Of a stretch of 64,000 nt of DNA, positions 1 through 64,000 are shown in pieces; the first letter of the stretch is position 1, and every line of letters begins with the position of its first letter. The stretch is from Gemmatimonadales bacterium. Its GTDB lineage: Bacteria; Gemmatimonadota; Gemmatimonadetes; Gemmatimonadales; GWC2-71-9. Location of the stretch: NCBI GenBank assembly GCA_037189525.1, contig JBBCJC010000001.1, positions 288,001-352,000 on the forward strand. The letters run 5' to 3'. Below the pieces are notes generated by a model, which searched no databases, was not told the DNA's origin, and was given only the letters and a program-made list of their open reading frames with translations. The position numbers and the translations under genes were made by a program.

Positions 1-292
1 CGTAGCTGGCGGGGCGCACTGTATCACACCAGATGAACCCGACCCGATGATCCCGAACCAGTTCGCGCGCGCGCCGGCGCCACGCCCACAATCCCGGCAG
101 AGTCTTGAGCCGGTTCGACGCCACCGGAACGCGATCGACCGTTACGTCGGTCCAGCCATCGTCGGCATCGGGCACGAGGCCGGTCGACACCACCAGGTCA
201 TCCGGCGGATAACGACGGGCCAGCTCCGTCATCCACCGCGCAATCCCGCCACCGATCGGGGGAAAATCATGGGCGAGCAGCAGGTCGGCCAT
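1..292 (-). CDS. GT4 family glycosyltransferase (PimB-like), N-terminal part; runs off the window start
   Basis: Manual translation from ATG at 292: MADLLLAHDFPPIGGGIARWMTELARRYPPDD..., a typical GT4 N-terminus (DFPP-GG); 4 bp downstream of the previous GT stop; not in the ORF track because it is truncated. Confidence 0.75.
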   Translation of the reverse strand, partial: MADLLLAHDFPPIGGGIARWMTELARRYPPDDLVVSTGLVPDADDGWTDVTVDRVPVASNRLKTLPGLWAWRRRARELVRDHRVGFIWCDTVRPASY

Positions 293-296
293 CGGT

Positions 297-1277
297 TCAG
301 GGCTGATCCAGCATGATGCGCAGCCGGCGTTCGAACCGTTCCGTTGCCGCCGCCACGGTCAGATGCGCGAGTGCATTCGGGTCCACCGGCGGCCGATACA
401 GCGCCGTCTCGATGGCCCGCACCAGCATCTCGTCGTCGTCGCGGTCGAAGTAAGTGACGGCGTCGCGGAGATGTTGCCGATGGGGCGCAATGTCGGAGGC
501 AACGGTCGGAATGCCCTGGGCCACCGCCTCCATCGGCGTCAAGCCGAATCCTTCGAACCGGCTGGGCGCCACCACCACACTCGCCGCCCGATACGCCGCC
601 GCAATGGCCTCCTCGGTCTGCCATTCGGAATCGACCTGCAGGTTGACGCCGAGTTCAGCCGCCGTATAGCGCAACGTCTCGCGTTCGGGGCCCTGCCCGA
701 TCAAGTGCACGGCCGGACGCGGCGTCATCTGCGCAGCGGCGCGCACGATCGCGATATGGTTCTTGTGGCGCACCAGCCGGGAAATGGACAGCAGCTTGAA
801 CACCGGCGGCGCGGGCCGGACCAGCGGCTGGAAGCGGTTCGAGTCGTAGCAGAAGGGGACCACCTCGGCATGGACGCCAAACCGGGCCCGCAGATCCTCG
901 GCCGTCAACGTCGACGGCGCCCAGACCGCGGTCGCTCGGCGCGCAACCCAGCGGAGGCGGCTGTAGAACCCCGACCGCTCGGGATATCCGCCCAGCGGAC
1001 GGGGAATCCGATAGATTCGGCTGCCCAGCGCAAACACGAAATCGGAATAACCTCCACCGAGTCGCCAGGGGGGGAGATCCCAGACATAGAGAATCAGCGG
1101 ACAGCGATGCCGGCGGGCGTACTCCATACCTTCGACCGCCGATTGCCCGTCCATCACGACGGCCAACCGGGCCGGCCGATCCCCTTCGGCCGCAATGACG
1201 AAGCCCCGATCGCGCAGCGGCTCGAGAACCAACTCGCAGAAGCGGTTGGGGGCAAACCAGCGAATTTCGTCCGTCAT
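297..1277 (-). CDS. GT4 family glycosyltransferase
   Basis: SRLVRHKN and PSRFEGFGLTPMEA (GT-B E-x7-E motif). Confidence 0.85.
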   Translation of the reverse strand: MTDEIRWFAPNRFCELVLEPLRDRGFVIAAEGDRPARLAVVMDGQSAVEGMEYARRHRCPLILYVWDLPPWRLGGGYSDFVFALGSRIYRIPRPLGGYPERSGFYSRLRWVARRATAVWAPSTLTAEDLRARFGVHAEVVPFCYDSNRFQPLVRPAPPVFKLLSISRLVRHKNHIAIVRAAAQMTPRPAVHLIGQGPERETLRYTAAELGVNLQVDSEWQTEEAIAAAYRAASVVVAPSRFEGFGLTPMEAVAQGIPTVASDIAPHRQHLRDAVTYFDRDDDEMLVRAIETALYRPPVDPNALAHLTVAAATERFERRLRIMLDQP

Positions 1278-2143
1278 CGAACCAACCGATAGTTGCGGAA
1301 CTCGAACACTCGTGTGCCGGTCAGCCGCTCAAGCAGGTCGGATGCATAGAACCGGAGATGCTCCCACTCGAAAAACGGTTCGGTAATCTTCCGCTCCAGG
1401 TCGAGGCGCTGACGCGCGATCCACTCGTTGGCTACCTGCGGATGGGTGCCATGGAAAGGACGGATGCCCGGAAACCAGCGCAGCACGGCTCGATCGTACG
1501 TGTATTCCGGGCGGTCGGGATAGAGCGAGCGATCGATGGTGGCTCGGCCCCTGAGCGCCGCGGCCGACCGGATGAACCCGTAGTGAAACATCTCGGCATC
1601 GGCGAGGCGTGAGGGTACCCGGCGATCGGTCGGCCCGACCCGGAACCCCTGCGCATCGCGGAACGGATGCACGTCGCGGGCGGGATCGAGCCGCACCGCG
1701 CGGATCTCGCGGCGATACCATCGCCGGTTGACGGCCTCCAGATCCGGACTCCCAATGAAGTGGCGGTAACGAACCACGACCCCATCGATCCGTTCGTCAT
1801 CCGCACTGGATCGGATGGTCTCGACCAACGCCGGGCCACCGCCCTCGTGAAGCACCTCGTCGGCCTGGATGTAGATGCCCCAGGGATGCCGGCAGGCGCG
1901 CATGGCCCGCAGCGTCTCGTTCCGGAGCACCGACTTGCCCTCGGCAAAATTCCACTCGGCTTCGACGATCCGAATCCGGGGGTCGTCAATCGAACGCACC
2001 AGGTCGAGCGTGTCGTCGGTCGAATGGCCGACATTGACGACCAGCTCATCGACCAGCGGCAGGATGGAGCGGATGCTCTCGACCACCGGGAAGTCCAACT
2101 CGATGGCGTTCCGGACGATGGTAAAGCCCGAGATCGGTATCAT
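1274..2143 (-). CDS. GT2-like glycosyltransferase
   Basis: ISGFTIVRNAIELDFPVVESIRSILP...YIQADE...FHYG; overlaps both neighbours by 4 bp. Confidence 0.8.
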   Translation of the reverse strand: MIPISGFTIVRNAIELDFPVVESIRSILPLVDELVVNVGHSTDDTLDLVRSIDDPRIRIVEAEWNFAEGKSVLRNETLRAMRACRHPWGIYIQADEVLHEGGGPALVETIRSSADDERIDGVVVRYRHFIGSPDLEAVNRRWYRREIRAVRLDPARDVHPFRDAQGFRVGPTDRRVPSRLADAEMFHYGFIRSAAALRGRATIDRSLYPDRPEYTYDRAVLRWFPGIRPFHGTHPQVANEWIARQRLDLERKITEPFFEWEHLRFYASDLLERLTGTRVFEFRNYRLVR

Positions 2144-3084
2144 GCCAGGGTGCGCGCGATCAGGGTCTCGAGACGATGCCGCCAGGTGTGCTCGCGCAAG
2201 GCTCGCGTCCGCGCGCGCGCCGCGATCTCGGTGCGTCTGACCGGATCGGCCAGCAGTTCGACCGCCCGCTCCCGCAGTTCCGCCGGCGACCGAAAGAGCA
2301 CGATCTCCTCATCGGGCACGAAACTGCGCGCGATATCCGCCTTGGCGTCGACCAGCTGCACCGTGCCGATCCCCGCAATCTCGAAGACCCGACGATTGGC
2401 CCCGGTCCCATAACGCCCCTGCGCAGCTGGCTCTCCGAAGAACTGATGGATATTGAGCGCGATGTCGGCGTTCGAGAACGCTTTGAGGAAATCGTCGCCG
2501 TACAACGGACCGCGTGGCATGTCCGGCCCCCAGGTATTCAGCCCGAGATCGGCCACCGATTCGAGCGCCTGGACCCGAAGCGGCTCGCGAGACCCGACGA
2601 AGGCAATCCCGGAGCGGGGCCAGGCCGGATCGGGCAACGGCCGATGGTATTCGGGATCGCACCCCTCGGCCAGATACTCGGCCTGATGCCCGGCTTCCAG
2701 GTGCCGAGCAACCATCGAGGTGTCGAAGATGAAGCAGCGATCGTAGGCGCGCCCGATCCGGAGCGAGAGGTCGAGCAGATGCGGGCTATCGGGAAACCAG
2801 TTGGCCCATCGCGCCGACGAGACGCCCCGAAGGGCATCGATCACCTCGGGCTCCAGCAGGCCGCCTTTGAAGACGATGACGAGGTCGGGACGATGCGCAC
2901 CGAGCAGACGACGGAGCCGCCGGCCCAGGGTCCGGCCGGTCAGACGTTCGACGGTACTGGTCCGCTCTTCGCACGGCACCGCCGTGACACCCAGCGATTC
3001 GAGCGCGCGAAGCAGCGCACCGCCGGTCCGATGGTACCGCTCGTTGAACTTGGCCACGAGCACGGCCGTGACACCTGCAAACAT
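2140..3084 (-). CDS. CgeB/Glyco_trans_1_2-type glycosyltransferase
   Basis: NWFPD, IAFVGS, ALNIH, NRRVFEIAG, EHTWRHR motifs. Confidence 0.8.
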   Translation of the reverse strand: MFAGVTAVLVAKFNERYHRTGGALLRALESLGVTAVPCEERTSTVERLTGRTLGRRLRRLLGAHRPDLVIVFKGGLLEPEVIDALRGVSSARWANWFPDSPHLLDLSLRIGRAYDRCFIFDTSMVARHLEAGHQAEYLAEGCDPEYHRPLPDPAWPRSGIAFVGSREPLRVQALESVADLGLNTWGPDMPRGPLYGDDFLKAFSNADIALNIHQFFGEPAAQGRYGTGANRRVFEIAGIGTVQLVDAKADIARSFVPDEEIVLFRSPAELRERAVELLADPVRRTEIAARARTRALREHTWRHRLETLIARTLA

Positions 3085-3087
3085 GAT

Positions 3088-4095
3088 TCAGTCGTCGACC
3101 GGAACGGGCGGCTGGACACCTTGGTGGGGAACGCGAACCCCGATGGCATCGAGCAGACGCCTGGCCCGATGCATATGGGTGTGCCTGGCCAACAGCTTCC
3201 GTCGCGCGGCCGCGCCGAGTTCATCGCCGAGTTGCGGCGCCTGGAGCAATTCCTTGACCCGCTCTTTGAGCTCCTTGGGGGAACCGATCGTCACGACTTC
3301 CCGTTCCGGCTCCAGGTAGTGCGGCAGATCGATCCGGGCATCGACGACCTGGGGCAAGCCCATGGCTGCGAGTTCGAAGACGCGCTGATTGCAGGCCGCC
3401 GCGTCGCGGCCACCGACATCATGATGCAGGTTGACGGCAACCGACGCGCCGCCGTACGCTCGGACGTATTCAGCCGTCGTCCGTGCCTCGCCGCGGCAGT
3501 AGTCGCGCAGGGCAGTCCGACGCCAACCCGGCCCCCAGAGCGCCAGGCCGCATTCGACCAACTCGGCGAGGTAGCGCTCCCGAACCGGCGTGGCGGCCCC
3601 GGCAAAGACCACGTTGGCGCGATACTGGTCCTTGGTCCGCATCGGCCGATAGACCGAGGGATCGGCCGCGTGCGGCAAAACTTCCGCTCCAGTCCCGACG
3701 ACGCGCTCATAGGCAGCTGCCACGTCGGACCCGATCACGAAGACGTGATCGTACGCGCGAGCGCTGGCGAGCACTTCGTCGAGCCGTCCCAGGTCGTCGG
3801 GAAACCAGTTGACGATCGGCTTGCCCGACTCGCGCCGGATCGTCTCGACCATGCTCTCGGAGAGGTCGTAGCCTCCCACGACGATCACGGCCTCGGCCTC
3901 GGCCGTCTCGATCGCCTTCAAGATCCGTGACCGCAGGTCGCTGCCGCCCAGAAAACCGAGGAAACCGCTCCGGCGCCGCAGATCGAAGGTGCTCACGTCG
4001 CACCCGACCCGTTCCAAGGCCCGGGCCCGCTGGTTCGAGTGGGCAAACTCGCCGTCGTCGAATGTCGCAATCAGCAGGACCGAAGGTGCGGTCAC
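3088..4095 (-). CDS. CgeB/Glyco_trans_1_2-type glycosyltransferase (paralog of the neighbouring gene)
   Basis: NWFPDD, VVFAG, AVNLH, NQRVFELAA, HTHMHR motifs. Confidence 0.8.
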   Translation of the reverse strand: MTAPSVLLIATFDDGEFAHSNQRARALERVGCDVSTFDLRRRSGFLGFLGGSDLRSRILKAIETAEAEAVIVVGGYDLSESMVETIRRESGKPIVNWFPDDLGRLDEVLASARAYDHVFVIGSDVAAAYERVVGTGAEVLPHAADPSVYRPMRTKDQYRANVVFAGAATPVRERYLAELVECGLALWGPGWRRTALRDYCRGEARTTAEYVRAYGGASVAVNLHHDVGGRDAAACNQRVFELAAMGLPQVVDARIDLPHYLEPEREVVTIGSPKELKERVKELLQAPQLGDELGAAARRKLLARHTHMHRARRLLDAIGVRVPHQGVQPPVPVDD

Positions 4096-5909
4096 GCCAG
4101 TTCCTCCACGGAACGGAATTGCAGGTCATGCAGCCGGCGATAGAGCCCGCCGTTTGCCAGCAGGGCAAGATGGGTCCCTCGCTCGATGATCTTGCCGCTC
4201 TCGAGGACGAGGATCTCGTCGGCATGTTGCACCGTCGCGAGCCGGTGCGCAACCACCAGCACGGTCCGGTCCTGCATCAGACGGTCGATCGCTTCCTGCA
4301 CCAGCCGCTCGGACTCGGTGTCGAGTGCGCTGGTGGCTTCATCGAGAATCAGAATCGGCGGATCGCGCAACAGCGCGCGCGCAATCGCAATCCGCTGGCG
4401 CTGGCCGCCCGAGAGCCGAGTGCCCCGCTCACCAAGCAACGTCTCGAAGCCCTGCGGGAGCCCCTGGATGAACTCGAGCGCATTGGCCGCGCGCGCCGCG
4501 GCTTCGACCTGTTGCCGGGTGGCTCCCGGCCGGCCGTAGGCAATGTTGGCGTGCACCGTATCGTTGAGCACGACCGTTTCCTGACTGACCAGGCCGATCA
4601 GATCGCGCAACGAACTCCGCCGGAGTTCCGTGAGCGGCACGCCGTCCAATTTGATGGCCCCGGTCGTCGGATCGTGAAAGCGTGTCACCAACTCGAGCAG
4701 GGTGGTTTTCCCCGCCCCGGACGGTCCGACGACCGCCACGACATGACCCTTGGGGACGACGAACGAGACATCGTCGAGCACGACATCGTGATCGTACCGG
4801 AAACCGACCCGCTCGAAGACGAGATCGCGCTCGAAGCGGGCCTCGTGCGCTCCGGGCAGGTCCGTTTCCGTCGCAGGCCGGTCGAGCCAGGCAAAGACCC
4901 GCTCCGCGCTGGCCAGCGCAATCGCCATGGAAGTCGGGAACTGCGAGAGCGATTTGATCGGGGCCATCATCTTGAGCGCAATGACCAGGAACCCGATGGT
5001 CACCTCCGGGCTCAATTCCGCCCCGATGACCGCGGGATTGGCCGCCGCCCAGATGATCAGAATGATGACGAAGCCGCCAAAGATTTCACTGACCGGATGG
5101 CTGAGCGAGGAGAAGCGCTGGGTGCGGATGTAGCGTTTCCGATAGCTGTCGGCCTGCTCCGCGAAGGCATCGACCTCGTGTTCCTCCGCCCCATAGCCGC
5201 GAATCAGTTTGATGGCGCCGAGCCGCTCGGTCACGGTCGAAGTCAGGAGCCCGCGTTCTTCCGCAAACTCTCCGGCGTGACGTCTGAGCCGGCGCAGCAA
5301 CTGCTGGATTCCGATCACGAGGATCGGGGCGGCAGCGAGGGTCAGCGCCGTCAAACGCCATGAAATTCCTGCCAGAATCCAAAGCGAGACCAGAATCAGA
5401 ACCAGATTCTGGAAAAACGACGCGAGCGCCGCGGCAACGGCCTGCTTGCTCTGGTCGGCGTCCGAGATCACGCCCGAGACGAGCTGCCCCTGGCGGGTGC
5501 GCTGAAAAAAGCCCAGATCGATCGAGAGGAGATGGCGATAGAGCTTGACCCGGAGATCCCGGACCAGTCCCTCCTGCACCGCGACCGACAGCTGCGCCGC
5601 CGCATAGGTGAAGAAGTTCTTGAGGACCAGTCCCGCCAGCAGCACGATGACGAGCCGCGTGCCCGCCGTGGCCCGGTCGGCCCCACCGATCAGCGGCTCG
5701 AGCAACCGGCTGGTAATCGCCTCGAGTTCGGTGCTGCCCGGTGAAAGAGCTCCCGCCGTTCCAAACAGCGTTTTGAGCAGCGGAATCAGGATGACGATGG
5801 TGACCCCATCGAGCACCGACGCCACCAGGGTCGCCGCCAAACCGAGACCGAAGAGTCCCCAATAGGGCCGAGCGACCTGAAAGAGGCGTTTCGCGACATT
5901 CCGCTGCAT
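4092..5909 (-). CDS. msbA: ABC transporter permease/ATPase, MsbA-like lipid flippase
   Basis: N-terminal transmembrane domain, Walker A GPSGAGKT, LSGGQRQR signature, ILDEATSALD; adjacent to LPS-type glycosyltransferases. Confidence 0.75.
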   Translation of the reverse strand: MQRNVAKRLFQVARPYWGLFGLGLAATLVASVLDGVTIVILIPLLKTLFGTAGALSPGSTELEAITSRLLEPLIGGADRATAGTRLVIVLLAGLVLKNFFTYAAAQLSVAVQEGLVRDLRVKLYRHLLSIDLGFFQRTRQGQLVSGVISDADQSKQAVAAALASFFQNLVLILVSLWILAGISWRLTALTLAAAPILVIGIQQLLRRLRRHAGEFAEERGLLTSTVTERLGAIKLIRGYGAEEHEVDAFAEQADSYRKRYIRTQRFSSLSHPVSEIFGGFVIILIIWAAANPAVIGAELSPEVTIGFLVIALKMMAPIKSLSQFPTSMAIALASAERVFAWLDRPATETDLPGAHEARFERDLVFERVGFRYDHDVVLDDVSFVVPKGHVVAVVGPSGAGKTTLLELVTRFHDPTTGAIKLDGVPLTELRRSSLRDLIGLVSQETVVLNDTVHANIAYGRPGATRQQVEAAARAANALEFIQGLPQGFETLLGERGTRLSGGQRQRIAIARALLRDPPILILDEATSALDTESERLVQEAIDRLMQDRTVLVVAHRLATVQHADEILVLESGKIIERGTHLALLANGGLYRRLHDLQFRSVEELA

Positions 5910-5970
5910 GGGGAGGAAGCTAATTGGACCGTTATCTTTCGGTCCCTTTTCCCGGCGCGCTCACGCACTC

Positions 5971-6978
5971 GTGGCTCCTCGCATACTCGTGGTTCGGATG
6001 AGTTCGCTGGGCGACATCCTGCTCACCACTCCTCTGCTCCGCGCGCTCCGGACCCGTCATCCGGACGCCTGGATCAGCTATGTCACCAAGACGGCCTTTA
6101 CGCCGCTCCTGGCCGACAACCCGCGGATCGATGAGCTGATTCCCTACGATCCGAGCCAGCCGCTCGGCGTGCTGGTCGATCGGCTGAAGGCGGGTCAGTA
6201 CACCCATCGGCTGGACCTCCATGGCAGTCTGCGGAGCCGGATCCTGCGGCTCCGGGTGCCGGGCACGTGGCGCGGCTATCCCAAGCATCGCCTGGCCCGG
6301 ACCCTCCTGATCCGGACCAAGCGGAACGTCTATCGCGACACGCGACATGTGGTCGAGCGATACTTCGATGCCGCCCGCGATCTGGACGTCCAACCGGACG
6401 GGAAGCCGCTCGAGTTTTTCATCCGCCGGGAGATGCTCGATCAGGCCGCCGATTTTCTGAATGAGCGGGGGTTGGGCTACGATCGGACCCTGGTGGCCGT
6501 CTGCCCCGGCGCTCAACATGCGACCAAACGCTGGCCGGTTCGCCACTGGCAGCATCTGGTCACCCTGCTGACTACCCGAGGCTATGACGTCGTGGTCTTA
6601 GGCGGCCCAGCGGAGCGCGAGCTGGGCGAGGAAGTGGCCGCGGCCGGCGCGGAACACGCCGCCAGCGCCGCCGGCTATTTCGAGATCGGGGTCTCCGCCG
6701 CCCTGCTCAAGCGGTCGGCGCGCGCCGTGACCGGAGACTCGGGATTGCTCCACCTCGCCACCGCGGTCGGGACACCTCTGGTGGGTCTCTACGGCCCGAC
6801 GGTGCGGCCGTTCGGATTCTTTCCCTATCAGGCCAAGGCCACCGTGCTCGAACTGCCGCTCGACTGCCGGCCCTGCAGCAAGATGGGTGGGCCGGTCTGC
6901 CCGCTGGGGCACCATCGCTGTCTGGTCGACATCGCGCCGGACCAGGTGTTCGAAGCGGTCCGCAAGGTGCCCCGGTGA
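5971..6978 (+). CDS. GT9 family LPS heptosyltransferase (WaaF-like)
   Basis: RILVVRMSSLGDILLTTP, DLHGSLRS, PGAQHATKRWP, DSGLLHLA, LYGPT; start placed at GTG 5971 rather than 5908. Confidence 0.85.
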   Translation: MAPRILVVRMSSLGDILLTTPLLRALRTRHPDAWISYVTKTAFTPLLADNPRIDELIPYDPSQPLGVLVDRLKAGQYTHRLDLHGSLRSRILRLRVPGTWRGYPKHRLARTLLIRTKRNVYRDTRHVVERYFDAARDLDVQPDGKPLEFFIRREMLDQAADFLNERGLGYDRTLVAVCPGAQHATKRWPVRHWQHLVTLLTTRGYDVVVLGGPAERELGEEVAAAGAEHAASAAGYFEIGVSAALLKRSARAVTGDSGLLHLATAVGTPLVGLYGPTVRPFGFFPYQAKATVLELPLDCRPCSKMGGPVCPLGHHRCLVDIAPDQVFEAVRKVPR

Positions 6979-7343
6979 GTCCCCTCCCGTCGGCAACCCA
7001 CGCCCTGGCCGAGCAGATGGCCGAAGCCCGCCGTGGGCCGCGCCGGGACACGCTGTTCGGACTATGGTTGGCCCTGCGGGTCATCCAGGATCTGCCGGCC
7101 GCCGACGCCGTCGACCGCCCATACCGGCGCCGGGTTGCCATGCTGGCCAAACGGCTGTCGAGCCTGACGATGGTGCCCGGGATCAAGCGCGCCCTGCTAG
7201 GGGTCGTGGCCGAACTGGAGACCGCCAACCGGAACCACGGCCATGCCCTGCTGGCCCAGCTCGCCACGGCGGTCCGCGACTCACTCGGCGCCGAGACGGC
7301 CGAGGTGCTCCAGCGGGCAACCCGGGCATTCCCCAGCCCCTAG
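6975..7343 (+). CDS. Hypothetical helical protein
   Basis: GTGA overlap with the GT9 stop; fills the gap before yebC; no motif recognised. Confidence 0.6.
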   Translation: MSPLPSATHALAEQMAEARRGPRRDTLFGLWLALRVIQDLPAADAVDRPYRRRVAMLAKRLSSLTMVPGIKRALLGVVAELETANRNHGHALLAQLATAVRDSLGAETAEVLQRATRAFPSP

Positions 7344-7398
7344 AGGAACATCGGCCGGGGCTCTAAGTTGCGTCCCGACCCGAGCGGAAGGAGCGCCG

Positions 7399-8148
7399 AT
7401 GGCCGGCCATAGCAAATGGAAGCAGATCAAGCGAAAGAAGGCCGTGACGGACTCCCGTCGGGCCTCGACCTGGACCAAGTGCATCCGCGAAATCACCGTG
7501 GCGGCCAAAGCCGGCGGCGGCGACCCGGGCGGTAACCCGCGACTCCGCACCGCGATCGACGCGGCGCGGGCGGTCAACATGCCCAACGACAACATCGATC
7601 GGGCCATCAAGAAGGGCACCGGCGAACTCGAGGGCGCCATCTACGAAGAGGTGAGCTACGAGGGCTACGGGCCCGGCGGCGTCGCCATCTACGTCGAAGG
7701 CACCACCGACAACGCCAACCGCACCGTGGCCGAGGTCCGGCACGCCTTTACCCGCAACGGGGGCAACCTCGGCGCCTCGAACTCGGTCGCGTGGATGTTC
7801 GATCGCAAGGGGCTCATCAACCTCGACGCCACTCGGTCCGCCGAAGATCAGACCCTGGAGGATGCGCTGGAAGCCGGGGCCGAAGATTTCGTGCGGGACG
7901 GCGACAACTACGTGGTGACCACGGCGCCGTTCGATCTGCACACCGTGCAGGACACCTTGAAGGCCAAGGGCTACACGATCGAGTCGGCCGAGATCGCGAT
8001 GGTACCGCAGAACACCATCAAGGTCGCCGGCGACGAGGCGACCAAGCTGATCAAGCTGATCGAGATGCTGGAAGAGCAGGACGACGTCTCGAAGGTGTTT
8101 GCCAACTTCGACATCGACGCCGACGCGCTAGTGGAAGCGGAGGGGTGA
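7399..8148 (+). CDS. yebC: YebC/PmpR family protein
   Basis: MAGHSKWKQIKRKK, GGDPGGNPRLR, YEGYGPGGVA; AAGGAG RBS upstream. Confidence 0.95.
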   Translation: MAGHSKWKQIKRKKAVTDSRRASTWTKCIREITVAAKAGGGDPGGNPRLRTAIDAARAVNMPNDNIDRAIKKGTGELEGAIYEEVSYEGYGPGGVAIYVEGTTDNANRTVAEVRHAFTRNGGNLGASNSVAWMFDRKGLINLDATRSAEDQTLEDALEAGAEDFVRDGDNYVVTTAPFDLHTVQDTLKAKGYTIESAEIAMVPQNTIKVAGDEATKLIKLIEMLEEQDDVSKVFANFDIDADALVEAEG

Positions 8149-8654
8149 CACCCAGGCGCCCGGCCACCATCCTCGGCATCGACCCCGGCACCGGTTTGAT
8201 CGGGTACGGGGTCGTCACGCGTGACGAACCGGGACGGATGGGGCGGTTGATCGAGTGCGGCGTGATCCGCACCTCGCCCGGGGCTCCGCTGCCGGACCGT
8301 CTCAAGACCATTCACGAAGGCCTCGGCGAGTTGGTCGCTCGGCACGCACCGACCGTGCTGGCCGTCGAGAACATCTTCTACGGCAAGAACGTGCGCACCA
8401 CGGCCGTACTCGGCCACGCCCGCGGCGTCATCCTGCTGGCCGGCGCGCTGGCCGCGATTCCGGTGTTCGAGTACTCCCCGGCCACGGTCAAGAAAACCAT
8501 CGTCGGCCGAGGCGCGGCGCTCAAACCGCAGGTAGGGTTCATGGTTGCCAAGCTGCTCGGTCTCAAAACCGCCCCCAGACCGGCCGATGCCGCGGACGCC
8601 GTGGCGGTCGCGATGACGCACCTCCTGCTCGACCGGACCCGGAGCCTCCGATGA
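8145..8654 (+). CDS. ruvC: Holliday junction resolvase RuvC
   Basis: ILGIDPG, AVENIFY, HARGV, EYSPATVKK, DAADAVAVA; GTGA overlap with yebC. Confidence 0.95.
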   Translation: MTPRRPATILGIDPGTGLIGYGVVTRDEPGRMGRLIECGVIRTSPGAPLPDRLKTIHEGLGELVARHAPTVLAVENIFYGKNVRTTAVLGHARGVILLAGALAAIPVFEYSPATVKKTIVGRGAALKPQVGFMVAKLLGLKTAPRPADAADAVAVAMTHLLLDRTRSLR

Positions 8655-9262
8655 TTGCCGTCGTCAACGGCGTGCTGGCCGCCCGGGTGGGAGACGCCAT
8701 CATCCTGCAGACCGATGGCGGGGTCGGCTACGAAATCACCGTTCCACTCGGTGTGATGGAACGGCTTCCCGCGGTGGGACAGCGCTGCGCCCTCCAGACG
8801 GAACTGGTCATCCGGGAAGATGCCTGGACCCTGTACGGCTTCGACCGGGCCGGCGATCGTGTCATCTTTCAGCGTCTGCTCACGGCCAGCGGATTCGGCC
8901 CCAAACTGGCCCTGGCAATGCTGTCGAGCCTGGGCCCCGAGCGCACGGTCCGGTCGATCCAGGGCAAGGATGTCGCCGCACTTTCGACCGTGCCGGGGAT
9001 CGGTCGCAAAAAAGCGGAGCGGCTGATCCTCGAGCTGCACGATCGGTTTGCCGACCTGGCGGTCGAGCCGAGCGGGCTGCGCACCACGTCCGCCGCGGAC
9101 GAGGCCGCCCGGGCGCTGGTGGCGCTGGGCTACCTGCCCGCGCAAGCCGACGAAGCCGTGCGCACCGCGCTTGGTGCGAACGCCGAGGGCGATTCGGCGG
9201 CGTTGATTCGCCGTGCGCTCCAGATTTTGACTGCCCCGAAGGGCAAGGGAGGACGTCCGTGA
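8651..9262 (+). CDS. ruvA: Holliday junction branch migration protein RuvA
   Basis: MIAVVNG, GVGYEI, REDAWTLYGF, GFGPKLA, VPGIGRKKAERL. Confidence 0.95.
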   Translation: MIAVVNGVLAARVGDAIILQTDGGVGYEITVPLGVMERLPAVGQRCALQTELVIREDAWTLYGFDRAGDRVIFQRLLTASGFGPKLALAMLSSLGPERTVRSIQGKDVAALSTVPGIGRKKAERLILELHDRFADLAVEPSGLRTTSAADEAARALVALGYLPAQADEAVRTALGANAEGDSAALIRRALQILTAPKGKGGRP

Positions 9263-9468
9263 CCACACCCATCATTCCGCTGCCCGGCAGCATCGCCCGG
9301 GGTCCGCGGGTCACCGCCGAGTGGCAGTGCACCAAGTGCGGGGTGACCAACCGCAAGTTTCTGCCGGCAGACACCACGGTTGCCGAGGACAAGTGCGTCA
9401 CCTGCCATACCAAGCACCTGATCTGGCCGGGCGACCGTCCGGTCCGCTGGTACGCCGAGCCGGCCTGA
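9259..9468 (+). CDS. Small putative zinc-ribbon protein (2x CxxC)
   Basis: WQCTKCG...DKCVTCH; GTGA overlap with ruvA and GGAGG upstream. Confidence 0.7.
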
Positions 9469-9472
9469 TCGG

Positions 9473-10510
9473 TTGCCGACGGTGACGCGCGTCGAGGTCA
9501 CGACCCCGGACGAACTCCCCGAGGAGAGCGGCGCCGACGCGGCGCTCCGCCCTTCCCGGCTCGATGATTTCATCGGGCAGGAGGGCGTCAAAGGGTCGCT
9601 GCAGATCGCGATCGATGCGGCGCGGGCCCGTCGGGACACGCTCGACCACATCCTCTTCTTCGGCCCTCCCGGGCTCGGCAAGACCACGCTGGCCATGCTG
9701 ATGGCCCGGGAAATGGGCGTCCAGATCCGGACCACCTCGGGCCCGGTATTGGAAAAGCCCGGCGACCTGGTCGGCCTGCTCACCGGGCTTGGCCGCGGCG
9801 ACATCCTCTTCATCGATGAGATCCATCGGCTCCGGCCGGTGCTCGAAGAATTCCTCTATCCCGCCATGGAGGATTTCCGGGTCGACGTCCGGATTGCCGA
9901 AGGGCCGAACGCGCAGACCATCCCGATGGCGATCGAGCCGTTCACGCTGGTGGGCGCCACCACCCGCTTCGGCCAGCTGACACCACCGATGCGGGCCCGG
10001 TTCGGGATCGTGGAACGGCTCAACTTCTATGGCCCGGACGATCTGGCCCGGATCGTGACCCGCTCGGCCGGGCTGCTCAGCGTACCGACCGAGGAGTCCG
10101 GCGCGCTGGAAATCGCGAGGCGGAGCCGAGGCACCCCGCGCATCGCCAACCGCTTGCTGCGCCGGGTGCGGGACTATGCGCAGGTCCGCGCCGACGGCGT
10201 CATCACCGCCGAGGTAGCCGGGCGCGCGCTGGCACGGCTCAACGTCGACGAGTTCGGGCTCGACGACATGGATGCGCGGATCCTCGCCACCATCATCGAG
10301 AAATTCGGCGGCGGACCGGTCGGCCTGCAGACGTTAGGCGCGGCGGTGGGCGAGGACAGCGGCACCCTCGAAGAGGTGTACGAGCCGTATCTCCTGCAGC
10401 AGGGTTTTCTCGAACGGACCCCGCGGGGCCGGGTCGCGACCGGGGCCGCCTATCGTCGCTTTGGGATGACTCCGCCGGCCGGCGGCAGCGGCCAGGGCTC
10501 GCTGCTGTAA
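9473..10510 (+). CDS. ruvB: Holliday junction helicase RuvB
   Basis: [46 protein letters not shown]; the start may be GTG 9482. Confidence 0.96.
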
Positions 10511-10524
10511 CGCTGTAAGCGCAA

Positions 10525-11547
10525 ATGCGCGTCGACGATTTCGACTTCGAGCTTCCCCAGGAACTCATCGCCCAGACGCCGGCGCCCACCCGGCAGCAGA
10601 GTCGCTTGCTGACCGTGCGGCGCTCGGACGGCGTCATCGGCCACGCCGACTTTTCCGTCCTGCTCCACGAAATGGCAGCGGGCGACCTCCTCGTCCTCAA
10701 CTCCACCCGGGTCCGCCATGCCCGCCTGCTGGGCACCAGGCCGTCAGGCGCGCCGGCGGAGGTGCTGCTGATCCACCCGGGCACCGACGGCACCTGGGTC
10801 GCGATGGGCAAGCCGGGTCACGCGCTCCGTCCCGGTAAACGCATTGTTCTAGGCGACGGGATCGAGATCGAAACGGTCGAAGTGCTGGACGGGCCCAACC
10901 GGTTGGTGCGCTTCGTCGGCGGCACTGCGGACGCGGCCATGGCCCGCTTCGGCCGGCTGCCGTTGCCGCCGTACATTGCGCGGGAACCGGACGCGACCGA
11001 CGAGGATCGCTATCAGACCGTCTTTGCGGATCGGGAAGGCAGCGTGGCCGCGCCGACAGCCGGGCTCCATTTCGACTGGCCGCTCTTGTCGGCGCTGGAA
11101 GCGGCCGGAATCCGGGTCGAATATCTCGACCTGGAAGTCGGCCCGGGCACCTTCCGGCCGGTCGAAGTCGACGATCCTCGCGAGCATCCGATGCATCCCG
11201 AGAAGTTCCGGATTCCCGAGCGCCTCGCATCGGCCGTTGCGGATACCCGCCGGGCCGGGAAAGCGGTGTGGGCCGTCGGCACCACCGTAGTGCGGTCACT
11301 CGAAGCCGCTGCCGACGACCACGATACCGTGCGCCCGGGCGACCAGGAAACCAATCTCCTGATCCTGCCCGGCTACCGATTCAAGGTCGTCGACCGGCTG
11401 ATCACCAACTTTCACCTCCCCCGTTCCACGCTCTTCATGCTGGTCTCGGCCTTCGGAGGCACCGACCTGGTCCGCCAGGCCTACCAGACGGCCATTGCGC
11501 ATCGCTATCGGTTCTACTCCTACGGCGACGCGATGCTGCTCCGCTGA
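10525..11547 (+). CDS. queA: S-adenosylmethionine:tRNA ribosyltransferase-isomerase
   Basis: DFDFELPQELIAQ, PLPPYI, GSVAAPTAGLHF, TNFHLPRSTL, YRFYSYGDAM. Confidence 0.96.
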   Translation: MRVDDFDFELPQELIAQTPAPTRQQSRLLTVRRSDGVIGHADFSVLLHEMAAGDLLVLNSTRVRHARLLGTRPSGAPAEVLLIHPGTDGTWVAMGKPGHALRPGKRIVLGDGIEIETVEVLDGPNRLVRFVGGTADAAMARFGRLPLPPYIAREPDATDEDRYQTVFADREGSVAAPTAGLHFDWPLLSALEAAGIRVEYLDLEVGPGTFRPVEVDDPREHPMHPEKFRIPERLASAVADTRRAGKAVWAVGTTVVRSLEAAADDHDTVRPGDQETNLLILPGYRFKVVDRLITNFHLPRSTLFMLVSAFGGTDLVRQAYQTAIAHRYRFYSYGDAMLLR

Positions 11548-11559
11548 CGGACAGGGGCG

Positions 11560-11588
11560 GTTGCACAATCGTGGCACGGACGTGACAG
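11560..11588 (+). promoter_or_regulatory. Three 11-bp-spaced 7-mers, Pho-box-like
   Basis: GTTGCAC (11560), GTGGCAC (11571) and GTGACAG (11582) upstream of the phytase gene. Confidence 0.35.
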
Positions 11589-11640
11589 GCCTGAGGGCAG
11601 GCTTGGCGACTTTGCGCCCATCGCAAGCCTGGATCCTCGA

Positions 11641-12702
11641 ATGAAGCAGTTGCTGACACTCGCCGGCGCCACGCTGTTGGCTGCCTGCGCCGAATCGAAG
11701 CCCGCAGCCGACACCACCACGCCGCTGACGATTGCCGTGGTGGGTGAGGCATATCAGACCGAGCGCGACACGCTGCTCGATATCGATTCGCCGGCCGTCT
11801 GGCACGGGCCGAACGGCGAGCACTGGATGCTGGTGACGGCCAAGCATGGCGACATCATCCGTGTGGCCGACGCCTCGACCGGGAAAACGCTCCGCGATGT
11901 GGGCGGATCGGGCACCGGGCTGGGCCAGTTCGAACGGCCCAACGGCATTGCCGTGATCGACAGCCTGCTCTTTGTCGTGGAGCGCGACAACAGGCGGGTC
12001 CAGGTGATGACCCTGCCCTCCTTCCGACCGATCGGCAGCTACGGCACCCCCGAGCTGATCAAGCCATATGGCGTCGCGGTGCGGCAAGAGGCCCCGGGCG
12101 TCTACGACACCTGGATCACCGACAGCTACGAACTGGTCGAGGACCAGGTGCCGCCCGACAGCGCTCTCGGACGCCGGATTCGCCACTACCGGGTCAGCGT
12201 AGCTGGCGGATCGATCGAGACCACCATGGTCGCGGCCTTCGGCGACACCACCGGCGCCGGCGTGCTCCGGGTGGTGGAGTCGATTGCCGTCGACCCGCCC
12301 AACGACCGGCTGCTCATTGCCGAAGAGTTGGAGGGCGAATCGATGCTCAAGGTCTACACGATGGCCGGTCGGTTCACCGGCGACACGGTTGCCCGACGCT
12401 ATTTCCCGAATCAGGCCGAGGGAATCGCGCTCTTTGCCTGCAGCGACGGCGATGGGTATTGGATCACGACCGACCAGGGCAAGGGACGGAACACCTTCCA
12501 CCTGTTTGCCCGGAAGGATCTCGCATACCGGGGGTCGTTCCAGAGTCCCACCATCCTCAACACGGACGGCATCGCCCTGACCCAGGTGTCCTTCCCGGGC
12601 TTTCCGGCCGGCGCCTTCTTCGCCGTGCACGACGACGGCGGCGTCGCGGCCCTGTCCTGGGAGGCCATTGCCAAGGGGTTGGGACTCCGAATCAGCTGCT
12701 GA
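11641..12702 (+). CDS. Beta-propeller phytase-like lipoprotein
   Basis: Lipobox LAAC; DSPAVW, RPNGIAV, ESIAVD, QAEGIAL, GYWITTDQG, NTDGIAL, GAFFAVHDD. Confidence 0.75.
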   Translation: MKQLLTLAGATLLAACAESKPAADTTTPLTIAVVGEAYQTERDTLLDIDSPAVWHGPNGEHWMLVTAKHGDIIRVADASTGKTLRDVGGSGTGLGQFERPNGIAVIDSLLFVVERDNRRVQVMTLPSFRPIGSYGTPELIKPYGVAVRQEAPGVYDTWITDSYELVEDQVPPDSALGRRIRHYRVSVAGGSIETTMVAAFGDTTGAGVLRVVESIAVDPPNDRLLIAEELEGESMLKVYTMAGRFTGDTVARRYFPNQAEGIALFACSDGDGYWITTDQGKGRNTFHLFARKDLAYRGSFQSPTILNTDGIALTQVSFPGFPAGAFFAVHDDGGVAALSWEAIAKGLGLRISC

Positions 12703-12726
12703 CGGTACGGCGGTCGGCTCCACCTC

Positions 12727-12772
12727 ATAATCGACGCCCGGCAGACGAACGCTGCCGTGCGTCGACTATTTT
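12727..12772 (+). terminator. Probable intrinsic terminator after the phytase gene
   Basis: TCGACGC-C-CGGCAG / CTGCCG-T-GCGTCGA hairpin followed by CTATTTT. Confidence 0.55.
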
Positions 12773-12794
12773 GGGCTGACCCGGTCCCGTTGCC

Positions 12795-13715
12795 ATGCAT
12801 ATCGTCCTGCTCTACCACCAGCGCATCCCGATCGAGCGATACGGCGGCACCGAACGCGTCGTGGTCTGGCACGCCCGCGGCCTGGTGGAGCTGGGACATC
12901 GTGTCACCCTGATCGGGCCGCCCGGCTGCCGGGTACCCGATGTCGGCTACACCCCGGTCGACTCGACCGCCGTGGCGCAGTGGGACTTCGACATCCGTCC
13001 CTACCTTCCGCCGGACGCCGACCTGATTCATGCGCACCGACCGTTCGTGCCGATTGCGGAGCTGCCGTCGGTCTGGACCATGCATGGGCTGCGCACCAGC
13101 AGCCGGACCTACCCCGCCGGGATGATCTGCCTCTCCCGCGACCACGCCGCGCGGCTGGGTTGCTCGACCTACGTCTACAATGGGCTCGACCCCGCCGAGT
13201 ATCGCTTCGAGCCCATCAAAGGGAACTACGACCTGTTTCTGGGCCGGCTCCGCACCATCAAGGGATGGCGCTGGGCCATCGATGGCGCGCGCCGCACTCG
13301 GAAAAAGCTGATCATCGCGGGCGCCTGGCGACCGTCGCTCCGCCCCGGCCTCAGATTCGTCGGCGAGGTCGGCGGCGCCGAAAAGCGAGACCTGATTGCC
13401 TTGGCGCAGTGTCTCTGGATGCCCGCGCTCTGGGACGAACCGTTCGGTCTCACCCTGATCGAGGCCATGGCCAGCGGAACTCCCGTTCTCGGCACCAGGC
13501 GCGGGGCGTTGCCCGAGATCGTCACCCCGGAGTGCGGCGCTCTGGGCGACACCCTCGACGAACTGGTCGACCTCCGGGCCGTGATCGACCGGCTCGACCC
13601 CAAAGCAGGCCGCGCCCGCGTCCTGGCGCATTTCACCCATCGGATCATGGCGGAAGGGTACCTGGCCGTCTACCGGCACCTGCTCGACACCGGGACCCTG
13701 CCAGCCCATCTTTGA
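12795..13715 (+). CDS. GT4 family glycosyltransferase (AviGT4-like)
   Basis: YGGTERVV, YNGLD, FLGRLRTIKG, WDEPFGLTLIEAMASGTPV. Confidence 0.85.
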   Translation: MHIVLLYHQRIPIERYGGTERVVVWHARGLVELGHRVTLIGPPGCRVPDVGYTPVDSTAVAQWDFDIRPYLPPDADLIHAHRPFVPIAELPSVWTMHGLRTSSRTYPAGMICLSRDHAARLGCSTYVYNGLDPAEYRFEPIKGNYDLFLGRLRTIKGWRWAIDGARRTRKKLIIAGAWRPSLRPGLRFVGEVGGAEKRDLIALAQCLWMPALWDEPFGLTLIEAMASGTPVLGTRRGALPEIVTPECGALGDTLDELVDLRAVIDRLDPKAGRARVLAHFTHRIMAEGYLAVYRHLLDTGTLPAHL

Positions 13716-13721
13716 CCCCCC

Positions 13722-14861
13722 ATGTTCGAATTCGAGCTGAACGCCACCGACGAGCGGGCGCGCGCCGGGCGCCTTCGACTGCCCCACGGCATCGTGGAAA
13801 CTCCGGCGTTCATGCCGGTCGGCACGCTGGGTGCCGTGCGCGGCCTGCATCCGCTCGAGGTCGAGCGAGCCGGCGCGCAGATCATCCTGGGCAATACCTA
13901 TCACCTCCACCTGCGTCCCGGTGAAGAGGTGGTGCGCACCATGGGCGGGTTGCACCGGTTCACCACCTGGCCCCGCCCGATGCTGACCGACTCGGGCGGC
14001 TTTCAGGTCTTCTCGCTGGCAACGCTGCGCAAGATCGCCGAAGAGGGGGTCGAGTTTACCAGCCACGTCGACGGGAGCCGCCGGTTTCTGACCCCCGAAA
14101 GCGCCATGGAGATCCAGTACGCGCTGGGGGCCGACATCGCGATGGCCTTCGACCACGTGGTGCCGGGCGGCGCCGATCGGTCGCTGGCGGAAGAAGGAAT
14201 GAAGCGGAGTCTCCGCTGGCTCGAGCGCTGCCGGATTCGGCATCAGGCGCTCACGGCGGACGACCAGGATCGCCAGACGCTCTGGCCCATCATCCAGGGT
14301 GGCACCTTCGACGACTTGCGGCGCCAGTCGCTGGAGGGCACGCTGACGCTGGGCGACTGGACCGGGACGGCCATCGGCGGGCTCTCGGTCGGCGAGCCCA
14401 AACCCGTGATGCATCGCATCTTGGATGAGCTCGAACCGGGCCTGCCCCGAGACCGCCCCCGTTATCTTATGGGGGTTGGGTTCCCCGAGGATCTGGTCGA
14501 GGGAATCGCGCGGGGGGTCGACCTGTTCGACTGCGTCGCGGCCACTCGGAACGGGCGGCACGGTAGCGCGTGGACGATGCAGGGGCGCGTCAACATCCGG
14601 AAAGCGGCACACCGGACCGCCGACGAGCCGCTCGACCCGACCTGCGACTGTGAAACCTGCCAGCGGTTTTCCCGGAGCTACCTCCGTCACCTGTTCGTGG
14701 CCGAGGAAATCCTGGGGCTCCGGCTGGTCGCGCTCCACAATATCCGGTTCCTGATCCGAATCGGTGAGCAGGCCAGGACGGCAATCCTGGAAGGGCGTTT
14801 TCAGAACTGGCGCCGCGAATGGCACGCGGCTTACTCAAACGGCAGTGAGACGACGACATGA
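13722..14861 (+). CDS. tgt: tRNA-guanine transglycosylase
   Basis: TPAFMPVGT, LGNTYHL, TDSGGFQVFSL, GLSVGE, RYLMGVG, CDCETC zinc site. Confidence 0.96.
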   Translation: MFEFELNATDERARAGRLRLPHGIVETPAFMPVGTLGAVRGLHPLEVERAGAQIILGNTYHLHLRPGEEVVRTMGGLHRFTTWPRPMLTDSGGFQVFSLATLRKIAEEGVEFTSHVDGSRRFLTPESAMEIQYALGADIAMAFDHVVPGGADRSLAEEGMKRSLRWLERCRIRHQALTADDQDRQTLWPIIQGGTFDDLRRQSLEGTLTLGDWTGTAIGGLSVGEPKPVMHRILDELEPGLPRDRPRYLMGVGFPEDLVEGIARGVDLFDCVAATRNGRHGSAWTMQGRVNIRKAAHRTADEPLDPTCDCETCQRFSRSYLRHLFVAEEILGLRLVALHNIRFLIRIGEQARTAILEGRFQNWRREWHAAYSNGSETTT

Positions 14862-15199
14862 CGATGCACACCTTGTTTGCGCTTGCGTTCGCAGCACCGG
14901 CCGAAGGCAGCGGTGGCAGCGGGCTCATGGTGTTGTTCATCCAGTTCGGCGCCCTGATCGCGATCTTCTACTTCCTGCTGATCCGGCCGCAGAGCCAGGC
15001 GCGGAAGAAGCATGCCCAGCTGCTGGCCGGTCTCAAGCGGAACGACGAGATCATCACCGCCGGCGGCATCATCGGCAAAGTAAAGAACATCAACGAGAAC
15101 AAGGTCACGATCGAGAGCGGCAACGCCGAACTGATCATCGAACGTTCTCGGATCATCCAGGTGGGCGGCGAAGTGTCTCCCACCGCCACGCAACAGTAG
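14858..15199 (+). CDS. yajC: Preprotein translocase subunit YajC
   Basis: FYFLLIRPQ, DEIITAGGIIGKV; follows tgt. Confidence 0.93.
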   Translation: MTMHTLFALAFAAPAEGSGGSGLMVLFIQFGALIAIFYFLLIRPQSQARKKHAQLLAGLKRNDEIITAGGIIGKVKNINENKVTIESGNAELIIERSRIIQVGGEVSPTATQQ

Positions 15200-15214
15200 G
15201 AGCTGCAGGACACG

Positions 15215-15748
15215 ATGGCGCTGCTCGATATCCACCTGCTGGGCTCCCCGATCCTCCGCAAGCAAGCGGCCGAGGTCACGGAGGTCGACGACGCGCTGCG
15301 CCAGTTCATCGACGATCTCTTCGAGACGATGGACGCCGCGGAAGGGGTCGGTCTGGCCGCGACTCAGGTCGGCGTGGCCAAGCGGGTGGCTGTAGTTGGT
15401 ATCGAGGACGACCGGTTCGTGATGATCAATCCGGTCCTCTCGAAGCTCGAAGGACGGGTCCGTGGCGAAGAGGGCTGTCTCTCGGTGCCCGACGTGTCGG
15501 GCGAAGTGATCCGCGCCGAGCGGCTGGTGCTCGAAGCGCTGGATCGCGACGGCAAGCCGTACCGGCGGGAACTCGAAGGGTACACGGCGCGCGCCGTCCA
15601 GCACGAGGTCGATCACCTGGACGGCGTGATGTTCTTCGATCACCTGAGCCTGCTCAAGCGCGAACTGCTGCTCCGCCGCTGGAAGAAAGACAACCCCAAC
15701 GCCGGCCTGACGCGGAAGATCGTCCCGAAGACCGCCCAGCAGCCCTAG
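15215..15748 (+). CDS. def: Peptide deformylase
   Basis: GVGLAATQVG, EGCLS, QHEVDHLDG. Confidence 0.96.
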   Translation: MALLDIHLLGSPILRKQAAEVTEVDDALRQFIDDLFETMDAAEGVGLAATQVGVAKRVAVVGIEDDRFVMINPVLSKLEGRVRGEEGCLSVPDVSGEVIRAERLVLEALDRDGKPYRRELEGYTARAVQHEVDHLDGVMFFDHLSLLKRELLLRRWKKDNPNAGLTRKIVPKTAQQP

Positions 15749-16672
15749 ATGCGGATCGTGTTTTTCGGCACCCCGGATTTTGCGGTGCCGAGCCTGGAAG
15801 CCCTGGTTGCTGCGCACCACGCCGTCGTCCTCGCCGTTACCCAGCCGGATCGTCCGCGGGGCCGCTCCCGCTCCAATCTGATGCCGCCGCCGGTCAAGGC
15901 CCGCGCCGAATCGCTGGCGATTCCGGTGCTGCAGCCGGACCGTCCGCGCGGCGAAGAGTTCGAAGCCGCCTTGCGCGCCGCCCACGCCGATCTCGGCGTC
16001 GTGGTGGCTTATGGGCACATCCTCAAGCCCGAGGTCCTGGCCATTCCGCGGCTCGGCATGATCAACGTCCACGCGAGCCTGCTGCCCGTGTGGCGCGGCG
16101 CCGGGCCGATCCAGGCGGCCATCGCGGCGGGCGACCTGACTACCGGCGTGACCATCATGCAGATGGAAGCCGGACTCGACAGTGGCCCGGCCATCCTGAC
16201 CCGTTCGGTACCGATCAAGCCTCACGAAACCACCGGCGAGTTGACCCCGCGCCTCGCCCGCCTGGGAGCGGATGCGCTGGTCGAAGCCGTGGCGCTGCTC
16301 GATGCGGGGCAAGCGACCTTTGCCGCGCAGGACCACAATCGCGCCAGCTACGCATCCAAGGTGACCCGGCAGTCGGCCCGGATCGACTGGAGCGGGTCGG
16401 CTCAGCGGGTGGCCAATCACATCCGCGCGTTCGACCCCGCGCCGGGCGCCTGGTCGTCGACCGGACGGACCGAAGTGAAGTTCTTCCGCCCGGAGGTCGT
16501 GGCCGGCGAGGGCGCTCCCGGCACGGTGCTGAGCCTCACGCCGACGCTGACGATTGCCGCGGGTGGAGCGGCGGTGACAATCGGTGAGGTCCAACCCTCG
16601 GGCAAGAGCCGAATGCGGGCGACCGAGTGGCTCCGCGGTAATCCGATCGCCCCGGGCGACCGGCTGATTTGA
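15749..16672 (+). CDS. fmt: Methionyl-tRNA formyltransferase
   Basis: FFGTPDFA, VTQPDRP, INVHASLLP, GLDSG. Confidence 0.96.
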   Translation: MRIVFFGTPDFAVPSLEALVAAHHAVVLAVTQPDRPRGRSRSNLMPPPVKARAESLAIPVLQPDRPRGEEFEAALRAAHADLGVVVAYGHILKPEVLAIPRLGMINVHASLLPVWRGAGPIQAAIAAGDLTTGVTIMQMEAGLDSGPAILTRSVPIKPHETTGELTPRLARLGADALVEAVALLDAGQATFAAQDHNRASYASKVTRQSARIDWSGSAQRVANHIRAFDPAPGAWSSTGRTEVKFFRPEVVAGEGAPGTVLSLTPTLTIAAGGAAVTIGEVQPSGKSRMRATEWLRGNPIAPGDRLI

Positions 16673-17301
16673 CGCCCATGCGGCCCCTGCCCCGGGTGCT
16701 CGCGGTGACCGATTCCGCGATCGTCGCGGCGGACGATTTTCCGATCCGCACTGCAGCGATTGCGGCGGCCGGGCCGGCCATCGGCATCGTCGTGCGACAC
16801 CCTGGCGGAAGTTCGGCCGAGCAGCTCGCGGCGCTGGACCGAGTCCGCGCGCTGGCCCGCCCGCCTGAAGCCGCCACGATCGCGCACGGCGACCCGGCAT
16901 TGGCTAGGATAGGGGGAGCCCACGGCGTCCAGCTCCGTGACCGGGATCTGGCCCCCGGGGATGCCCGGACCGTTTTGGGCGACGGATGGATCGGGCTATC
17001 GGTGCATTCGGTCGACGAGGCCCGCGCCGCGCGCGACGCCGGGGTCGACTATCTGGTGGCCGGCGCCATTTTCGAGACGCCGTCGCACCCCGGCCAACCG
17101 GGACGGGGCCTCGACTGGCTGGCGGAGGTGGTTGCCGTCGGAGTTCCGGTCTTTGCCATCGGCGGCGTCACCCCGGAACGGCTTCCCTCGCTGCGCACCG
17201 CGGGGGCATGGGGCATTGCCGCCATCGGCGCCCTGTGGCGGGCCGCGGATTCGGCCAAGGCGGCCGATCAGTTGGTGCGCATCTGGAGTGAGGAGCCATG
17301 A
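16669..17301 (+). CDS. thiE: Thiamine phosphate synthase (ThiE/TenI family)
   Basis: AHGVQL, IGLSVHS, DYLVAGAIFETPSHPG, PVFAIGGV; next to thiS and thiG. Confidence 0.75.
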   Translation: MTPMRPLPRVLAVTDSAIVAADDFPIRTAAIAAAGPAIGIVVRHPGGSSAEQLAALDRVRALARPPEAATIAHGDPALARIGGAHGVQLRDRDLAPGDARTVLGDGWIGLSVHSVDEARAARDAGVDYLVAGAIFETPSHPGQPGRGLDWLAEVVAVGVPVFAIGGVTPERLPSLRTAGAWGIAAIGALWRAADSAKAADQLVRIWSEEP

Positions 17302-17498
17302 ACCTGACCGTCAACGGCGAGCCGAAAACCTTCGAGTCGGTCGCCACCCTGACCGATCTGCTCGCGGCGCTGGGCCTCGACGCCCGCGCCGTCGTGGTCG
17401 AACACAATCGCGCCATCGTCCGGCGACCGGCCCTGGCCGACACGGCCGTTCGCGACGGCGACACCATCGAGATCGTCCACTTCGTCGGCGGCGGCTGA
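17298..17498 (+). CDS. thiS: Sulfur carrier protein ThiS
   Basis: 66 aa, VNGE start, C-terminal EIVHFVGGG. Confidence 0.93.
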   Translation: MNLTVNGEPKTFESVATLTDLLAALGLDARAVVVEHNRAIVRRPALADTAVRDGDTIEIVHFVGGG

Positions 17499-17527
17499 GC
17501 AGCCGGATCGCCGGGAAAGAGTGACCT

Positions 17528-18301
17528 ATGCAGGACCAACTGACCATCGGCGGCGTGACCTTTCGGTCGCGCCTCTTCGTCGGCACCGGGAAGTACCGCA
17601 GCAACACCGAGATGCTCGACGCCATCCGGACCTCGGGGGCGGATTGTGTCACCGTGGCGGTGCGCCGCGTCGACCTGAATCGGGGTAACGAGGAAGGCAT
17701 CCTCCATCATCTCGACCCAAAAGAATATTTCCTGCTGGCCAACACCGCCGGCTGCTACACCGCCGACGAAGCGATCCGCTATGCCCGGCTGGCGCGTGAG
17801 GCGGGCTTCAACGAGTTCGTCAAACTCGAAGTCATCGGCGACAAGGAAACCCTGCTGCCCGATACCGAGGGGCTGCTGGAAGCGAGCCGGGTGCTGGTCA
17901 AAGAGGGCTTCAAGGTCCTGGCCTACACCAACGACGATCTGATCACGGCGCTCCGCCTCGAGGACGCAGGCTGCGCAGCCGTGATGCCCCTCGCCTCCCC
18001 GATCGGCTCGGGGCTCGGCCTGCTCAATCCGTACAGCATCCGGACCATCAAGCGCCGGCTCCAGGTGCCGATCATCGTCGACGCGGGTGTCGGCACGGCG
18101 TCGGACGCCTGCCTGGTCATGGAACAGGGGGTCGACGGCATTCTGATGAACACCGCCCTGGCCGAAGCCACGGATCCGGTGCTGATGGCGGCCGCGATGC
18201 GCGACGCGACGGCCGCTGGACGCGCTGCGTACCTTGCAGGCCGGATGCACCGGCGCGAAATCGCGGTGCCTTCGACTCCCGATCGCGGCAAGCTGGACTG
18301 A
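17528..18301 (+). CDS. thiG: Thiazole synthase
   Basis: SRLFVGTGKY, NTAGC, KLEVIGD, MPLASPIGSG, DAGVG. Confidence 0.96.
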   Translation: MQDQLTIGGVTFRSRLFVGTGKYRSNTEMLDAIRTSGADCVTVAVRRVDLNRGNEEGILHHLDPKEYFLLANTAGCYTADEAIRYARLAREAGFNEFVKLEVIGDKETLLPDTEGLLEASRVLVKEGFKVLAYTNDDLITALRLEDAGCAAVMPLASPIGSGLGLLNPYSIRTIKRRLQVPIIVDAGVGTASDACLVMEQGVDGILMNTALAEATDPVLMAAAMRDATAAGRAAYLAGRMHRREIAVPSTPDRGKLD

Positions 18302-18304
18302 CGG

Positions 18305-19597
18305 TTGAGTCGAGAGACCGGCCTCACCCCGCGGTTTGCCGCCTGGCGGATCCTCCACGACGTCCGCCTGGGTGTTCCCTTCGACGTGGCCCTGGGCCGC
18401 GCCATCGTCGGCCTCGAACCCGACGATCGCCGGCTGACCCATCAGCTGGCCGCGGGCGTGTTCCGGATGCGCAGCCAGCTGGACAGCATCCTCGAAGGTG
18501 CCGTGTCCCGCGGCACCGCGAGCGTCAAACCGGATACGCTCGACGTGCTGCGCATCGGCGTGTTTCAGTTGCGCGCCCTGGATCGGATCCCGGCCCACGC
18601 GGCGGTGCAGACCTCGGTCGAGGCAGCCCGGCGGGTCGGCGGTGAAAAGGTGGCCGGTTTCGTCAACGCGGTGCTCCGGCGAGTAGCGGCCCAACCCGCG
18701 GCGTTCGACGCGGTGCCTCCGGATCTTGCCGCCGAGCACTCGCATCCGCCCTGGCTGGTCGAACGCTGGCTTGCCCAACTCGGCGAAACGGACACGACCC
18801 GCCGGTTGGAATGGAACAACACCCAGCCGCCGCTCATCCTCCAGCCGGCCCGCTGGCCGATGGATCGGCTGCTCCGGGAACTCGACGCCGCGGGGGTAGA
18901 CTACCACCACGCGCCCTACGGAGCTGGCGTGGTCGTATCGGTGCGGAGTCCCACCGAGATCCCCGGCTTCGCCGACGGCGGCTTCGTCGTCCAGGACTCG
19001 GCGCAGCGGCTGGTCGCCCAGTTCTGCGAACCTGGCGGTGGTGTCCTGTACGACGCCTGCGCCTCGCCCGGTGGCAAGACGGTGGCCCTGGCCGGCCGGT
19101 CCCGCCAGATCATAGCCGCCGACCGGACCAGGGCCCGGGTTGCCCGGCTCCGGGAGACGGTCGAACGGGCCGCGGCGGGCGTGGTCTGGCCGATCCGGGC
19201 AGACGCCGCAGCGCCGCCGCTCAAACGGGTCGATGCCGTGTTGCTCGACGTTCCCTGCCTGGGCACCGGAACTTTTGCGCGAAACCCAGACGCTCGCTGG
19301 CGGGTCACGCCCGACGCCCTGAAGGACCTGGCGGCGCAGGCCCATCGCTTCCTCGGAGCGGTCGCGGAAATCGTCGCCCCGGGTGGTCTGTTATTATTCG
19401 CGACATGCTCCCTCGAGCCGGAAGAGAACGAGTGGCAGATCGATCGGTTCCTGGCCGAGGACGGACGGTTCCGCCGGGACCCCGGGAAGGCGGTCCCCGC
19501 TGAGTTACTCAGTCCGGCCGGCGACCTCGTCCTGCTGCCCGAACGGCATGGGACCGATGGCGCCTATGCCGCACGCCTGCGCAAACTGACGGAATGA
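18305..19597 (+). CDS. rsmB: 16S rRNA m5C967 methyltransferase RsmB (NusB-like N-domain)
   Basis: FVNAVLR, HSHPPWL, VQDSAQ, DACASPGGKT, LDVPCLGTG, ATCSLEPEENE. Confidence 0.92.
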   Translation: MSRETGLTPRFAAWRILHDVRLGVPFDVALGRAIVGLEPDDRRLTHQLAAGVFRMRSQLDSILEGAVSRGTASVKPDTLDVLRIGVFQLRALDRIPAHAAVQTSVEAARRVGGEKVAGFVNAVLRRVAAQPAAFDAVPPDLAAEHSHPPWLVERWLAQLGETDTTRRLEWNNTQPPLILQPARWPMDRLLRELDAAGVDYHHAPYGAGVVVSVRSPTEIPGFADGGFVVQDSAQRLVAQFCEPGGGVLYDACASPGGKTVALAGRSRQIIAADRTRARVARLRETVERAAAGVVWPIRADAAAPPLKRVDAVLLDVPCLGTGTFARNPDARWRVTPDALKDLAAQAHRFLGAVAEIVAPGGLLLFATCSLEPEENEWQIDRFLAEDGRFRRDPGKAVPAELLSPAGDLVLLPERHGTDGAYAARLRKLTE

Positions 19598-20370
19598 CCC
19601 GAAAGAATCCGGTCGCGCGCCGTACGACCACCCGTCGCTCCTGGTTACCCAAAACGGTACCGGGACGGCGGCGTCTGATGACGCTCGTCGTGCTGCTGGC
19701 CGCCGGCGCCGCCGGGTATCTGGCCACCTGCATTGCCTATCCCACACCGGTGTTCCGTCGGGATCATGCGGTGCCGCGGGTCATCGGCCTGCCCATCACC
19801 GACGCCGAACGGCTGCTCACCAACCAGGGATTTCGGGCCCATGTGGTGGGCGACGAACCCGATCCCGACGTACCGGGCGGCGCCGTCCTCTGGCAGGATC
19901 CGCCGCCCGACCTGATTGCGCCGCTAGGCACGACCGTCGACCTGACCCGGAGTACGGGGCCTGCCCCGGTGCCGGTCCCGGACGTGAGCGATTTCGAACT
20001 GGAGGACGCCCGCCGGGTCCTGACAGCGGCGGGCCTGCTGGCGGGTAGCGTCGACAGCGTACCAAGCGGCACGCCGCCCGGGATCGTGACCGGCACCCGT
20101 CCGCCCGCCGGCTCGGCCCGCCCGCCGGGTACCGCCGTCGACATCCTGGTCAGCCAGGGTACCAGCGGAGCCAGCGTACCGAACGTGGTGGGGCTCCGCC
20201 AGGACGAAGCCGAGCGGCAGCTGCAGGCCGCCGGATTTCAGGTCGGCCGCGTCCTCCGCGCCGAAGGCCGCCGAGGTCCGCCGGGCACCGTGGTAGAACA
20301 ACGTCCCAATGCCGGCACGCCGGCGCCGCGCCGAGCGCGCGTGGATCTGACCGTGACCGAGGTACTGTGA
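19594..20370 (+). CDS. Membrane-anchored PASTA-repeat protein without kinase domain
   Basis: Basic N-terminus, one TM segment, three VP-x-V-x-[GD] PASTA-like repeats. Confidence 0.85.
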   Translation: MTRKNPVARRTTTRRSWLPKTVPGRRRLMTLVVLLAAGAAGYLATCIAYPTPVFRRDHAVPRVIGLPITDAERLLTNQGFRAHVVGDEPDPDVPGGAVLWQDPPPDLIAPLGTTVDLTRSTGPAPVPVPDVSDFELEDARRVLTAAGLLAGSVDSVPSGTPPGIVTGTRPPAGSARPPGTAVDILVSQGTSGASVPNVVGLRQDEAERQLQAAGFQVGRVLRAEGRRGPPGTVVEQRPNAGTPAPRRARVDLTVTEVL

Positions 20371-20371
20371 G

Positions 20372-21052
20372 ATGACGCGCCGTCCCGCCCGTATCGCCCC
20401 TTCCGTGCTCTCGGCGGACCTGGGACATCTGGCAGAGCAGATCAAAGAACTCGAGGCCGGTGACGCCGACTGGATCCATATCGATGTCATGGACGGTCAC
20501 TTCGTTCCGAATCTGACCTTCGGGGCGCCGCTGATCAAAGCGCTGCGCAAGCTGACCGACCTGCCGCTCGACGTCCACCTGATGGTCGAGCGGCCCGAGC
20601 AGTACATCGCCGAATATGCGGCGCTCGGCGCCAACGTGTTCACCTTCCATCCGGAAGCCACGATTCACGTCCAGCGCCAACTGGCGGCCGTGCGCGATGC
20701 CGGCATGCAGGCCGGCCTCGCCCTCAACCCCGCCACGCCCCTGTCGGCCATCGAAGAGGTCATTCCGGATCTCGACCTGGTGCTGGTGATGTCGGTCAAT
20801 CCCGGTTTCGGCGGACAGAGCTACATCCCGAGCGCCACGGGCAAGATTGCCCGGATTCGCCGGTTGCTCGACGAGGCCGGGAGCTCTGCGGTGCTCGAAG
20901 TGGATGGCGGTGTCACCATCCACACGATCGGCGCCGCATATCACGCGGGGGCAGACACCTTCGTGGCGGGTACTGCAGTATTCGGCGCGGCGCGAATCGA
21001 CGGCGCCATTCGGCTCCTCAAGTCTTCCTGCACATCCGGGAGCTCGGCCTGA
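20372..21052 (+). CDS. rpe: Ribulose-phosphate 3-epimerase
   Basis: IAPSVLSAD, HIDVMDGHFVPNLTFG, MSVNPGFGGQ, VDGG. Confidence 0.96.
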   Translation: MTRRPARIAPSVLSADLGHLAEQIKELEAGDADWIHIDVMDGHFVPNLTFGAPLIKALRKLTDLPLDVHLMVERPEQYIAEYAALGANVFTFHPEATIHVQRQLAAVRDAGMQAGLALNPATPLSAIEEVIPDLDLVLVMSVNPGFGGQSYIPSATGKIARIRRLLDEAGSSAVLEVDGGVTIHTIGAAYHAGADTFVAGTAVFGAARIDGAIRLLKSSCTSGSSA

Positions 21053-21065
21053 GCCCAGCTCCCGG
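21036..21065. terminator. Hairpin between convergent rpe and phoX
   Basis: CCGGGAGCT...AGCTCCCGG 9-bp inverted repeat; no U-tract. Confidence 0.35.
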
Positions 21066-21088
21066 CAGGCGCGCATACTGCCGTTGAA

Positions 21089-22537
21089 TCAGAGCGGGCC
21101 GCGCAACCAGGGTCCCCACAGCGCATAGGTTGCGCTTGGGCGGGTACCTCGGGTCGACGTATCGCCCTGGATATTGAAGAACAGGACCTCGCCGTCCGAG
21201 CTGAAGCAGACGCCGGCAAACTCGCGCGGCGGCAGTTGGCCTTCGCGGATCGGCTGGCGGACCAGATCGATGATCCGACCGCTCCGGTCGAGCCCGCGCA
21301 GGAAGAGAGCACCCCCTCCGTCTTCGCAGATCACCAGCCCGCCACGCGGTGTCGTGCAGATGTTGTCCGGCGCGTTGAGCACCTCGGCCGCGGGCGACTC
21401 GAAGACGAGGGTCAGTTCTCCCTCCGCAGCTGACAAGGGCCGGTAGAAAAAGACCTGGCCGGCGCGGGCATCGCCGCCGTTGGTGGAGACCAGGTAGATG
21501 CCGCCGTCTCCGTACCAGGCGCCTTCGAGACGCGCAAAGATGGCTGCACCCTTGGCCAGACCTTCACGGAATACGGTTGTCGGGTCGGTTTCGGCGGCCT
21601 CCGGATCAGGCGCCTCGATGTCCACCCAGGTCACCGGCAGGCTCATGCCCGCCGTCTGTCCCCGTGCCGTCAGATACCGCGGACGATCCTGTACCGCCAG
21701 AATCTGCAGCCGCCCTCCCTCAGCCAGTTCCCCGGCGCGCTTCGGAATAAAGCGGTAGAAGCCGGCGCCCGGTCGGTCCGCACGTTCGGGGTCGTACCAG
21801 GCGTCCTCCGTTTCGTAGACGATGCCGGTGGCGGGGTCGACGGCAATCGCTTCGTGAACGAAACGGCCCATCTCCCGAAGTGCAATCGGTTCGACCGGCT
21901 CCGTTGCAGCGGCCGGCACTTCGAAGACATAGCCGTGCGGCCGGTCGAAGCCGTGGGTCGGACCGGCGCAGTTCTCCTCGCAACTGAGCCACGATCCCCA
22001 GGGCGTCGGACCGCCGGCGCAGTTGACCCGAGTCCCGGCCAGCGACACGTACTCGTCGATCACCTCGATCCGGCGGGTGGCCCCCGCCCCGCGAATCCGT
22101 ACTTCCAGCGACGTCGTCCCGCCGGTCGCCTTCGGGTCGTAGCACCGCGCTGCCAATGCGGGAGCGGCACCGGCGGGGTCGCCCATCTCGTGATTGCGAA
22201 TCAAGCGGACGTTCCCATTCGGCAACCGGAACGACGCCATGCCATCGAAGGCGTTGGGAATGATCAAATCGGGGCGGGCTGCCGCGGGCTTGAGCGCCTC
22301 GCTGATCCGCATCACGTGAAAGTGTTCCGGAATTTCCAACTCGGGACAGGTTGGGCTTTGGCGGAGTTCACCGTATCCCACGGCCCGCTGAAAGGCCTGT
22401 CGTCGCGCCGTGGCGGCGCGGGCCAGCGAGGGGGTGGCAGAGTTCCAGGCCGCCAGCCCAGCAAGCGACGGCGCGACCAGGGCGGCGGCGCCCGTTCTCG
22501 TCAGGGCCGAGAGAAAGGTCCTTCTGCGGAGCGTCAT
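21089..22537 (-). CDS. phoX: PhoX-family (DUF839) alkaline phosphatase, Tat-exported
   Basis: Tat signal MTLRRRTFLS; DGMA, RNHE, NCAGGPTPWGSWLSCEE, GRFVHEA, RLEGAW, PDNI, EDG. Confidence 0.85.
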   Translation of the reverse strand: MTLRRRTFLSALTRTGAAALVAPSLAGLAAWNSATPSLARAATARRQAFQRAVGYGELRQSPTCPELEIPEHFHVMRISEALKPAAARPDLIIPNAFDGMASFRLPNGNVRLIRNHEMGDPAGAAPALAARCYDPKATGGTTSLEVRIRGAGATRRIEVIDEYVSLAGTRVNCAGGPTPWGSWLSCEENCAGPTHGFDRPHGYVFEVPAAATEPVEPIALREMGRFVHEAIAVDPATGIVYETEDAWYDPERADRPGAGFYRFIPKRAGELAEGGRLQILAVQDRPRYLTARGQTAGMSLPVTWVDIEAPDPEAAETDPTTVFREGLAKGAAIFARLEGAWYGDGGIYLVSTNGGDARAGQVFFYRPLSAAEGELTLVFESPAAEVLNAPDNICTTPRGGLVICEDGGGALFLRGLDRSGRIIDLVRQPIREGQLPPREFAGVCFSSDGEVLFFNIQGDTSTRGTRPSATYALWGPWLRGPL

Positions 22538-22641
22538 GAGCCATCCTTCGCATCTGCGTTCGGTAACTAGCTTGCTGCGCTGGAACGTCGACTTCTGGAA
22601 CTCCAATCCATCGCAATCAATATAGAGGCGACATCGGCCGA

Positions 22642-22699
22642 GTTACCCGACCGTGACCGGATCGGCCCGCCCCATACGGCGCCGATACACAGCTGTGAC
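22642..22699 (-). promoter_or_regulatory. Pho-box-like 11-bp-spaced half-site pairs in the phoX / TonB receptor divergent region
   Basis: Minus strand GTCAC-N6-GTAAC (22657-22642) and GTCAC-N6-GTATC (22699-22684); -10-like TATATT at 22624-22619. Confidence 0.35.
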
Positions 22700-22795
22700 G
22701 GCACCCGAGATCGTTGGTGATGTCGCTCGGGGATACTCCCGTATTCCCGCGGCGCCGCCGCCATCATCGATCCATTCCGTCCCGACTCGAGACCG

Positions 22796-25579
22796 ATGCG
22801 ACTCTCTCCCTTCCGATCGTTCCTGGCAGCCCTGCTCCTGAGCGCAGGCACTGCACCTCTCGCCGCCCAAGGGGGCCTCCTCTCGGGAACCGTGCTCGAT
22901 GACGGCAGCGGCATCGCGGTTACCGGCGCCGTCATCCGGATCGGGGCCCTCGAACGGGAAACCGTCACCGACCGGAACGGCCGCTTCGTGCTGACCGGTC
23001 TTCCGGCAGGTACGCACGTCGTGCTGGCCCGCTACATCGGGTATCAGCCGCTCGAGCGTTCCATCACGATCACGGCCGGCGCCTCCACCACGCTGGAGTT
23101 CCGCCTCGCCCCCGCCGAAACGCAGTTGGGCGATCTGATCGTGATCGGCGCCCGGGCCGGCCAGGCTGCGGCGCTCAATCAGCAGATGAACGCGCCGAAC
23201 GTGACCAACGTGATCGCGGCGGACCAGATCGGCCGCTTTCCCGATGCCAACCTCGGTGACGCCCTCAAGCGCATTCCGGGAATCAGCATCGGACTCGATC
23301 AGGGCGAAGCCCGCTTCGGATCGATCCGGGGCACCGAGCCTCGCTTCAACACGGTCATGATCAACGGCGAGCGAGTCCCGTCCGCCGAGGCCGAGGTCCG
23401 GGAGGTGCAGCTGGATCTGATCCCCGCGGACATCGTCCAAGCCGTCGAGGTCAACAAAACCCTGACCCCCGACATGGATGCCGACGCCATCGGCGGCGCC
23501 GTCAACGTCGTTACCCGGGCCGCGCCGCCGGAACGCCGGATCGCTGCGACGATCGGCGGGGGTTACAACTTCATCCGCAACAAGGCCTCGACCGTCGGCT
23601 CCGTGGTAGTGGGCAGCCGGTTCCTGGACGATCGCTTCGGCGTCATCGTCAGTGGCTCCTACTACGATCATCGCTTCGGATCCGACAACAAGGAAGGGAT
23701 CTGGAATCAGACCGACGACGGCCGGGCCTACATCGAGGAATTTGATGTCCGCCGGTACGACGTGCAGCGGACCCGTCGCTCGATCTCGGCGTCGCTGGAT
23801 TGGCGGCTGGGCGAAACGAGCACCATCATGTTCCGGTCGCTGTACAACCACCGCGACGACTGGGAAAACCGCTTCCGGCTCCGCTACGCATTCGACGAGC
23901 CCGAAGCGGACGGCACTCAAACCGCCGAGATTCGGCGGCAGACCAAAGGCGGCGGCCCGGAAAACCGCCTGAAGCAGGCCCGGCTCGAAGATCAGCGGAC
24001 CCAGAGCCACCAGCTCTCCGGTGAGCATCTGCTCGGACCGGTGACGCTGCGATGGGCCGGGAGTATTGCCCGCGCGTCGGAAACCCGTCCTGACGAGCGG
24101 TACATCGAATGGCGGGCTCAGGATGTCGCCATCCTCCCCAATTACACGAACCAGATGGAACCACAGTTCGCCGCCGTGACGCCTTCGCAGGAAGCGGCCA
24201 GTGCGTTCCGATTCCGCCGGATCGAAGTCCTCGAGAGCCTGACCGAGGACAAAGACCGCAACGCCCGCATCGACCTCGCGATCCCGATCGGGGCGGGACA
24301 AACCTCGCGGATTCAGTTCGGCGCCCGGTATCGGGGCAAGGACAAGTTCCGCGACAACCGGTTCGATCGCGCTGCGCCGGCCAACCCGGGCGAGTTCGCG
24401 TCACTGACCTCGACCCCGAGCCAGGACTACACCACCAGTCGCAACTATGCCGGGCACTACGCCTATGGCGCCTTCAGCACACCCGACTTCCTCGCCTCGT
24501 TGCCGGTGTTCGACGCCACCCGCTTTACGCTGCAGGATCAGCCGGGCGAGTACGCCGCCGGCAACTACGACGCCAGCGAATCGATCGGCGCCGGCTACGC
24601 CATGCTCGAGCAGCAGCTGGCCCGAACGGTCTCCGTGATTGCCGGCGTCCGGGTCGAGCGGACCAGTGTGAACTATCAGGGCTACGAGTTCGATATCGAT
24701 GAGGAAACGGTTCGCCAGACCCGCGGTACCCGGGCATACACCGACGTGTTGCCGAGCATCAACCTGCGTTGGGATGCCGCGCCGCATACGGTCGTTCGCG
24801 CGGCCTGGACCTCGACACTGGCTCGCCCCAACTACTACGACCTGGTTCCCTACCGGGCCATCAGTCTGGACGACAATGAGCTGGAAACGGGCAATCCGAA
24901 CCTCCAGACCACCCGGTCGATGAACTGGGACTTGATGATCGAGCGCTACTTCGAGTCGGTCGGCCTGATCTCGGTCGGGTTCTTCCACAAGTCGATCAGC
25001 GACTTCATCTTCAATTTCACCGAGTTCAATGCCGTCGATCCGGTTTCCGGCCTGACTTTTTCGCGGATCAGCCAGCCGCGCAACGGCGCATCGGCACGAC
25101 TGACCGGCGTCGAGCTGGCTGCCCAGCGGCAGCTCAACTTCCTGCCCGGCGTGCTTCGCTACCTGGGCATCTACGCCAACTATACCTTCAACTCGTCGAG
25201 CGTGTCGGGGCTGGACATCGAGGGCCGGAGTCTCGAGTCGCTGCCCCTCCTGGGCACGGCCAAGCACAACGGCAACATCTCGCTGTCGTTCGATGCTCCG
25301 CGGGTCAGCCTCCGCGCCGCCATCAACTATCAGAGCGAGTCGCTGGATGCCGGCGAGGGCGGGTACAACGAAGAGGCGTTCTTCGATCGCTGGGCCGACC
25401 GGCGGACCGACATCGACCTCAACGGGAGCGTCCGCATCCTCCCGACGATGCAGTTCTTCTTCGATGCCAACAACCTGACCAACCGGCCGCTGCGGTTCTA
25501 TCAGGGTACCCGGGGTCGGCTGATGCAGGACGAGTACTACGGCCGGCGGATTCAGACCGGACTCAAGTTCGACTTCTGA
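22796..25579 (+). CDS. TonB-dependent receptor with N-terminal carboxypeptidase-like domain
   Basis: Signal peptide, plug region ADQIGRFPDANLGDALKRIPG, VNKTLTPDMDADAIGG, GNPNL, C-terminal Phe. Confidence 0.92.
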   Translation: MRLSPFRSFLAALLLSAGTAPLAAQGGLLSGTVLDDGSGIAVTGAVIRIGALERETVTDRNGRFVLTGLPAGTHVVLARYIGYQPLERSITITAGASTTLEFRLAPAETQLGDLIVIGARAGQAAALNQQMNAPNVTNVIAADQIGRFPDANLGDALKRIPGISIGLDQGEARFGSIRGTEPRFNTVMINGERVPSAEAEVREVQLDLIPADIVQAVEVNKTLTPDMDADAIGGAVNVVTRAAPPERRIAATIGGGYNFIRNKASTVGSVVVGSRFLDDRFGVIVSGSYYDHRFGSDNKEGIWNQTDDGRAYIEEFDVRRYDVQRTRRSISASLDWRLGETSTIMFRSLYNHRDDWENRFRLRYAFDEPEADGTQTAEIRRQTKGGGPENRLKQARLEDQRTQSHQLSGEHLLGPVTLRWAGSIARASETRPDERYIEWRAQDVAILPNYTNQMEPQFAAVTPSQEAASAFRFRRIEVLESLTEDKDRNARIDLAIPIGAGQTSRIQFGARYRGKDKFRDNRFDRAAPANPGEFASLTSTPSQDYTTSRNYAGHYAYGAFSTPDFLASLPVFDATRFTLQDQPGEYAAGNYDASESIGAGYAMLEQQLARTVSVIAGVRVERTSVNYQGYEFDIDEETVRQTRGTRAYTDVLPSINLRWDAAPHTVVRAAWTSTLARPNYYDLVPYRAISLDDNELETGNPNLQTTRSMNWDLMIERYFESVGLISVGFFHKSISDFIFNFTEFNAVDPVSGLTFSRISQPRNGASARLTGVELAAQRQLNFLPGVLRYLGIYANYTFNSSSVSGLDIEGRSLESLPLLGTAKHNGNISLSFDAPRVSLRAAINYQSESLDAGEGGYNEEAFFDRWADRRTDIDLNGSVRILPTMQFFFDANNLTNRPLRFYQGTRGRLMQDEYYGRRIQTGLKFDF

Positions 25580-25608
25580 CCACGGCTCACTGCCCGGCAG
25601 TATACGCG

Positions 25609-25650
25609 CCGCCCCGTTCACCCAAGCCGTGAACGGGGCGGTTGCTTTTC
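25609..25650 (+). terminator. Intrinsic terminator
   Basis: 13-bp perfect stem CCGCCCCGTTCAC / GTGAACGGGGCGG followed by TTGCTTTTC. Confidence 0.75.
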
Positions 25651-25720
25651 GTAGGCCATTCTGCTGCCGGCCGATCGTGTTATTCTAGGAACAGCAGTCT
25701 TCCCGAGTTGTGGAGGGACA

Positions 25721-26176
25721 ATGACGCTGGTACTGCCGTTCCGGCTCAAGGTACCCGGCAAGGATGAGTTCGAAGGGATCAACGTGGTCAGCACCACGTT
25801 CCGGGTCCACGGCTTCCTTCGTTTCGACGGCTACATGCTCTCGGTCGAATGGGGCGGCGAAATCGCCATCCAGGAAGTCGGCACCAAAATTTCGGACGAG
25901 ACCGAACCGCTGCAGGACGAGCGGATCGACCTGCCGATCACCGACATCCACCGCGCCTCGCTGGCGGGTGGCTGGTTTCGGCCCCGGCTCGAACTGCAAG
26001 CCCGGCGACTCGGCGCCCTCTCCTACATTCCCACCGAGAAGCTCGGCGTGGTCAAGTTCTGGTACGACCGCTCCGAGCGGTTCAACGCAATCGCCATGGC
26101 CCAAGCTCTCGAGGAGGCCATCACATCAGGCGGTACCCGCCCGCTGATCGACGATTCCGTGATCACGCCTACCTAA
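25721..26176 (+). CDS. Hypothetical protein
   Basis: GGAGGG RBS, coding-like composition, no motif recognised. Confidence 0.7.
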   Translation: MTLVLPFRLKVPGKDEFEGINVVSTTFRVHGFLRFDGYMLSVEWGGEIAIQEVGTKISDETEPLQDERIDLPITDIHRASLAGGWFRPRLELQARRLGALSYIPTEKLGVVKFWYDRSERFNAIAMAQALEEAITSGGTRPLIDDSVITPT

Positions 26177-26328
26177 GCTCGAGCGGCACCAGAGAAAATC
26201 CATCGAGACGGCAAAAGCATACAACGGCGAGGATGACGGTTCCTGCGCCGTTTCGTCGTATGGGCAGGATAGGGGCATCGCCAAGAATTCGAGCGCCCCC
26301 GCCTTACCTAACGATTCTGGAGTTTCCC

Positions 26329-26808
26329 ATGCATCGCACCTTCCGCTCCGTCGCCCTCACGACGCTCGTCCTTTTCGGCGCCGCCTGCGGCAACGACACG
26401 GGGCCTAACGATCCGCCACCGCTTGCCAACGGGACCATGACCGCCCGGATCGACGGCTCGGCGTGGCGCGCCTCGATCACCATCGTCGCGACGTACCAGG
26501 GCGGCATCCTTGCCGTCGCCGGCGGCGACCCCGTGAGCGGTGGCACGCGCACCATCGGGTTTGCCGCCGTGGTGGCCGCGCCGGGCACCTTTCCCATTGG
26601 CGGCACCGGACCGGCCAACGGCCTCGTGACGATCGGAAGCTCGACCTGGCAGGCCGCCGCCGGAACCGGCAGCGGTTCGATCACCGTCACCGCCATCTCG
26701 GCCACCGGCGCCCGGGGCACCTTTCAGTTCAACGCTCTTCCCGTAGCCAGCACACCCGCGACCGGAACCCGCGCAATCACCGAGGGCAGCTTCGACGTGA
26801 CGTTCTGA
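26329..26808 (+). CDS. Hypothetical beta-rich lipoprotein
   Basis: GGAG RBS; MHRTFRSVALTTLVLFGAAC lipobox; MTARIDG...GTFQF...ITEGSFDVTF. Confidence 0.75.
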   Translation: MHRTFRSVALTTLVLFGAACGNDTGPNDPPPLANGTMTARIDGSAWRASITIVATYQGGILAVAGGDPVSGGTRTIGFAAVVAAPGTFPIGGTGPANGLVTIGSSTWQAAAGTGSGSITVTAISATGARGTFQFNALPVASTPATGTRAITEGSFDVTF

Positions 26809-26874
26809 CGCCGGCAGGTCACCAGAGCGGGAGACAGGGTTAGCTTTCCGGGAACTCCACCCTGTGCCGAATCC

Positions 26875-28116
<1,242 letters not shown>

Positions 28117-28229
28117 ACCGCGGCACGGCGGCAGATGCCCCCGCGGGCGAGCGTTTCCCCAGCCGGCGGCAGGAACCTGGCCCCTCCGTTGTCCGTATGG
28201 TTCTGACAGCCACTCATCCAGAGGACCCC

Positions 28230-29192
28230 ATGTCACGCTTCGCGTCGTTCCTGAGAACGGCCGGGATGCTCACCGCCCTCGCCCTCTTCGCCTGGCCCCT
28301 GTCCGCCCAACCCGCGGGCCGGCAGTCGGCCGTCCTGGTCACCGGGGCCAGCAGCGGGATCGGCCGCAAAATCGCCGAGTTGCTCGCGGCGAAAGGCCAT
28401 TTCGTCTACGCCGGCGCCCGGAAGCAGGAGGACATCGACGTGCTGAGCCGGATTCCCAACATGCAGGGCATCCGGCTCGACGTGACCTCCCCGACCGAGA
28501 TCGCGGCCGCCGTAGAGACCATCCGCGGCGCCGGGCGCGGCCTCCACGGTCTCGTCAACAACGCGGGGGTCGCCATCCTCGGTCCGCTGATCGAGGTGGA
28601 CGAGAAAGAACTGACCTGGCTGTTCGACGTGAACGTCTACGGTCCCTATCGGGTCACCAAAGCGTTCGCGCCGCTCCTGATCGAGTCCAAGGGCCGGATC
28701 ACTACGATAGGGTCGATCTCCGGCATCCTTTCGGGACCGCTCTTCGGCCCCTACAGCATGAGTAAACACGCCGTCGAAGCCTTCAACGACGCATTGGGTG
28801 TCGAGATGGCGCGATTCGGCGTCAAGGTGAGCGTGATCGAGCCGGGGAACTATCGCTCCGAGATCGGCCGGAACACGGTCGCGCAGATCGAGGCCGCCGC
28901 CGAGCGGTACCCAGGCTCGCCGTACCAGGAGCAGCTGCGCAGCATGGTCAAGGGTATGAGCAACTACGACACCTACCCCGAACCCGACGCGGTGGCCGAC
29001 GCGGCGCTGCATGCGCTGTTCGATCCCAATCCCAAGGTGCGCTACATGGTGGTGCCCGCCGCCAGGCAGGCAGAGGTGACCATCCGCAAAGCCATCGAGG
29101 AACTGGTCCAGCTCAACCAGGGGCATCAGTTCAGCTACGATCGGGACACCCTGGTTCGCATGCTCGATTCGACGCTGGCCCGGCACAAATAG
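28230..29192 (+). CDS. Short-chain dehydrogenase/reductase with N-terminal signal-like peptide
   Basis: TGASSGIG, NNAG, YSMSK, VIEPG; GAGGA RBS before ATG 28230. Confidence 0.88.
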   Translation: MSRFASFLRTAGMLTALALFAWPLSAQPAGRQSAVLVTGASSGIGRKIAELLAAKGHFVYAGARKQEDIDVLSRIPNMQGIRLDVTSPTEIAAAVETIRGAGRGLHGLVNNAGVAILGPLIEVDEKELTWLFDVNVYGPYRVTKAFAPLLIESKGRITTIGSISGILSGPLFGPYSMSKHAVEAFNDALGVEMARFGVKVSVIEPGNYRSEIGRNTVAQIEAAAERYPGSPYQEQLRSMVKGMSNYDTYPEPDAVADAALHALFDPNPKVRYMVVPAARQAEVTIRKAIEELVQLNQGHQFSYDRDTLVRMLDSTLARHK

Positions 29193-29217
29193 CAGCCCGC
29201 GAGGGCAGCGGGGGACG

Positions 29218-29256
29218 ACGGGGTTTGCGCCAAACGCGCAACCCCGTTTCCCTTTC
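29218..29256 (+). terminator. Possible intrinsic terminator
   Basis: ACGGGGTT(T)GCGC / GCGCAACCCCGT hairpin followed by TTCCCTTT. Confidence 0.45.
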
Positions 29257-29280
29257 ACCCCCCTTTCCAGGACTCAGGTC

Positions 29281-30084
29281 GTGACGATTCGTGTCTCACT
29301 CGCAGGCGCCACCGGATGGGCCGGATCGGAGTTGGCCCGCGGGATTGCCTCCGCTCCGGATCTCGAACTGGTGTCCGCCGTCGGGCGCCGCCACGCCGGG
29401 AGGCAACTCGGCGAGGTCCTCGGCGAGCCGCGTCTGACGGCGCCGGTGTACGGATCGGCGGCGGAAGCAGTGGCCCATCGGCCGGACGTCTTCGTCGAGT
29501 ACACCAAGCCCGACGGCGCCAAAGCCAACATTCTGGCAGCGCTCGAAAGCGGCGCGCATGTCGTGGTCGGCACCTCCGGCCTGACCGACGCCGACTACGC
29601 CGAGATCGATGCGGTGGCTCGGCAGCGAGCGCGCGGCGTGCTGGCCTGCGGCAACTTCTCGCTGACCGTGGTTCTGATGCAGAAATTCGCCGAGTTGGCC
29701 GCGCGACTGATTCCGCAATGGGAAATCATCGACTATGCCCACGACGACAAGCTGGATTCTCCCAGCGGTACCGCCCGAGAGTTTGCCACTCGCCTCGGAC
29801 AGGTTCGCGAGCCGAAACAGACCGTGCCGCTCGACCAGGTCCGCGGGCCCCGGGAGGCGCGGGGAGCAACCCTGCGCGGCTCGCAAGTCCATTCGATCCG
29901 GCTGCCCGGCTACACGCTGAGCACGGAGGTGCATTTCGGCCTTCCCGATCAACGGCTCTCGATCCGGCACGACGCCGGCCACAGTGCCCTGCCCTACGTG
30001 GACGGCGCCCTGATCGCGGTCCGCAAGGTAGCTACGCTGACCGGGGTCCACCGGGGCCTCGATGCCGTACTCGATCTCGGGTGA
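29281..30084 (+). CDS. dapB: DapB-like reductase with variant active site
   Basis: GATGWAG, VVGTSG, NFS, KLDSPSGTA, HSIRLPG, IRHDA; the HH motif is altered (see findings). Confidence 0.7.
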   Translation: MTIRVSLAGATGWAGSELARGIASAPDLELVSAVGRRHAGRQLGEVLGEPRLTAPVYGSAAEAVAHRPDVFVEYTKPDGAKANILAALESGAHVVVGTSGLTDADYAEIDAVARQRARGVLACGNFSLTVVLMQKFAELAARLIPQWEIIDYAHDDKLDSPSGTAREFATRLGQVREPKQTVPLDQVRGPREARGATLRGSQVHSIRLPGYTLSTEVHFGLPDQRLSIRHDAGHSALPYVDGALIAVRKVATLTGVHRGLDAVLDLG

Positions 30085-30129
30085 GCAGAGCGGCTGCCGT
30101 CCCGATCCGATCCGAGTAAGATTGACGGC

Positions 30130-30744
30130 ATGAGAGATCGGTTACCGCCCTGGCTGCAGGAATGGATCGGCGTGATCCTCCCGGTCAGCGAAGTCGTCCT
30201 GATCCTGCTGGCAGCCTGGCTGCTGCAGCAGTTCGGTCGCCGCCTGGTCCGCCGGCTCCACGAGGCGTACAACCTGCCGACGGAAATGCGGATCGCCATC
30301 CGGCGGATTGCCGCGGTGCTGATCTACGGCGCCGCGCTGCTCCTGATCCTGGGACGGCTCGGCGTTTCGGGCACCGTACTGTGGACCGCCTTTACCGGCT
30401 TCACGGCGGTCGCTGCGGTAGCGTTTTTCGCAGCCTGGAGCGTGCTGTCGAACATCTTCTGCACCATCCTGATCCTGATCACCCGACCCTTCCGGCTCAA
30501 CGACTTTATTGAGTTGCTGGAAGCGAGCGACAAGCCCGGTCTTCGCGGACGCGTGGCCGATATCAACCTGATCTATACGACACTGCAGGAACCGGACACC
30601 GGAGCGCCGGGCGCCGGCAGCGTGCTCCAGATTCCCAACAATCTGTTCTTTCAGCGCACCTTGCGCCGGTGGCGCGGTAGCGAGGTTCCGGCAGCCTGGC
30701 TTGCCGCGAAGCCCGCTCCGCCGTCCAACGCCACGGGCACATGA
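30130..30744 (+). CDS. MscS family small mechanosensitive channel
   Basis: Three TM segments, LSNIF, RPFRLNDFIE, GRVADINLIYT, IPNN. Confidence 0.85.
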   Translation: MRDRLPPWLQEWIGVILPVSEVVLILLAAWLLQQFGRRLVRRLHEAYNLPTEMRIAIRRIAAVLIYGAALLLILGRLGVSGTVLWTAFTGFTAVAAVAFFAAWSVLSNIFCTILILITRPFRLNDFIELLEASDKPGLRGRVADINLIYTTLQEPDTGAPGAGSVLQIPNNLFFQRTLRRWRGSEVPAAWLAAKPAPPSNATGT

Positions 30745-30799
30745 CCCGCACCGGTTCCGCCGCGCAGGCGACTCGCACTACCGTCAATCGAGGTGTTCC

Positions 30800-31354
30800 A
30801 TGAAGCTCACACTCGCCGCCGTTGCCCTGACCTGCTGTACCATGACTGCCGCTGCGCAGGATGCGCCCCGCTTCCAACCGAGCGGCCGCGGCACGAGTCA
30901 GGTCACCCTGATGACCTCGGACGCCAACGCGACTCCGCGGATCATCCGGCTCGATTGGGGCCAGCCGCATCTGCGCGGCCGGGCACTGCACACCGATTCT
31001 CTGGTGCCATACGACCAGATCTGGCGCACCGGCGCCAACGATGCGACGACTTTGCACACCGATTTCGACCTCACGCTCGGCAGCGCCAAGATCGCCAAGG
31101 GAAGTTATGTCGTCTTTTCCATGCCGACCCGCGCGGGGTGGCAGCTGATTCTGCAGACCAACCGGGGCCAGAGTATCGGCGGCTATCAGGCCGCCAACGA
31201 TGCCGCCCGGGTTCCGATGCGTCTTCGCACGCTCGCGGCGCCGGTGGAAGCCTTTACCATGTGGCTGGTGCCGGCGGCGAGCGGCCTCGCCGGTGAACTG
31301 CGGATGGCCTGGGGCGCCCAGGAGCTTTCCGTTCCTTGGACGGCCATGCCGTGA
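30800..31354 (+). CDS. DUF2911-like exported protein
   Basis: Signal peptide, PSGRG, WGQPHLRGR, LVPYDQIWRTGANDAT. Confidence 0.8.
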   Translation: MKLTLAAVALTCCTMTAAAQDAPRFQPSGRGTSQVTLMTSDANATPRIIRLDWGQPHLRGRALHTDSLVPYDQIWRTGANDATTLHTDFDLTLGSAKIAKGSYVVFSMPTRAGWQLILQTNRGQSIGGYQAANDAARVPMRLRTLAAPVEAFTMWLVPAASGLAGELRMAWGAQELSVPWTAMP

Positions 31355-32226
31355 GTCATGACCCCATGGCTGATCGGCCCGTCCGCGGTTTCGGACGCGG
31401 CCGCCGGCTCTGGGAGCGGGTCCAGCTGCTGCTGACCCCTGCCGATTGGCCTGCTGGCCTGGTCGAACGGCTGGGCGCATCGACCGCCGTGGCACTCCGG
31501 GAACATGCCGACCTGACGGACGCCGCACCAACCGGGCACACGCTCCGGGTCGCCTTCGGCAGCGATTTCCATGCAGGCCCGACCACCTCCGAACGCCTTC
31601 TCGACGCCGCCACCGAAGCGCTGGCCTCGACCGCCCCGGACATCCTCCTGCTGGGCGGCGACTTCGTCTCGATCCACGCGCGTTACATCGACCGCATCGC
31701 CCGACGCCTCGAAACCATCGAGGCACCTGCCGGCCGTTTTGCAGTGTTGGGCAACCATGACCACTGGGCTGGCTCTCGCCCCATCATCCGCGCGCTGGAA
31801 CGGGCCGGCATCGATGTCCTGCTCAACACGAGCCGCCGGCTGCCCGCGCCCTTCGATCAGATCAGCATCTGCGGTATCGATGACCACCTCACCGGTTATC
31901 CGGACGCCGATCGCGCTTTCGCGGACGCCGCTGACGTACGGCTCCTGCTGATGCACGCGCCCTCCGGCTTACTCGATGTCGGGGAGCATCGCTTTGCCGT
32001 TGCGTTTGCCGGCCATACCCACGGCGGACAAATTGCCCTCCCGAACGGATATCCCCTGTATCTGCCCGGCGGTCTCCTGTCGCGGCGATACGCGGCCGGT
32101 CGGTTCGAGCTCCCCTCGGGCGGCAGGCTGCTCGTCAGCCGCGGGGTCGGGTCGTCGACGGTGCCGATCCGGTGGAACTCCCCCGCGGAGGTCCACCTCT
32201 GCCGTATCGGGGTCGCTCGCGACTGA
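31351..32226 (+). CDS. Metallophosphoesterase (YkuE/YaeI-like)
   Basis: SDFH, GDFV, LGNHD, GHTHGGQI, SRGVG. Confidence 0.88.
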   Translation: MSHDPMADRPVRGFGRGRRLWERVQLLLTPADWPAGLVERLGASTAVALREHADLTDAAPTGHTLRVAFGSDFHAGPTTSERLLDAATEALASTAPDILLLGGDFVSIHARYIDRIARRLETIEAPAGRFAVLGNHDHWAGSRPIIRALERAGIDVLLNTSRRLPAPFDQISICGIDDHLTGYPDADRAFADAADVRLLLMHAPSGLLDVGEHRFAVAFAGHTHGGQIALPNGYPLYLPGGLLSRRYAAGRFELPSGGRLLVSRGVGSSTVPIRWNSPAEVHLCRIGVARD

Positions 32227-32311
32227 CTGGCCCCACGCGCTTGCTTGCGTTTCTCCAAAACGGCTCTATCCTCGGGCGCATCACATCCGCATCCTTTTCT
32301 TCGAGGCTCCC

Positions 32312-33787
32312 ATGTGGTCTTCCACCCTTACTCGAATCGTCGCGTCCCTCACCGTCGCGGCGGGTCTGCCAGCCGGTGTCGCGGCGGAACAGCGCGCCGT
32401 CACGGCATCCACCTCCCCCGCATCGACCGTTGACTCGGCGGCCGTGCGACGGGCCAAGGCCGTCGACGCGCTCTTCACCCGCTGGCATACCCCCGATTCG
32501 CCCGGCGCTTCGGTGGCGGTGATCTACGACGGCGCCGTGGTGCATGCCAAGGGATATGGCATGGCCAGCCTGGAACACGGCGTCCCGAACCAGCCGCACA
32601 CGGTCTTCGACATCGCGTCGGTGTCGAAGCAGTTTGGCGCCTTTGCCATCACGCTGCTCGAGGCCGACGGCCGCCTGTCGCTCGACGACGACGTCCGCAA
32701 GTACGTGCCCGAACTTCCCGACTTCGGACACGTCATCACCATTCGGCATCTGGTCCATCACACCTCCGGCCTGCGGGACTGGCCCGGCACGCTCCGGATG
32801 GGCGGCTGGAGCTACGAAGATGTGATGTCCTTCGAGCAGATTCTGCGAATGGCCTACAACCAGAAGACGCTCAACTTCAAGCCCAACGACGAGCATGCCT
32901 ACTCCAACACCGGCTACAACGTGCTGGCCGAGGTGGTCCAGCGGGTGTCGGGACAGAGCTTCAGGGAGTTTACCGAGCAGCGCATGTTCAAACCGTTAGG
33001 CATGTCGCGGACCCATTTCCACGACGACCATCGCGAGGTGGTCCGTGACATGGCCGAGTCGTACTCCCCCGATCGCGATCGTGGCTATCTCCATGTGACC
33101 TCGAATCTGACCGCGCTGGCGTCGAGCTCGCTCTTTACCACGGTCGAAGATCTGGCCAAGTGGGTGGGCAACTTCGAGACGGCCTCGGTGGGCGGACGGC
33201 GGGTCATCGACGCGATGCACCGCCGAGGCGTCCTCAACGCGGGCGACACCATTCCCTACGCCTTCGGGCAGAGCAAGGGCCAGTATCGCGGACTGGAGAC
33301 CTGGTCGCACGGCGGATCGTGGGCCGGCTACCGGAGCGTGCTGACCCGGTTCCCCGCGCAGCGGTTTGCGGTCATCATCCTCGGCAATACCTCCGACATG
33401 GCGCCGGGAACGCTCGCCAATCAGATCGCCGACATCTATCTGGGCGACAAACTCGGCCAGGCCGTTGCACAGTCTTCTCCCTCTCCGTCGCGCGAACAGA
33501 CGGCGCCGTGGAGCCCGACGGCCGCCGAACTTCGGGAGTTCGTGGGCGAGTACCGCAGCGACGAGTTAGAGACCTCATGGCACATCCGGCTGGTCGACGG
33601 CAAGCTGGTCTCGAGCCATTTCCGCCGGGGCGATTCGCCGTTTGTGCCGGCCGGCAAAGACCAATTCCGGTCGCAGGGTCCCGGCGGCGAGATCACCTTC
33701 CAGCGGGATCGCCGCGGCAAAATCACCGGGTTCGTGAGCAACCAGGTCCGGATCCGCCACTTCCTCTTCCGGCGGGTAGGCAACTGA
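32312..33787 (+). CDS. Serine hydrolase, beta-lactamase/AmpC-like family, exported
   Basis: ASVSKQF (SxxK), HHTSGL, YSNTGY, HGGS; C-terminal extension. Confidence 0.88.
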   Translation: MWSSTLTRIVASLTVAAGLPAGVAAEQRAVTASTSPASTVDSAAVRRAKAVDALFTRWHTPDSPGASVAVIYDGAVVHAKGYGMASLEHGVPNQPHTVFDIASVSKQFGAFAITLLEADGRLSLDDDVRKYVPELPDFGHVITIRHLVHHTSGLRDWPGTLRMGGWSYEDVMSFEQILRMAYNQKTLNFKPNDEHAYSNTGYNVLAEVVQRVSGQSFREFTEQRMFKPLGMSRTHFHDDHREVVRDMAESYSPDRDRGYLHVTSNLTALASSSLFTTVEDLAKWVGNFETASVGGRRVIDAMHRRGVLNAGDTIPYAFGQSKGQYRGLETWSHGGSWAGYRSVLTRFPAQRFAVIILGNTSDMAPGTLANQIADIYLGDKLGQAVAQSSPSPSREQTAPWSPTAAELREFVGEYRSDELETSWHIRLVDGKLVSSHFRRGDSPFVPAGKDQFRSQGPGGEITFQRDRRGKITGFVSNQVRIRHFLFRRVGN

Positions 33788-33824
33788 TCCAGCGTTCGAG
33801 CGCAGGCACAGCTCGCGTTTGACA

Positions 33825-33879
33825 TGGTGGAATACGGAGCAAGCTTAGGCAATCATCCCCTTGCTCCGTACTCCAACCA
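33825..33879. repeat. Long imperfect inverted repeat between convergent genes
   Basis: TGG-TGGA-A-TACGGAGCAAG / CTTGCTCCGTA-C-TCCA-A-CCA with a 16-nt loop. Confidence 0.7.
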
Positions 33880-33953
33880 GGATCGGATTCGTCTCTACCA
33901 CCCTCAGACATAACGGGCGACTCAGCGACTCGGACGGCCGGCAGTATCGAGTA

Positions 33954-35441
33954 TCAGCCCGGTTCGGACCGAGCCTGATCGACTGAGTCCGCAGCAAGCA
34001 CATCAATCGTCGCGGCGTAGTTACCATCCGGCTCCCGGATATGCTCGGCGCCGAACCGGGCCCATTGGAGCGGGGTCGCTTGATGCTCGTTGTCGCGGAT
34101 GCCAAGATCGGCGCCTGCCCACATCAGCATGGCCACGACCTCATCCCGGCCGGCAATCGCCGCGTGATGCACCGGCGTCGCGCCAAACTCGTCCAGGCCG
34201 TTGACCGGGAACCCGGCGCGGAGGCAGGCTCGGACCACCGCTACGTCTCCACGACGGGCGGCATCCCTGCACAGATGCAGATCTTCCGGCTCCAACTGCC
34301 GGAGCAACTCGGGCGACGCCAACCGTTCGGCGCGATCGGTATCGCCTGATGCGCACGCCTCGAGCAGCTGATCTACCGCCGAAAGCGGAACCGGGGTGGC
34401 GCCTGCCTGCTCGAGGATAGCGGCAAGCGCCTCCTGCCCGCTCCGACGGGCCAAGAGCCAGGCAGACCGGCCATCGGCTCGCGCGGCGCGCGGATCCGCC
34501 TCATGATCGAGCAGCAGCCGGATAGTCTCGGGACTTTGTCCGCGCCGCACGGCCACGTGCAGGGCCGTTTCGCGTTCGCCACCTGAGCGTACGTCCGGAT
34601 CGGCGCCGTGGTCCAGCAACCAGCGCAGCCCGCGACCCACCGCCGGATGGCGTTCGATATCCCAGTACCTGAGCAGGAAGTACAGCGGCGTATTGCCCCA
34701 ATCGCCGGTCTGGTTCAGATCGACGTCGAATTCGAGCAGCAACGCGAGCGCCTCCTCGTGAAAGCGCTCCGCGGCATGAAAGACCGACTCTCCGTCGGTC
34801 GGCCTGGCCCCCGCCTCGAGCAACATCCGCGCGATCCCGGGCACGTTCCACAGGCCGGTCACCGCATAGAGCGCCGGGAGGGTGTACTGTGTCGCCGTGA
34901 CATTGGGGTCGGCGCCGCGATCGAGCAGAAGCCTGGCACACGATGCAAGCTCCGCATTGAGCGCCGGGCTGCGGCCGTGAAAGGGCGAGAAGCACAACCA
35001 GCCCAGCGGCGACGAGGGCGGCGTCCCTTCCTGCCGTCGCACCGCATCGGGATCTGCATCGAGCAGATCGCGCAGCTCGCGCACCCGGCCGAGCGCCGCG
35101 GCCACGCCTGGACTGATCGCGACGATTCCCGGTTCCGTCGCCAGAATCTGCTCGGCCCGAGTCCGGTTGGGCTCCAGCACGGCATTCAGGAACGCGGTGA
35201 CCGCGTCATCGACCCCGCGAGACGCCTCCACTCGCGTGCGCAGCCGCGCCCAACTCGCAAACCCGTACTCCCTGGCCACCACCCGCTGGGCCTCGGTCAA
35301 CCGAAGGTCGGTACGTGGTCCCAGCACGGCCTCGACCCGCGCCACCGCTTCCGGTGCGCGCGCAAGAAAGGTGCGATGCAACGCTTTGGCTTCGTGCTTC
35401 AGGTGATCGAGGTGCGGACGTGCGGGAAGGTCCTTCGGCAT
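33954..35441 (-). CDS. Ankyrin repeat protein with conserved small N-terminal helical domain
   Basis: LLDRGADPN, GNTPLYF, ETALHVA, GATPVHHAA, ATPLQWA repeats; N-terminus LPARPHLDHLKHEAKAL...AQRVVAREYGFASW. Confidence 0.9.
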   Translation of the reverse strand: MPKDLPARPHLDHLKHEAKALHRTFLARAPEAVARVEAVLGPRTDLRLTEAQRVVAREYGFASWARLRTRVEASRGVDDAVTAFLNAVLEPNRTRAEQILATEPGIVAISPGVAAALGRVRELRDLLDADPDAVRRQEGTPPSSPLGWLCFSPFHGRSPALNAELASCARLLLDRGADPNVTATQYTLPALYAVTGLWNVPGIARMLLEAGARPTDGESVFHAAERFHEEALALLLEFDVDLNQTGDWGNTPLYFLLRYWDIERHPAVGRGLRWLLDHGADPDVRSGGERETALHVAVRRGQSPETIRLLLDHEADPRAARADGRSAWLLARRSGQEALAAILEQAGATPVPLSAVDQLLEACASGDTDRAERLASPELLRQLEPEDLHLCRDAARRGDVAVVRACLRAGFPVNGLDEFGATPVHHAAIAGRDEVVAMLMWAGADLGIRDNEHQATPLQWARFGAEHIREPDGNYAATIDVLAADSVDQARSEPG

Positions 35442-35453
35442 GGCAACCCCCTT

Positions 35454-35559
35454 TCAGTAACGCCCGGTGTCCGCGTCGTTCGGGCCGAAAGAAGGTCGTC
35501 GATGTCCGGCGTCACTCCCAGGTGGACTGAGTCCTTTCCGCGGACCGGATGCGCCCTGA
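35454..35559 (-). ncRNA. Candidate cis-regulatory structured leader RNA of the ankyrin gene
   Basis: Long closing stem, inner helices and alternative anti-SD pairing (see findings). Confidence 0.6.
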
Positions 35560-35572
35560 CACGCAATAGGGA

Positions 35573-35601
35573 AGCTTAGCGCGCGCCGCAGTGCCGGTCA
35601 A
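35573..35601 (-). promoter_or_regulatory. Sigma70-type promoter of the ankyrin gene
   Basis: TTGACC (35601-35596), 17-bp spacer, TAAGCT (35578-35573). Confidence 0.6.
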
Positions 35602-35658
35602 ACGACCGGGCAGGAAACCTCGTTATACTGCAAACGACTCGTCGAGGAACCGGAATCG

Positions 35659-36189
35659 ATGTCGCTGACAATCGAGCGTATTGCCACCACTGCTCTGTCG
35701 CAGAGCGCCCGCAACGCCATCCTCTCGCTGTGCAACGAGGCCTACGATGAGGACCTGACCGGGTACCTGAACGATATCGGCCCGGGCGTCCACCTCCTGG
35801 GCCGGGATGGCCCCGATCTGGTCTCCCACGTGATGTGGGTCGACCGCCGGCTCGAGCCCGGCAATCTGCCGTCGCTCAACACGGCCTACGTCGAACTGGT
35901 AGGTACGCATCCGGCGCATCAACATCGCGGCCATGCAACGGCCCTGATGCAGCGTCTGGCCACCGAAATCGAGTCCTATGATATCGGCGCTCTCTCGCCC
36001 AGTGACCCGGTCTTCTATGAACGACTGGGATGGGAGAGCTGGCAAGGACCGCTCCTGATACAAAGCCCGTCGGGAATCGAAGCCTCTCCCGATGAGGCCG
36101 CGATGATCCTCCGTTTGCCGGCCACGCCCTCCGCGCTCGACCTCACTGCATCGCTCGCCGTGAGTTGGCGGCCGGGTGAAATCTGGTAG
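35659..36189 (+). CDS. GNAT acetyltransferase, AAC(2')-like
   Basis: LVSHVMWVDRRL, TAYVELVGTHPAHQHRGHATALM, FYERLGWESWQGP, WRPGEIW; GAGGA RBS. Confidence 0.85.
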   Translation: MSLTIERIATTALSQSARNAILSLCNEAYDEDLTGYLNDIGPGVHLLGRDGPDLVSHVMWVDRRLEPGNLPSLNTAYVELVGTHPAHQHRGHATALMQRLATEIESYDIGALSPSDPVFYERLGWESWQGPLLIQSPSGIEASPDEAAMILRLPATPSALDLTASLAVSWRPGEIW

Positions 36190-36259
36190 CAATCGACGAC
36201 GCAACCCCTCTCCGATGATGCGTGTCTAATCCTGGTTCCCTCTCGAACCAGGAGACCCC

Positions 36260-37615
36260 ATGCGTCGTCTCGTGCTCATCATCGGGCTCGGCGGGTTCAT
36301 CCTCGGGTGTGGCGCCCGACCCGGAACGCCGGCCGCGGCCGAGCTCTCCCCGAGTAAGGCGCCGGTCGTCGAACTGGCGCACGGTCGCTGGTACGATGGG
36401 CGCGGGTTCGTCACCAGAACGATGTACGTGGAGAACGGCGTTTTCCGTTCGGCCCGCCCGTCTCGCGTGGATTCAATCATCGATCTGCGCGGGGGATACG
36501 TCATTCCGCCCTTCGGTGACGCCCACACGCACAACTTGGACGGACCGTTCAACCTCGATCGGATCCGTGATACGTACGTCGCCGAGGGCACGTTCTATGT
36601 CGCGGTCCTGACGAACACGGCGAGCCGGACCGCGCCAATCCGCCGCCGCTTTAATCAGGCGTGCGACCTCGATGTTCTCTATGCCAATGGCGGCCTGACG
36701 TCGACGCTCAGTCATCCGTTCCTGGCGTACGAACCGCGCGCCATGAACCTGTTCGGCGACTGGCTGGCTCATGCGGACGCCATTCGCGCCAGCCGGATCC
36801 GTGAGAACGATGCCTACTGGTTCCTCAACAGCCAAGAGGACCTGGACGGGAAATGGCCGGCGATTCTGAGCGCAGAGCCCGATCTGATCAAGATCTTCCT
36901 GCTCGATGCGCGCGAATCACCGCCACCGACCCCGTCGACCGGCCTTCCGACCGGGCACGGACTCCGGCCATCGTTGGTTCCGGAGATCGTCCGACGAACA
37001 CACCAGCAGGGGAAGCGCGTCGCTGCACATGTCGAGACTGCCGCCGATTTCCGGATTGCCGTTGCCGGCGGGGTCGACATCCTCGCGCATCTTCCCGGAT
37101 ACGCGTTAGGCGCCGGCCCGGATGGCCGCTCCAACCTGGTTTCGGATCCGAGCCCATTCGTAATCACGGAGGACGATGCCCGGATGGCGGGCAAGCGGCG
37201 CATTGCCGTCACCCCCACCGCCCGCTGGACGTTCGGCGGCCAGGGCCCCGACTCGGCGGCGGTCGTCGCGGCGCGCCACGACCTGATGCGCCGGAACCTC
37301 GAGCGCCTGCGCGTCAACGGCGCGCGGATCGTGATCGGCTCGGATTGGTTCGGCCAGACCGCGTGGGGCGAAATCACCGCGCTCCGACAGGTGGTCGACT
37401 GGCCGGATGCCGACCTGCTGAGGATCTGGGCGGTCGAGACACCCCAAGTCATCTTCCCGGGCAGGAAGATCGGACGCCTCGAACCCGGCTACGAAGCCAG
37501 CTTTCTGGTCCTGGACGAGAACCCGATCGACCGACTGGACGCCTTGCGCACCATTCGGATGCGCGTCAAACAGGGGTGCGTCCTGAACACCGCCGAGAAC
37601 CGCCCACGAGCTTGA
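36260..37615 (+). CDS. Amidohydrolase family lipoprotein
   Basis: ILGC lipobox, IDLRGGYVIP, DAHTH, AAHVE, AHLPG, IGSD, GRLEPGYEASFLVL. Confidence 0.85.
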   Translation: MRRLVLIIGLGGFILGCGARPGTPAAAELSPSKAPVVELAHGRWYDGRGFVTRTMYVENGVFRSARPSRVDSIIDLRGGYVIPPFGDAHTHNLDGPFNLDRIRDTYVAEGTFYVAVLTNTASRTAPIRRRFNQACDLDVLYANGGLTSTLSHPFLAYEPRAMNLFGDWLAHADAIRASRIRENDAYWFLNSQEDLDGKWPAILSAEPDLIKIFLLDARESPPPTPSTGLPTGHGLRPSLVPEIVRRTHQQGKRVAAHVETAADFRIAVAGGVDILAHLPGYALGAGPDGRSNLVSDPSPFVITEDDARMAGKRRIAVTPTARWTFGGQGPDSAAVVAARHDLMRRNLERLRVNGARIVIGSDWFGQTAWGEITALRQVVDWPDADLLRIWAVETPQVIFPGRKIGRLEPGYEASFLVLDENPIDRLDALRTIRMRVKQGCVLNTAENRPRA

Positions 37616-37787
37616 CGAGGTCACATGTCCGGCCAAGCGATCGTCGCCGGGCCGTTGGTCCGTCCGGTCGGTGTGATATTCTGCGAAGACTTTGCCCCGA
37701 GGCACCTCGGATCTTTGACAGAACGGAATACGGAACGGAAGTTCGAGGACGCGTCGGACCGTTCCTCACCCCCTTCCAGGAGCAACC

Positions 37788-38066
37788 GTGGCTCAACGCA
37801 TCAGCCGTTTCTCTGTCGGACAGACGTCCAAGGTGCTGGCCGTACTCTACGGGTTGGGTGCCATCATCGCCATTCCCTTCCTGTGGCTGGCCAACACGGT
37901 CACACCGCCGGAAGAGCAGATCGGCATCGGGTTCCTCCTCCTGTTCCCGATCCTCTACGCCGTACTGATGTTCATCATCACGGCCATCGGGTGCGTCCTG
38001 TACAATTGGGTCGCGCGCATGCTGGGGGGTATCGAGGTCGAGATCGAAACCGCACCCCTCGCGTAA
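37788..38066 (+). CDS. Small membrane protein (DUF3566-like)
   Basis: AGGAG RBS, two TM segments, LYNWVARMLGGIEVE. Confidence 0.75.
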   Translation: MAQRISRFSVGQTSKVLAVLYGLGAIIAIPFLWLANTVTPPEEQIGIGFLLLFPILYAVLMFIITAIGCVLYNWVARMLGGIEVEIETAPLA

Positions 38067-38073
38067 CGCGTCA

Positions 38074-38107
38074 CGCTGCGTGCCTGCACAGTTGCAGGTA
38101 CGCAGCG
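38074..38107. terminator. 15-bp hairpin (terminator or REP-like)
   Basis: CGCTGCGTGCCTGCA-CAGT-TGCAGGTACGCAGCG with one G.T pair. Confidence 0.5.
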
Positions 38108-38174
38108 CGCTGCGGAATGCCGCAACCGGTGCGGCGCCGCGATACACCGGGTTGCAGCTCAATCAAGCAAGAGA

Positions 38175-38668
38175 CGCTGCAGTTCGACGTTGGCTGTCGC
38201 GGCGACCTTCGACGAGATCTGCGCCGTCTGCCGCGATGTCTACGGCGAGGATCTTTCCGCGATATCGGCCCCGGAGTCCACCCGCTCGGCTGGGACGTCA
38301 CCACCCTCGATGCTCACCTCATGTGGGGTCGAGCGGACCTTGTACCTCGGCCGCTGCTCGATACGGCGTACGGGGAACTCGTGGCTACGCGTGTCTCCCT
38401 CAACCACAGGGCATGCCACGGCGCTGAGGCGCCGCCTCGCAGCCAAGATCAGGAAATACGAGATCGGCGCCCCTGTCCCCGTCGGACCGTTCTTCTATAG
38501 CGACTGGACTGGGAGCGCTCGCGGGGTGCCCTTCTGGTGTAGACAGCAAACGGCATCGAGGCCACGCCGGACGAGGCGCTGATGGTGCTGTGCCTGCCAC
38601 GCACGCCACCCGACCTCGATCTCAGCGCCTCCCTCGCGGTCGACTGGCGCCCGGATGAGGTTTGGTAA
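38175..38668 (+). pseudogene. Frameshifted GNAT pseudogene, paralog of 35659..36189
   Basis: Fragments in different frames: EDL, DIGPGVH, AHLMW, TAYGELV, GHATAL, FY, GIEATPDEALM, DLSASLAVDWRPDEVW*; in-frame TAG at 38540-38542; 5' boundary approximate. Confidence 0.85.
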
Positions 38669-38730
38669 GCCGATTGGCTAGACTGGCTCGCATACCGTAC
38701 TTGGGGGATGGACCTGTGAGGAGAAACGAC

Positions 38731-39138
38731 ATGCCGACACGCAGTTTTCGAGCGAGTGGATTCGTGGTGGCGATGGCACTGGCCGGCTGCACCCAGGTGC
38801 CGACCGAGATAAACGTGTGTCCCGCAAACATCGGTTACTCGCTGTCGGTCCAGGTACGGGACTCCCTCTCGGCCGCTCCGCTTGCCGCAGGGTCGGTCGC
38901 CTGGTTCGAGACGGGCTCCATTCGCGACTCGTTGCGTACCAATATCTGGATCGATGTCGACGGTGAGCTTGTGCCCGTCGGCTTCACGGGCGGGCACAGC
39001 GCGGGATCGTATACGGTGGAGGTTCGGAAGCCGGGGTACCAGACCTGGACGGCGCGCACGAGCGTCGAGCAAGGACCGTGCGGACCGATTACGGCGTCCC
39101 TCATCGCGCGCCTGACGAAGGACCCCGCCGCACCGTAG
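38731..39138 (+). CDS. Hypothetical lipoprotein (carboxypeptidase-regulatory-like fold possible)
   Basis: GAGGAG RBS, LAGC lipobox, SVQVRDS, GSYTVEVRKPGYQTW. Confidence 0.7.
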   Translation: MPTRSFRASGFVVAMALAGCTQVPTEINVCPANIGYSLSVQVRDSLSAAPLAAGSVAWFETGSIRDSLRTNIWIDVDGELVPVGFTGGHSAGSYTVEVRKPGYQTWTARTSVEQGPCGPITASLIARLTKDPAAP

Positions 39139-39382
39139 CATCGTCGGCAACCCAGGCCGGCGCTTGCCTATCGACGGCAACGCCGATCACGATCGACGGT
39201 AAGCTCGTCCCCTACGCCTTCTCAGGTGGCCTGGGCACAGCACCTTCCGTCGCGCCCGCCTTCTGAACCTCGACGTAGTACTCTCCGCGGTCGGCTCGGC
39301 ACCGGCCGACCGCGCATCATTGAACGACAAGAGGGACGCATCAGCGATCCAGCCCAAAAACAAGGACAGCCATCGGATCGCC

Positions 39383-39416
39383 TCTTGACGGGTCAAGATA
39401 TCTGACTAAGGTCAGA
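39383..39416 (+). promoter_or_regulatory. Two palindromic operators overlapping a probable leaderless promoter
   Basis: TCTTGAC-GG-GTCAAGA (39383-39398) and TCTGAC-TAAG-GTCAGA (39401-39416); TTGACG...TAAGGT; ATG at 39419. Confidence 0.65.
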
Positions 39417-39418
39417 GA

Positions 39419-40303
39419 ATGGACGTACTCCAAGTCGCCCAGGTTCGCGCCTTCAATCGATTGGTGACCCAGAGGTCTGGTGCGCTGAATGACCACTTCC
39501 TCGGTCGGGACCGGCCCCTGGCTGCCTCGCGCCTCCTGTTCGAGATTGGCCCGGACGGAGCCGACCTCCGCGATCTCCGAGCACGACTGGGCCTCGACTC
39601 AGGCTATCTGAGCCGGCTGATCCAGACGCTGGTAGGAGCCGGCCTCGTGACGCTCCAGCCGGGGTCGGACGACGACCGCGTTCGCCGTGCGGAGCTGACG
39701 CAGGCTGGCCTCGCCGAAGTCGAGGAAATCGACCGGCGCTCGAACGAAGCCGCCGTGGCCATCCTGTCACCCCTCACAGAGCGGCAGCGGGAACGACTGG
39801 TAACGGCCATGGCCGATGTGTGCCGGCTCCTCCGATCCGCCGCGATGCGCATCGAGCGGGTCGATCCGAGCAGTCGCGAGGCCAGTTGGTGCCTGACGCA
39901 GTACTTTGCCGAACTCGACCGGCGCTTCGAGCACGGCTTCGATCCGGGACAGGTCCTGCCGATCGACGAAGCCGAGTTACGCCCGCCCCAGGGAGCGGTC
40001 CTGGTGGCGACCATCGACGGCGAACCCGTGGCCTGCAGCTCCCTCAAAACGATTGGCCCCGGGATCGGTTATCTCAAGCGAATGTGGGTTGCCGAGTCGG
40101 TCCGGGGCATGGGTCTGAGCAAGCGATTGCTGGCGGCGATGGAGACGGAAGCACGCCAGCTCGGCATGCACACGCTTCGTCTCGAGACGAACCGCGCGCT
40201 CGTCGAGGCGATTCGACTCTACCGGCAGGCGGGATACGCCGATATCCCGCCTTTCAACGACGAGCCGTACGCCGACTATTGGTTCGAGAAGCAACTCGCA
40301 TAA
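39419..40303 (+). CDS. MarR-HTH / GNAT bifunctional protein
   Basis: VRAFNR, LGLDSGYLSR, DDRVRRAELT; LKRMWVAESVRGMGL, LETNRAL, FNDEPYADYWFEK. Confidence 0.9.
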   Translation: MDVLQVAQVRAFNRLVTQRSGALNDHFLGRDRPLAASRLLFEIGPDGADLRDLRARLGLDSGYLSRLIQTLVGAGLVTLQPGSDDDRVRRAELTQAGLAEVEEIDRRSNEAAVAILSPLTERQRERLVTAMADVCRLLRSAAMRIERVDPSSREASWCLTQYFAELDRRFEHGFDPGQVLPIDEAELRPPQGAVLVATIDGEPVACSSLKTIGPGIGYLKRMWVAESVRGMGLSKRLLAAMETEARQLGMHTLRLETNRALVEAIRLYRQAGYADIPPFNDEPYADYWFEKQLA

Positions 40304-40347
40304 ATCCGACACGCCGGGCGGGAGATCAGACCTCCGCAACAGGCACT

Positions 40348-41316
40348 TCAGCGCCCTGGCACGGTCGCCGGCAGCGATTGCAGATAGAGCCACATCGCTT
40401 CCATCTCCACGTCCAGCATGCGCCGAGCCGCGGGGATCATGAACGTCATCGGAACCCGGAGCTTGGAGCCGTCGGGCCGAACACCCTGACGCATCGCCTG
40501 CACGAAATCCTGGTACCGCCAGCTGCCCAGCCCGTGCGGCGTCAGATTGCCGGCCGGGGGCCAACTCGGATCGCCGCCGGCGATCGGACCGCCCGCCAGG
40601 TTACCGCCGTGACAACCCGTGCAGGTTGCCGCAAGGTGCGCCCCAAAGGTTACGGACGCCTCGGTGGGCGGCGGCACCACGACATGCGTCGTCTGGTGCA
40701 ACGCGATCCGGGTCACCGTGAGCGGCAACTTTCCCGTCGCCACCAGCACCTTGCCCAACGGGCCGAGCGTCGAGGCCGGCACGGCGCTATCCACCGGCGG
40801 CTGCGCATTGATGTAGGCGATGATGTCGGACAGTTCCTGGTCGGACATGCGCTGGAAGTCCTCCGAGGGCATGGCCGACGGCCGCCCGTCGGGGAGGATC
40901 CCATGGCGGACGGCGCGGTCCCAGTCGGCAGGCGTGTACGCCAGCACCTTGCTCCCCCGCCCCCGTGTCAGGTTCGGGCCGAGCAACCGTCCGAGCGGGA
41001 AGGCATCGACCATGACGCCCCCGCCCAGATCGGCTCCGTGGCACTCGGTGCAACCGTACCGCGCCGACAGCAGGTGCCGGGCCCGCTCGACCGCCCGCTC
41101 CAGCGCCACCCGATCCGCACCCGCCGAGTCGAGGCCGAGCGCCGCGACTTCGTCCGCAGCGAGCGGAAACGGCACCGGGAAATCGACCGTGTGCGCCTCA
41201 TACGTGGCGGCGAGCAGCCGCGCCGAGGTCCGCGAAGCCCACCAGTACCCGAGCGCCACCACCAGCAGCACGAACGCCAGGACCAGGCCGGCGATCTTGA
41301 GCACCGCTTTCATCAT
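40348..41316 (-). CDS. Membrane-anchored di-heme cytochrome c
   Basis: N-terminal TM, CTECH and CTGCH heme motifs, PNLT repeats. Confidence 0.88.
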   Translation of the reverse strand: MMKAVLKIAGLVLAFVLLVVALGYWWASRTSARLLAATYEAHTVDFPVPFPLAADEVAALGLDSAGADRVALERAVERARHLLSARYGCTECHGADLGGGVMVDAFPLGRLLGPNLTRGRGSKVLAYTPADWDRAVRHGILPDGRPSAMPSEDFQRMSDQELSDIIAYINAQPPVDSAVPASTLGPLGKVLVATGKLPLTVTRIALHQTTHVVVPPPTEASVTFGAHLAATCTGCHGGNLAGGPIAGGDPSWPPAGNLTPHGLGSWRYQDFVQAMRQGVRPDGSKLRVPMTFMIPAARRMLDVEMEAMWLYLQSLPATVPGR

Positions 41317-41502
41317 ACCCGCCTTATAGAGGAAGGGTCGAGCGCCCGCCGATCCGCCAAGTTCGCTCCCGATCAGCCGGTCCGCGAGCCCCTCCGACAC
41401 TCCGCCCGCCGACCCGCTGCCGACGATACCTATGGGGCTGCCGACACCGGGCCCCGAACACGCCCCCTACACCCCGGGGCCCAAATTCCTTAATTTTCGG
41501 GG

Positions 41503-42070
41503 ATGAAGCAGTGGATCTTCGTCGGGGCAGTGGTCCTCGGCCTCGTGGCCGGCGCCTGGGGGCTGACCAGGTACGGCAATCGGAACCTGACCGTCGAGGT
41601 CGGCCGCGCCGCGCCCGATTTCACGGCCCAGAACCTCCGGACCCGGGAGGCATTCTCCCTCCGCGAGCAGTACCGGAATCAGGTCGTCCTGGTCAACCTG
41701 TGGGCCACCTGGTGCGTGCCCTGCCGCAAGGAAATGCCCGACATGGAGCGGCTCTATCGTGAGCTCGGCCCCCATGGCTTCCGGATTGCCGCCGTCAGCG
41801 TCGACGAGGGCGACCTGCAGGGCGTCATCTCCTTTGCCGACGAATACGACCTCACCTTCGACATTCTCCACGACGGCGACGGGTCGGTCCAGAAAGCCTT
41901 CCAGACCATCATGTTTCCCGAGAGCTTCCTGATCGACAAAGAAGGCGTCGTCGTCAAGAAGGTCCTCGGTGAGCACCCCTGGAGTTCCGACGCCAACCGC
42001 CGGCTCGTGGCCGAATTGCTGGGCGTCGAGCTGAGTGCCCCTGCGCCGGCGACCCCGGCGGGATCGTCCG

Positions 42071-42078
<8 letters not shown>
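41503..42078 (+). CDS. TlpA/ResA-like thiol-disulfide oxidoreductase
   Basis: N-terminal TM, APDF, NLWATWCVPCRKEMP, PESFLID. Confidence 0.9.
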
Positions 42079-43140
<1,062 letters not shown>

Positions 43141-43144
<4 letters not shown>

Positions 43145-43977
43145 CGACCGTCTATCCGCTGGTTTTCAGGATCGGCACCTTCGAGATCACCGGTTTCGGC
43201 ATCCTGATGATGCTGTCCTTCCTCGTCGGCGGCTGGTTGGTATCACTCGAACTCAAGCGGCGCGGCTGGAACGAGGAGTACGGCGCCGACATCGTCGTCG
43301 CGGCCGTCATCGGCGGGATCGTCGGCGCCAAGCTCTGGTACGTGGTGCTGACCGGCGATCCGGGCTCCCTCTTTTCCCGGGGCGGCCTGGTCTGGTACGG
43401 CGGCTTTCTGGGTGGCGTCCTGGCCGTGATCCTGAACGGCTGGCGGCGCCAGGTGCCGATGCGGGTCACCATGAATCTGGTGGCGCCCGCGCTCGCCGCG
43501 GCCTATGCCGTGGGTCGCGTCGGCTGCTTCGTGGTGGGCGACGACTACGGTCGTCCGACCGATCTGCCGATCGGCGTCAAGTTCCCCCAGGGTCTGCCGC
43601 CGTCCACCGCACAGAACCTGTCCAGCATGTTCGGGATCCAGGTGCCCGCCGACATCGCGCCGTCGACTGTGCTTGCCGTGCATCCGACCCAGCTGTACGA
43701 GGTCGTGGCCATGCTCGCGGTCTTCATGATCCTCTGGCGCTGGCGCCTCAACGAGCGGCCGATGGGATGGCTCTTCGGGGCCTACCTTGCTTTTGCCGGG
43801 GTGGAGCGTTTTCTGGTGGAGATCCTGCGCGCCAAGGACGACCGCTTTCTGGGCGTCTTTACCGTTGCGCAGCTGACCAGCGTGCTGGTCGCCGCCGTCG
43901 GGGTGACGCTGCTGGCGCGATATGCCAACGCGCCGAATCCCGCTCCCGGCGCGTACCTGACCGCCCGCCCCCGCTAG
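43141..43977 (+). CDS. lgt: Prolipoprotein diacylglyceryl transferase
   Basis: GGLVWYGG, GRVGCF, HPTQLYE, RFLVEILR. Confidence 0.9.
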
Positions 43978-43990
43978 AGGCTCCGCCGCT

Positions 43991-44374
43991 TCAGGATTCG
44001 AGAATGGCGGTGGCCACGGCCGACAGGTCGGAGTGCGTCAGCGAAACATGGACGCGCGCTCCGACCTCGGCATCGACCACCTGCTTGGCGAGGCCGTGCA
44101 ATTCGATGGTCGGCCGACCTGACGGAGCCCGGATCACTTCGATTTCCCGCCAGCCGATGCCGCGCGCATTGGGGAGCGCCTGCAGCGCCTTGTAGACCGC
44201 TTCCTTGGCCGCGAGTCGCACCGCCAGATGGCGAGGCGGGTGCGGCATGGACAACACGTACTCGAGTTCGGCGCTGGTCAGCAGCCGATCCAGCACCCTG
44301 CGCCGATGCGCAGCCAGCATGGCTTCTGCACGCGCAATGTCGACCACGTCGACGCCCAGACCGATCAGCGCCAT
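43991..44374 (-). CDS. acpS: Holo-ACP synthase
   Basis: GLGVDVVD, AAKEAVYKAL, GRP, VSLTHS. Confidence 0.92.
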   Translation of the reverse strand: MALIGLGVDVVDIARAEAMLAAHRRRVLDRLLTSAELEYVLSMPHPPRHLAVRLAAKEAVYKALQALPNARGIGWREIEVIRAPSGRPTIELHGLAKQVVDAEVGARVHVSLTHSDLSAVATAILES

Positions 44375-45075
44375 AGCAGGCTCCAGAACCATCGATGCAC
44401 CGGATCGAGCCAGGTCGGCCGAGGCAGATAGCCACCCAGCACCAGACCCAGCCAGGTCACCAACGCGAGGGCGGCCAGCAATACCACGATCCACGGCCAG
44501 AGCGCGGGCCGCCACCGCGCCACCTCCGCAGCTTTACTCTGCCAGACGGCCAATTCGCGACGGACCAGGACCTCGAGTTCATCCCAGGCATCCTCGAGCG
44601 CCACGGCCGTCTGACGCACCTGATCCCACCAGGCATCGCCGCTCCCGAAACCGCGCGCCACCCGCTCCTCGACGACGATACCCGCCGCGTCCAGACGCGC
44701 AGCAAGCACGGCCCGATCCTCCGCGCTCGGGAGGAGCGCCGCCAGCTGCCGACCCGGATAGCGAGACTGATACGCCGCCCGTTCCAACTGCGCTCGCGCA
44801 GCGGCGACGACGGCATCGGCCGCGCGACCCGCCGCGGTACGCCACAATGCGAGCCAGGTATTGCAATCGAGCGCGACCCGCGCCCCCGCTTCATCGCCTG
44901 CCAGCCGGAAATCCCGCGCCGCCGCAACCCGATCGAACAGATCCGAGACGAGATCGAGACGAATGGCATCGAGCCCCACGCTCGGATCGTCGAACTGTCG
45001 CGTGACGTCCGCCAACCGCCCCAGGTACGGCCCGATCTCGGGCAGCTCGTCGGTTGCCATCACGACCGTTCCCAC
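44365..45075 (-). CDS. Hypothetical protein with C-terminal TM helix
   Basis: Overlaps both neighbours in operon fashion; WPWIVVLLAALALVTWLGLVLGG. Confidence 0.65.
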   Translation of the reverse strand: MGTVVMATDELPEIGPYLGRLADVTRQFDDPSVGLDAIRLDLVSDLFDRVAAARDFRLAGDEAGARVALDCNTWLALWRTAAGRAADAVVAAARAQLERAAYQSRYPGRQLAALLPSAEDRAVLAARLDAAGIVVEERVARGFGSGDAWWDQVRQTAVALEDAWDELEVLVRRELAVWQSKAAEVARWRPALWPWIVVLLAALALVTWLGLVLGGYLPRPTWLDPVHRWFWSLLWR

Positions 45076-45656
45076 GACGGACGCTCACCCGCATCGAGCT
45101 CCGCCAGCGCGACGGCAGCCGGGCGCCCCGTTCGGGCCTGATAGCGCTGCACGAAGACGGCGAGCGCATCGGCCGAGTAGGCGCTGCGGGGCAACTGGAG
45201 CAAAGCGACCGCCTGCTCGATGGCATCGGCGCTGCCCTCGACCTCCACCAGAACGTCCATTCTCGGATACCATTCCAGCCGCACCACCGCGCCCGCGGCT
45301 TCGTAGTACTCGACGAAACGGTCGATCGCATGGACTTCCCGATACCCGAGCGCCGCCACAATCGCTTCCGCCTCGACCGCATCGGGCGTGCCGAGTTCAT
45401 GCTCGGCGCGCAGCTTGTAGCCATCTTCGATTCGCACGGGACCCTTCCAACCAAGCCGGCTGCTGACCGAGCCATCTGACGCATGCCGCATGGTTCGGAT
45501 CCGCAGCACTTCGTCCCGGCCCGCGAGTTCACCATCGCGATCATAGCGCCGGTCGGCCATCCAGCCAGTAAAGCCGCGCACCGCACCCGACGCGTCGAGC
45601 GCGCCGCGCATCCGGTCGGGGTCGGCGACCACGGCCTTGAGCTCGCGTTCGATCAC
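45060..45656 (-). CDS. CYTH domain protein (class IV adenylate cyclase-like)
   Basis: IERELKA (ExExK), DRRYD, LRIR, WKGP, LVEVEG; start GTG 45656. Confidence 0.82.
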   Translation of the reverse strand: MIERELKAVVADPDRMRGALDASGAVRGFTGWMADRRYDRDGELAGRDEVLRIRTMRHASDGSVSSRLGWKGPVRIEDGYKLRAEHELGTPDAVEAEAIVAALGYREVHAIDRFVEYYEAAGAVVRLEWYPRMDVLVEVEGSADAIEQAVALLQLPRSAYSADALAVFVQRYQARTGRPAAVALAELDAGERPSWERS

Positions 45657-46363
45657 GCCGACGTTCCGAGAATGGCGGCGGCCACGCGGCTCGTGTCGCT
45701 CAGATCGTCGAACACATGGTGAGCCCCGGCCTCGGCCAGATGCTCCGGACGATAGCTCCCGGTCGCCACGGCCACGGAAATGGCGCCGATGCCGTTGCCG
45801 CAGGTCACGTCGGCCGGCGTATCGCCGATGATGACGACATCGGCGCCCGAGGGCACCCGGCCAAAATGCGACAACGCTCGCTGCGCAGCGATGGCGGGCA
45901 ACTCGGCCCGAACTGCATGATCGGACCCGTAGGCGCCGACCGCAAAGCCCTCGGGAGGAATGTCCACGGCCCGGAGCTTGATCGCGGCCCCGCGCACGAC
46001 GTTGCCAGTCAGCAGCCCCAGCACGACACGACTGTCGCCGCGGAGGGTCTCGAGCAGCGGCCGCACCCCGGGCATCACGGTCGCCTGGTGCGCCGTTTCG
46101 GCCAGATCGCGCTCCAGATGGGCCAGGTAGCGGTCGATCACCCGGCCGATCCGGTCCTGGTCGCGGGAGAGCCGGTCGCCGCCGGCTTCGAGCAGCTCGA
46201 CCACGATCTGCGGGTCGGTTTTGCCGTCGAAACGGACGTGCTCCACCGCCTCCGCACCAATCGCCGCTTCCTCGGCGAGCGCGGCCAGAATCGCGCGCCG
46301 TCCCGCGCCGCCCGACAGCAACAGGGTGCCGTCGATATCGAAAAGAACCAGACGTTTCGTCAC
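45653..46363 (-). CDS. HAD family hydrolase
   Basis: LFDIDGTLL, GKTD, LLTGN, IIGDTPADV, VATG. Confidence 0.9.
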   Translation of the reverse strand: MTKRLVLFDIDGTLLLSGGAGRRAILAALAEEAAIGAEAVEHVRFDGKTDPQIVVELLEAGGDRLSRDQDRIGRVIDRYLAHLERDLAETAHQATVMPGVRPLLETLRGDSRVVLGLLTGNVVRGAAIKLRAVDIPPEGFAVGAYGSDHAVRAELPAIAAQRALSHFGRVPSGADVVIIGDTPADVTCGNGIGAISVAVATGSYRPEHLAEAGAHHVFDDLSDTSRVAAAILGTSA

Positions 46364-46542
46364 GAGGTCGGTTCCGGGTCGGCGGCGGCACAGTTGCGGC
46401 AGACGACCACTCCCTGGAAGGTGCAGATCAGGCAAACGAACGTTCCACAGCGTTCGCAGGGATACCCCTCCGAGGCGCGTTCCTCCCGACCGCAAGCTCG
46501 GCAGATCATGGCGTCCGTGGCCGGCTTCTTCTGAGGTTCCAC
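46360..46542 (-). CDS. Cys-rich microprotein (4x CxxC)
   Basis: CRAC, CERC, CLIC, CRNC; GGAG upstream of GTG 46542; stop overlaps the HAD start. Confidence 0.65.
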   Translation of the reverse strand: MEPQKKPATDAMICRACGREERASEGYPCERCGTFVCLICTFQGVVVCRNCAAADPEPTS

Positions 46543-46547
46543 GCGGG

Positions 46548-47891
46548 TCACTCCGTGATGTTGTACAACTTGACCTTGTTGATCAGCGTCGCTCGGGAAA
46601 TGCCGAGCTCCTTGGCGGCGCGGGTCCGGTTGCCGCCGTGATAGCGTAGCGTCCGGTCGATGTGCTGATGCTCGAGCGCCTCCAGGGTCATCGGCGTATG
46701 ACGACGATCGCCCATCCCCGACCGGGCCCGGAACTCGCCGGGCAGATGCTCGACGTTGATCGCCGGCTGCCCCTTGGCCACCATCATGGCGCGTTCGAGC
46801 ACATTCTTCATTTCGCGGAGGTTCCCCGGCCACGGATAGGCCAGGAACCGTTCGTGGACGTCCACCGCGAGCGACTCGGGACCATCCGGCAGCTGGTTCT
46901 TGAGATCGGCGTGCAGCAGCGCGACCAGGCCGAGCCGGTCTTCCTGGCTCCGCTCGCGGATAGGCGGAAAGGCCAGCGGCATCACGCTGAGACGGTAGAA
47001 GAGATCTTCCCGGAACGTCTCCGCTTCGACGGCCTCCGACAGGTTGCGGCGAGTGGTCACCATGAGGCGGGTATCGACGCTGATATCGTCGGTGCCGCCG
47101 AGCCGGCGGAAGCTGCGCGTCTCCAGCACCCGCAGCAGTTTGGGCTGGATTTCCTCCGGCAGATCACCGATTTCCCGCAACAGCACCGTGCCGCCGTCCG
47201 CCAATTCGAGGAGACCACGACGGCGCTCGGTCGCTTCGACGTAGACGCCACGCTCGTGCCCGAATAGCAGCGACTCGAGATAGGTCGCGTTCATCCCGGT
47301 GCAGTTGATTTCCAGGAACGGCTGTCCCGCTCGGGGACCGAGATCGTGAATGATCCGCGCGGTCCAGGCCTTGCCGACGCCGGTTTCTCCGTTGAGCAAT
47401 AGCGTGGTACGATCGCTCTGCGCCAGCAGCGACACCTGCTGCACGAACTGTTTCATGACGCTCGACGTCCCCAGCGAATCGAGCCCATGCGGCGAGGCCG
47501 TCCGGGCCAACAGCGCCGAGGCGACGCGGCGGGCCTTGGTGAGCAGAACCGCGCGGGAGGCCGCCGTCAGGACGACATCCGCGTTGCCGGCGATGTCGAG
47601 CACCATGGCCGCTCCGGCACGCATCCCGCGCGCCACCGCTTCCGACCCGGGCTGGTCGCCGAAGAGCACGACGGGCACCTGCCCCGCGCCGAGCGCCTGA
47701 ATCGCTTCCGCACTGCCGAGCGAGAGCGCCAACAGCACGGCGTCGGGCCGGATGCGCGGCAGCGCACCGAGCGCGGCATCGACCGAGAGTTCCCGCACCA
47801 CCTCGTGCCCCGCCTCCTCGAAGCGGGCCCCGATGGCGCGAAGAGTCGAAGGGTCGTCATGTACCAGCAGGATCGAGTCCGTCATGGTCAA
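46548..47891 (-). CDS. NtrC-like REC-AAA+-Fis regulator with degenerate motifs
   Basis: GETGVGK, LFGHERG, FREDLFYRL, WPGNLREM, Fis HTH GNRTRAAKELGISRATL. Confidence 0.88.
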   Translation of the reverse strand: MTMTDSILLVHDDPSTLRAIGARFEEAGHEVVRELSVDAALGALPRIRPDAVLLALSLGSAEAIQALGAGQVPVVLFGDQPGSEAVARGMRAGAAMVLDIAGNADVVLTAASRAVLLTKARRVASALLARTASPHGLDSLGTSSVMKQFVQQVSLLAQSDRTTLLLNGETGVGKAWTARIIHDLGPRAGQPFLEINCTGMNATYLESLLFGHERGVYVEATERRRGLLELADGGTVLLREIGDLPEEIQPKLLRVLETRSFRRLGGTDDISVDTRLMVTTRRNLSEAVEAETFREDLFYRLSVMPLAFPPIRERSQEDRLGLVALLHADLKNQLPDGPESLAVDVHERFLAYPWPGNLREMKNVLERAMMVAKGQPAINVEHLPGEFRARSGMGDRRHTPMTLEALEHQHIDRTLRYHGGNRTRAAKELGISRATLINKVKLYNITE

Positions 47892-47951
47892 GTCCCTGAA
47901 AAGATCGAACGAATCGGCGCCCCTCCTCGCGGCGGGCAGCCGGATACATTC

Positions 47952-48845
47952 CTACACCAGCACGCGAATCGCCTTGGGCGCCACCGTCGCCGTAAAGGGC
48001 GTTTCACCGAACAGATCGCCATCGAACTGCGCCGGTTCGGCGGGATGAGCCTCAACCCGAACCTGCTGACCGCGAGCATAGGTCAAGTATGGCGTCTCAC
48101 CCGTATCCAATGCGACGTTGGCCAGCGCACGCACCAGGCTGCGCGCCGCCTCCCACGGAGTATCGGCATCGATGATCAGGACGTCGAACAGCCCATCATC
48201 GAGCGCCGTCTCCCGATGCACCCGAACCAGCGGCGGAATCACCTCGCCGCAATTGAGCACCATGACCAGCGCCGCATCCCGCTCGATCACCCGCTCGTCG
48301 ACGGTAACCGTAAACTGGCGCGAACGAATCTCCGGCATCACCCGAAACAGGGAATTGAAGTACCCGCCAATACCCAACCGGCGTTTCTCCGCCGCCCCTG
48401 TCCCACCCATGACCCGGGCATCGGCCCCGGCGCCGCACGCCACTCCGAAGTAGCGGAGCCCCATCGCATTCTCCAGCCGGCCCAGATCGATCCGTCTGGA
48501 TCGCCCCCGGAGGATCAGCTCGGCAGCCTGGACCGGACCGAGTGGCAACCGCAGGTTGCCCGCCAGCACGTTGCCGGTGCCCCCGGGCACGAGGCCGAGC
48601 GCCACATCCGTTCCCACCAGCGCGGCAGCCGCCTGCATCGTAGTACCGTCGCCGCCGAAGACCGCGACGACATCGGCGCCGTCGGCAACCGCTTCCTCCG
48701 CAAAACGCCGGGTGTCCTCCGCCACGGAGGTCTGCCGAAGGTCGATCGACCAGCCTGCCGCTTCAAACACACGCCGCACCGTATCGGCCACGTCCGGATT
48801 GGTCCGGGCCGCCACCGGATTGGCAATCAACAACGCTCGAGCCAT
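47952..48845 (-). CDS. Diacylglycerol/lipid kinase family (YegS/BmrU)
   Basis: NPVA, GGDGT, PGGTGNVLA, DDGLFDV, QFDGD. Confidence 0.9.
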   Translation of the reverse strand: MARALLIANPVAARTNPDVADTVRRVFEAAGWSIDLRQTSVAEDTRRFAEEAVADGADVVAVFGGDGTTMQAAAALVGTDVALGLVPGGTGNVLAGNLRLPLGPVQAAELILRGRSRRIDLGRLENAMGLRYFGVACGAGADARVMGGTGAAEKRRLGIGGYFNSLFRVMPEIRSRQFTVTVDERVIERDAALVMVLNCGEVIPPLVRVHRETALDDGLFDVLIIDADTPWEAARSLVRALANVALDTGETPYLTYARGQQVRVEAHPAEPAQFDGDLFGETPFTATVAPKAIRVLV

Positions 48846-48851
48846 CGCGTA

Positions 48852-51800
48852 CTAGTACTCCCGATCCCATTTGATGTCCGCACCGAACTGATAACGACTC
48901 GGCCGGATCAAGCTGGCCGCCACCTGACTCAGGCATGACTGCACGGGTTCCGCAGCCACCTGGATTTTGAGTGTCGGATGGAGTCGATATTCGAGGCTGG
49001 CGCCAAGATAGCGCCGGTTGAGTTCGACCTGGAGGCCCTCGACCACACATCCCCCCAGGCTCAGCGTGGCAAACAGACGCCGGGTCAGCTGCCGACCGAG
49101 CGAAAGCCGGGTCACGGAACCTCCCGTGGCCAGCGCCGTGTTGCCCTGGGCAAAGCCCGGACTGATTTCCACCAGATCGAAGGGAGAATCCTTGGAGGAG
49201 ATCAGGGAGCGCTCCAGCTCCGAGGTCAGCACCTTGCTGGCCAGCGCTGCAACGACTCGGCCCTGGTCCTCGAATGCGTTGCGCACTCCGCTCGAAACCG
49301 TGCCGAACACCAGCAGCGAAACCAGTTCGCGCTCGGGGAACTGCTGCCGGCCTGGTTCACTGGTCAGCTGAAGGTTGGGCGCCAGCAACGTTCCCGTAAT
49401 TCGCGCAATGATCGGATAGTCGGCGGTTCCGGTCGTCGTTCCTGACACCGTCCGCACCACATAGCGCGCGGTCAGATCGAGACTGGCGTTCATGTCCGGC
49501 GTGTTGAAGTATCGGACCGTACCCTGCTCGACCGTGAAGGTTCGGGCGACACCGAGGCCGGGTCGGAACGTGTAGGTTCCGCGCGGCACGGTCAGTTCAC
49601 CACTGACACGGAACTCGCTTCGCCCCGCCCGGCGCCGCTCTTTGTTGACCGAGACCTGGCCCTCGAGCTGCACGTTGGCTTCGCTCGAGCGGAGCCAGAC
49701 GTCCTGCGCCACCCGGACGCTCAGATCACGAATCGTCAGCGAGTCGAGGAACCGGCTCTGGAACTGCGCCCCCAACCCCTGGGCCCGAAGCGCGGTGGTG
49801 TCGACCAGATCGATATTGGCCGGATCTTCGAGGTTGATCACGTTCTTCGACAGCAGGTCGGCAAAGTAGACCACGCTGTTGGTCGCGCGGATGCTGCCGC
49901 TCAACACCGGCCGCACCAGCGGACCGTCGAGCGCGACATCTCCGGTCGCGCGGAAGGTGAGATACTCCGGTACATCGATCAGCAGGAAATCCCGGGCAGA
50001 CAACTCCAGACCCAGCACCGGCGTGGTGAGCCGTTCGAGCCGGACAGCCCCGCCGATTCGCGCCTCGCCGATATCGCTGCGGATCACGACCGAGTCCGCC
50101 ACGATCGAGTCGCCTGCCAGGCGAACCCGCCCGAACATCGGCCCGTAGCCGACGCCGAGCCCCGGAACGTAGAGGGCGGCATCGGCCACGGTGACCTGCC
50201 CGGCCAGCCGCGGTGCTTCCCACGAACCGCCGACCTGCGCATCGAGCGCCAGCGTACCGACCACACCTCGGAGATTGGGCGTCAGCGCCTCGATCACGGC
50301 GAGATCGACGCTGTCGGCCTGGCCGCGGATGACGAGTTCTCCCGGGATCTGCCGCCGGGCCACCTCGCCCACCGAGAGATCCAACGGCAGCCGCGCATCG
50401 ATGTCCAGAATCGGCCGGCCGGTGCGCCAGAAGCTCAGGTTGCTCTGGAGCAATCGGTCGTCGTAGTTGAAGACCGCCCGCACCAGCGGCGCCTTGACCT
50501 GCCCCACGACCGGCCCGGTCAGCGTCGCCGAGCCCCGGAAAGTCGGCAACGCCATGGTTCCCGCCACGCGAACGTCGACACCCAGCGAGCCGCCGATCCC
50601 CGCCGTGTCGCGCTGCGCCAGCGCATAGATGTCACGCAACGAAATCCCCGATGCCTGCAGATGGGCTCGGCCCTCGTTCCGTCCCGGCAGGACGCCTTCC
50701 AGGCGAATCGTACCCGAGCCGTCATCCGTCGCAATCAGCACGGTATCGGCCGCCGTTACGCTGTCGACCGTGAACATGGCCGGGCGCTGCAAACGCCACT
50801 GCCGACCCAACAGCCCCAGCGCCAGCGAATCCACCTGCAGCACCCGGATACTGTCCGCGCCGGCCCGCCACTGGCCCAGCGCAGCAAGCCGAGCGGCCGT
50901 TCCGCTCGCACCGCGAACATTCCAGTCGAACCGGGCCGGCGTTCCCAGCAACCCCGCCTCCAGATCGGCAAAGCGGAGTTTGCCGGACGCGAGCGTGTCG
51001 ACCGCCAGGGTGAGTCCCATCACCAGGCTGTCGGGCGCGACCCCGCTGGCCTGGATTTGAATCGTGCCGAGCCGAACCTGGTTGCGCAGCCACGCGGCGG
51101 AGTCGAGCCGAATGTCCGCGACCGCGTTCCATCGATCGAGCGACCCCTCCAGTGAGAAGGTGCCGCGGGCGCGCCCGCTCATCAGGTCTTCCTCGATCAG
51201 AGCGGCCCGGTCTAACCCCGCAAGCTCCGCAGCCAGGCTGTCGAAGGGCGCCAGGTTGAGCGCCGCCACTGTTCCCTTGAGGCTCCCCTGGTGCGGCTCG
51301 GCCCAGCCGAAGCTGCCGGCCAGGTAGGCGCCGCCGCCCGGCCAGATGATCCCGGCCGTATCGACCGTGATGAGGCTATCCCGAATGGCCAGGCGCGCCC
51401 AGGCCGAGTCGAACACGAAGCTGCGCACCGAGCTGCGCCGCAGGGCCAGGTCGACGACCGCGTCGGGCGCTACCGCCGAATCGATCACCCCGGTCAGCGT
51501 CGCCTGCCCGGCCAGGGAGGTCACCGGTCCGGTGGGCATCAGCATGGCCAGATTGGCGCGCTCGAAGGAGACCCGCAGACTGTCCGCCCCGAGACGCGGC
51601 GGCTCCAGGCTGGTCCGACCGATGAACCGATAGTTGCCGATCTGACCGGCCAGGCCGCCTTCGACCCAGAGCGCGTCCAGGTATCCCGACATCTTGAGGG
51701 TGCCCGCCACCATGCCCTGGAGCGTCAGCGTCGGGAAGCTGCCGCGAATTCCGTCGAACGCCAGCGTGTCGACCGTCAGGTCCGCATCGAGCCCCAGGGT

Positions 51801-53324
51801 CGCCGTCCGGGTATCCAGGCGGGCTCGGCCGCCGAGGACGCTACGCGGCTTGGTCCCGTCCTCGTGCTCGACCCGCCCCTGATAGGTCACGTTCTGCCAG
51901 GGACCGTCGAGACTGCCCGCCAAGCGCAACCGGCCGTCGAGCGCGACTGCCGGAGTAACCAGGCGGATGGTGCGCAAGTCGAGATCCGCATGGGGAATCC
52001 GGGTCTGGGCAAAGACCATACCCTCCGGGCCGCCTAACGCCAGGTCGCCCTCGATTGCCAGGCGGTTGTTCCCGCCGTCCGGCACCCGGGCGTCCTCGAA
52101 GAGCCAGTCGGCGCTGATGGTCATCGCGTCGAAGAAGCCGGTGACCTGGAGCGGACCGGTTATCCGCCCGACAAGCGGAAGGGTATCGAGAAACGGGCGG
52201 ACCATCTCCAGATCGAGCGACTGGAGATCGAGCGACAGGTCGCGGAAACCGAGCCCGCGGTAGACATCGACCAGCGCCACCATCCGGCCACGCACCCGGC
52301 TGCCGTCGCCCGCGACATCGAGATCGCGCACATCGTAGGCGGAGCGGCTCCCGGCCGGCGAACTCGCGATGACCTGTCCCCGTCCCTGCAGCGCGGGAAA
52401 GTTGGGCGAGATCCAGCGCAGGTCGACCAGATCGAGCGTCGGCGCATCGAGCCGGAAGTCGTACAGGATGGTATCGCGCGGCCAGTCGATCCTGCCGCCG
52501 CCCCGCACAATGGTGTTGGGCAGCGCGGCCCGCTCGACCTGGAAGAGCAAACTGTCTCCACCCTGCGTGAGAGTGGCCTGGAGGTCGCGCACCGCGATGG
52601 CCGGATCGCTGATCACCGTCGTCAGCGAATCGATCGCCATCGAGAACGGCGCGCCGTCGGGCGAGGAGATGGCCAGGCGCCGGAAGCGGGCGGTCAGCCG
52701 ATCCAAAGTGCGTTCGATCAGCAGCGCATCCTCGGGCCGCGCCGCCTGCTCGATCCGGCGGCCCGGCTTGGCCCGTTCCGCAGCAAGCGCTGAGTCTTTC
52801 TGGACCTGGGTGCGCAGCCGGCCATCGGGATTCCAAGGAAGCCGGATGGTGACATGGGCCCGGTCGAGCGCCAGATCCTCGACCAGTACCAGCGGCTTGG
52901 CCCGCTTGACGGTGTCGGTGGACGGAAGGCCCAGGCGGAAGATCTCTTCGTAGTTGAGCCGGCCGTTCCGATGCCGGACGATCTCGAGCCGGGCATCGCT
53001 GACCCGGGCATCCCGAAACACGAAGCGCCGGGCCAGAAAATCGCCGAAGCGGTATCCGACCTCGATGCGCGACGCATCCACCAGCAACTCGCCGGCCGTG
53101 TCACGGATCACGACGGAATCGAGCACCAGATCGCCCAGGAAGCTACCCTGAATCGCGCCGATCCGGATCGAGCCTTCGACCAGCCGAATCGATTCATCCG
53201 TCACCACCCGCGCCAGCAACGCTCGGCCCGGCGCCAGCGCCGTCAGCGCAGCAACCGTTCCGAACACCGCCGCCAGCACCGAGACGGCAAAGACGAAGAC
53301 GAATCGCGTCAGGCGGCGTAGCAT
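48852..53324 (-). CDS. tamB: Translocation/assembly module TamB
   Basis: 1490 aa, N-terminal anchor, beta-taco-like repeats, DUF490-like C-terminus; directly downstream of an Omp85 gene. Confidence 0.85.
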   Translation of the reverse strand: MLRRLTRFVFVFAVSVLAAVFGTVAALTALAPGRALLARVVTDESIRLVEGSIRIGAIQGSFLGDLVLDSVVIRDTAGELLVDASRIEVGYRFGDFLARRFVFRDARVSDARLEIVRHRNGRLNYEEIFRLGLPSTDTVKRAKPLVLVEDLALDRAHVTIRLPWNPDGRLRTQVQKDSALAAERAKPGRRIEQAARPEDALLIERTLDRLTARFRRLAISSPDGAPFSMAIDSLTTVISDPAIAVRDLQATLTQGGDSLLFQVERAALPNTIVRGGGRIDWPRDTILYDFRLDAPTLDLVDLRWISPNFPALQGRGQVIASSPAGSRSAYDVRDLDVAGDGSRVRGRMVALVDVYRGLGFRDLSLDLQSLDLEMVRPFLDTLPLVGRITGPLQVTGFFDAMTISADWLFEDARVPDGGNNRLAIEGDLALGGPEGMVFAQTRIPHADLDLRTIRLVTPAVALDGRLRLAGSLDGPWQNVTYQGRVEHEDGTKPRSVLGGRARLDTRTATLGLDADLTVDTLAFDGIRGSFPTLTLQGMVAGTLKMSGYLDALWVEGGLAGQIGNYRFIGRTSLEPPRLGADSLRVSFERANLAMLMPTGPVTSLAGQATLTGVIDSAVAPDAVVDLALRRSSVRSFVFDSAWARLAIRDSLITVDTAGIIWPGGGAYLAGSFGWAEPHQGSLKGTVAALNLAPFDSLAAELAGLDRAALIEEDLMSGRARGTFSLEGSLDRWNAVADIRLDSAAWLRNQVRLGTIQIQASGVAPDSLVMGLTLAVDTLASGKLRFADLEAGLLGTPARFDWNVRGASGTAARLAALGQWRAGADSIRVLQVDSLALGLLGRQWRLQRPAMFTVDSVTAADTVLIATDDGSGTIRLEGVLPGRNEGRAHLQASGISLRDIYALAQRDTAGIGGSLGVDVRVAGTMALPTFRGSATLTGPVVGQVKAPLVRAVFNYDDRLLQSNLSFWRTGRPILDIDARLPLDLSVGEVARRQIPGELVIRGQADSVDLAVIEALTPNLRGVVGTLALDAQVGGSWEAPRLAGQVTVADAALYVPGLGVGYGPMFGRVRLAGDSIVADSVVIRSDIGEARIGGAVRLERLTTPVLGLELSARDFLLIDVPEYLTFRATGDVALDGPLVRPVLSGSIRATNSVVYFADLLSKNVINLEDPANIDLVDTTALRAQGLGAQFQSRFLDSLTIRDLSVRVAQDVWLRSSEANVQLEGQVSVNKERRRAGRSEFRVSGELTVPRGTYTFRPGLGVARTFTVEQGTVRYFNTPDMNASLDLTARYVVRTVSGTTTGTADYPIIARITGTLLAPNLQLTSEPGRQQFPERELVSLLVFGTVSSGVRNAFEDQGRVVAALASKVLTSELERSLISSKDSPFDLVEISPGFAQGNTALATGGSVTRLSLGRQLTRRLFATLSLGGCVVEGLQVELNRRYLGASLEYRLHPTLKIQVAAEPVQSCLSQVAASLIRPSRYQFGADIKWDREY

Positions 53325-55498
53325 CAGAACGCCTGCCCGATCGAAACCTGGAGGTTGAACTTGCCGGTCCGCGGCTTCCGGTAGTCGCTCCGCACCAGCG
53401 TCAGTTCTTCATTCAGAACCGAGTAGAGTCCGCCCGCTGCGTAGGGTGAGTTGGTATAGGCAATGTCGGCTCGCATCGGGCCGAGCGGCGTCCCGAATCT
53501 GATCCCGACGCCCGGAGTGACCCGCAACGCCGCGCTCGACGCGAGCGACCCGCCCCGTTCCCAGACCGTGCCCGCATCGACGAACAGCGCCCACCGGAGC
53601 CGCCCGCCCAGGAGCGGCGACGGCAGCCGGAGTTCCAGGTTGCTGACCACGAGCGTGTTCCCGCCGATCGGCGCCACCTGCACCGAGTCGGCCTCGATCA
53701 CCTCGCCATCCTCGGTCAGGTTGCCGGCGGACGTGACGTACACCACCGGCCCCAGTTCGTTCCGATCGTAGCCGCGGACATCGTTGGCCCCGCCGGCGTA
53801 GAAGCGCTGATCGGGCGGAATGAAGCTGGCCTCGCCGGCGCCGAGCTGAAGCCGCGGCGATACCGCCGCTCCGGCCTTGATGTGCGCAGCCAGCACGACC
53901 TCGCGGCCAAGCGGGGTGTACCAGGAGGCCTCACCGACCAGCCGGGTAAATTCGGAAAACCGGCTCGAACCGATCAGCGGCGAACTGACCGTAGCTTCGA
54001 GGCTGTAAAAGGAACCTCGGGTCGGATCGAGCGCATTGTTGACCCGCTGCCGGCTGACCGTCCCGATCAGCGACGCGGAAAACCGGCGCTCCCTGAGCTG
54101 CGCAATGTCGTCCTGCCGGCAGGCCAGGAAGAAGGCGCAGAAGCTGACGGCCGTCGCCTGCGTGGAACCGTAGGCCAGCCGGTAGGTGAGCGAGAAGGGA
54201 ACCCCGCGATAACTTTCCCGGGTGAAGGTGACGCTGGTCCCCACTTCGTCCCGCAGATAGATCCGATACTCCGACCGCCGCTCACCGAACACGGTGCCGG
54301 TAATCGAATTCGAGGGCGACAGAAACGCGGGCCGCCGGATCGACGCCGAGAGCGCGTAGTTGACCTTGCTCGACCCGATGGTATCGGCTTCGAGGCCGTT
54401 GCAGATGGTCGACGCGAGCGGATCGAGCGCCACGCCCAGCTTCGACACCGATCCGTTGAAGTCGAGTTGTCGCCCGCGGCCGCCGACGTTGCGCGCGGTC
54501 CACCCCGCATTGGCCCGTAAGCAGTCGTTGGTGGCGATACCGAGTCCCGACCGGACCCGGAAGTGCGGACCCTCCTGGATCTGCACCAGAAGCGGCACCG
54601 CGGGGTCGCCCATGGTGAACCGGGTGGTGTCGACATCGACCGTCGCGAAACGGAAGAGACCCGATTGATAGAGGTTGAGCTGGCTGCGATAGATGTCGGT
54701 GTAGCGGAAGGTCCGACCCGGCCGCGCAGCAAGCAGCGACCGCACGAAGGAGGAATCGACCGACTCGGTGCCCTCGATCCGGATCGGGCCGATCACCGCG
54801 GGGGCTCCGGGATCGGCCACCAGCTCGATGTCGACGGTCCGCGCCTCCCGGTCGAGATCCCGCCTCCCCAGGAGCACTGACGCCGAGGGATAGCCACGAT
54901 CCCAGAGGCGGCTCTGGATCGTGTCCGCCGTGGCTTCGAGGCGGACATACCTGTCGTACGGCATTCCCACCTGCAACGGCAGATCACGCACGATACGCGG
55001 CCGGTCCGGGAGAGAATCGAGTCCCGCAATGGTGAGCGACCGGACCCGAACCGGCTCCCCTTCCGTGATGTGGAAGGTGATGTAGGCATCCGTTTCCGTG
55101 CGAACGATCGTGGTATCGATCTGCACATCCATGAAGCCGTTGAGCTGATAGAGGAGCCGCAGCCGCGCCAGATCGACGCGCAATTCCCGCTCATTGAGCC
55201 GGCGACGCTCGCCCAGACCGAGCCAGCTGATCCACGAATAGCGAACGAAGAAGCTCGAATTCGTCGTCGAAATCGCCGCGCCGAGCGTCACCGCATCGAG
55301 TGAACGATTGCCTTTGAAGTCGAGATGCCGAATCACGAGCCCCTGGTCCTGCGCATCGAGCTCAGCAACTGCAAATCCCAGCATCAGGACGAGCACGAGC
55401 CCCCGGCGGATCCGGCGCAATCCCGGAACTGCCAAAATCCGCAACACGGCGCCGCCCATCGCGGCCCGAAACCGGTTCCTCGCCAAGCATGACCGCAC
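53324..55498 (-). CDS. tamA: Omp85 family outer-membrane protein (TamA/BamA-like)
   Basis: POTRA-like segments, RFYAGGANDVRGY, ELRLP, FVDAGTVW, TPLGPMRAD, SIGQAF end; start uncertain. Confidence 0.8.
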   Translation of the reverse strand: MRSCLARNRFRAAMGGAVLRILAVPGLRRIRRGLVLVLMLGFAVAELDAQDQGLVIRHLDFKGNRSLDAVTLGAAISTTNSSFFVRYSWISWLGLGERRRLNERELRVDLARLRLLYQLNGFMDVQIDTTIVRTETDAYITFHITEGEPVRVRSLTIAGLDSLPDRPRIVRDLPLQVGMPYDRYVRLEATADTIQSRLWDRGYPSASVLLGRRDLDREARTVDIELVADPGAPAVIGPIRIEGTESVDSSFVRSLLAARPGRTFRYTDIYRSQLNLYQSGLFRFATVDVDTTRFTMGDPAVPLLVQIQEGPHFRVRSGLGIATNDCLRANAGWTARNVGGRGRQLDFNGSVSKLGVALDPLASTICNGLEADTIGSSKVNYALSASIRRPAFLSPSNSITGTVFGERRSEYRIYLRDEVGTSVTFTRESYRGVPFSLTYRLAYGSTQATAVSFCAFFLACRQDDIAQLRERRFSASLIGTVSRQRVNNALDPTRGSFYSLEATVSSPLIGSSRFSEFTRLVGEASWYTPLGREVVLAAHIKAGAAVSPRLQLGAGEASFIPPDQRFYAGGANDVRGYDRNELGPVVYVTSAGNLTEDGEVIEADSVQVAPIGGNTLVVSNLELRLPSPLLGGRLRWALFVDAGTVWERGGSLASSAALRVTPGVGIRFGTPLGPMRADIAYTNSPYAAGGLYSVLNEELTLVRSDYRKPRTGKFNLQVSIGQAF

Positions 55499-55619
55499 TC
55501 GCTAAATGTAGTCTCCTGTTGACGTTACGCCATCCTGTGCCGAAATTCCAACGATCCGATCCACCGGAATTCGGCCGTCTGACTTCCGCTCACGCCTCTC
55601 CAACCGACTGTCTAGCTCC

Positions 55620-57137
55620 ATGACACTTTCTTTCGCTTCGATCCGGACGGCGATCCTGGTCACGTTGCTGGTGCCTAGCCTGGCCAGCTCGCAGTCGTTG
55701 ACGAAGAGACTGAACGAACGCCTCACACGGGCGCCGTTCGACCGGCATCACTGGGGCGTCGCCGTCCTGGACGAGCAGGGCAAGCTGCTGTTCGGCCACA
55801 ACGCCGAGCGGCTGTTTACCCCGGCCAGCAATACCAAATTGATCGTGACCGCCACGGCGACCATGCTGCTGGGCCCCGACGCCACGGTGCGAACCCCGGT
55901 CTACCTGGACGGGCCGGTCAACCAGGGCACGCTCGAGGGGAACGTGATCCTCTACGGTAACGGCGACGCCACCTGGGCCAGCCGATGCTACGCAGTGGAC
56001 TCCCTGGCCGCCGGCGCCTGCACGACTGATCCGTTCGCCCCCCTCCGCCCGGTCGCCGGCGCCCTGAAGCGACTCGGCGTTCGCCAGATCACCGGGCAGG
56101 TGGTGGGCGACGGCAGCTTCTTCGAACCCGCGATCCATCACCCGACCTGGGAAATCGGCGATCTGGTCTGGGCCTATGGCGCTCCCGTCTCGGGGCTCGG
56201 CTTCAACGAGAACACCATCCAGGCCACCATCCGCCCCGGACCCACCCCCGGCGCTCTGGCTTCCATCAGCCTCTGGCCCGATCTCGGCGCGCTGGCGGTC
56301 GACAACCGTCTGGTCACCGTACCCGACTCGGAACGGAGCCGGATGGAGTGGACGCGTGGTCCCGACGGGGTCACCGCCGTGGTCACCGGCACCATCCGGG
56401 TGAGCGACCGCGAGCGCCGCAACACCCTCGCCGCGCCGGACCCGAACCGCTACGCCGCCCTCGCGCTGCACCAGGTCCTCGCCGACTCGGGGATCGTGGT
56501 ACTCGGCGGCGTCTCGAGCACCACCGATCCGCTTGCCACGCAGGCGGCCCGGCGCAGTCCGCCGGTTGCCGAGATCGTGTCGCGTCCGATTCGCGACTGG
56601 GTCTTTCCGGTGCTCAACGTCAGCCAGAACTGGGTCGCCGAGATGCTGCTCAAGCAGCTGGGCAAACGATTCGAATCCGAGGGATCGTGGGAGGCAGGAA
56701 TCAAGGTCGAACGACGGTTCCTGATCGATGTGGTCGGCGCCGACTCGACCCAGTTCTCCGTCCAGGACGGCTCCGGCCTGTCGGCCCAGAACAGCGTCTC
56801 GCCGCTGACCTTTGCGCGGCTCCTGGCGTTCATGCAGAAGCAGCCGCAGTACGCCGCCTTTGCCGCCGGGATGCCGCAGAGTGGCTCGGTAGGTTCGCTG
56901 CGTAACCGGTTCCTCACTACTCCGGTGGCGCAACGGGTCTGGGCCAAGACGGGCAGCATCGCCCAGGTCAACAGTCTCTCGGGGTACATCGGCGGGACGA
57001 CGCTCGGCGGGGCCCATTGCCGGATCTTCAGCGTCCAGGCCATGAACCACATTCTGGGCGGCCAGACCATGATTCGCGCCATCGACAGCGTCGTTACCGA
57101 CATCGGTGCGCAGAGCCGCTGCAGCGTCAAACGGTGA
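55620..57137 (+). CDS. dacB: D-Ala-D-Ala carboxypeptidase/endopeptidase (PBP4, S13)
   Basis: PASNTK, SQN, DGSGLS, AKTGS. Confidence 0.92.
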   Translation: MTLSFASIRTAILVTLLVPSLASSQSLTKRLNERLTRAPFDRHHWGVAVLDEQGKLLFGHNAERLFTPASNTKLIVTATATMLLGPDATVRTPVYLDGPVNQGTLEGNVILYGNGDATWASRCYAVDSLAAGACTTDPFAPLRPVAGALKRLGVRQITGQVVGDGSFFEPAIHHPTWEIGDLVWAYGAPVSGLGFNENTIQATIRPGPTPGALASISLWPDLGALAVDNRLVTVPDSERSRMEWTRGPDGVTAVVTGTIRVSDRERRNTLAAPDPNRYAALALHQVLADSGIVVLGGVSSTTDPLATQAARRSPPVAEIVSRPIRDWVFPVLNVSQNWVAEMLLKQLGKRFESEGSWEAGIKVERRFLIDVVGADSTQFSVQDGSGLSAQNSVSPLTFARLLAFMQKQPQYAAFAAGMPQSGSVGSLRNRFLTTPVAQRVWAKTGSIAQVNSLSGYIGGTTLGGAHCRIFSVQAMNHILGGQTMIRAIDSVVTDIGAQSRCSVKR

Positions 57138-57183
57138 CGGAGCGGACTATACTTCCCCCGTTCCACAGGAAGCGAGGGACGGC

Positions 57184-57726
57184 GTGAAGATCTATACTCG
57201 AACGGGCGACAAGGGGACCACCGGGCTCTTCGGCGGCGGGCGGGTTCCCAAGTCGCACCCGCGCGTGGCGGCCTACGGCGATGTCGACGAACTGAATTCC
57301 GTGCTCGGCGTGGTCCGCGCCACCGGCCCGGACCTGTTCGACCCGGAACTCGAACGCATCCAGCGCGATCTGTTCTCTATCGGAGGCCACCTGGCCACGC
57401 CCGAACCGGACAAGGTCAGAGCCGCGCTGGCCAAGGCAGACCTGGGTGAAGGGCGCATCGACGAACTCGAGCGGCTGATCGACTCGGCCGACGAACAACT
57501 CCCGCCGCTCCGGGCATTCGTCCTCCCGGGCGGAAGTCCCAAAGCCGCCCATCTCCACGTGGCGCGAACGGTCTGCCGCCGGGCCGAGCGCCATGTGGTC
57601 GCCCTGGCCGCCGAGGACGAGATTCCCGCCCTCTTCGTCAGCTATCTCAATCGCTTGAGCGATCTGCTGTTCACCTGGGCCAGGCTCGCCAACCACCACG
57701 AGGGACGCGGCGACATTACATGGTAG
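57184..57726 (+). CDS. pduO: Cob(I)alamin adenosyltransferase, PduO type
   Basis: KIYTRTGDKGTT, AYGDVDELNS, FVLPGG, RTVCRRAER, YLNRLSDLLF. Confidence 0.92.
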   Translation: MKIYTRTGDKGTTGLFGGGRVPKSHPRVAAYGDVDELNSVLGVVRATGPDLFDPELERIQRDLFSIGGHLATPEPDKVRAALAKADLGEGRIDELERLIDSADEQLPPLRAFVLPGGSPKAAHLHVARTVCRRAERHVVALAAEDEIPALFVSYLNRLSDLLFTWARLANHHEGRGDITW

Positions 57727-58814
57727 CCGGCACACGGATCGAGGTCCGCCACGCCACCGGACACTATCCGGTCATCATCCGGGCGGGCCTGCTGGACGAT
57801 CTAGCATTGATTGCCGAGGAGATCCTGCCGGGCCGGCGCCTGGTAGCGATTACCGACCGCAACGTGGCCCGCGCCGTCCCCCCGACCCTCAAGTGCCCGT
57901 TTCTGGTGGTGCCGCCGGGAGAAGGCTCCAAGACCCGGCGGCGCTGGGCCGATCTGACCGATCAGCTCCTCACGTTAGGCCTGACTCGGCACGGCGCGCT
58001 GGTGGCCGTCGGCGGGGGCGTCGTCGGTGACCTGACCGGGTTCATCGCGGCCACCTATCTCCGCGGCATTCCGTTCCTCCAGGTCCCCACCTCGCTGCTC
58101 GCCATGGTCGACGCATCGGTAGGCGGCAAAACCGGGGTCAACACGCGGCACGGCAAGAACCTGGTCGGCGCCTTCCATCCGCCGGCCGCCGTGATCGTCG
58201 ACCCGCTGGCGATCCGGTCGCTCCGAAGTGCGCACGTCCGGGGCGGCCTGATGGAAGCGGTCAAGCACGGCCTGGTGGCCGACGCCGCCTACTACGACTG
58301 GATTGCCGAGTCGACCCGGGCGCTCCTGGCGCGCGATGCCACCGCCGTGACCCGCCTGGTCGAAACCAGCGTCACCATCAAAGCCGACGTGGTGGGCGAC
58401 GACGAAAAGGAGGCCGGACGGCGCGCCATTCTCAACGCCGGGCACACCGTAGCCCACGCGTTGGAGCGCTGGTCGGGGTACCGTATTCCACATGGCGACG
58501 CCGTCGGCATCGGGCTCCATGTGGAAACCGTACTGGCCGAAGATCTGGGCCTGGCGCCGCAGGGTACCGCCGCGCTGCTCCAGCGGCGTCTCACTGCACT
58601 CGGCTTGACCCTGACGCTGCCGCCGGCGAGCGACGACGATGCGCTGCTCGAGGCGATGCACCATGACAAAAAGGTCCGGGACCACGCCATCCGCTTCGCG
58701 CTTCCGCGACAGCCCGGCGCCCTTGGTGCGCTCGCGGCGGACTGGACCACCGCCGTACCGGACGACATCGTTAGGCAATCGTTAGGCAGGGTCCGTTCGC
58801 TTTACGGCGCCTGA
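57720..58814 (+). CDS. aroB: 3-dehydroquinate synthase
   Basis: GGGVVGDLTGF, PTSLLAMVDASVGGKTG, KNLVGAF, LNAGHT, HGDAV. Confidence 0.95.
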   Translation: MVAGTRIEVRHATGHYPVIIRAGLLDDLALIAEEILPGRRLVAITDRNVARAVPPTLKCPFLVVPPGEGSKTRRRWADLTDQLLTLGLTRHGALVAVGGGVVGDLTGFIAATYLRGIPFLQVPTSLLAMVDASVGGKTGVNTRHGKNLVGAFHPPAAVIVDPLAIRSLRSAHVRGGLMEAVKHGLVADAAYYDWIAESTRALLARDATAVTRLVETSVTIKADVVGDDEKEAGRRAILNAGHTVAHALERWSGYRIPHGDAVGIGLHVETVLAEDLGLAPQGTAALLQRRLTALGLTLTLPPASDDDALLEAMHHDKKVRDHAIRFALPRQPGALGALAADWTTAVPDDIVRQSLGRVRSLYGA

Positions 58815-58816
58815 TC

Positions 58817-58903
58817 TTGTCCACAGCGCCGCCTCGGCATTATGGCGCAGCAAATCGTTGACAATCAATGAGTTATCTCACTTTTCCACGAGCATGTGGA
58901 TTA
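58817..58903. promoter_or_regulatory. DnaA-box-like sites and IHF consensus site
   Basis: TTGTCCACA (58817), AATCAATGAGTTA matching WATCAANNNNTTR (58863-58875), TTTTCCACG (58882), TGTGGATTA (58895). Confidence 0.5.
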
Positions 58904-59104
58904 CAGGATTTCGGCCCATGTTGACGAACATCGCAAGTCGTTGACTGCCTAACGAATCGCGATGTTGACGGCCTAACGCTATTGACGGTTCGCCCGGCCG
59001 ATCCCTAGATTGGATGCCGGTTTTCCTGAACCAAATCGCTGTTGTAACAACGCGCTCGCATTCCTGAGCCCCAAGGCACCCGACCGTCTCCCAGTCGAGG
59101 TTGT

Positions 59105-60001
59105 ATGCGCACGTACCGCGATCGCCGGCCACGCTCGCTCGCCCGGTCTACCGCTGGTGGTTCCTTCGATCAGTACCTGCTGGACATTCGCAAGTTGCCG
59201 ATGATCACCGATCCCAAAGAGGAGATCCGGCTGGCCAAACGCGCCCAGAAAGGCGACGTCGACGCCATGGACCGGTTGGTGACGGCCAACCTGCGTTTCG
59301 TGATCTCGTACGTGAAGCGGTTCCAGGGCCACGGCCTCGACCTGGGCGAGCTGGTGGCCATCGGCAACGAGGGCCTGCTCAAGGCGGTCAAGAAGTTCGA
59401 CCCGGCCCACGGCGTGAAGTTCATCAGCTACGCCGTCTGGTGGGTCCGTCAGTGCGTCCTCAAAGCGCTGGCCGAACAGACCCGCACCGTCCGCATCCCG
59501 CTCAATCAAAACGCCGCCCTGCTCCGAATGGCCAAGGTCGAAAGCCTGCTCTCGCAGGAACTGGGACGCTCGCCGACCGACGCCGAGACGGCGCAGGTGC
59601 TGGGTGAGTCCGTCGATACGATCCGGTCGGCCCGGCTGGTCTCGACCGTGGAGATGTCGCTCGACGCCCCGGTCGAACGCAACGAATCGGGCTCGGCCAC
59701 CTTCGGTGAGCGGGTCACCGGTGCCGCCGGCGGTGAGATCGAAGACTTCGTCGATACCGGCCTGCAGCGGGAGTTTCTGGCCAAACTGTTCGAGACCTAC
59801 CTGACCCCGCGGGAGCGCCGGATCCTGGCGCTCTACTACGGCCTGGACGAAGGCTCCGAATCGCTCACGCTGGAAGGGATCGGCTCCCTGCTCGGCGTGA
59901 CCCGGGAGCGGGTCCGGCAGATCCGCGAACGCGCCTTCGAAAAACTCCGCAACTCGCCCGAAGTCCGCTGTCTTCGGGTTCCTCCGGCCGAGATGGCCTG
60001 A
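59105..60001 (+). CDS. Sigma70 family factor, short RpoD/RpoS-like without region 1.1
   Basis: DQYLLDI, LVTANLRFVIS, GLLKAVKKFDP, KFISYAVWW, RTVRIP, SLDAP, TLEGIG..GVTRERVRQI. Confidence 0.92.
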   Translation: MRTYRDRRPRSLARSTAGGSFDQYLLDIRKLPMITDPKEEIRLAKRAQKGDVDAMDRLVTANLRFVISYVKRFQGHGLDLGELVAIGNEGLLKAVKKFDPAHGVKFISYAVWWVRQCVLKALAEQTRTVRIPLNQNAALLRMAKVESLLSQELGRSPTDAETAQVLGESVDTIRSARLVSTVEMSLDAPVERNESGSATFGERVTGAAGGEIEDFVDTGLQREFLAKLFETYLTPRERRILALYYGLDEGSESLTLEGIGSLLGVTRERVRQIRERAFEKLRNSPEVRCLRVPPAEMA

Positions 60002-60029
60002 GCTCCGGAAAAAACCGGGAGGTGGAACG

Positions 60030-60061
60030 ACGGGAGCGCCAGGGCGCTCCCGTTTTCTCTT
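60030..60061 (+). terminator. Intrinsic terminator
   Basis: ACGGGAGCGC-CAGG-GCGCTCCCGT followed by TTTCTCTT. Confidence 0.75.
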
Positions 60062-60082
60062 CCGCTCCGTCTACATTGCGGG

Positions 60083-60730
60083 ATGGCCTGGTATCCTCTA
60101 TTCCCGCTGCCGGTCGTCCTCTTTCCGGGGGCCTTGCTGCCGCTTCACATTTTCGAGCCGCGCTACCGCGCCATGATTGCCGATTGCGCCGAAGGCAATC
60201 AGCGTTTCGTGCTGCTCCCGCCCGGAGAGGATCAGGAAGCGCCGGCGCCAGGCACGGTCGGGACGATCGCGCGGATCCGGGCGGTCCAGCCGCTCACCGA
60301 TGGGCGCTCGAACATCGCGGTCTCGGGAGAAGAGCGGATCTCGCTGACGGTTCTCGCGCCGAGCGATCGTCCCTACCTGGTCGGCGAGGTCGCTTCGTTG
60401 GCGGACTTCGACGAATCGCCTGGGGTGTCACCCGCGGACACGGCTCGCCTCCTGGCGTTCGGCGAACGGTACGTCAACGCCTTGAGCACCATGAGCGAAA
60501 CGGAGCCCGACGCCGATCTGTCGGTCGACCCCGGAACGCTCACCTTTCAGATCGCTTCGCTGACGGAGTGGGATTTCCCCACCAAGCAGCACTTTCTCAC
60601 GCTCCGATCGACGCGTGAACGGGTCGAACGATTGCTCGCGGCACTGCCCTCGATGCTCGGCGACGTCGAAGCCCGCGCGGCAACCCATCGCGGCGCCAAG
60701 CTGAACGGGAAAGGAAAGCACCACGCGTGA
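60083..60730 (+). CDS. Stand-alone Lon N-terminal (substrate-binding) domain protein
   Basis: PLFPLPVVLFPG..LPLHIFEPRYRAM, VGTIARI, DGRSNI. Confidence 0.88.
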   Translation: MAWYPLFPLPVVLFPGALLPLHIFEPRYRAMIADCAEGNQRFVLLPPGEDQEAPAPGTVGTIARIRAVQPLTDGRSNIAVSGEERISLTVLAPSDRPYLVGEVASLADFDESPGVSPADTARLLAFGERYVNALSTMSETEPDADLSVDPGTLTFQIASLTEWDFPTKQHFLTLRSTRERVERLLAALPSMLGDVEARAATHRGAKLNGKGKHHA

Positions 60731-62148
60731 GCCCCTCTTCCGATCTTCGCGATGCGCTCGCGGCCATCGTCGGCGCACGCTGGGTCAAGACCGCCAACGC
60801 CGAGCGGCGGACCTACGAGGCGGATGGGCTGCCGACCCATGCCTCGGTTCCGATGCTCGCGGTGCTGCCCGGCTCCCGCGAGGAAGTGATCGCGATCATC
60901 AAGCTGCTCGCCGAGCGGAAGGTGTCCTGGGTGGTGCGCGGCGCCGGAACCGGACTGTCGGGCGGTGCGCTGGCCGACCACGCCACCGTCCTGATCCCCC
61001 TGACTCGGCTCAATCGGATCCTGTCGATCGACCCCGTGTCGCGGCGCGCGGTCATCCAACCCGGCGTCGTCAATGCCAAGCTATCGGAAGCGGCTGCGCC
61101 GTTCGGGCTCTACTACGCGCCCGACCCGTCGAGCCAGGCCGCCTGCACCATCGGGGGAAACGTCGCGGAAAATGCCGGCGGGCCGCACTGCCTCAAGTAC
61201 GGCACCACCACCAATCACATCGTGGAAATCGAAGTCGTGCTGGCCGATGGAACCGTGACCCGGCTGGGCAGCCCACAGGGTGAGTCGTGGGGCCCGGATC
61301 TGGTCGGGCTGTTCGTCGGTTCCGAGGGGATGTTCGGGGTCGCGCTGGAGATCACCACCCGGCTCGAGCCCACGCCTGCCGCGGTGCGCACCTTGCTTTC
61401 GGCGTTCGATTCGGTTCGCGCCGCGAGCGAAGCGGTCAGCGCCATCGTCGCATCCGGCGTGGTCCCCGCCGCGCTCGAACTGCTCGACCGGGCCTGCGTC
61501 GCCGCCGTAGAGAACTCGATCTACGCAGCCGGATACCCCACCGACGCGGAAGCAGTCCTGCTGGTGGAGCTTGACGGTACCCGCGCATCGGTCGACGCCG
61601 AAGCGCCCGTGGTCGAAGCCATTCTGCACCGTTTCAAGGCCCAGTCGGTCCGGTCGGCCGAAACGCCGGAGAGCCGCGCCAAGCTCTGGCAGGGTCGCAA
61701 GAAGGCGTTCGGCGCGCTCGGCCGAATCACCGCCGATCTGGTGGTGCAGGACGCGGTCGTGCCGCGCTCGACCCTGCCCGGCATCCTCGACACCATCACG
61801 GAAATCGGCGAGCGCCATCGCCTCCTGATTACCAACGTCTTCCACGCCGGCGACGGCAATCTGCATCCCGTGATCTGCTACGACCAGCGCGATCCGGATC
61901 TCCGCCGCCGAGCCATCCTGGCCAGCCGCGAGATCATGGAGGCCTGCGTCGCGGCGGGTGGCACCATCACGGGCGAGCATGGCGTCGGCTCCGACAAGAT
62001 CGATTACATGCCGCTCATCTTCGACGAGACGAGCCTCGCCACCATGTGCGCCATTCGCAAAGTCTTCGACCCCACCGAGCGGGCCAATCCCGGCAAGGTC
62101 GTCCCGGTCCACAGCTGCCGCGAGTGGCGCGCCGGATGGGTCGCATGA
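60727..62148 (+). CDS. glcD: Glycolate oxidase FAD subunit GlcD-like
   Basis: RGAGTGLSGG, APDPSS, TIGGNVAENAGGPHCLKYG, FHAGDGNLHP, GEHGVG. Confidence 0.88.
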   Translation: MSPSSDLRDALAAIVGARWVKTANAERRTYEADGLPTHASVPMLAVLPGSREEVIAIIKLLAERKVSWVVRGAGTGLSGGALADHATVLIPLTRLNRILSIDPVSRRAVIQPGVVNAKLSEAAAPFGLYYAPDPSSQAACTIGGNVAENAGGPHCLKYGTTTNHIVEIEVVLADGTVTRLGSPQGESWGPDLVGLFVGSEGMFGVALEITTRLEPTPAAVRTLLSAFDSVRAASEAVSAIVASGVVPAALELLDRACVAAVENSIYAAGYPTDAEAVLLVELDGTRASVDAEAPVVEAILHRFKAQSVRSAETPESRAKLWQGRKKAFGALGRITADLVVQDAVVPRSTLPGILDTITEIGERHRLLITNVFHAGDGNLHPVICYDQRDPDLRRRAILASREIMEACVAAGGTITGEHGVGSDKIDYMPLIFDETSLATMCAIRKVFDPTERANPGKVVPVHSCREWRAGWVA

Positions 62149-63345
62149 GCAACGCGATCCATCGCGCGCTCGCTGCGCAACTGGGCGATGCCGTCACGCT
62201 CGATCCGTCGGGGCTGCCGCGGGTGGCGCCCGCCTCGACCGACGCCCTGGCCACCGCGCTCGGCGTGGCCAACGAGCACCAGTGGCGGATCCGGATCGAA
62301 GGCAACGGCACCTGGATGCCGGCCGACGCCCCCGCTGACCTCACGGTCACCACCCGCCGGCTCGACCGGATCACCTCGATTGCGTCCGCCGATCTGGTGG
62401 CCACGGTGCAATCGGGCGTCGCCATCGGGACGCTGGCGCAATCGCTTGCCGCGCATAAGGCGTGGCTGGCGCTCGACCCGCCCGGCGCCCCGGAACGTTC
62501 GATTGGCTCCGTGCTCGCTACCGCCACGCCCGGCCCGGCGCGCTACCGTTTCGGGACCGTACGCGACCATGTGCTCGGCACTACGGTCGTGACCGGCGAT
62601 GGCCGGGTCGTGCGCGCCGGCGGGTCGGTCGTCAAGAACGTGGCGGGCTACGATCTGACCAAGCTGCAGATCGGCGGCTTCGGCGCGTTCGGTGTCATTG
62701 CCGATGTCAATCTCCGCCTCCGGGCGCTCCCCGCGGCCCGGCTGCTGCTGACCGCGACCGGCGCGCTCGATCCGCTCTTTCACGCCGGCCGAGCCCTGGT
62801 CGACGCCGCGATCGACGCCACCACCATCGAACTCCTCTCGCCCGGGGTGACCAATCGGGCCGACTGGATGCTGATCGTGGAACTCGCCGGCACCGAAGCG
62901 GGCGTCGATGCGGAGCTGGCGAGAGCGGCGGCCCTGGCGCCGGTGCTACGCCCCTCGCCCGAAGCGCAGGCCGGTGTGACCAACGCGCTGGCCCAGGCTT
63001 TCCTCGAAGGGGCGATCTCCCTGCGCGCCGGGGCGCTGCCGCCGTCCTTGCCCGCCCTGGCCGATGCCGTCGAATCGCAGCTTGGCCCGGGACGGATGAG
63101 TCTGGGCGTAGGCGGAGGCGGGTTCCGCTGGGCCGGCAATGCCGCGGTACCCGATCTGCTCGAGTTCCGCCGCTCGCTGGCTGAGCAGGAAATTCCACTG
63201 ACCATCGAGCGGGCGCCTTGGCCCATCCGTTCGGCCGTCGGTCACTTCGGCGCCTTCCGCGAAGGGGTGGGTACTCTGACGACCAGGCTCCGCGCCGTCT
63301 TCGATCCGAGCAACATCCTGACCGCCCCACTCGAAGGACAGCGTG

Positions 63346-63353
<8 letters not shown>
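62145..63353 (+). CDS. glcE: Glycolate oxidase FAD-binding subunit GlcE-like
   Basis: ALDPP, YRFGTVRDHVLG, GGSVVKNVAGYDL, VFDP. Confidence 0.85.

Positions 63354-64000
<647 letters not shown>

Follow-up and report, generated by a model that had tools for sequence, protein, structure and literature searches.

A widespread leader RNA with a predicted double pseudoknot precedes genes that share a basic N-terminal domain

The rpsO (S15) leader is an autogenous pseudoknot in the 5′ UTR of the binder's own gene and mediates translational feedback (accessible text of PMC8470358). In riboswitches of the interdomain-docking kind, such as the cobalamin kissing-loop and preQ1-III riboswitches, a 5′ domain is followed by a linker and a 3′ hairpin that docks through a loop-loop helix, with occlusion of the RBS, and the ZTP (pfl) riboswitch connects the loop of its 3′ hairpin to its 5′ domain by a long-range pseudoknot (accessible text of PMC10907184). 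ClpC2 of mycobacteria is self-repressing: with its partial copy of a protease substrate-binding domain, it senses and soaks up its ligand, and it binds its own promoter DNA (accessible text of PMC10030653).

Compared with these systems as the accessible texts describe them, the locus studied here, from a 64,000-nt stretch of a Gemmatimonadales genome (the window), resembles rpsO in that a conserved pseudoknot leader lies directly before the gene of its candidate binder, but differs in having two pseudoknots and an SD-burying hairpin, and in that the candidate binder is non-ribosomal, shows no clear match to a known RNA-binding fold and is joined to exchangeable C-terminal domains. As in the cobalamin-type kissing-loop riboswitches, a loop-loop helix joins the 5′ domain to the expression hairpin, but here the RBS lies in the hairpin stem P4 instead of the docking helix, and neither an Rfam match nor matching metabolic genes were found. 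The leader also shares the long-range pseudoknot of the ZTP riboswitch, with an additional H-type knot and no Rfam match at gathering score or E ≤ 10. ZTP riboswitches precede purine or one-carbon genes, whereas the genes linked to this leader do not encode such enzymes. The likeness to ClpC2, an analogy only, is that relatives of the N-terminal domain occur in fusion with Clp-N, ClpX zinc-finger and Lon-N domains; unlike in ClpC2, the conserved operator would be a covarying RNA fold, and the protein in the window carries ankyrin repeats. HDV-like ribozymes have a conserved, longer P3 loop that forms P1.1, and we rejected them as a match since P3 is 11 nt with a variable 3-nt loop in 111 of 142 leaders and the leader itself gave no Rfam hit.

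The leader is a real, uncatalogued regulatory RNA class and probably a new translation-control device. The preliminary description had recognized no named riboswitch class, and a search of Rfam 15 agreed, with 0 hits in the window (best E 2.2, unrelated) and 0 hits in 16 related loci, 11 of them of the second leader type described below. The Solibacter-1, Soil-1, Rhizobiales-1 and Rhizobiales-2 motifs, as given in the accessible text of PMC2864571, differ from the leader in sequence. We found no description of the motif in the literature searched, although the supplements of the motif surveys PMC11109978 and PMC5737381 and the clusters of a 2026 preprint may hold one; the main text of PMC11109978 mentions neither ankyrin nor glyoxalase, and one 15-kb supplementary file of PMC8632094 contains no match. 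The accessible text of the preprint (bioRxiv 10.64898/2026.10.21.760802) does not mention ankyrin, and its section 6 describes a motif before glyoxalase, monooxygenase and NmrA genes, which we take for a different element.

Promoter, fold and SD burial

The ankyrin gene stands alone and is convergent with a beta-lactamase-family gene; the features of its upstream region are listed in Table 1. The sequences quoted in the preliminary description, including TTGACC (35601-35596), TAAGCT (35578-35573), the arms of a long closing stem, CCUUCUUUC (35495-35487) and GAAAGGGGG (35455-35447), all lie at the positions given for them. The promoter it proposed recurs in homologues: a sigma-70-like score of at least 8.5 was obtained for 55% of 141 leaders as compared with 5% of shuffles, and in 111 of the 141 the −10 box ends 25–29 nt before GUCCGC. 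A strict consensus promoter scan returned 0 sites because TAAGCT fits the −10 consensus at only 3 of 6 positions. Since the position of the promoter is conserved, we take the motif to be the whole 5′ UTR. An identical 157-nt RNA contig (depth 2, one metatranscriptome study) covers 35397-35553, spanning leader and first codons; it is the sole expression datum and too little to weigh, and the gene's lack of cover counts as no evidence. Divergent from the leader promoter lies a GNAT acetyltransferase gene (35659-36189, +) whose product is distantly AAC(2′) aminoglycoside acetyltransferase-like (best E 5.6e-16; 58.7 bits, where the cut-off is 400), an arrangement confined to close kin.

Table 1. 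Features of the ankyrin-gene leader (window positions) and of the PRK05973-associated leaders (positions within each named locus)
Feature	Positions	Strand	Details
Sigma-70-type promoter	35573..35601	-	−35 box 35601-35596, 17-nt spacer, −10 box 35578-35573; conserved in homologues
Predicted transcription start	near 35566	-	5′ edge of leader motif; from promoter position
Untranslated leader	about 125 nt, between promoter and ATG 35441	-	SD region 35455-35446
P1 hairpin	35551..35564	-	35564-35561 with 35554-35551; loop is the 5′ strand of pseudoknot 1; 35561:35554 covaries (E ≤ 0.025), 35562:35553 E about 0.3
Pseudoknot 1	35519..35558	-	35558-35555 with 35522-35519; H-type, 0 bases between knot and P1; 35557:35520 covaries (E ≤ 0.025); both sides changed in 28 of 96
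P2	35538..35548	-	35548-35547 with 35539-35538; 2-bp stem, 7-nt loop with GUCCGC 35545-35540; paired in 100% of 96
A-rich joint	35537-35535	-	A35535 invariant
P3 hairpin and A35523	35523..35534	-	35534-35531 with 35527-35524; 3-nt variable loop; two pairs covary (E ≤ 0.025)
Variable linker, 5′ knot to 3′ hairpin	35497..35518	-	22 nt here; median 20 (127 leaders)
P4	35446..35496	-	anti-SD 35496-35487 with SD region 35455-35446; 10 bp including three G-U; 35490:35452 covaries (E ≤ 0.025)
P5 hairpin	35462..35485	-	35485-35481 with 35466-35462; 35482:35465 covaries (E ≤ 0.025); loop GCGGAC 35474-35469
Pseudoknot 2 (loop-loop kiss)	35474-35469; 35545-35540	-	GCGGAC (P5 loop) with GUCCGC (P2 loop); compensated in L015, L345, L350, L360
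Ankyrin gene under leader	33954..35441	-	495 aa, ATG at 35441; N-terminal domain, then ankyrin repeats
N-terminal domain	35217..35441	-	first 75 or so residues; basic four-helix unit without a solved fold
PRK05973 leaders	L177:2200-2345; L178:2212-2360; L179:1681-1845	-	genes encode homologous N-terminal domain and helicase-like ATPase

The ankyrin-gene leader by itself is not unusually stable (MFE −54.9, z −0.87; 39 of 200 shuffles were as good), and evidence for its structure was therefore sought in relatives. The aligned leaders predict a double pseudoknot, in which a compact 5′ knot has a 7-nt loop that kisses the loop of the 3′ hairpin burying the SD. The H-type knot would be formed by P1 and pseudoknot 1 and would carry the 2-bp P2 and the small P3 in its long loop. 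Across 96 leaders this fold is 95.2% paired, with 298 cells changed on both sides as compared with 85 in shuffles, a level reached by none of 500 shuffles; the alignment had been fitted to the nested helices P1, P3, P4 and P5 and to neither pseudoknot nor P2. An unguided search of all column pairs (94 sequences, two purpose-written tree-based null models) returned six significant pairs, all within the double-pseudoknot structure; P3 accounts for two of them, and P5, P1, pseudoknot 1 and P4 contribute one apiece. Compensated changes occur at all 7 modelled pairs of P4. P2 by itself was not significant in the unguided search, but it was paired in all 45 further leaders, with C-G (30), U-G (3), G-C (7), A-U (3), U-A (1) or G-U (1) as its outer pair. 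The 6-bp kiss is fixed by the DNA search pattern and was therefore checked on sequences found by other routes: among 45 model-first or gene-first leaders it is compensated in 3, canonical in 41 and misaligned in 1. About 35 leader positions are at least 90% conserved across phyla, most of them likewise in 22 protein-first rows.

The promoter-bounded, structured 5′ leader with a buried RBS put forward in the preliminary description is thus conserved, as fold and promoter are both kept in homologues, but most of its proposed pairings gave way. Its whole structure is 66.2% paired in the 96 leaders, equal to the shuffled mean of 66.2% and reached by 267 of 500 shuffles. From its long closing stem, absent from the MFE fold of the single leader, the GUCCGC/GCGGAC core survives as pseudoknot 2, while the outer arms are only 49–51% paired; a hairpin at ACUCAG is 33% paired without covariation. 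The conserved loop it expected at AGUCCACCU found no support, as those bases and the ‘anti-anti-SD’ form the covarying P3 and a pseudoknot strand.

The pairing between anti-SD and SD, which had also been proposed and is present in the MFE fold, is borne out by homologues: the native duplex averages −12.4 kcal/mol as compared with −9.5 ± 0.19 kcal/mol for permuted partners in 128 of 142 leaders, those with long inserts or an uncertain start being set aside. At least 6 bases of the SD region are paired in 97% of 127 leaders, and the energy needed to open the SD averages 8.1 kcal/mol and reaches 11.0 in this leader, before any contribution of the pseudoknots. In contrast, the alternative partner proposed for CCUUCUUUC, GAAAGG, pairs at −5.06, where permuted partners give −5.11 and shuffled letters −5.65; in 98% of leaders the SD duplex wins, and a toggle between GAAAGG and the SD is not supported. 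A translational switch of riboswitch-like or protein-binding kind remains an apt reading of the leader, but we found no covarying RBS-free (ON) fold among homologous leaders, so that switching as such is inferred. Pairing with the first 100 or so coding bases differs by at most 0.5 kcal/mol, in either sign (87 loci). In folds constrained to leave the RBS free, the GUCCGC/GCGGAC helix is lengthened in 68 of 128 leaders by 5′ bases that pair with the strand behind GCGGAC; this extension, which is like the inner part of the stem in the preliminary description and does not covary, may be an ON intermediate.

Distribution of the leader and the domain behind it

The first 80 residues of the ankyrin protein have one paralogue in their own genome and matches in 19 of 61 related genomes, and the leader motif lies upstream in 22 of 23 such gene-first loci, the lone miss (L019) being a match in a non-coding frame. 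A DNA motif pattern found at least 120 loci in the genome collection, of which the 80 named ones belong to Acidobacteriota, Actinomycetota, Gemmatimonadota, Proteobacteria, Verrucomicrobia, Planctomycetota and others. A covariance model built from 22 sequences (R1) recovers 96 of 100 source sequences and 43 of 44 further pattern loci; one alignment row, L009, is from an unpublished genome (G035), and no claim depends on it alone. The genome studied here has exactly two leaders and two domain genes, one to one. Model R1 detects the leader in 40 of the 151 genomes scanned from this phylum, at as many as five copies per genome, and among the matches listed it is present in about ten other phyla, yet the double-pseudoknot class is missing from Rfam 15. 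One leader, with a short-form domain gene, lies on a viral contig from IMG/VR (L024, 1474-1610, +); beyond it, viral spread amounts to one weak phage match, and we found no viral protein relative of the domain. In four loci (L064, L073, L104 and L105) intact leaders precede gene starts broken by an early stop, frameshift or deletion, from which it follows that leader-linked genes decay often.

The N-terminal domain is encoded behind the leader in 110 of 120 RNA-first loci, among the matches listed, and in 45 of 47 model-first loci. Of the ten RNA-first exceptions, four match the pattern by chance, three lie at contig ends and three have broken starts; the two model-first exceptions are truncated RNAs. 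None of these 167 loci (among the matches listed) showed an intact leader ahead of an intact gene that lacks the domain. The C-terminal parts vary. A Pfam scan of 71 of the 76 called downstream ORFs, excluding five very short ones, found ankyrin repeats in 60, LRR in 2 and no Pfam hit in 9. The domain carries a net charge of +4.1 and is positive in 93% of 56 proteins, whereas the remainder of the protein is acidic, and K/R is conserved at positions 15 (98%), 19 (100%), 23 (80%) and 57 (85%). It is modelled as a four-helix unit (pLDDT 83.5) for which sequence, Foldseek and VIA-align searches found no clear match in the PDB (best Z 4.1), nor a clear one to a known RNA-binding fold; in the ESM Atlas only hypothetical clusters, under 0.9, match it. 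The profile of the domain finds 10,718 matching clusters (50% identity). The RNA class links thousands of unexplained proteins to one regulatory device. Of the best 150 of these clusters, 113 were scanned at the protein level, and Clp-N, ClpX zinc-finger, FliM and FliG-C domains also occur among them. Seven proteins (P0001, P0002, P0040, P0056, P0065, P0071 and P0126) have two tandem copies of the domain, in some cases with a FliM or FliG-C fragment attached, a hint that it functions in pairs.

Profile comparison makes the domain a homologue of the N-terminal part of Pfam Glyoxalase_8 (PF20066; hhalign 96.8%, E 3e-10), which, like the N-terminus of NCBIfam PRK05973, shares with it a homologous helical domain and conserved leaders. 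Unlike Glyoxalase_8 proteins, the protein in the window has no glyoxalase domain and falls below the Pfam cut-off (13.7 bits, E 0.067, against 23.7 bits), and 17 of 41 domain members give sub-threshold matches to PF20066. Around the genes, no family recurs in more than 4 of 36 loci (about 10 kb each, heuristic ORF calls), and we therefore recognize no partner gene; 13 of 31 leader-linked genes end against a convergent gene. A search for a defence link with PADLOC gave 1 marginal hit in 41 domains.

A rearranged leader type and a third clade

Glyoxalase_8-type genes have a rearranged leader of their own, which we call type II. A search of 101 alphaproteobacterial genomes found 11 such genes, all with this leader; of 80 metagenome loci fetched, 74 had enough DNA upstream and 70 of these carry it, the other four being visible variants. 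Model R1 does not detect it. A type II leader has a P1 whose loop pairs downstream, then CC, the six bases of the kissing strand, GG and an A-rich joint, and last a 3′ hairpin that presents the kissing partner in its loop. In 37 leaders the type II fold is 91.5% paired over seven counted helices, with 82 cells changed on both sides vs 29 and covariation of the kiss in 14 and 7 cells. That the 3′ hairpin pairs the SD at its base is a by-eye reading outside the counted helices. P3 lies inside P2 in type II and behind P2 in type I, and an A-rich joint after a 2-bp stem is common to both. Types I and II share one core with a moved hairpin, ahead of homologous domains, which offers a ready specificity-swap comparison. 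One type I leader, L350, carries the type II kiss. The type II linker from pseudoknot 1 to the 3′ hairpin (L198-L277) is short and often C/U-rich, as compared with the even composition of the type I linker. The C-termini of 28 type II proteins comprise ClpX zinc finger (15), Lon-N (6), Clp-N (2), DUF3471 (2), VOC (1), sigma-70 region 4 with ClpS (1) and none (1).

Model R1 misses two variants: upstream of a VOC gene (L158, upstream of 1465, +) a 6-bp hairpin seems to take the place of the kissing loop, and upstream of a phosphotransferase-like gene (L173, upstream of 1686, -) the kiss is shifted and 7 bases long. A third clade of PRK05973 helicase-like genes shows domain homology (hhalign 93.5%) and has a different conserved leader in three loci (Table 1). 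Its 5′ pyrimidine tract can pair with either an internal purine tract or the SD, and this leader could possibly be a true two-state switch.

Proposed mechanism and alternatives

Comparison of homologues shows a promoter at the 5′ edge of the motif, a 5′ knot, an SD-pairing P4/P5 hairpin, a P2–P5 loop kiss and a strict link to one basic domain across unrelated C-termini. The leader is very likely a cis-acting control RNA that buries the SD, and leader and N-terminal domain would form a portable module with the leader as its cis translational operator. For what works the operator, we favor the gene's own N-terminal domain as candidate ligand, a tentative choice. We propose, with a probability of about 0.45, that the domain shuts off translation by binding its own leader, until a signal at the C-terminal part releases the lock. 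Specifically, the SD hairpin unaided would hold translation low, and the kissed form would lock it shut; the basic N-terminal domain of the product would bind the conserved knot and stabilize the locked form, giving negative feedback; and when the variable C-terminal part met its target, the protein would let go of the leader and more protein would be made. The C-terminal sensors would be ankyrin repeats here and LRR, TPR, ClpX zinc finger, Lon-N, Clp-N or VOC domains elsewhere. Such a mechanism, which we hold at a little short of even odds, would join the operator logic of rpsO to the self-repressing decoy logic of ClpC2, as the accessible texts describe these systems.

Several observations speak against autoregulation. 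The domain shows no clear match to a known RNA-binding fold, and the search for a covarying ON fold found none. Simple cis-inheritance would also keep leader and domain linked, and the similarity of the leader tracks that of the domain only weakly (rho 0.21, as compared with 0.09 for the C-terminal part; in pairs whose C-termini are unrelated, rho is 0.11, p 0.076). Since the SD hairpin is stable without protein, a repressor may not be needed, and the factor could be an activator instead. A metabolite pocket would just as typically have invariant paired bases and an A-rich joint.

This last point leads to the main rival, an orphan riboswitch, which we consider somewhat unlikely: a metabolite, ion or antibiotic would bind the 5′ knot or the docking interface, docking would set the stability of the SD hairpin, and the gene family would handle that signal. 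Two domains with a variable linker and a loop-pairing dock are the interdomain-docking layout (accessible text of PMC10907184), and the conservation of about 35 positions, the joint kept after the 2-bp stem in both leader types and the wide phylum range all fit; nevertheless, no other gene family was seen behind an intact leader in the 167 RNA-first or model-first loci (among the matches listed), and the C-terminal parts have no common metabolic theme and the loci no shared metabolic neighbours. The outcome would be new either way, as an RNA-binding domain with its operator or as a riboswitch class with its ligand, and cultured, harmless hosts exist in Streptomyces sp., Gemmatirosa and Methylosinus.

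It is improbable that the leader acts also, or mainly, as a stable small RNA that complexes with the N-terminal domain and keeps the protein inactive or scaffolds it, as the pseudoknot antitoxins of type III toxin-antitoxin systems might suggest. A compact double pseudoknot with its own promoter would suit such a role, as would the RNA contig limited to 35397-35553, a weak point, but the conserved fold includes the SD, whose covariation with the anti-SD argues that the leader works in cis, and we saw neither tandem copies nor a nuclease domain, nor more than the marginal PADLOC hit. It is equally improbable that a general input from the host (heat, the state of the ribosome, an RNA chaperone or an RNase) works the switch while the N-terminal domain does another job. 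The genes stand alone with no regulator nearby, the SD helix of the ankyrin-gene copy has three G-U pairs, and many type II C-termini are protease substrate-binding domains, suggesting a stress link; against this, a thermometer needs no invariant double pseudoknot, no Rfam thermometer family matched, and the SD hairpin is calculated to take 4.4–11.7 kcal/mol to open (10th–90th percentile, 128 leaders). The model of the preliminary description, a long closing stem with an anti-SD toggling between GAAAGG and the SD, is very improbable, for although its pairings are possible in the single sequence (stem −24.2 kcal/mol) and its inner stem could be the ON intermediate suggested by the 68 of 128 opened leaders, it shows no covariation, GAAAGG pairs no better than shuffled letters, and bases of the GAAAGG region are already used by P2 and P3.

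Autoregulation by the domain admits a wider and more doubtful extension, to a large class of one-component translational sensors in which an RNA-binding domain and its cognate knotted leader would be a portable, self-repressing cassette. Repeat domains or decoys of host parts would be plugged into it, and a phage protein or antibiotic hitting the decoy would cause derepression and the production of more decoy. The ClpX zinc finger, Lon-N, Clp-N, ClpS, sigma-70 region 4, FliG-C and FliM would be such decoys, an assignment just as doubtful. The top structural look-alikes of the domain model (window 35187-35441, -) are stand-alone phage proteins of 49–73 residues (E 0.16 and 0.69), including one from Pseudomonas phage Lana named glyoxalase-related; these weak matches could be counter-repressors.
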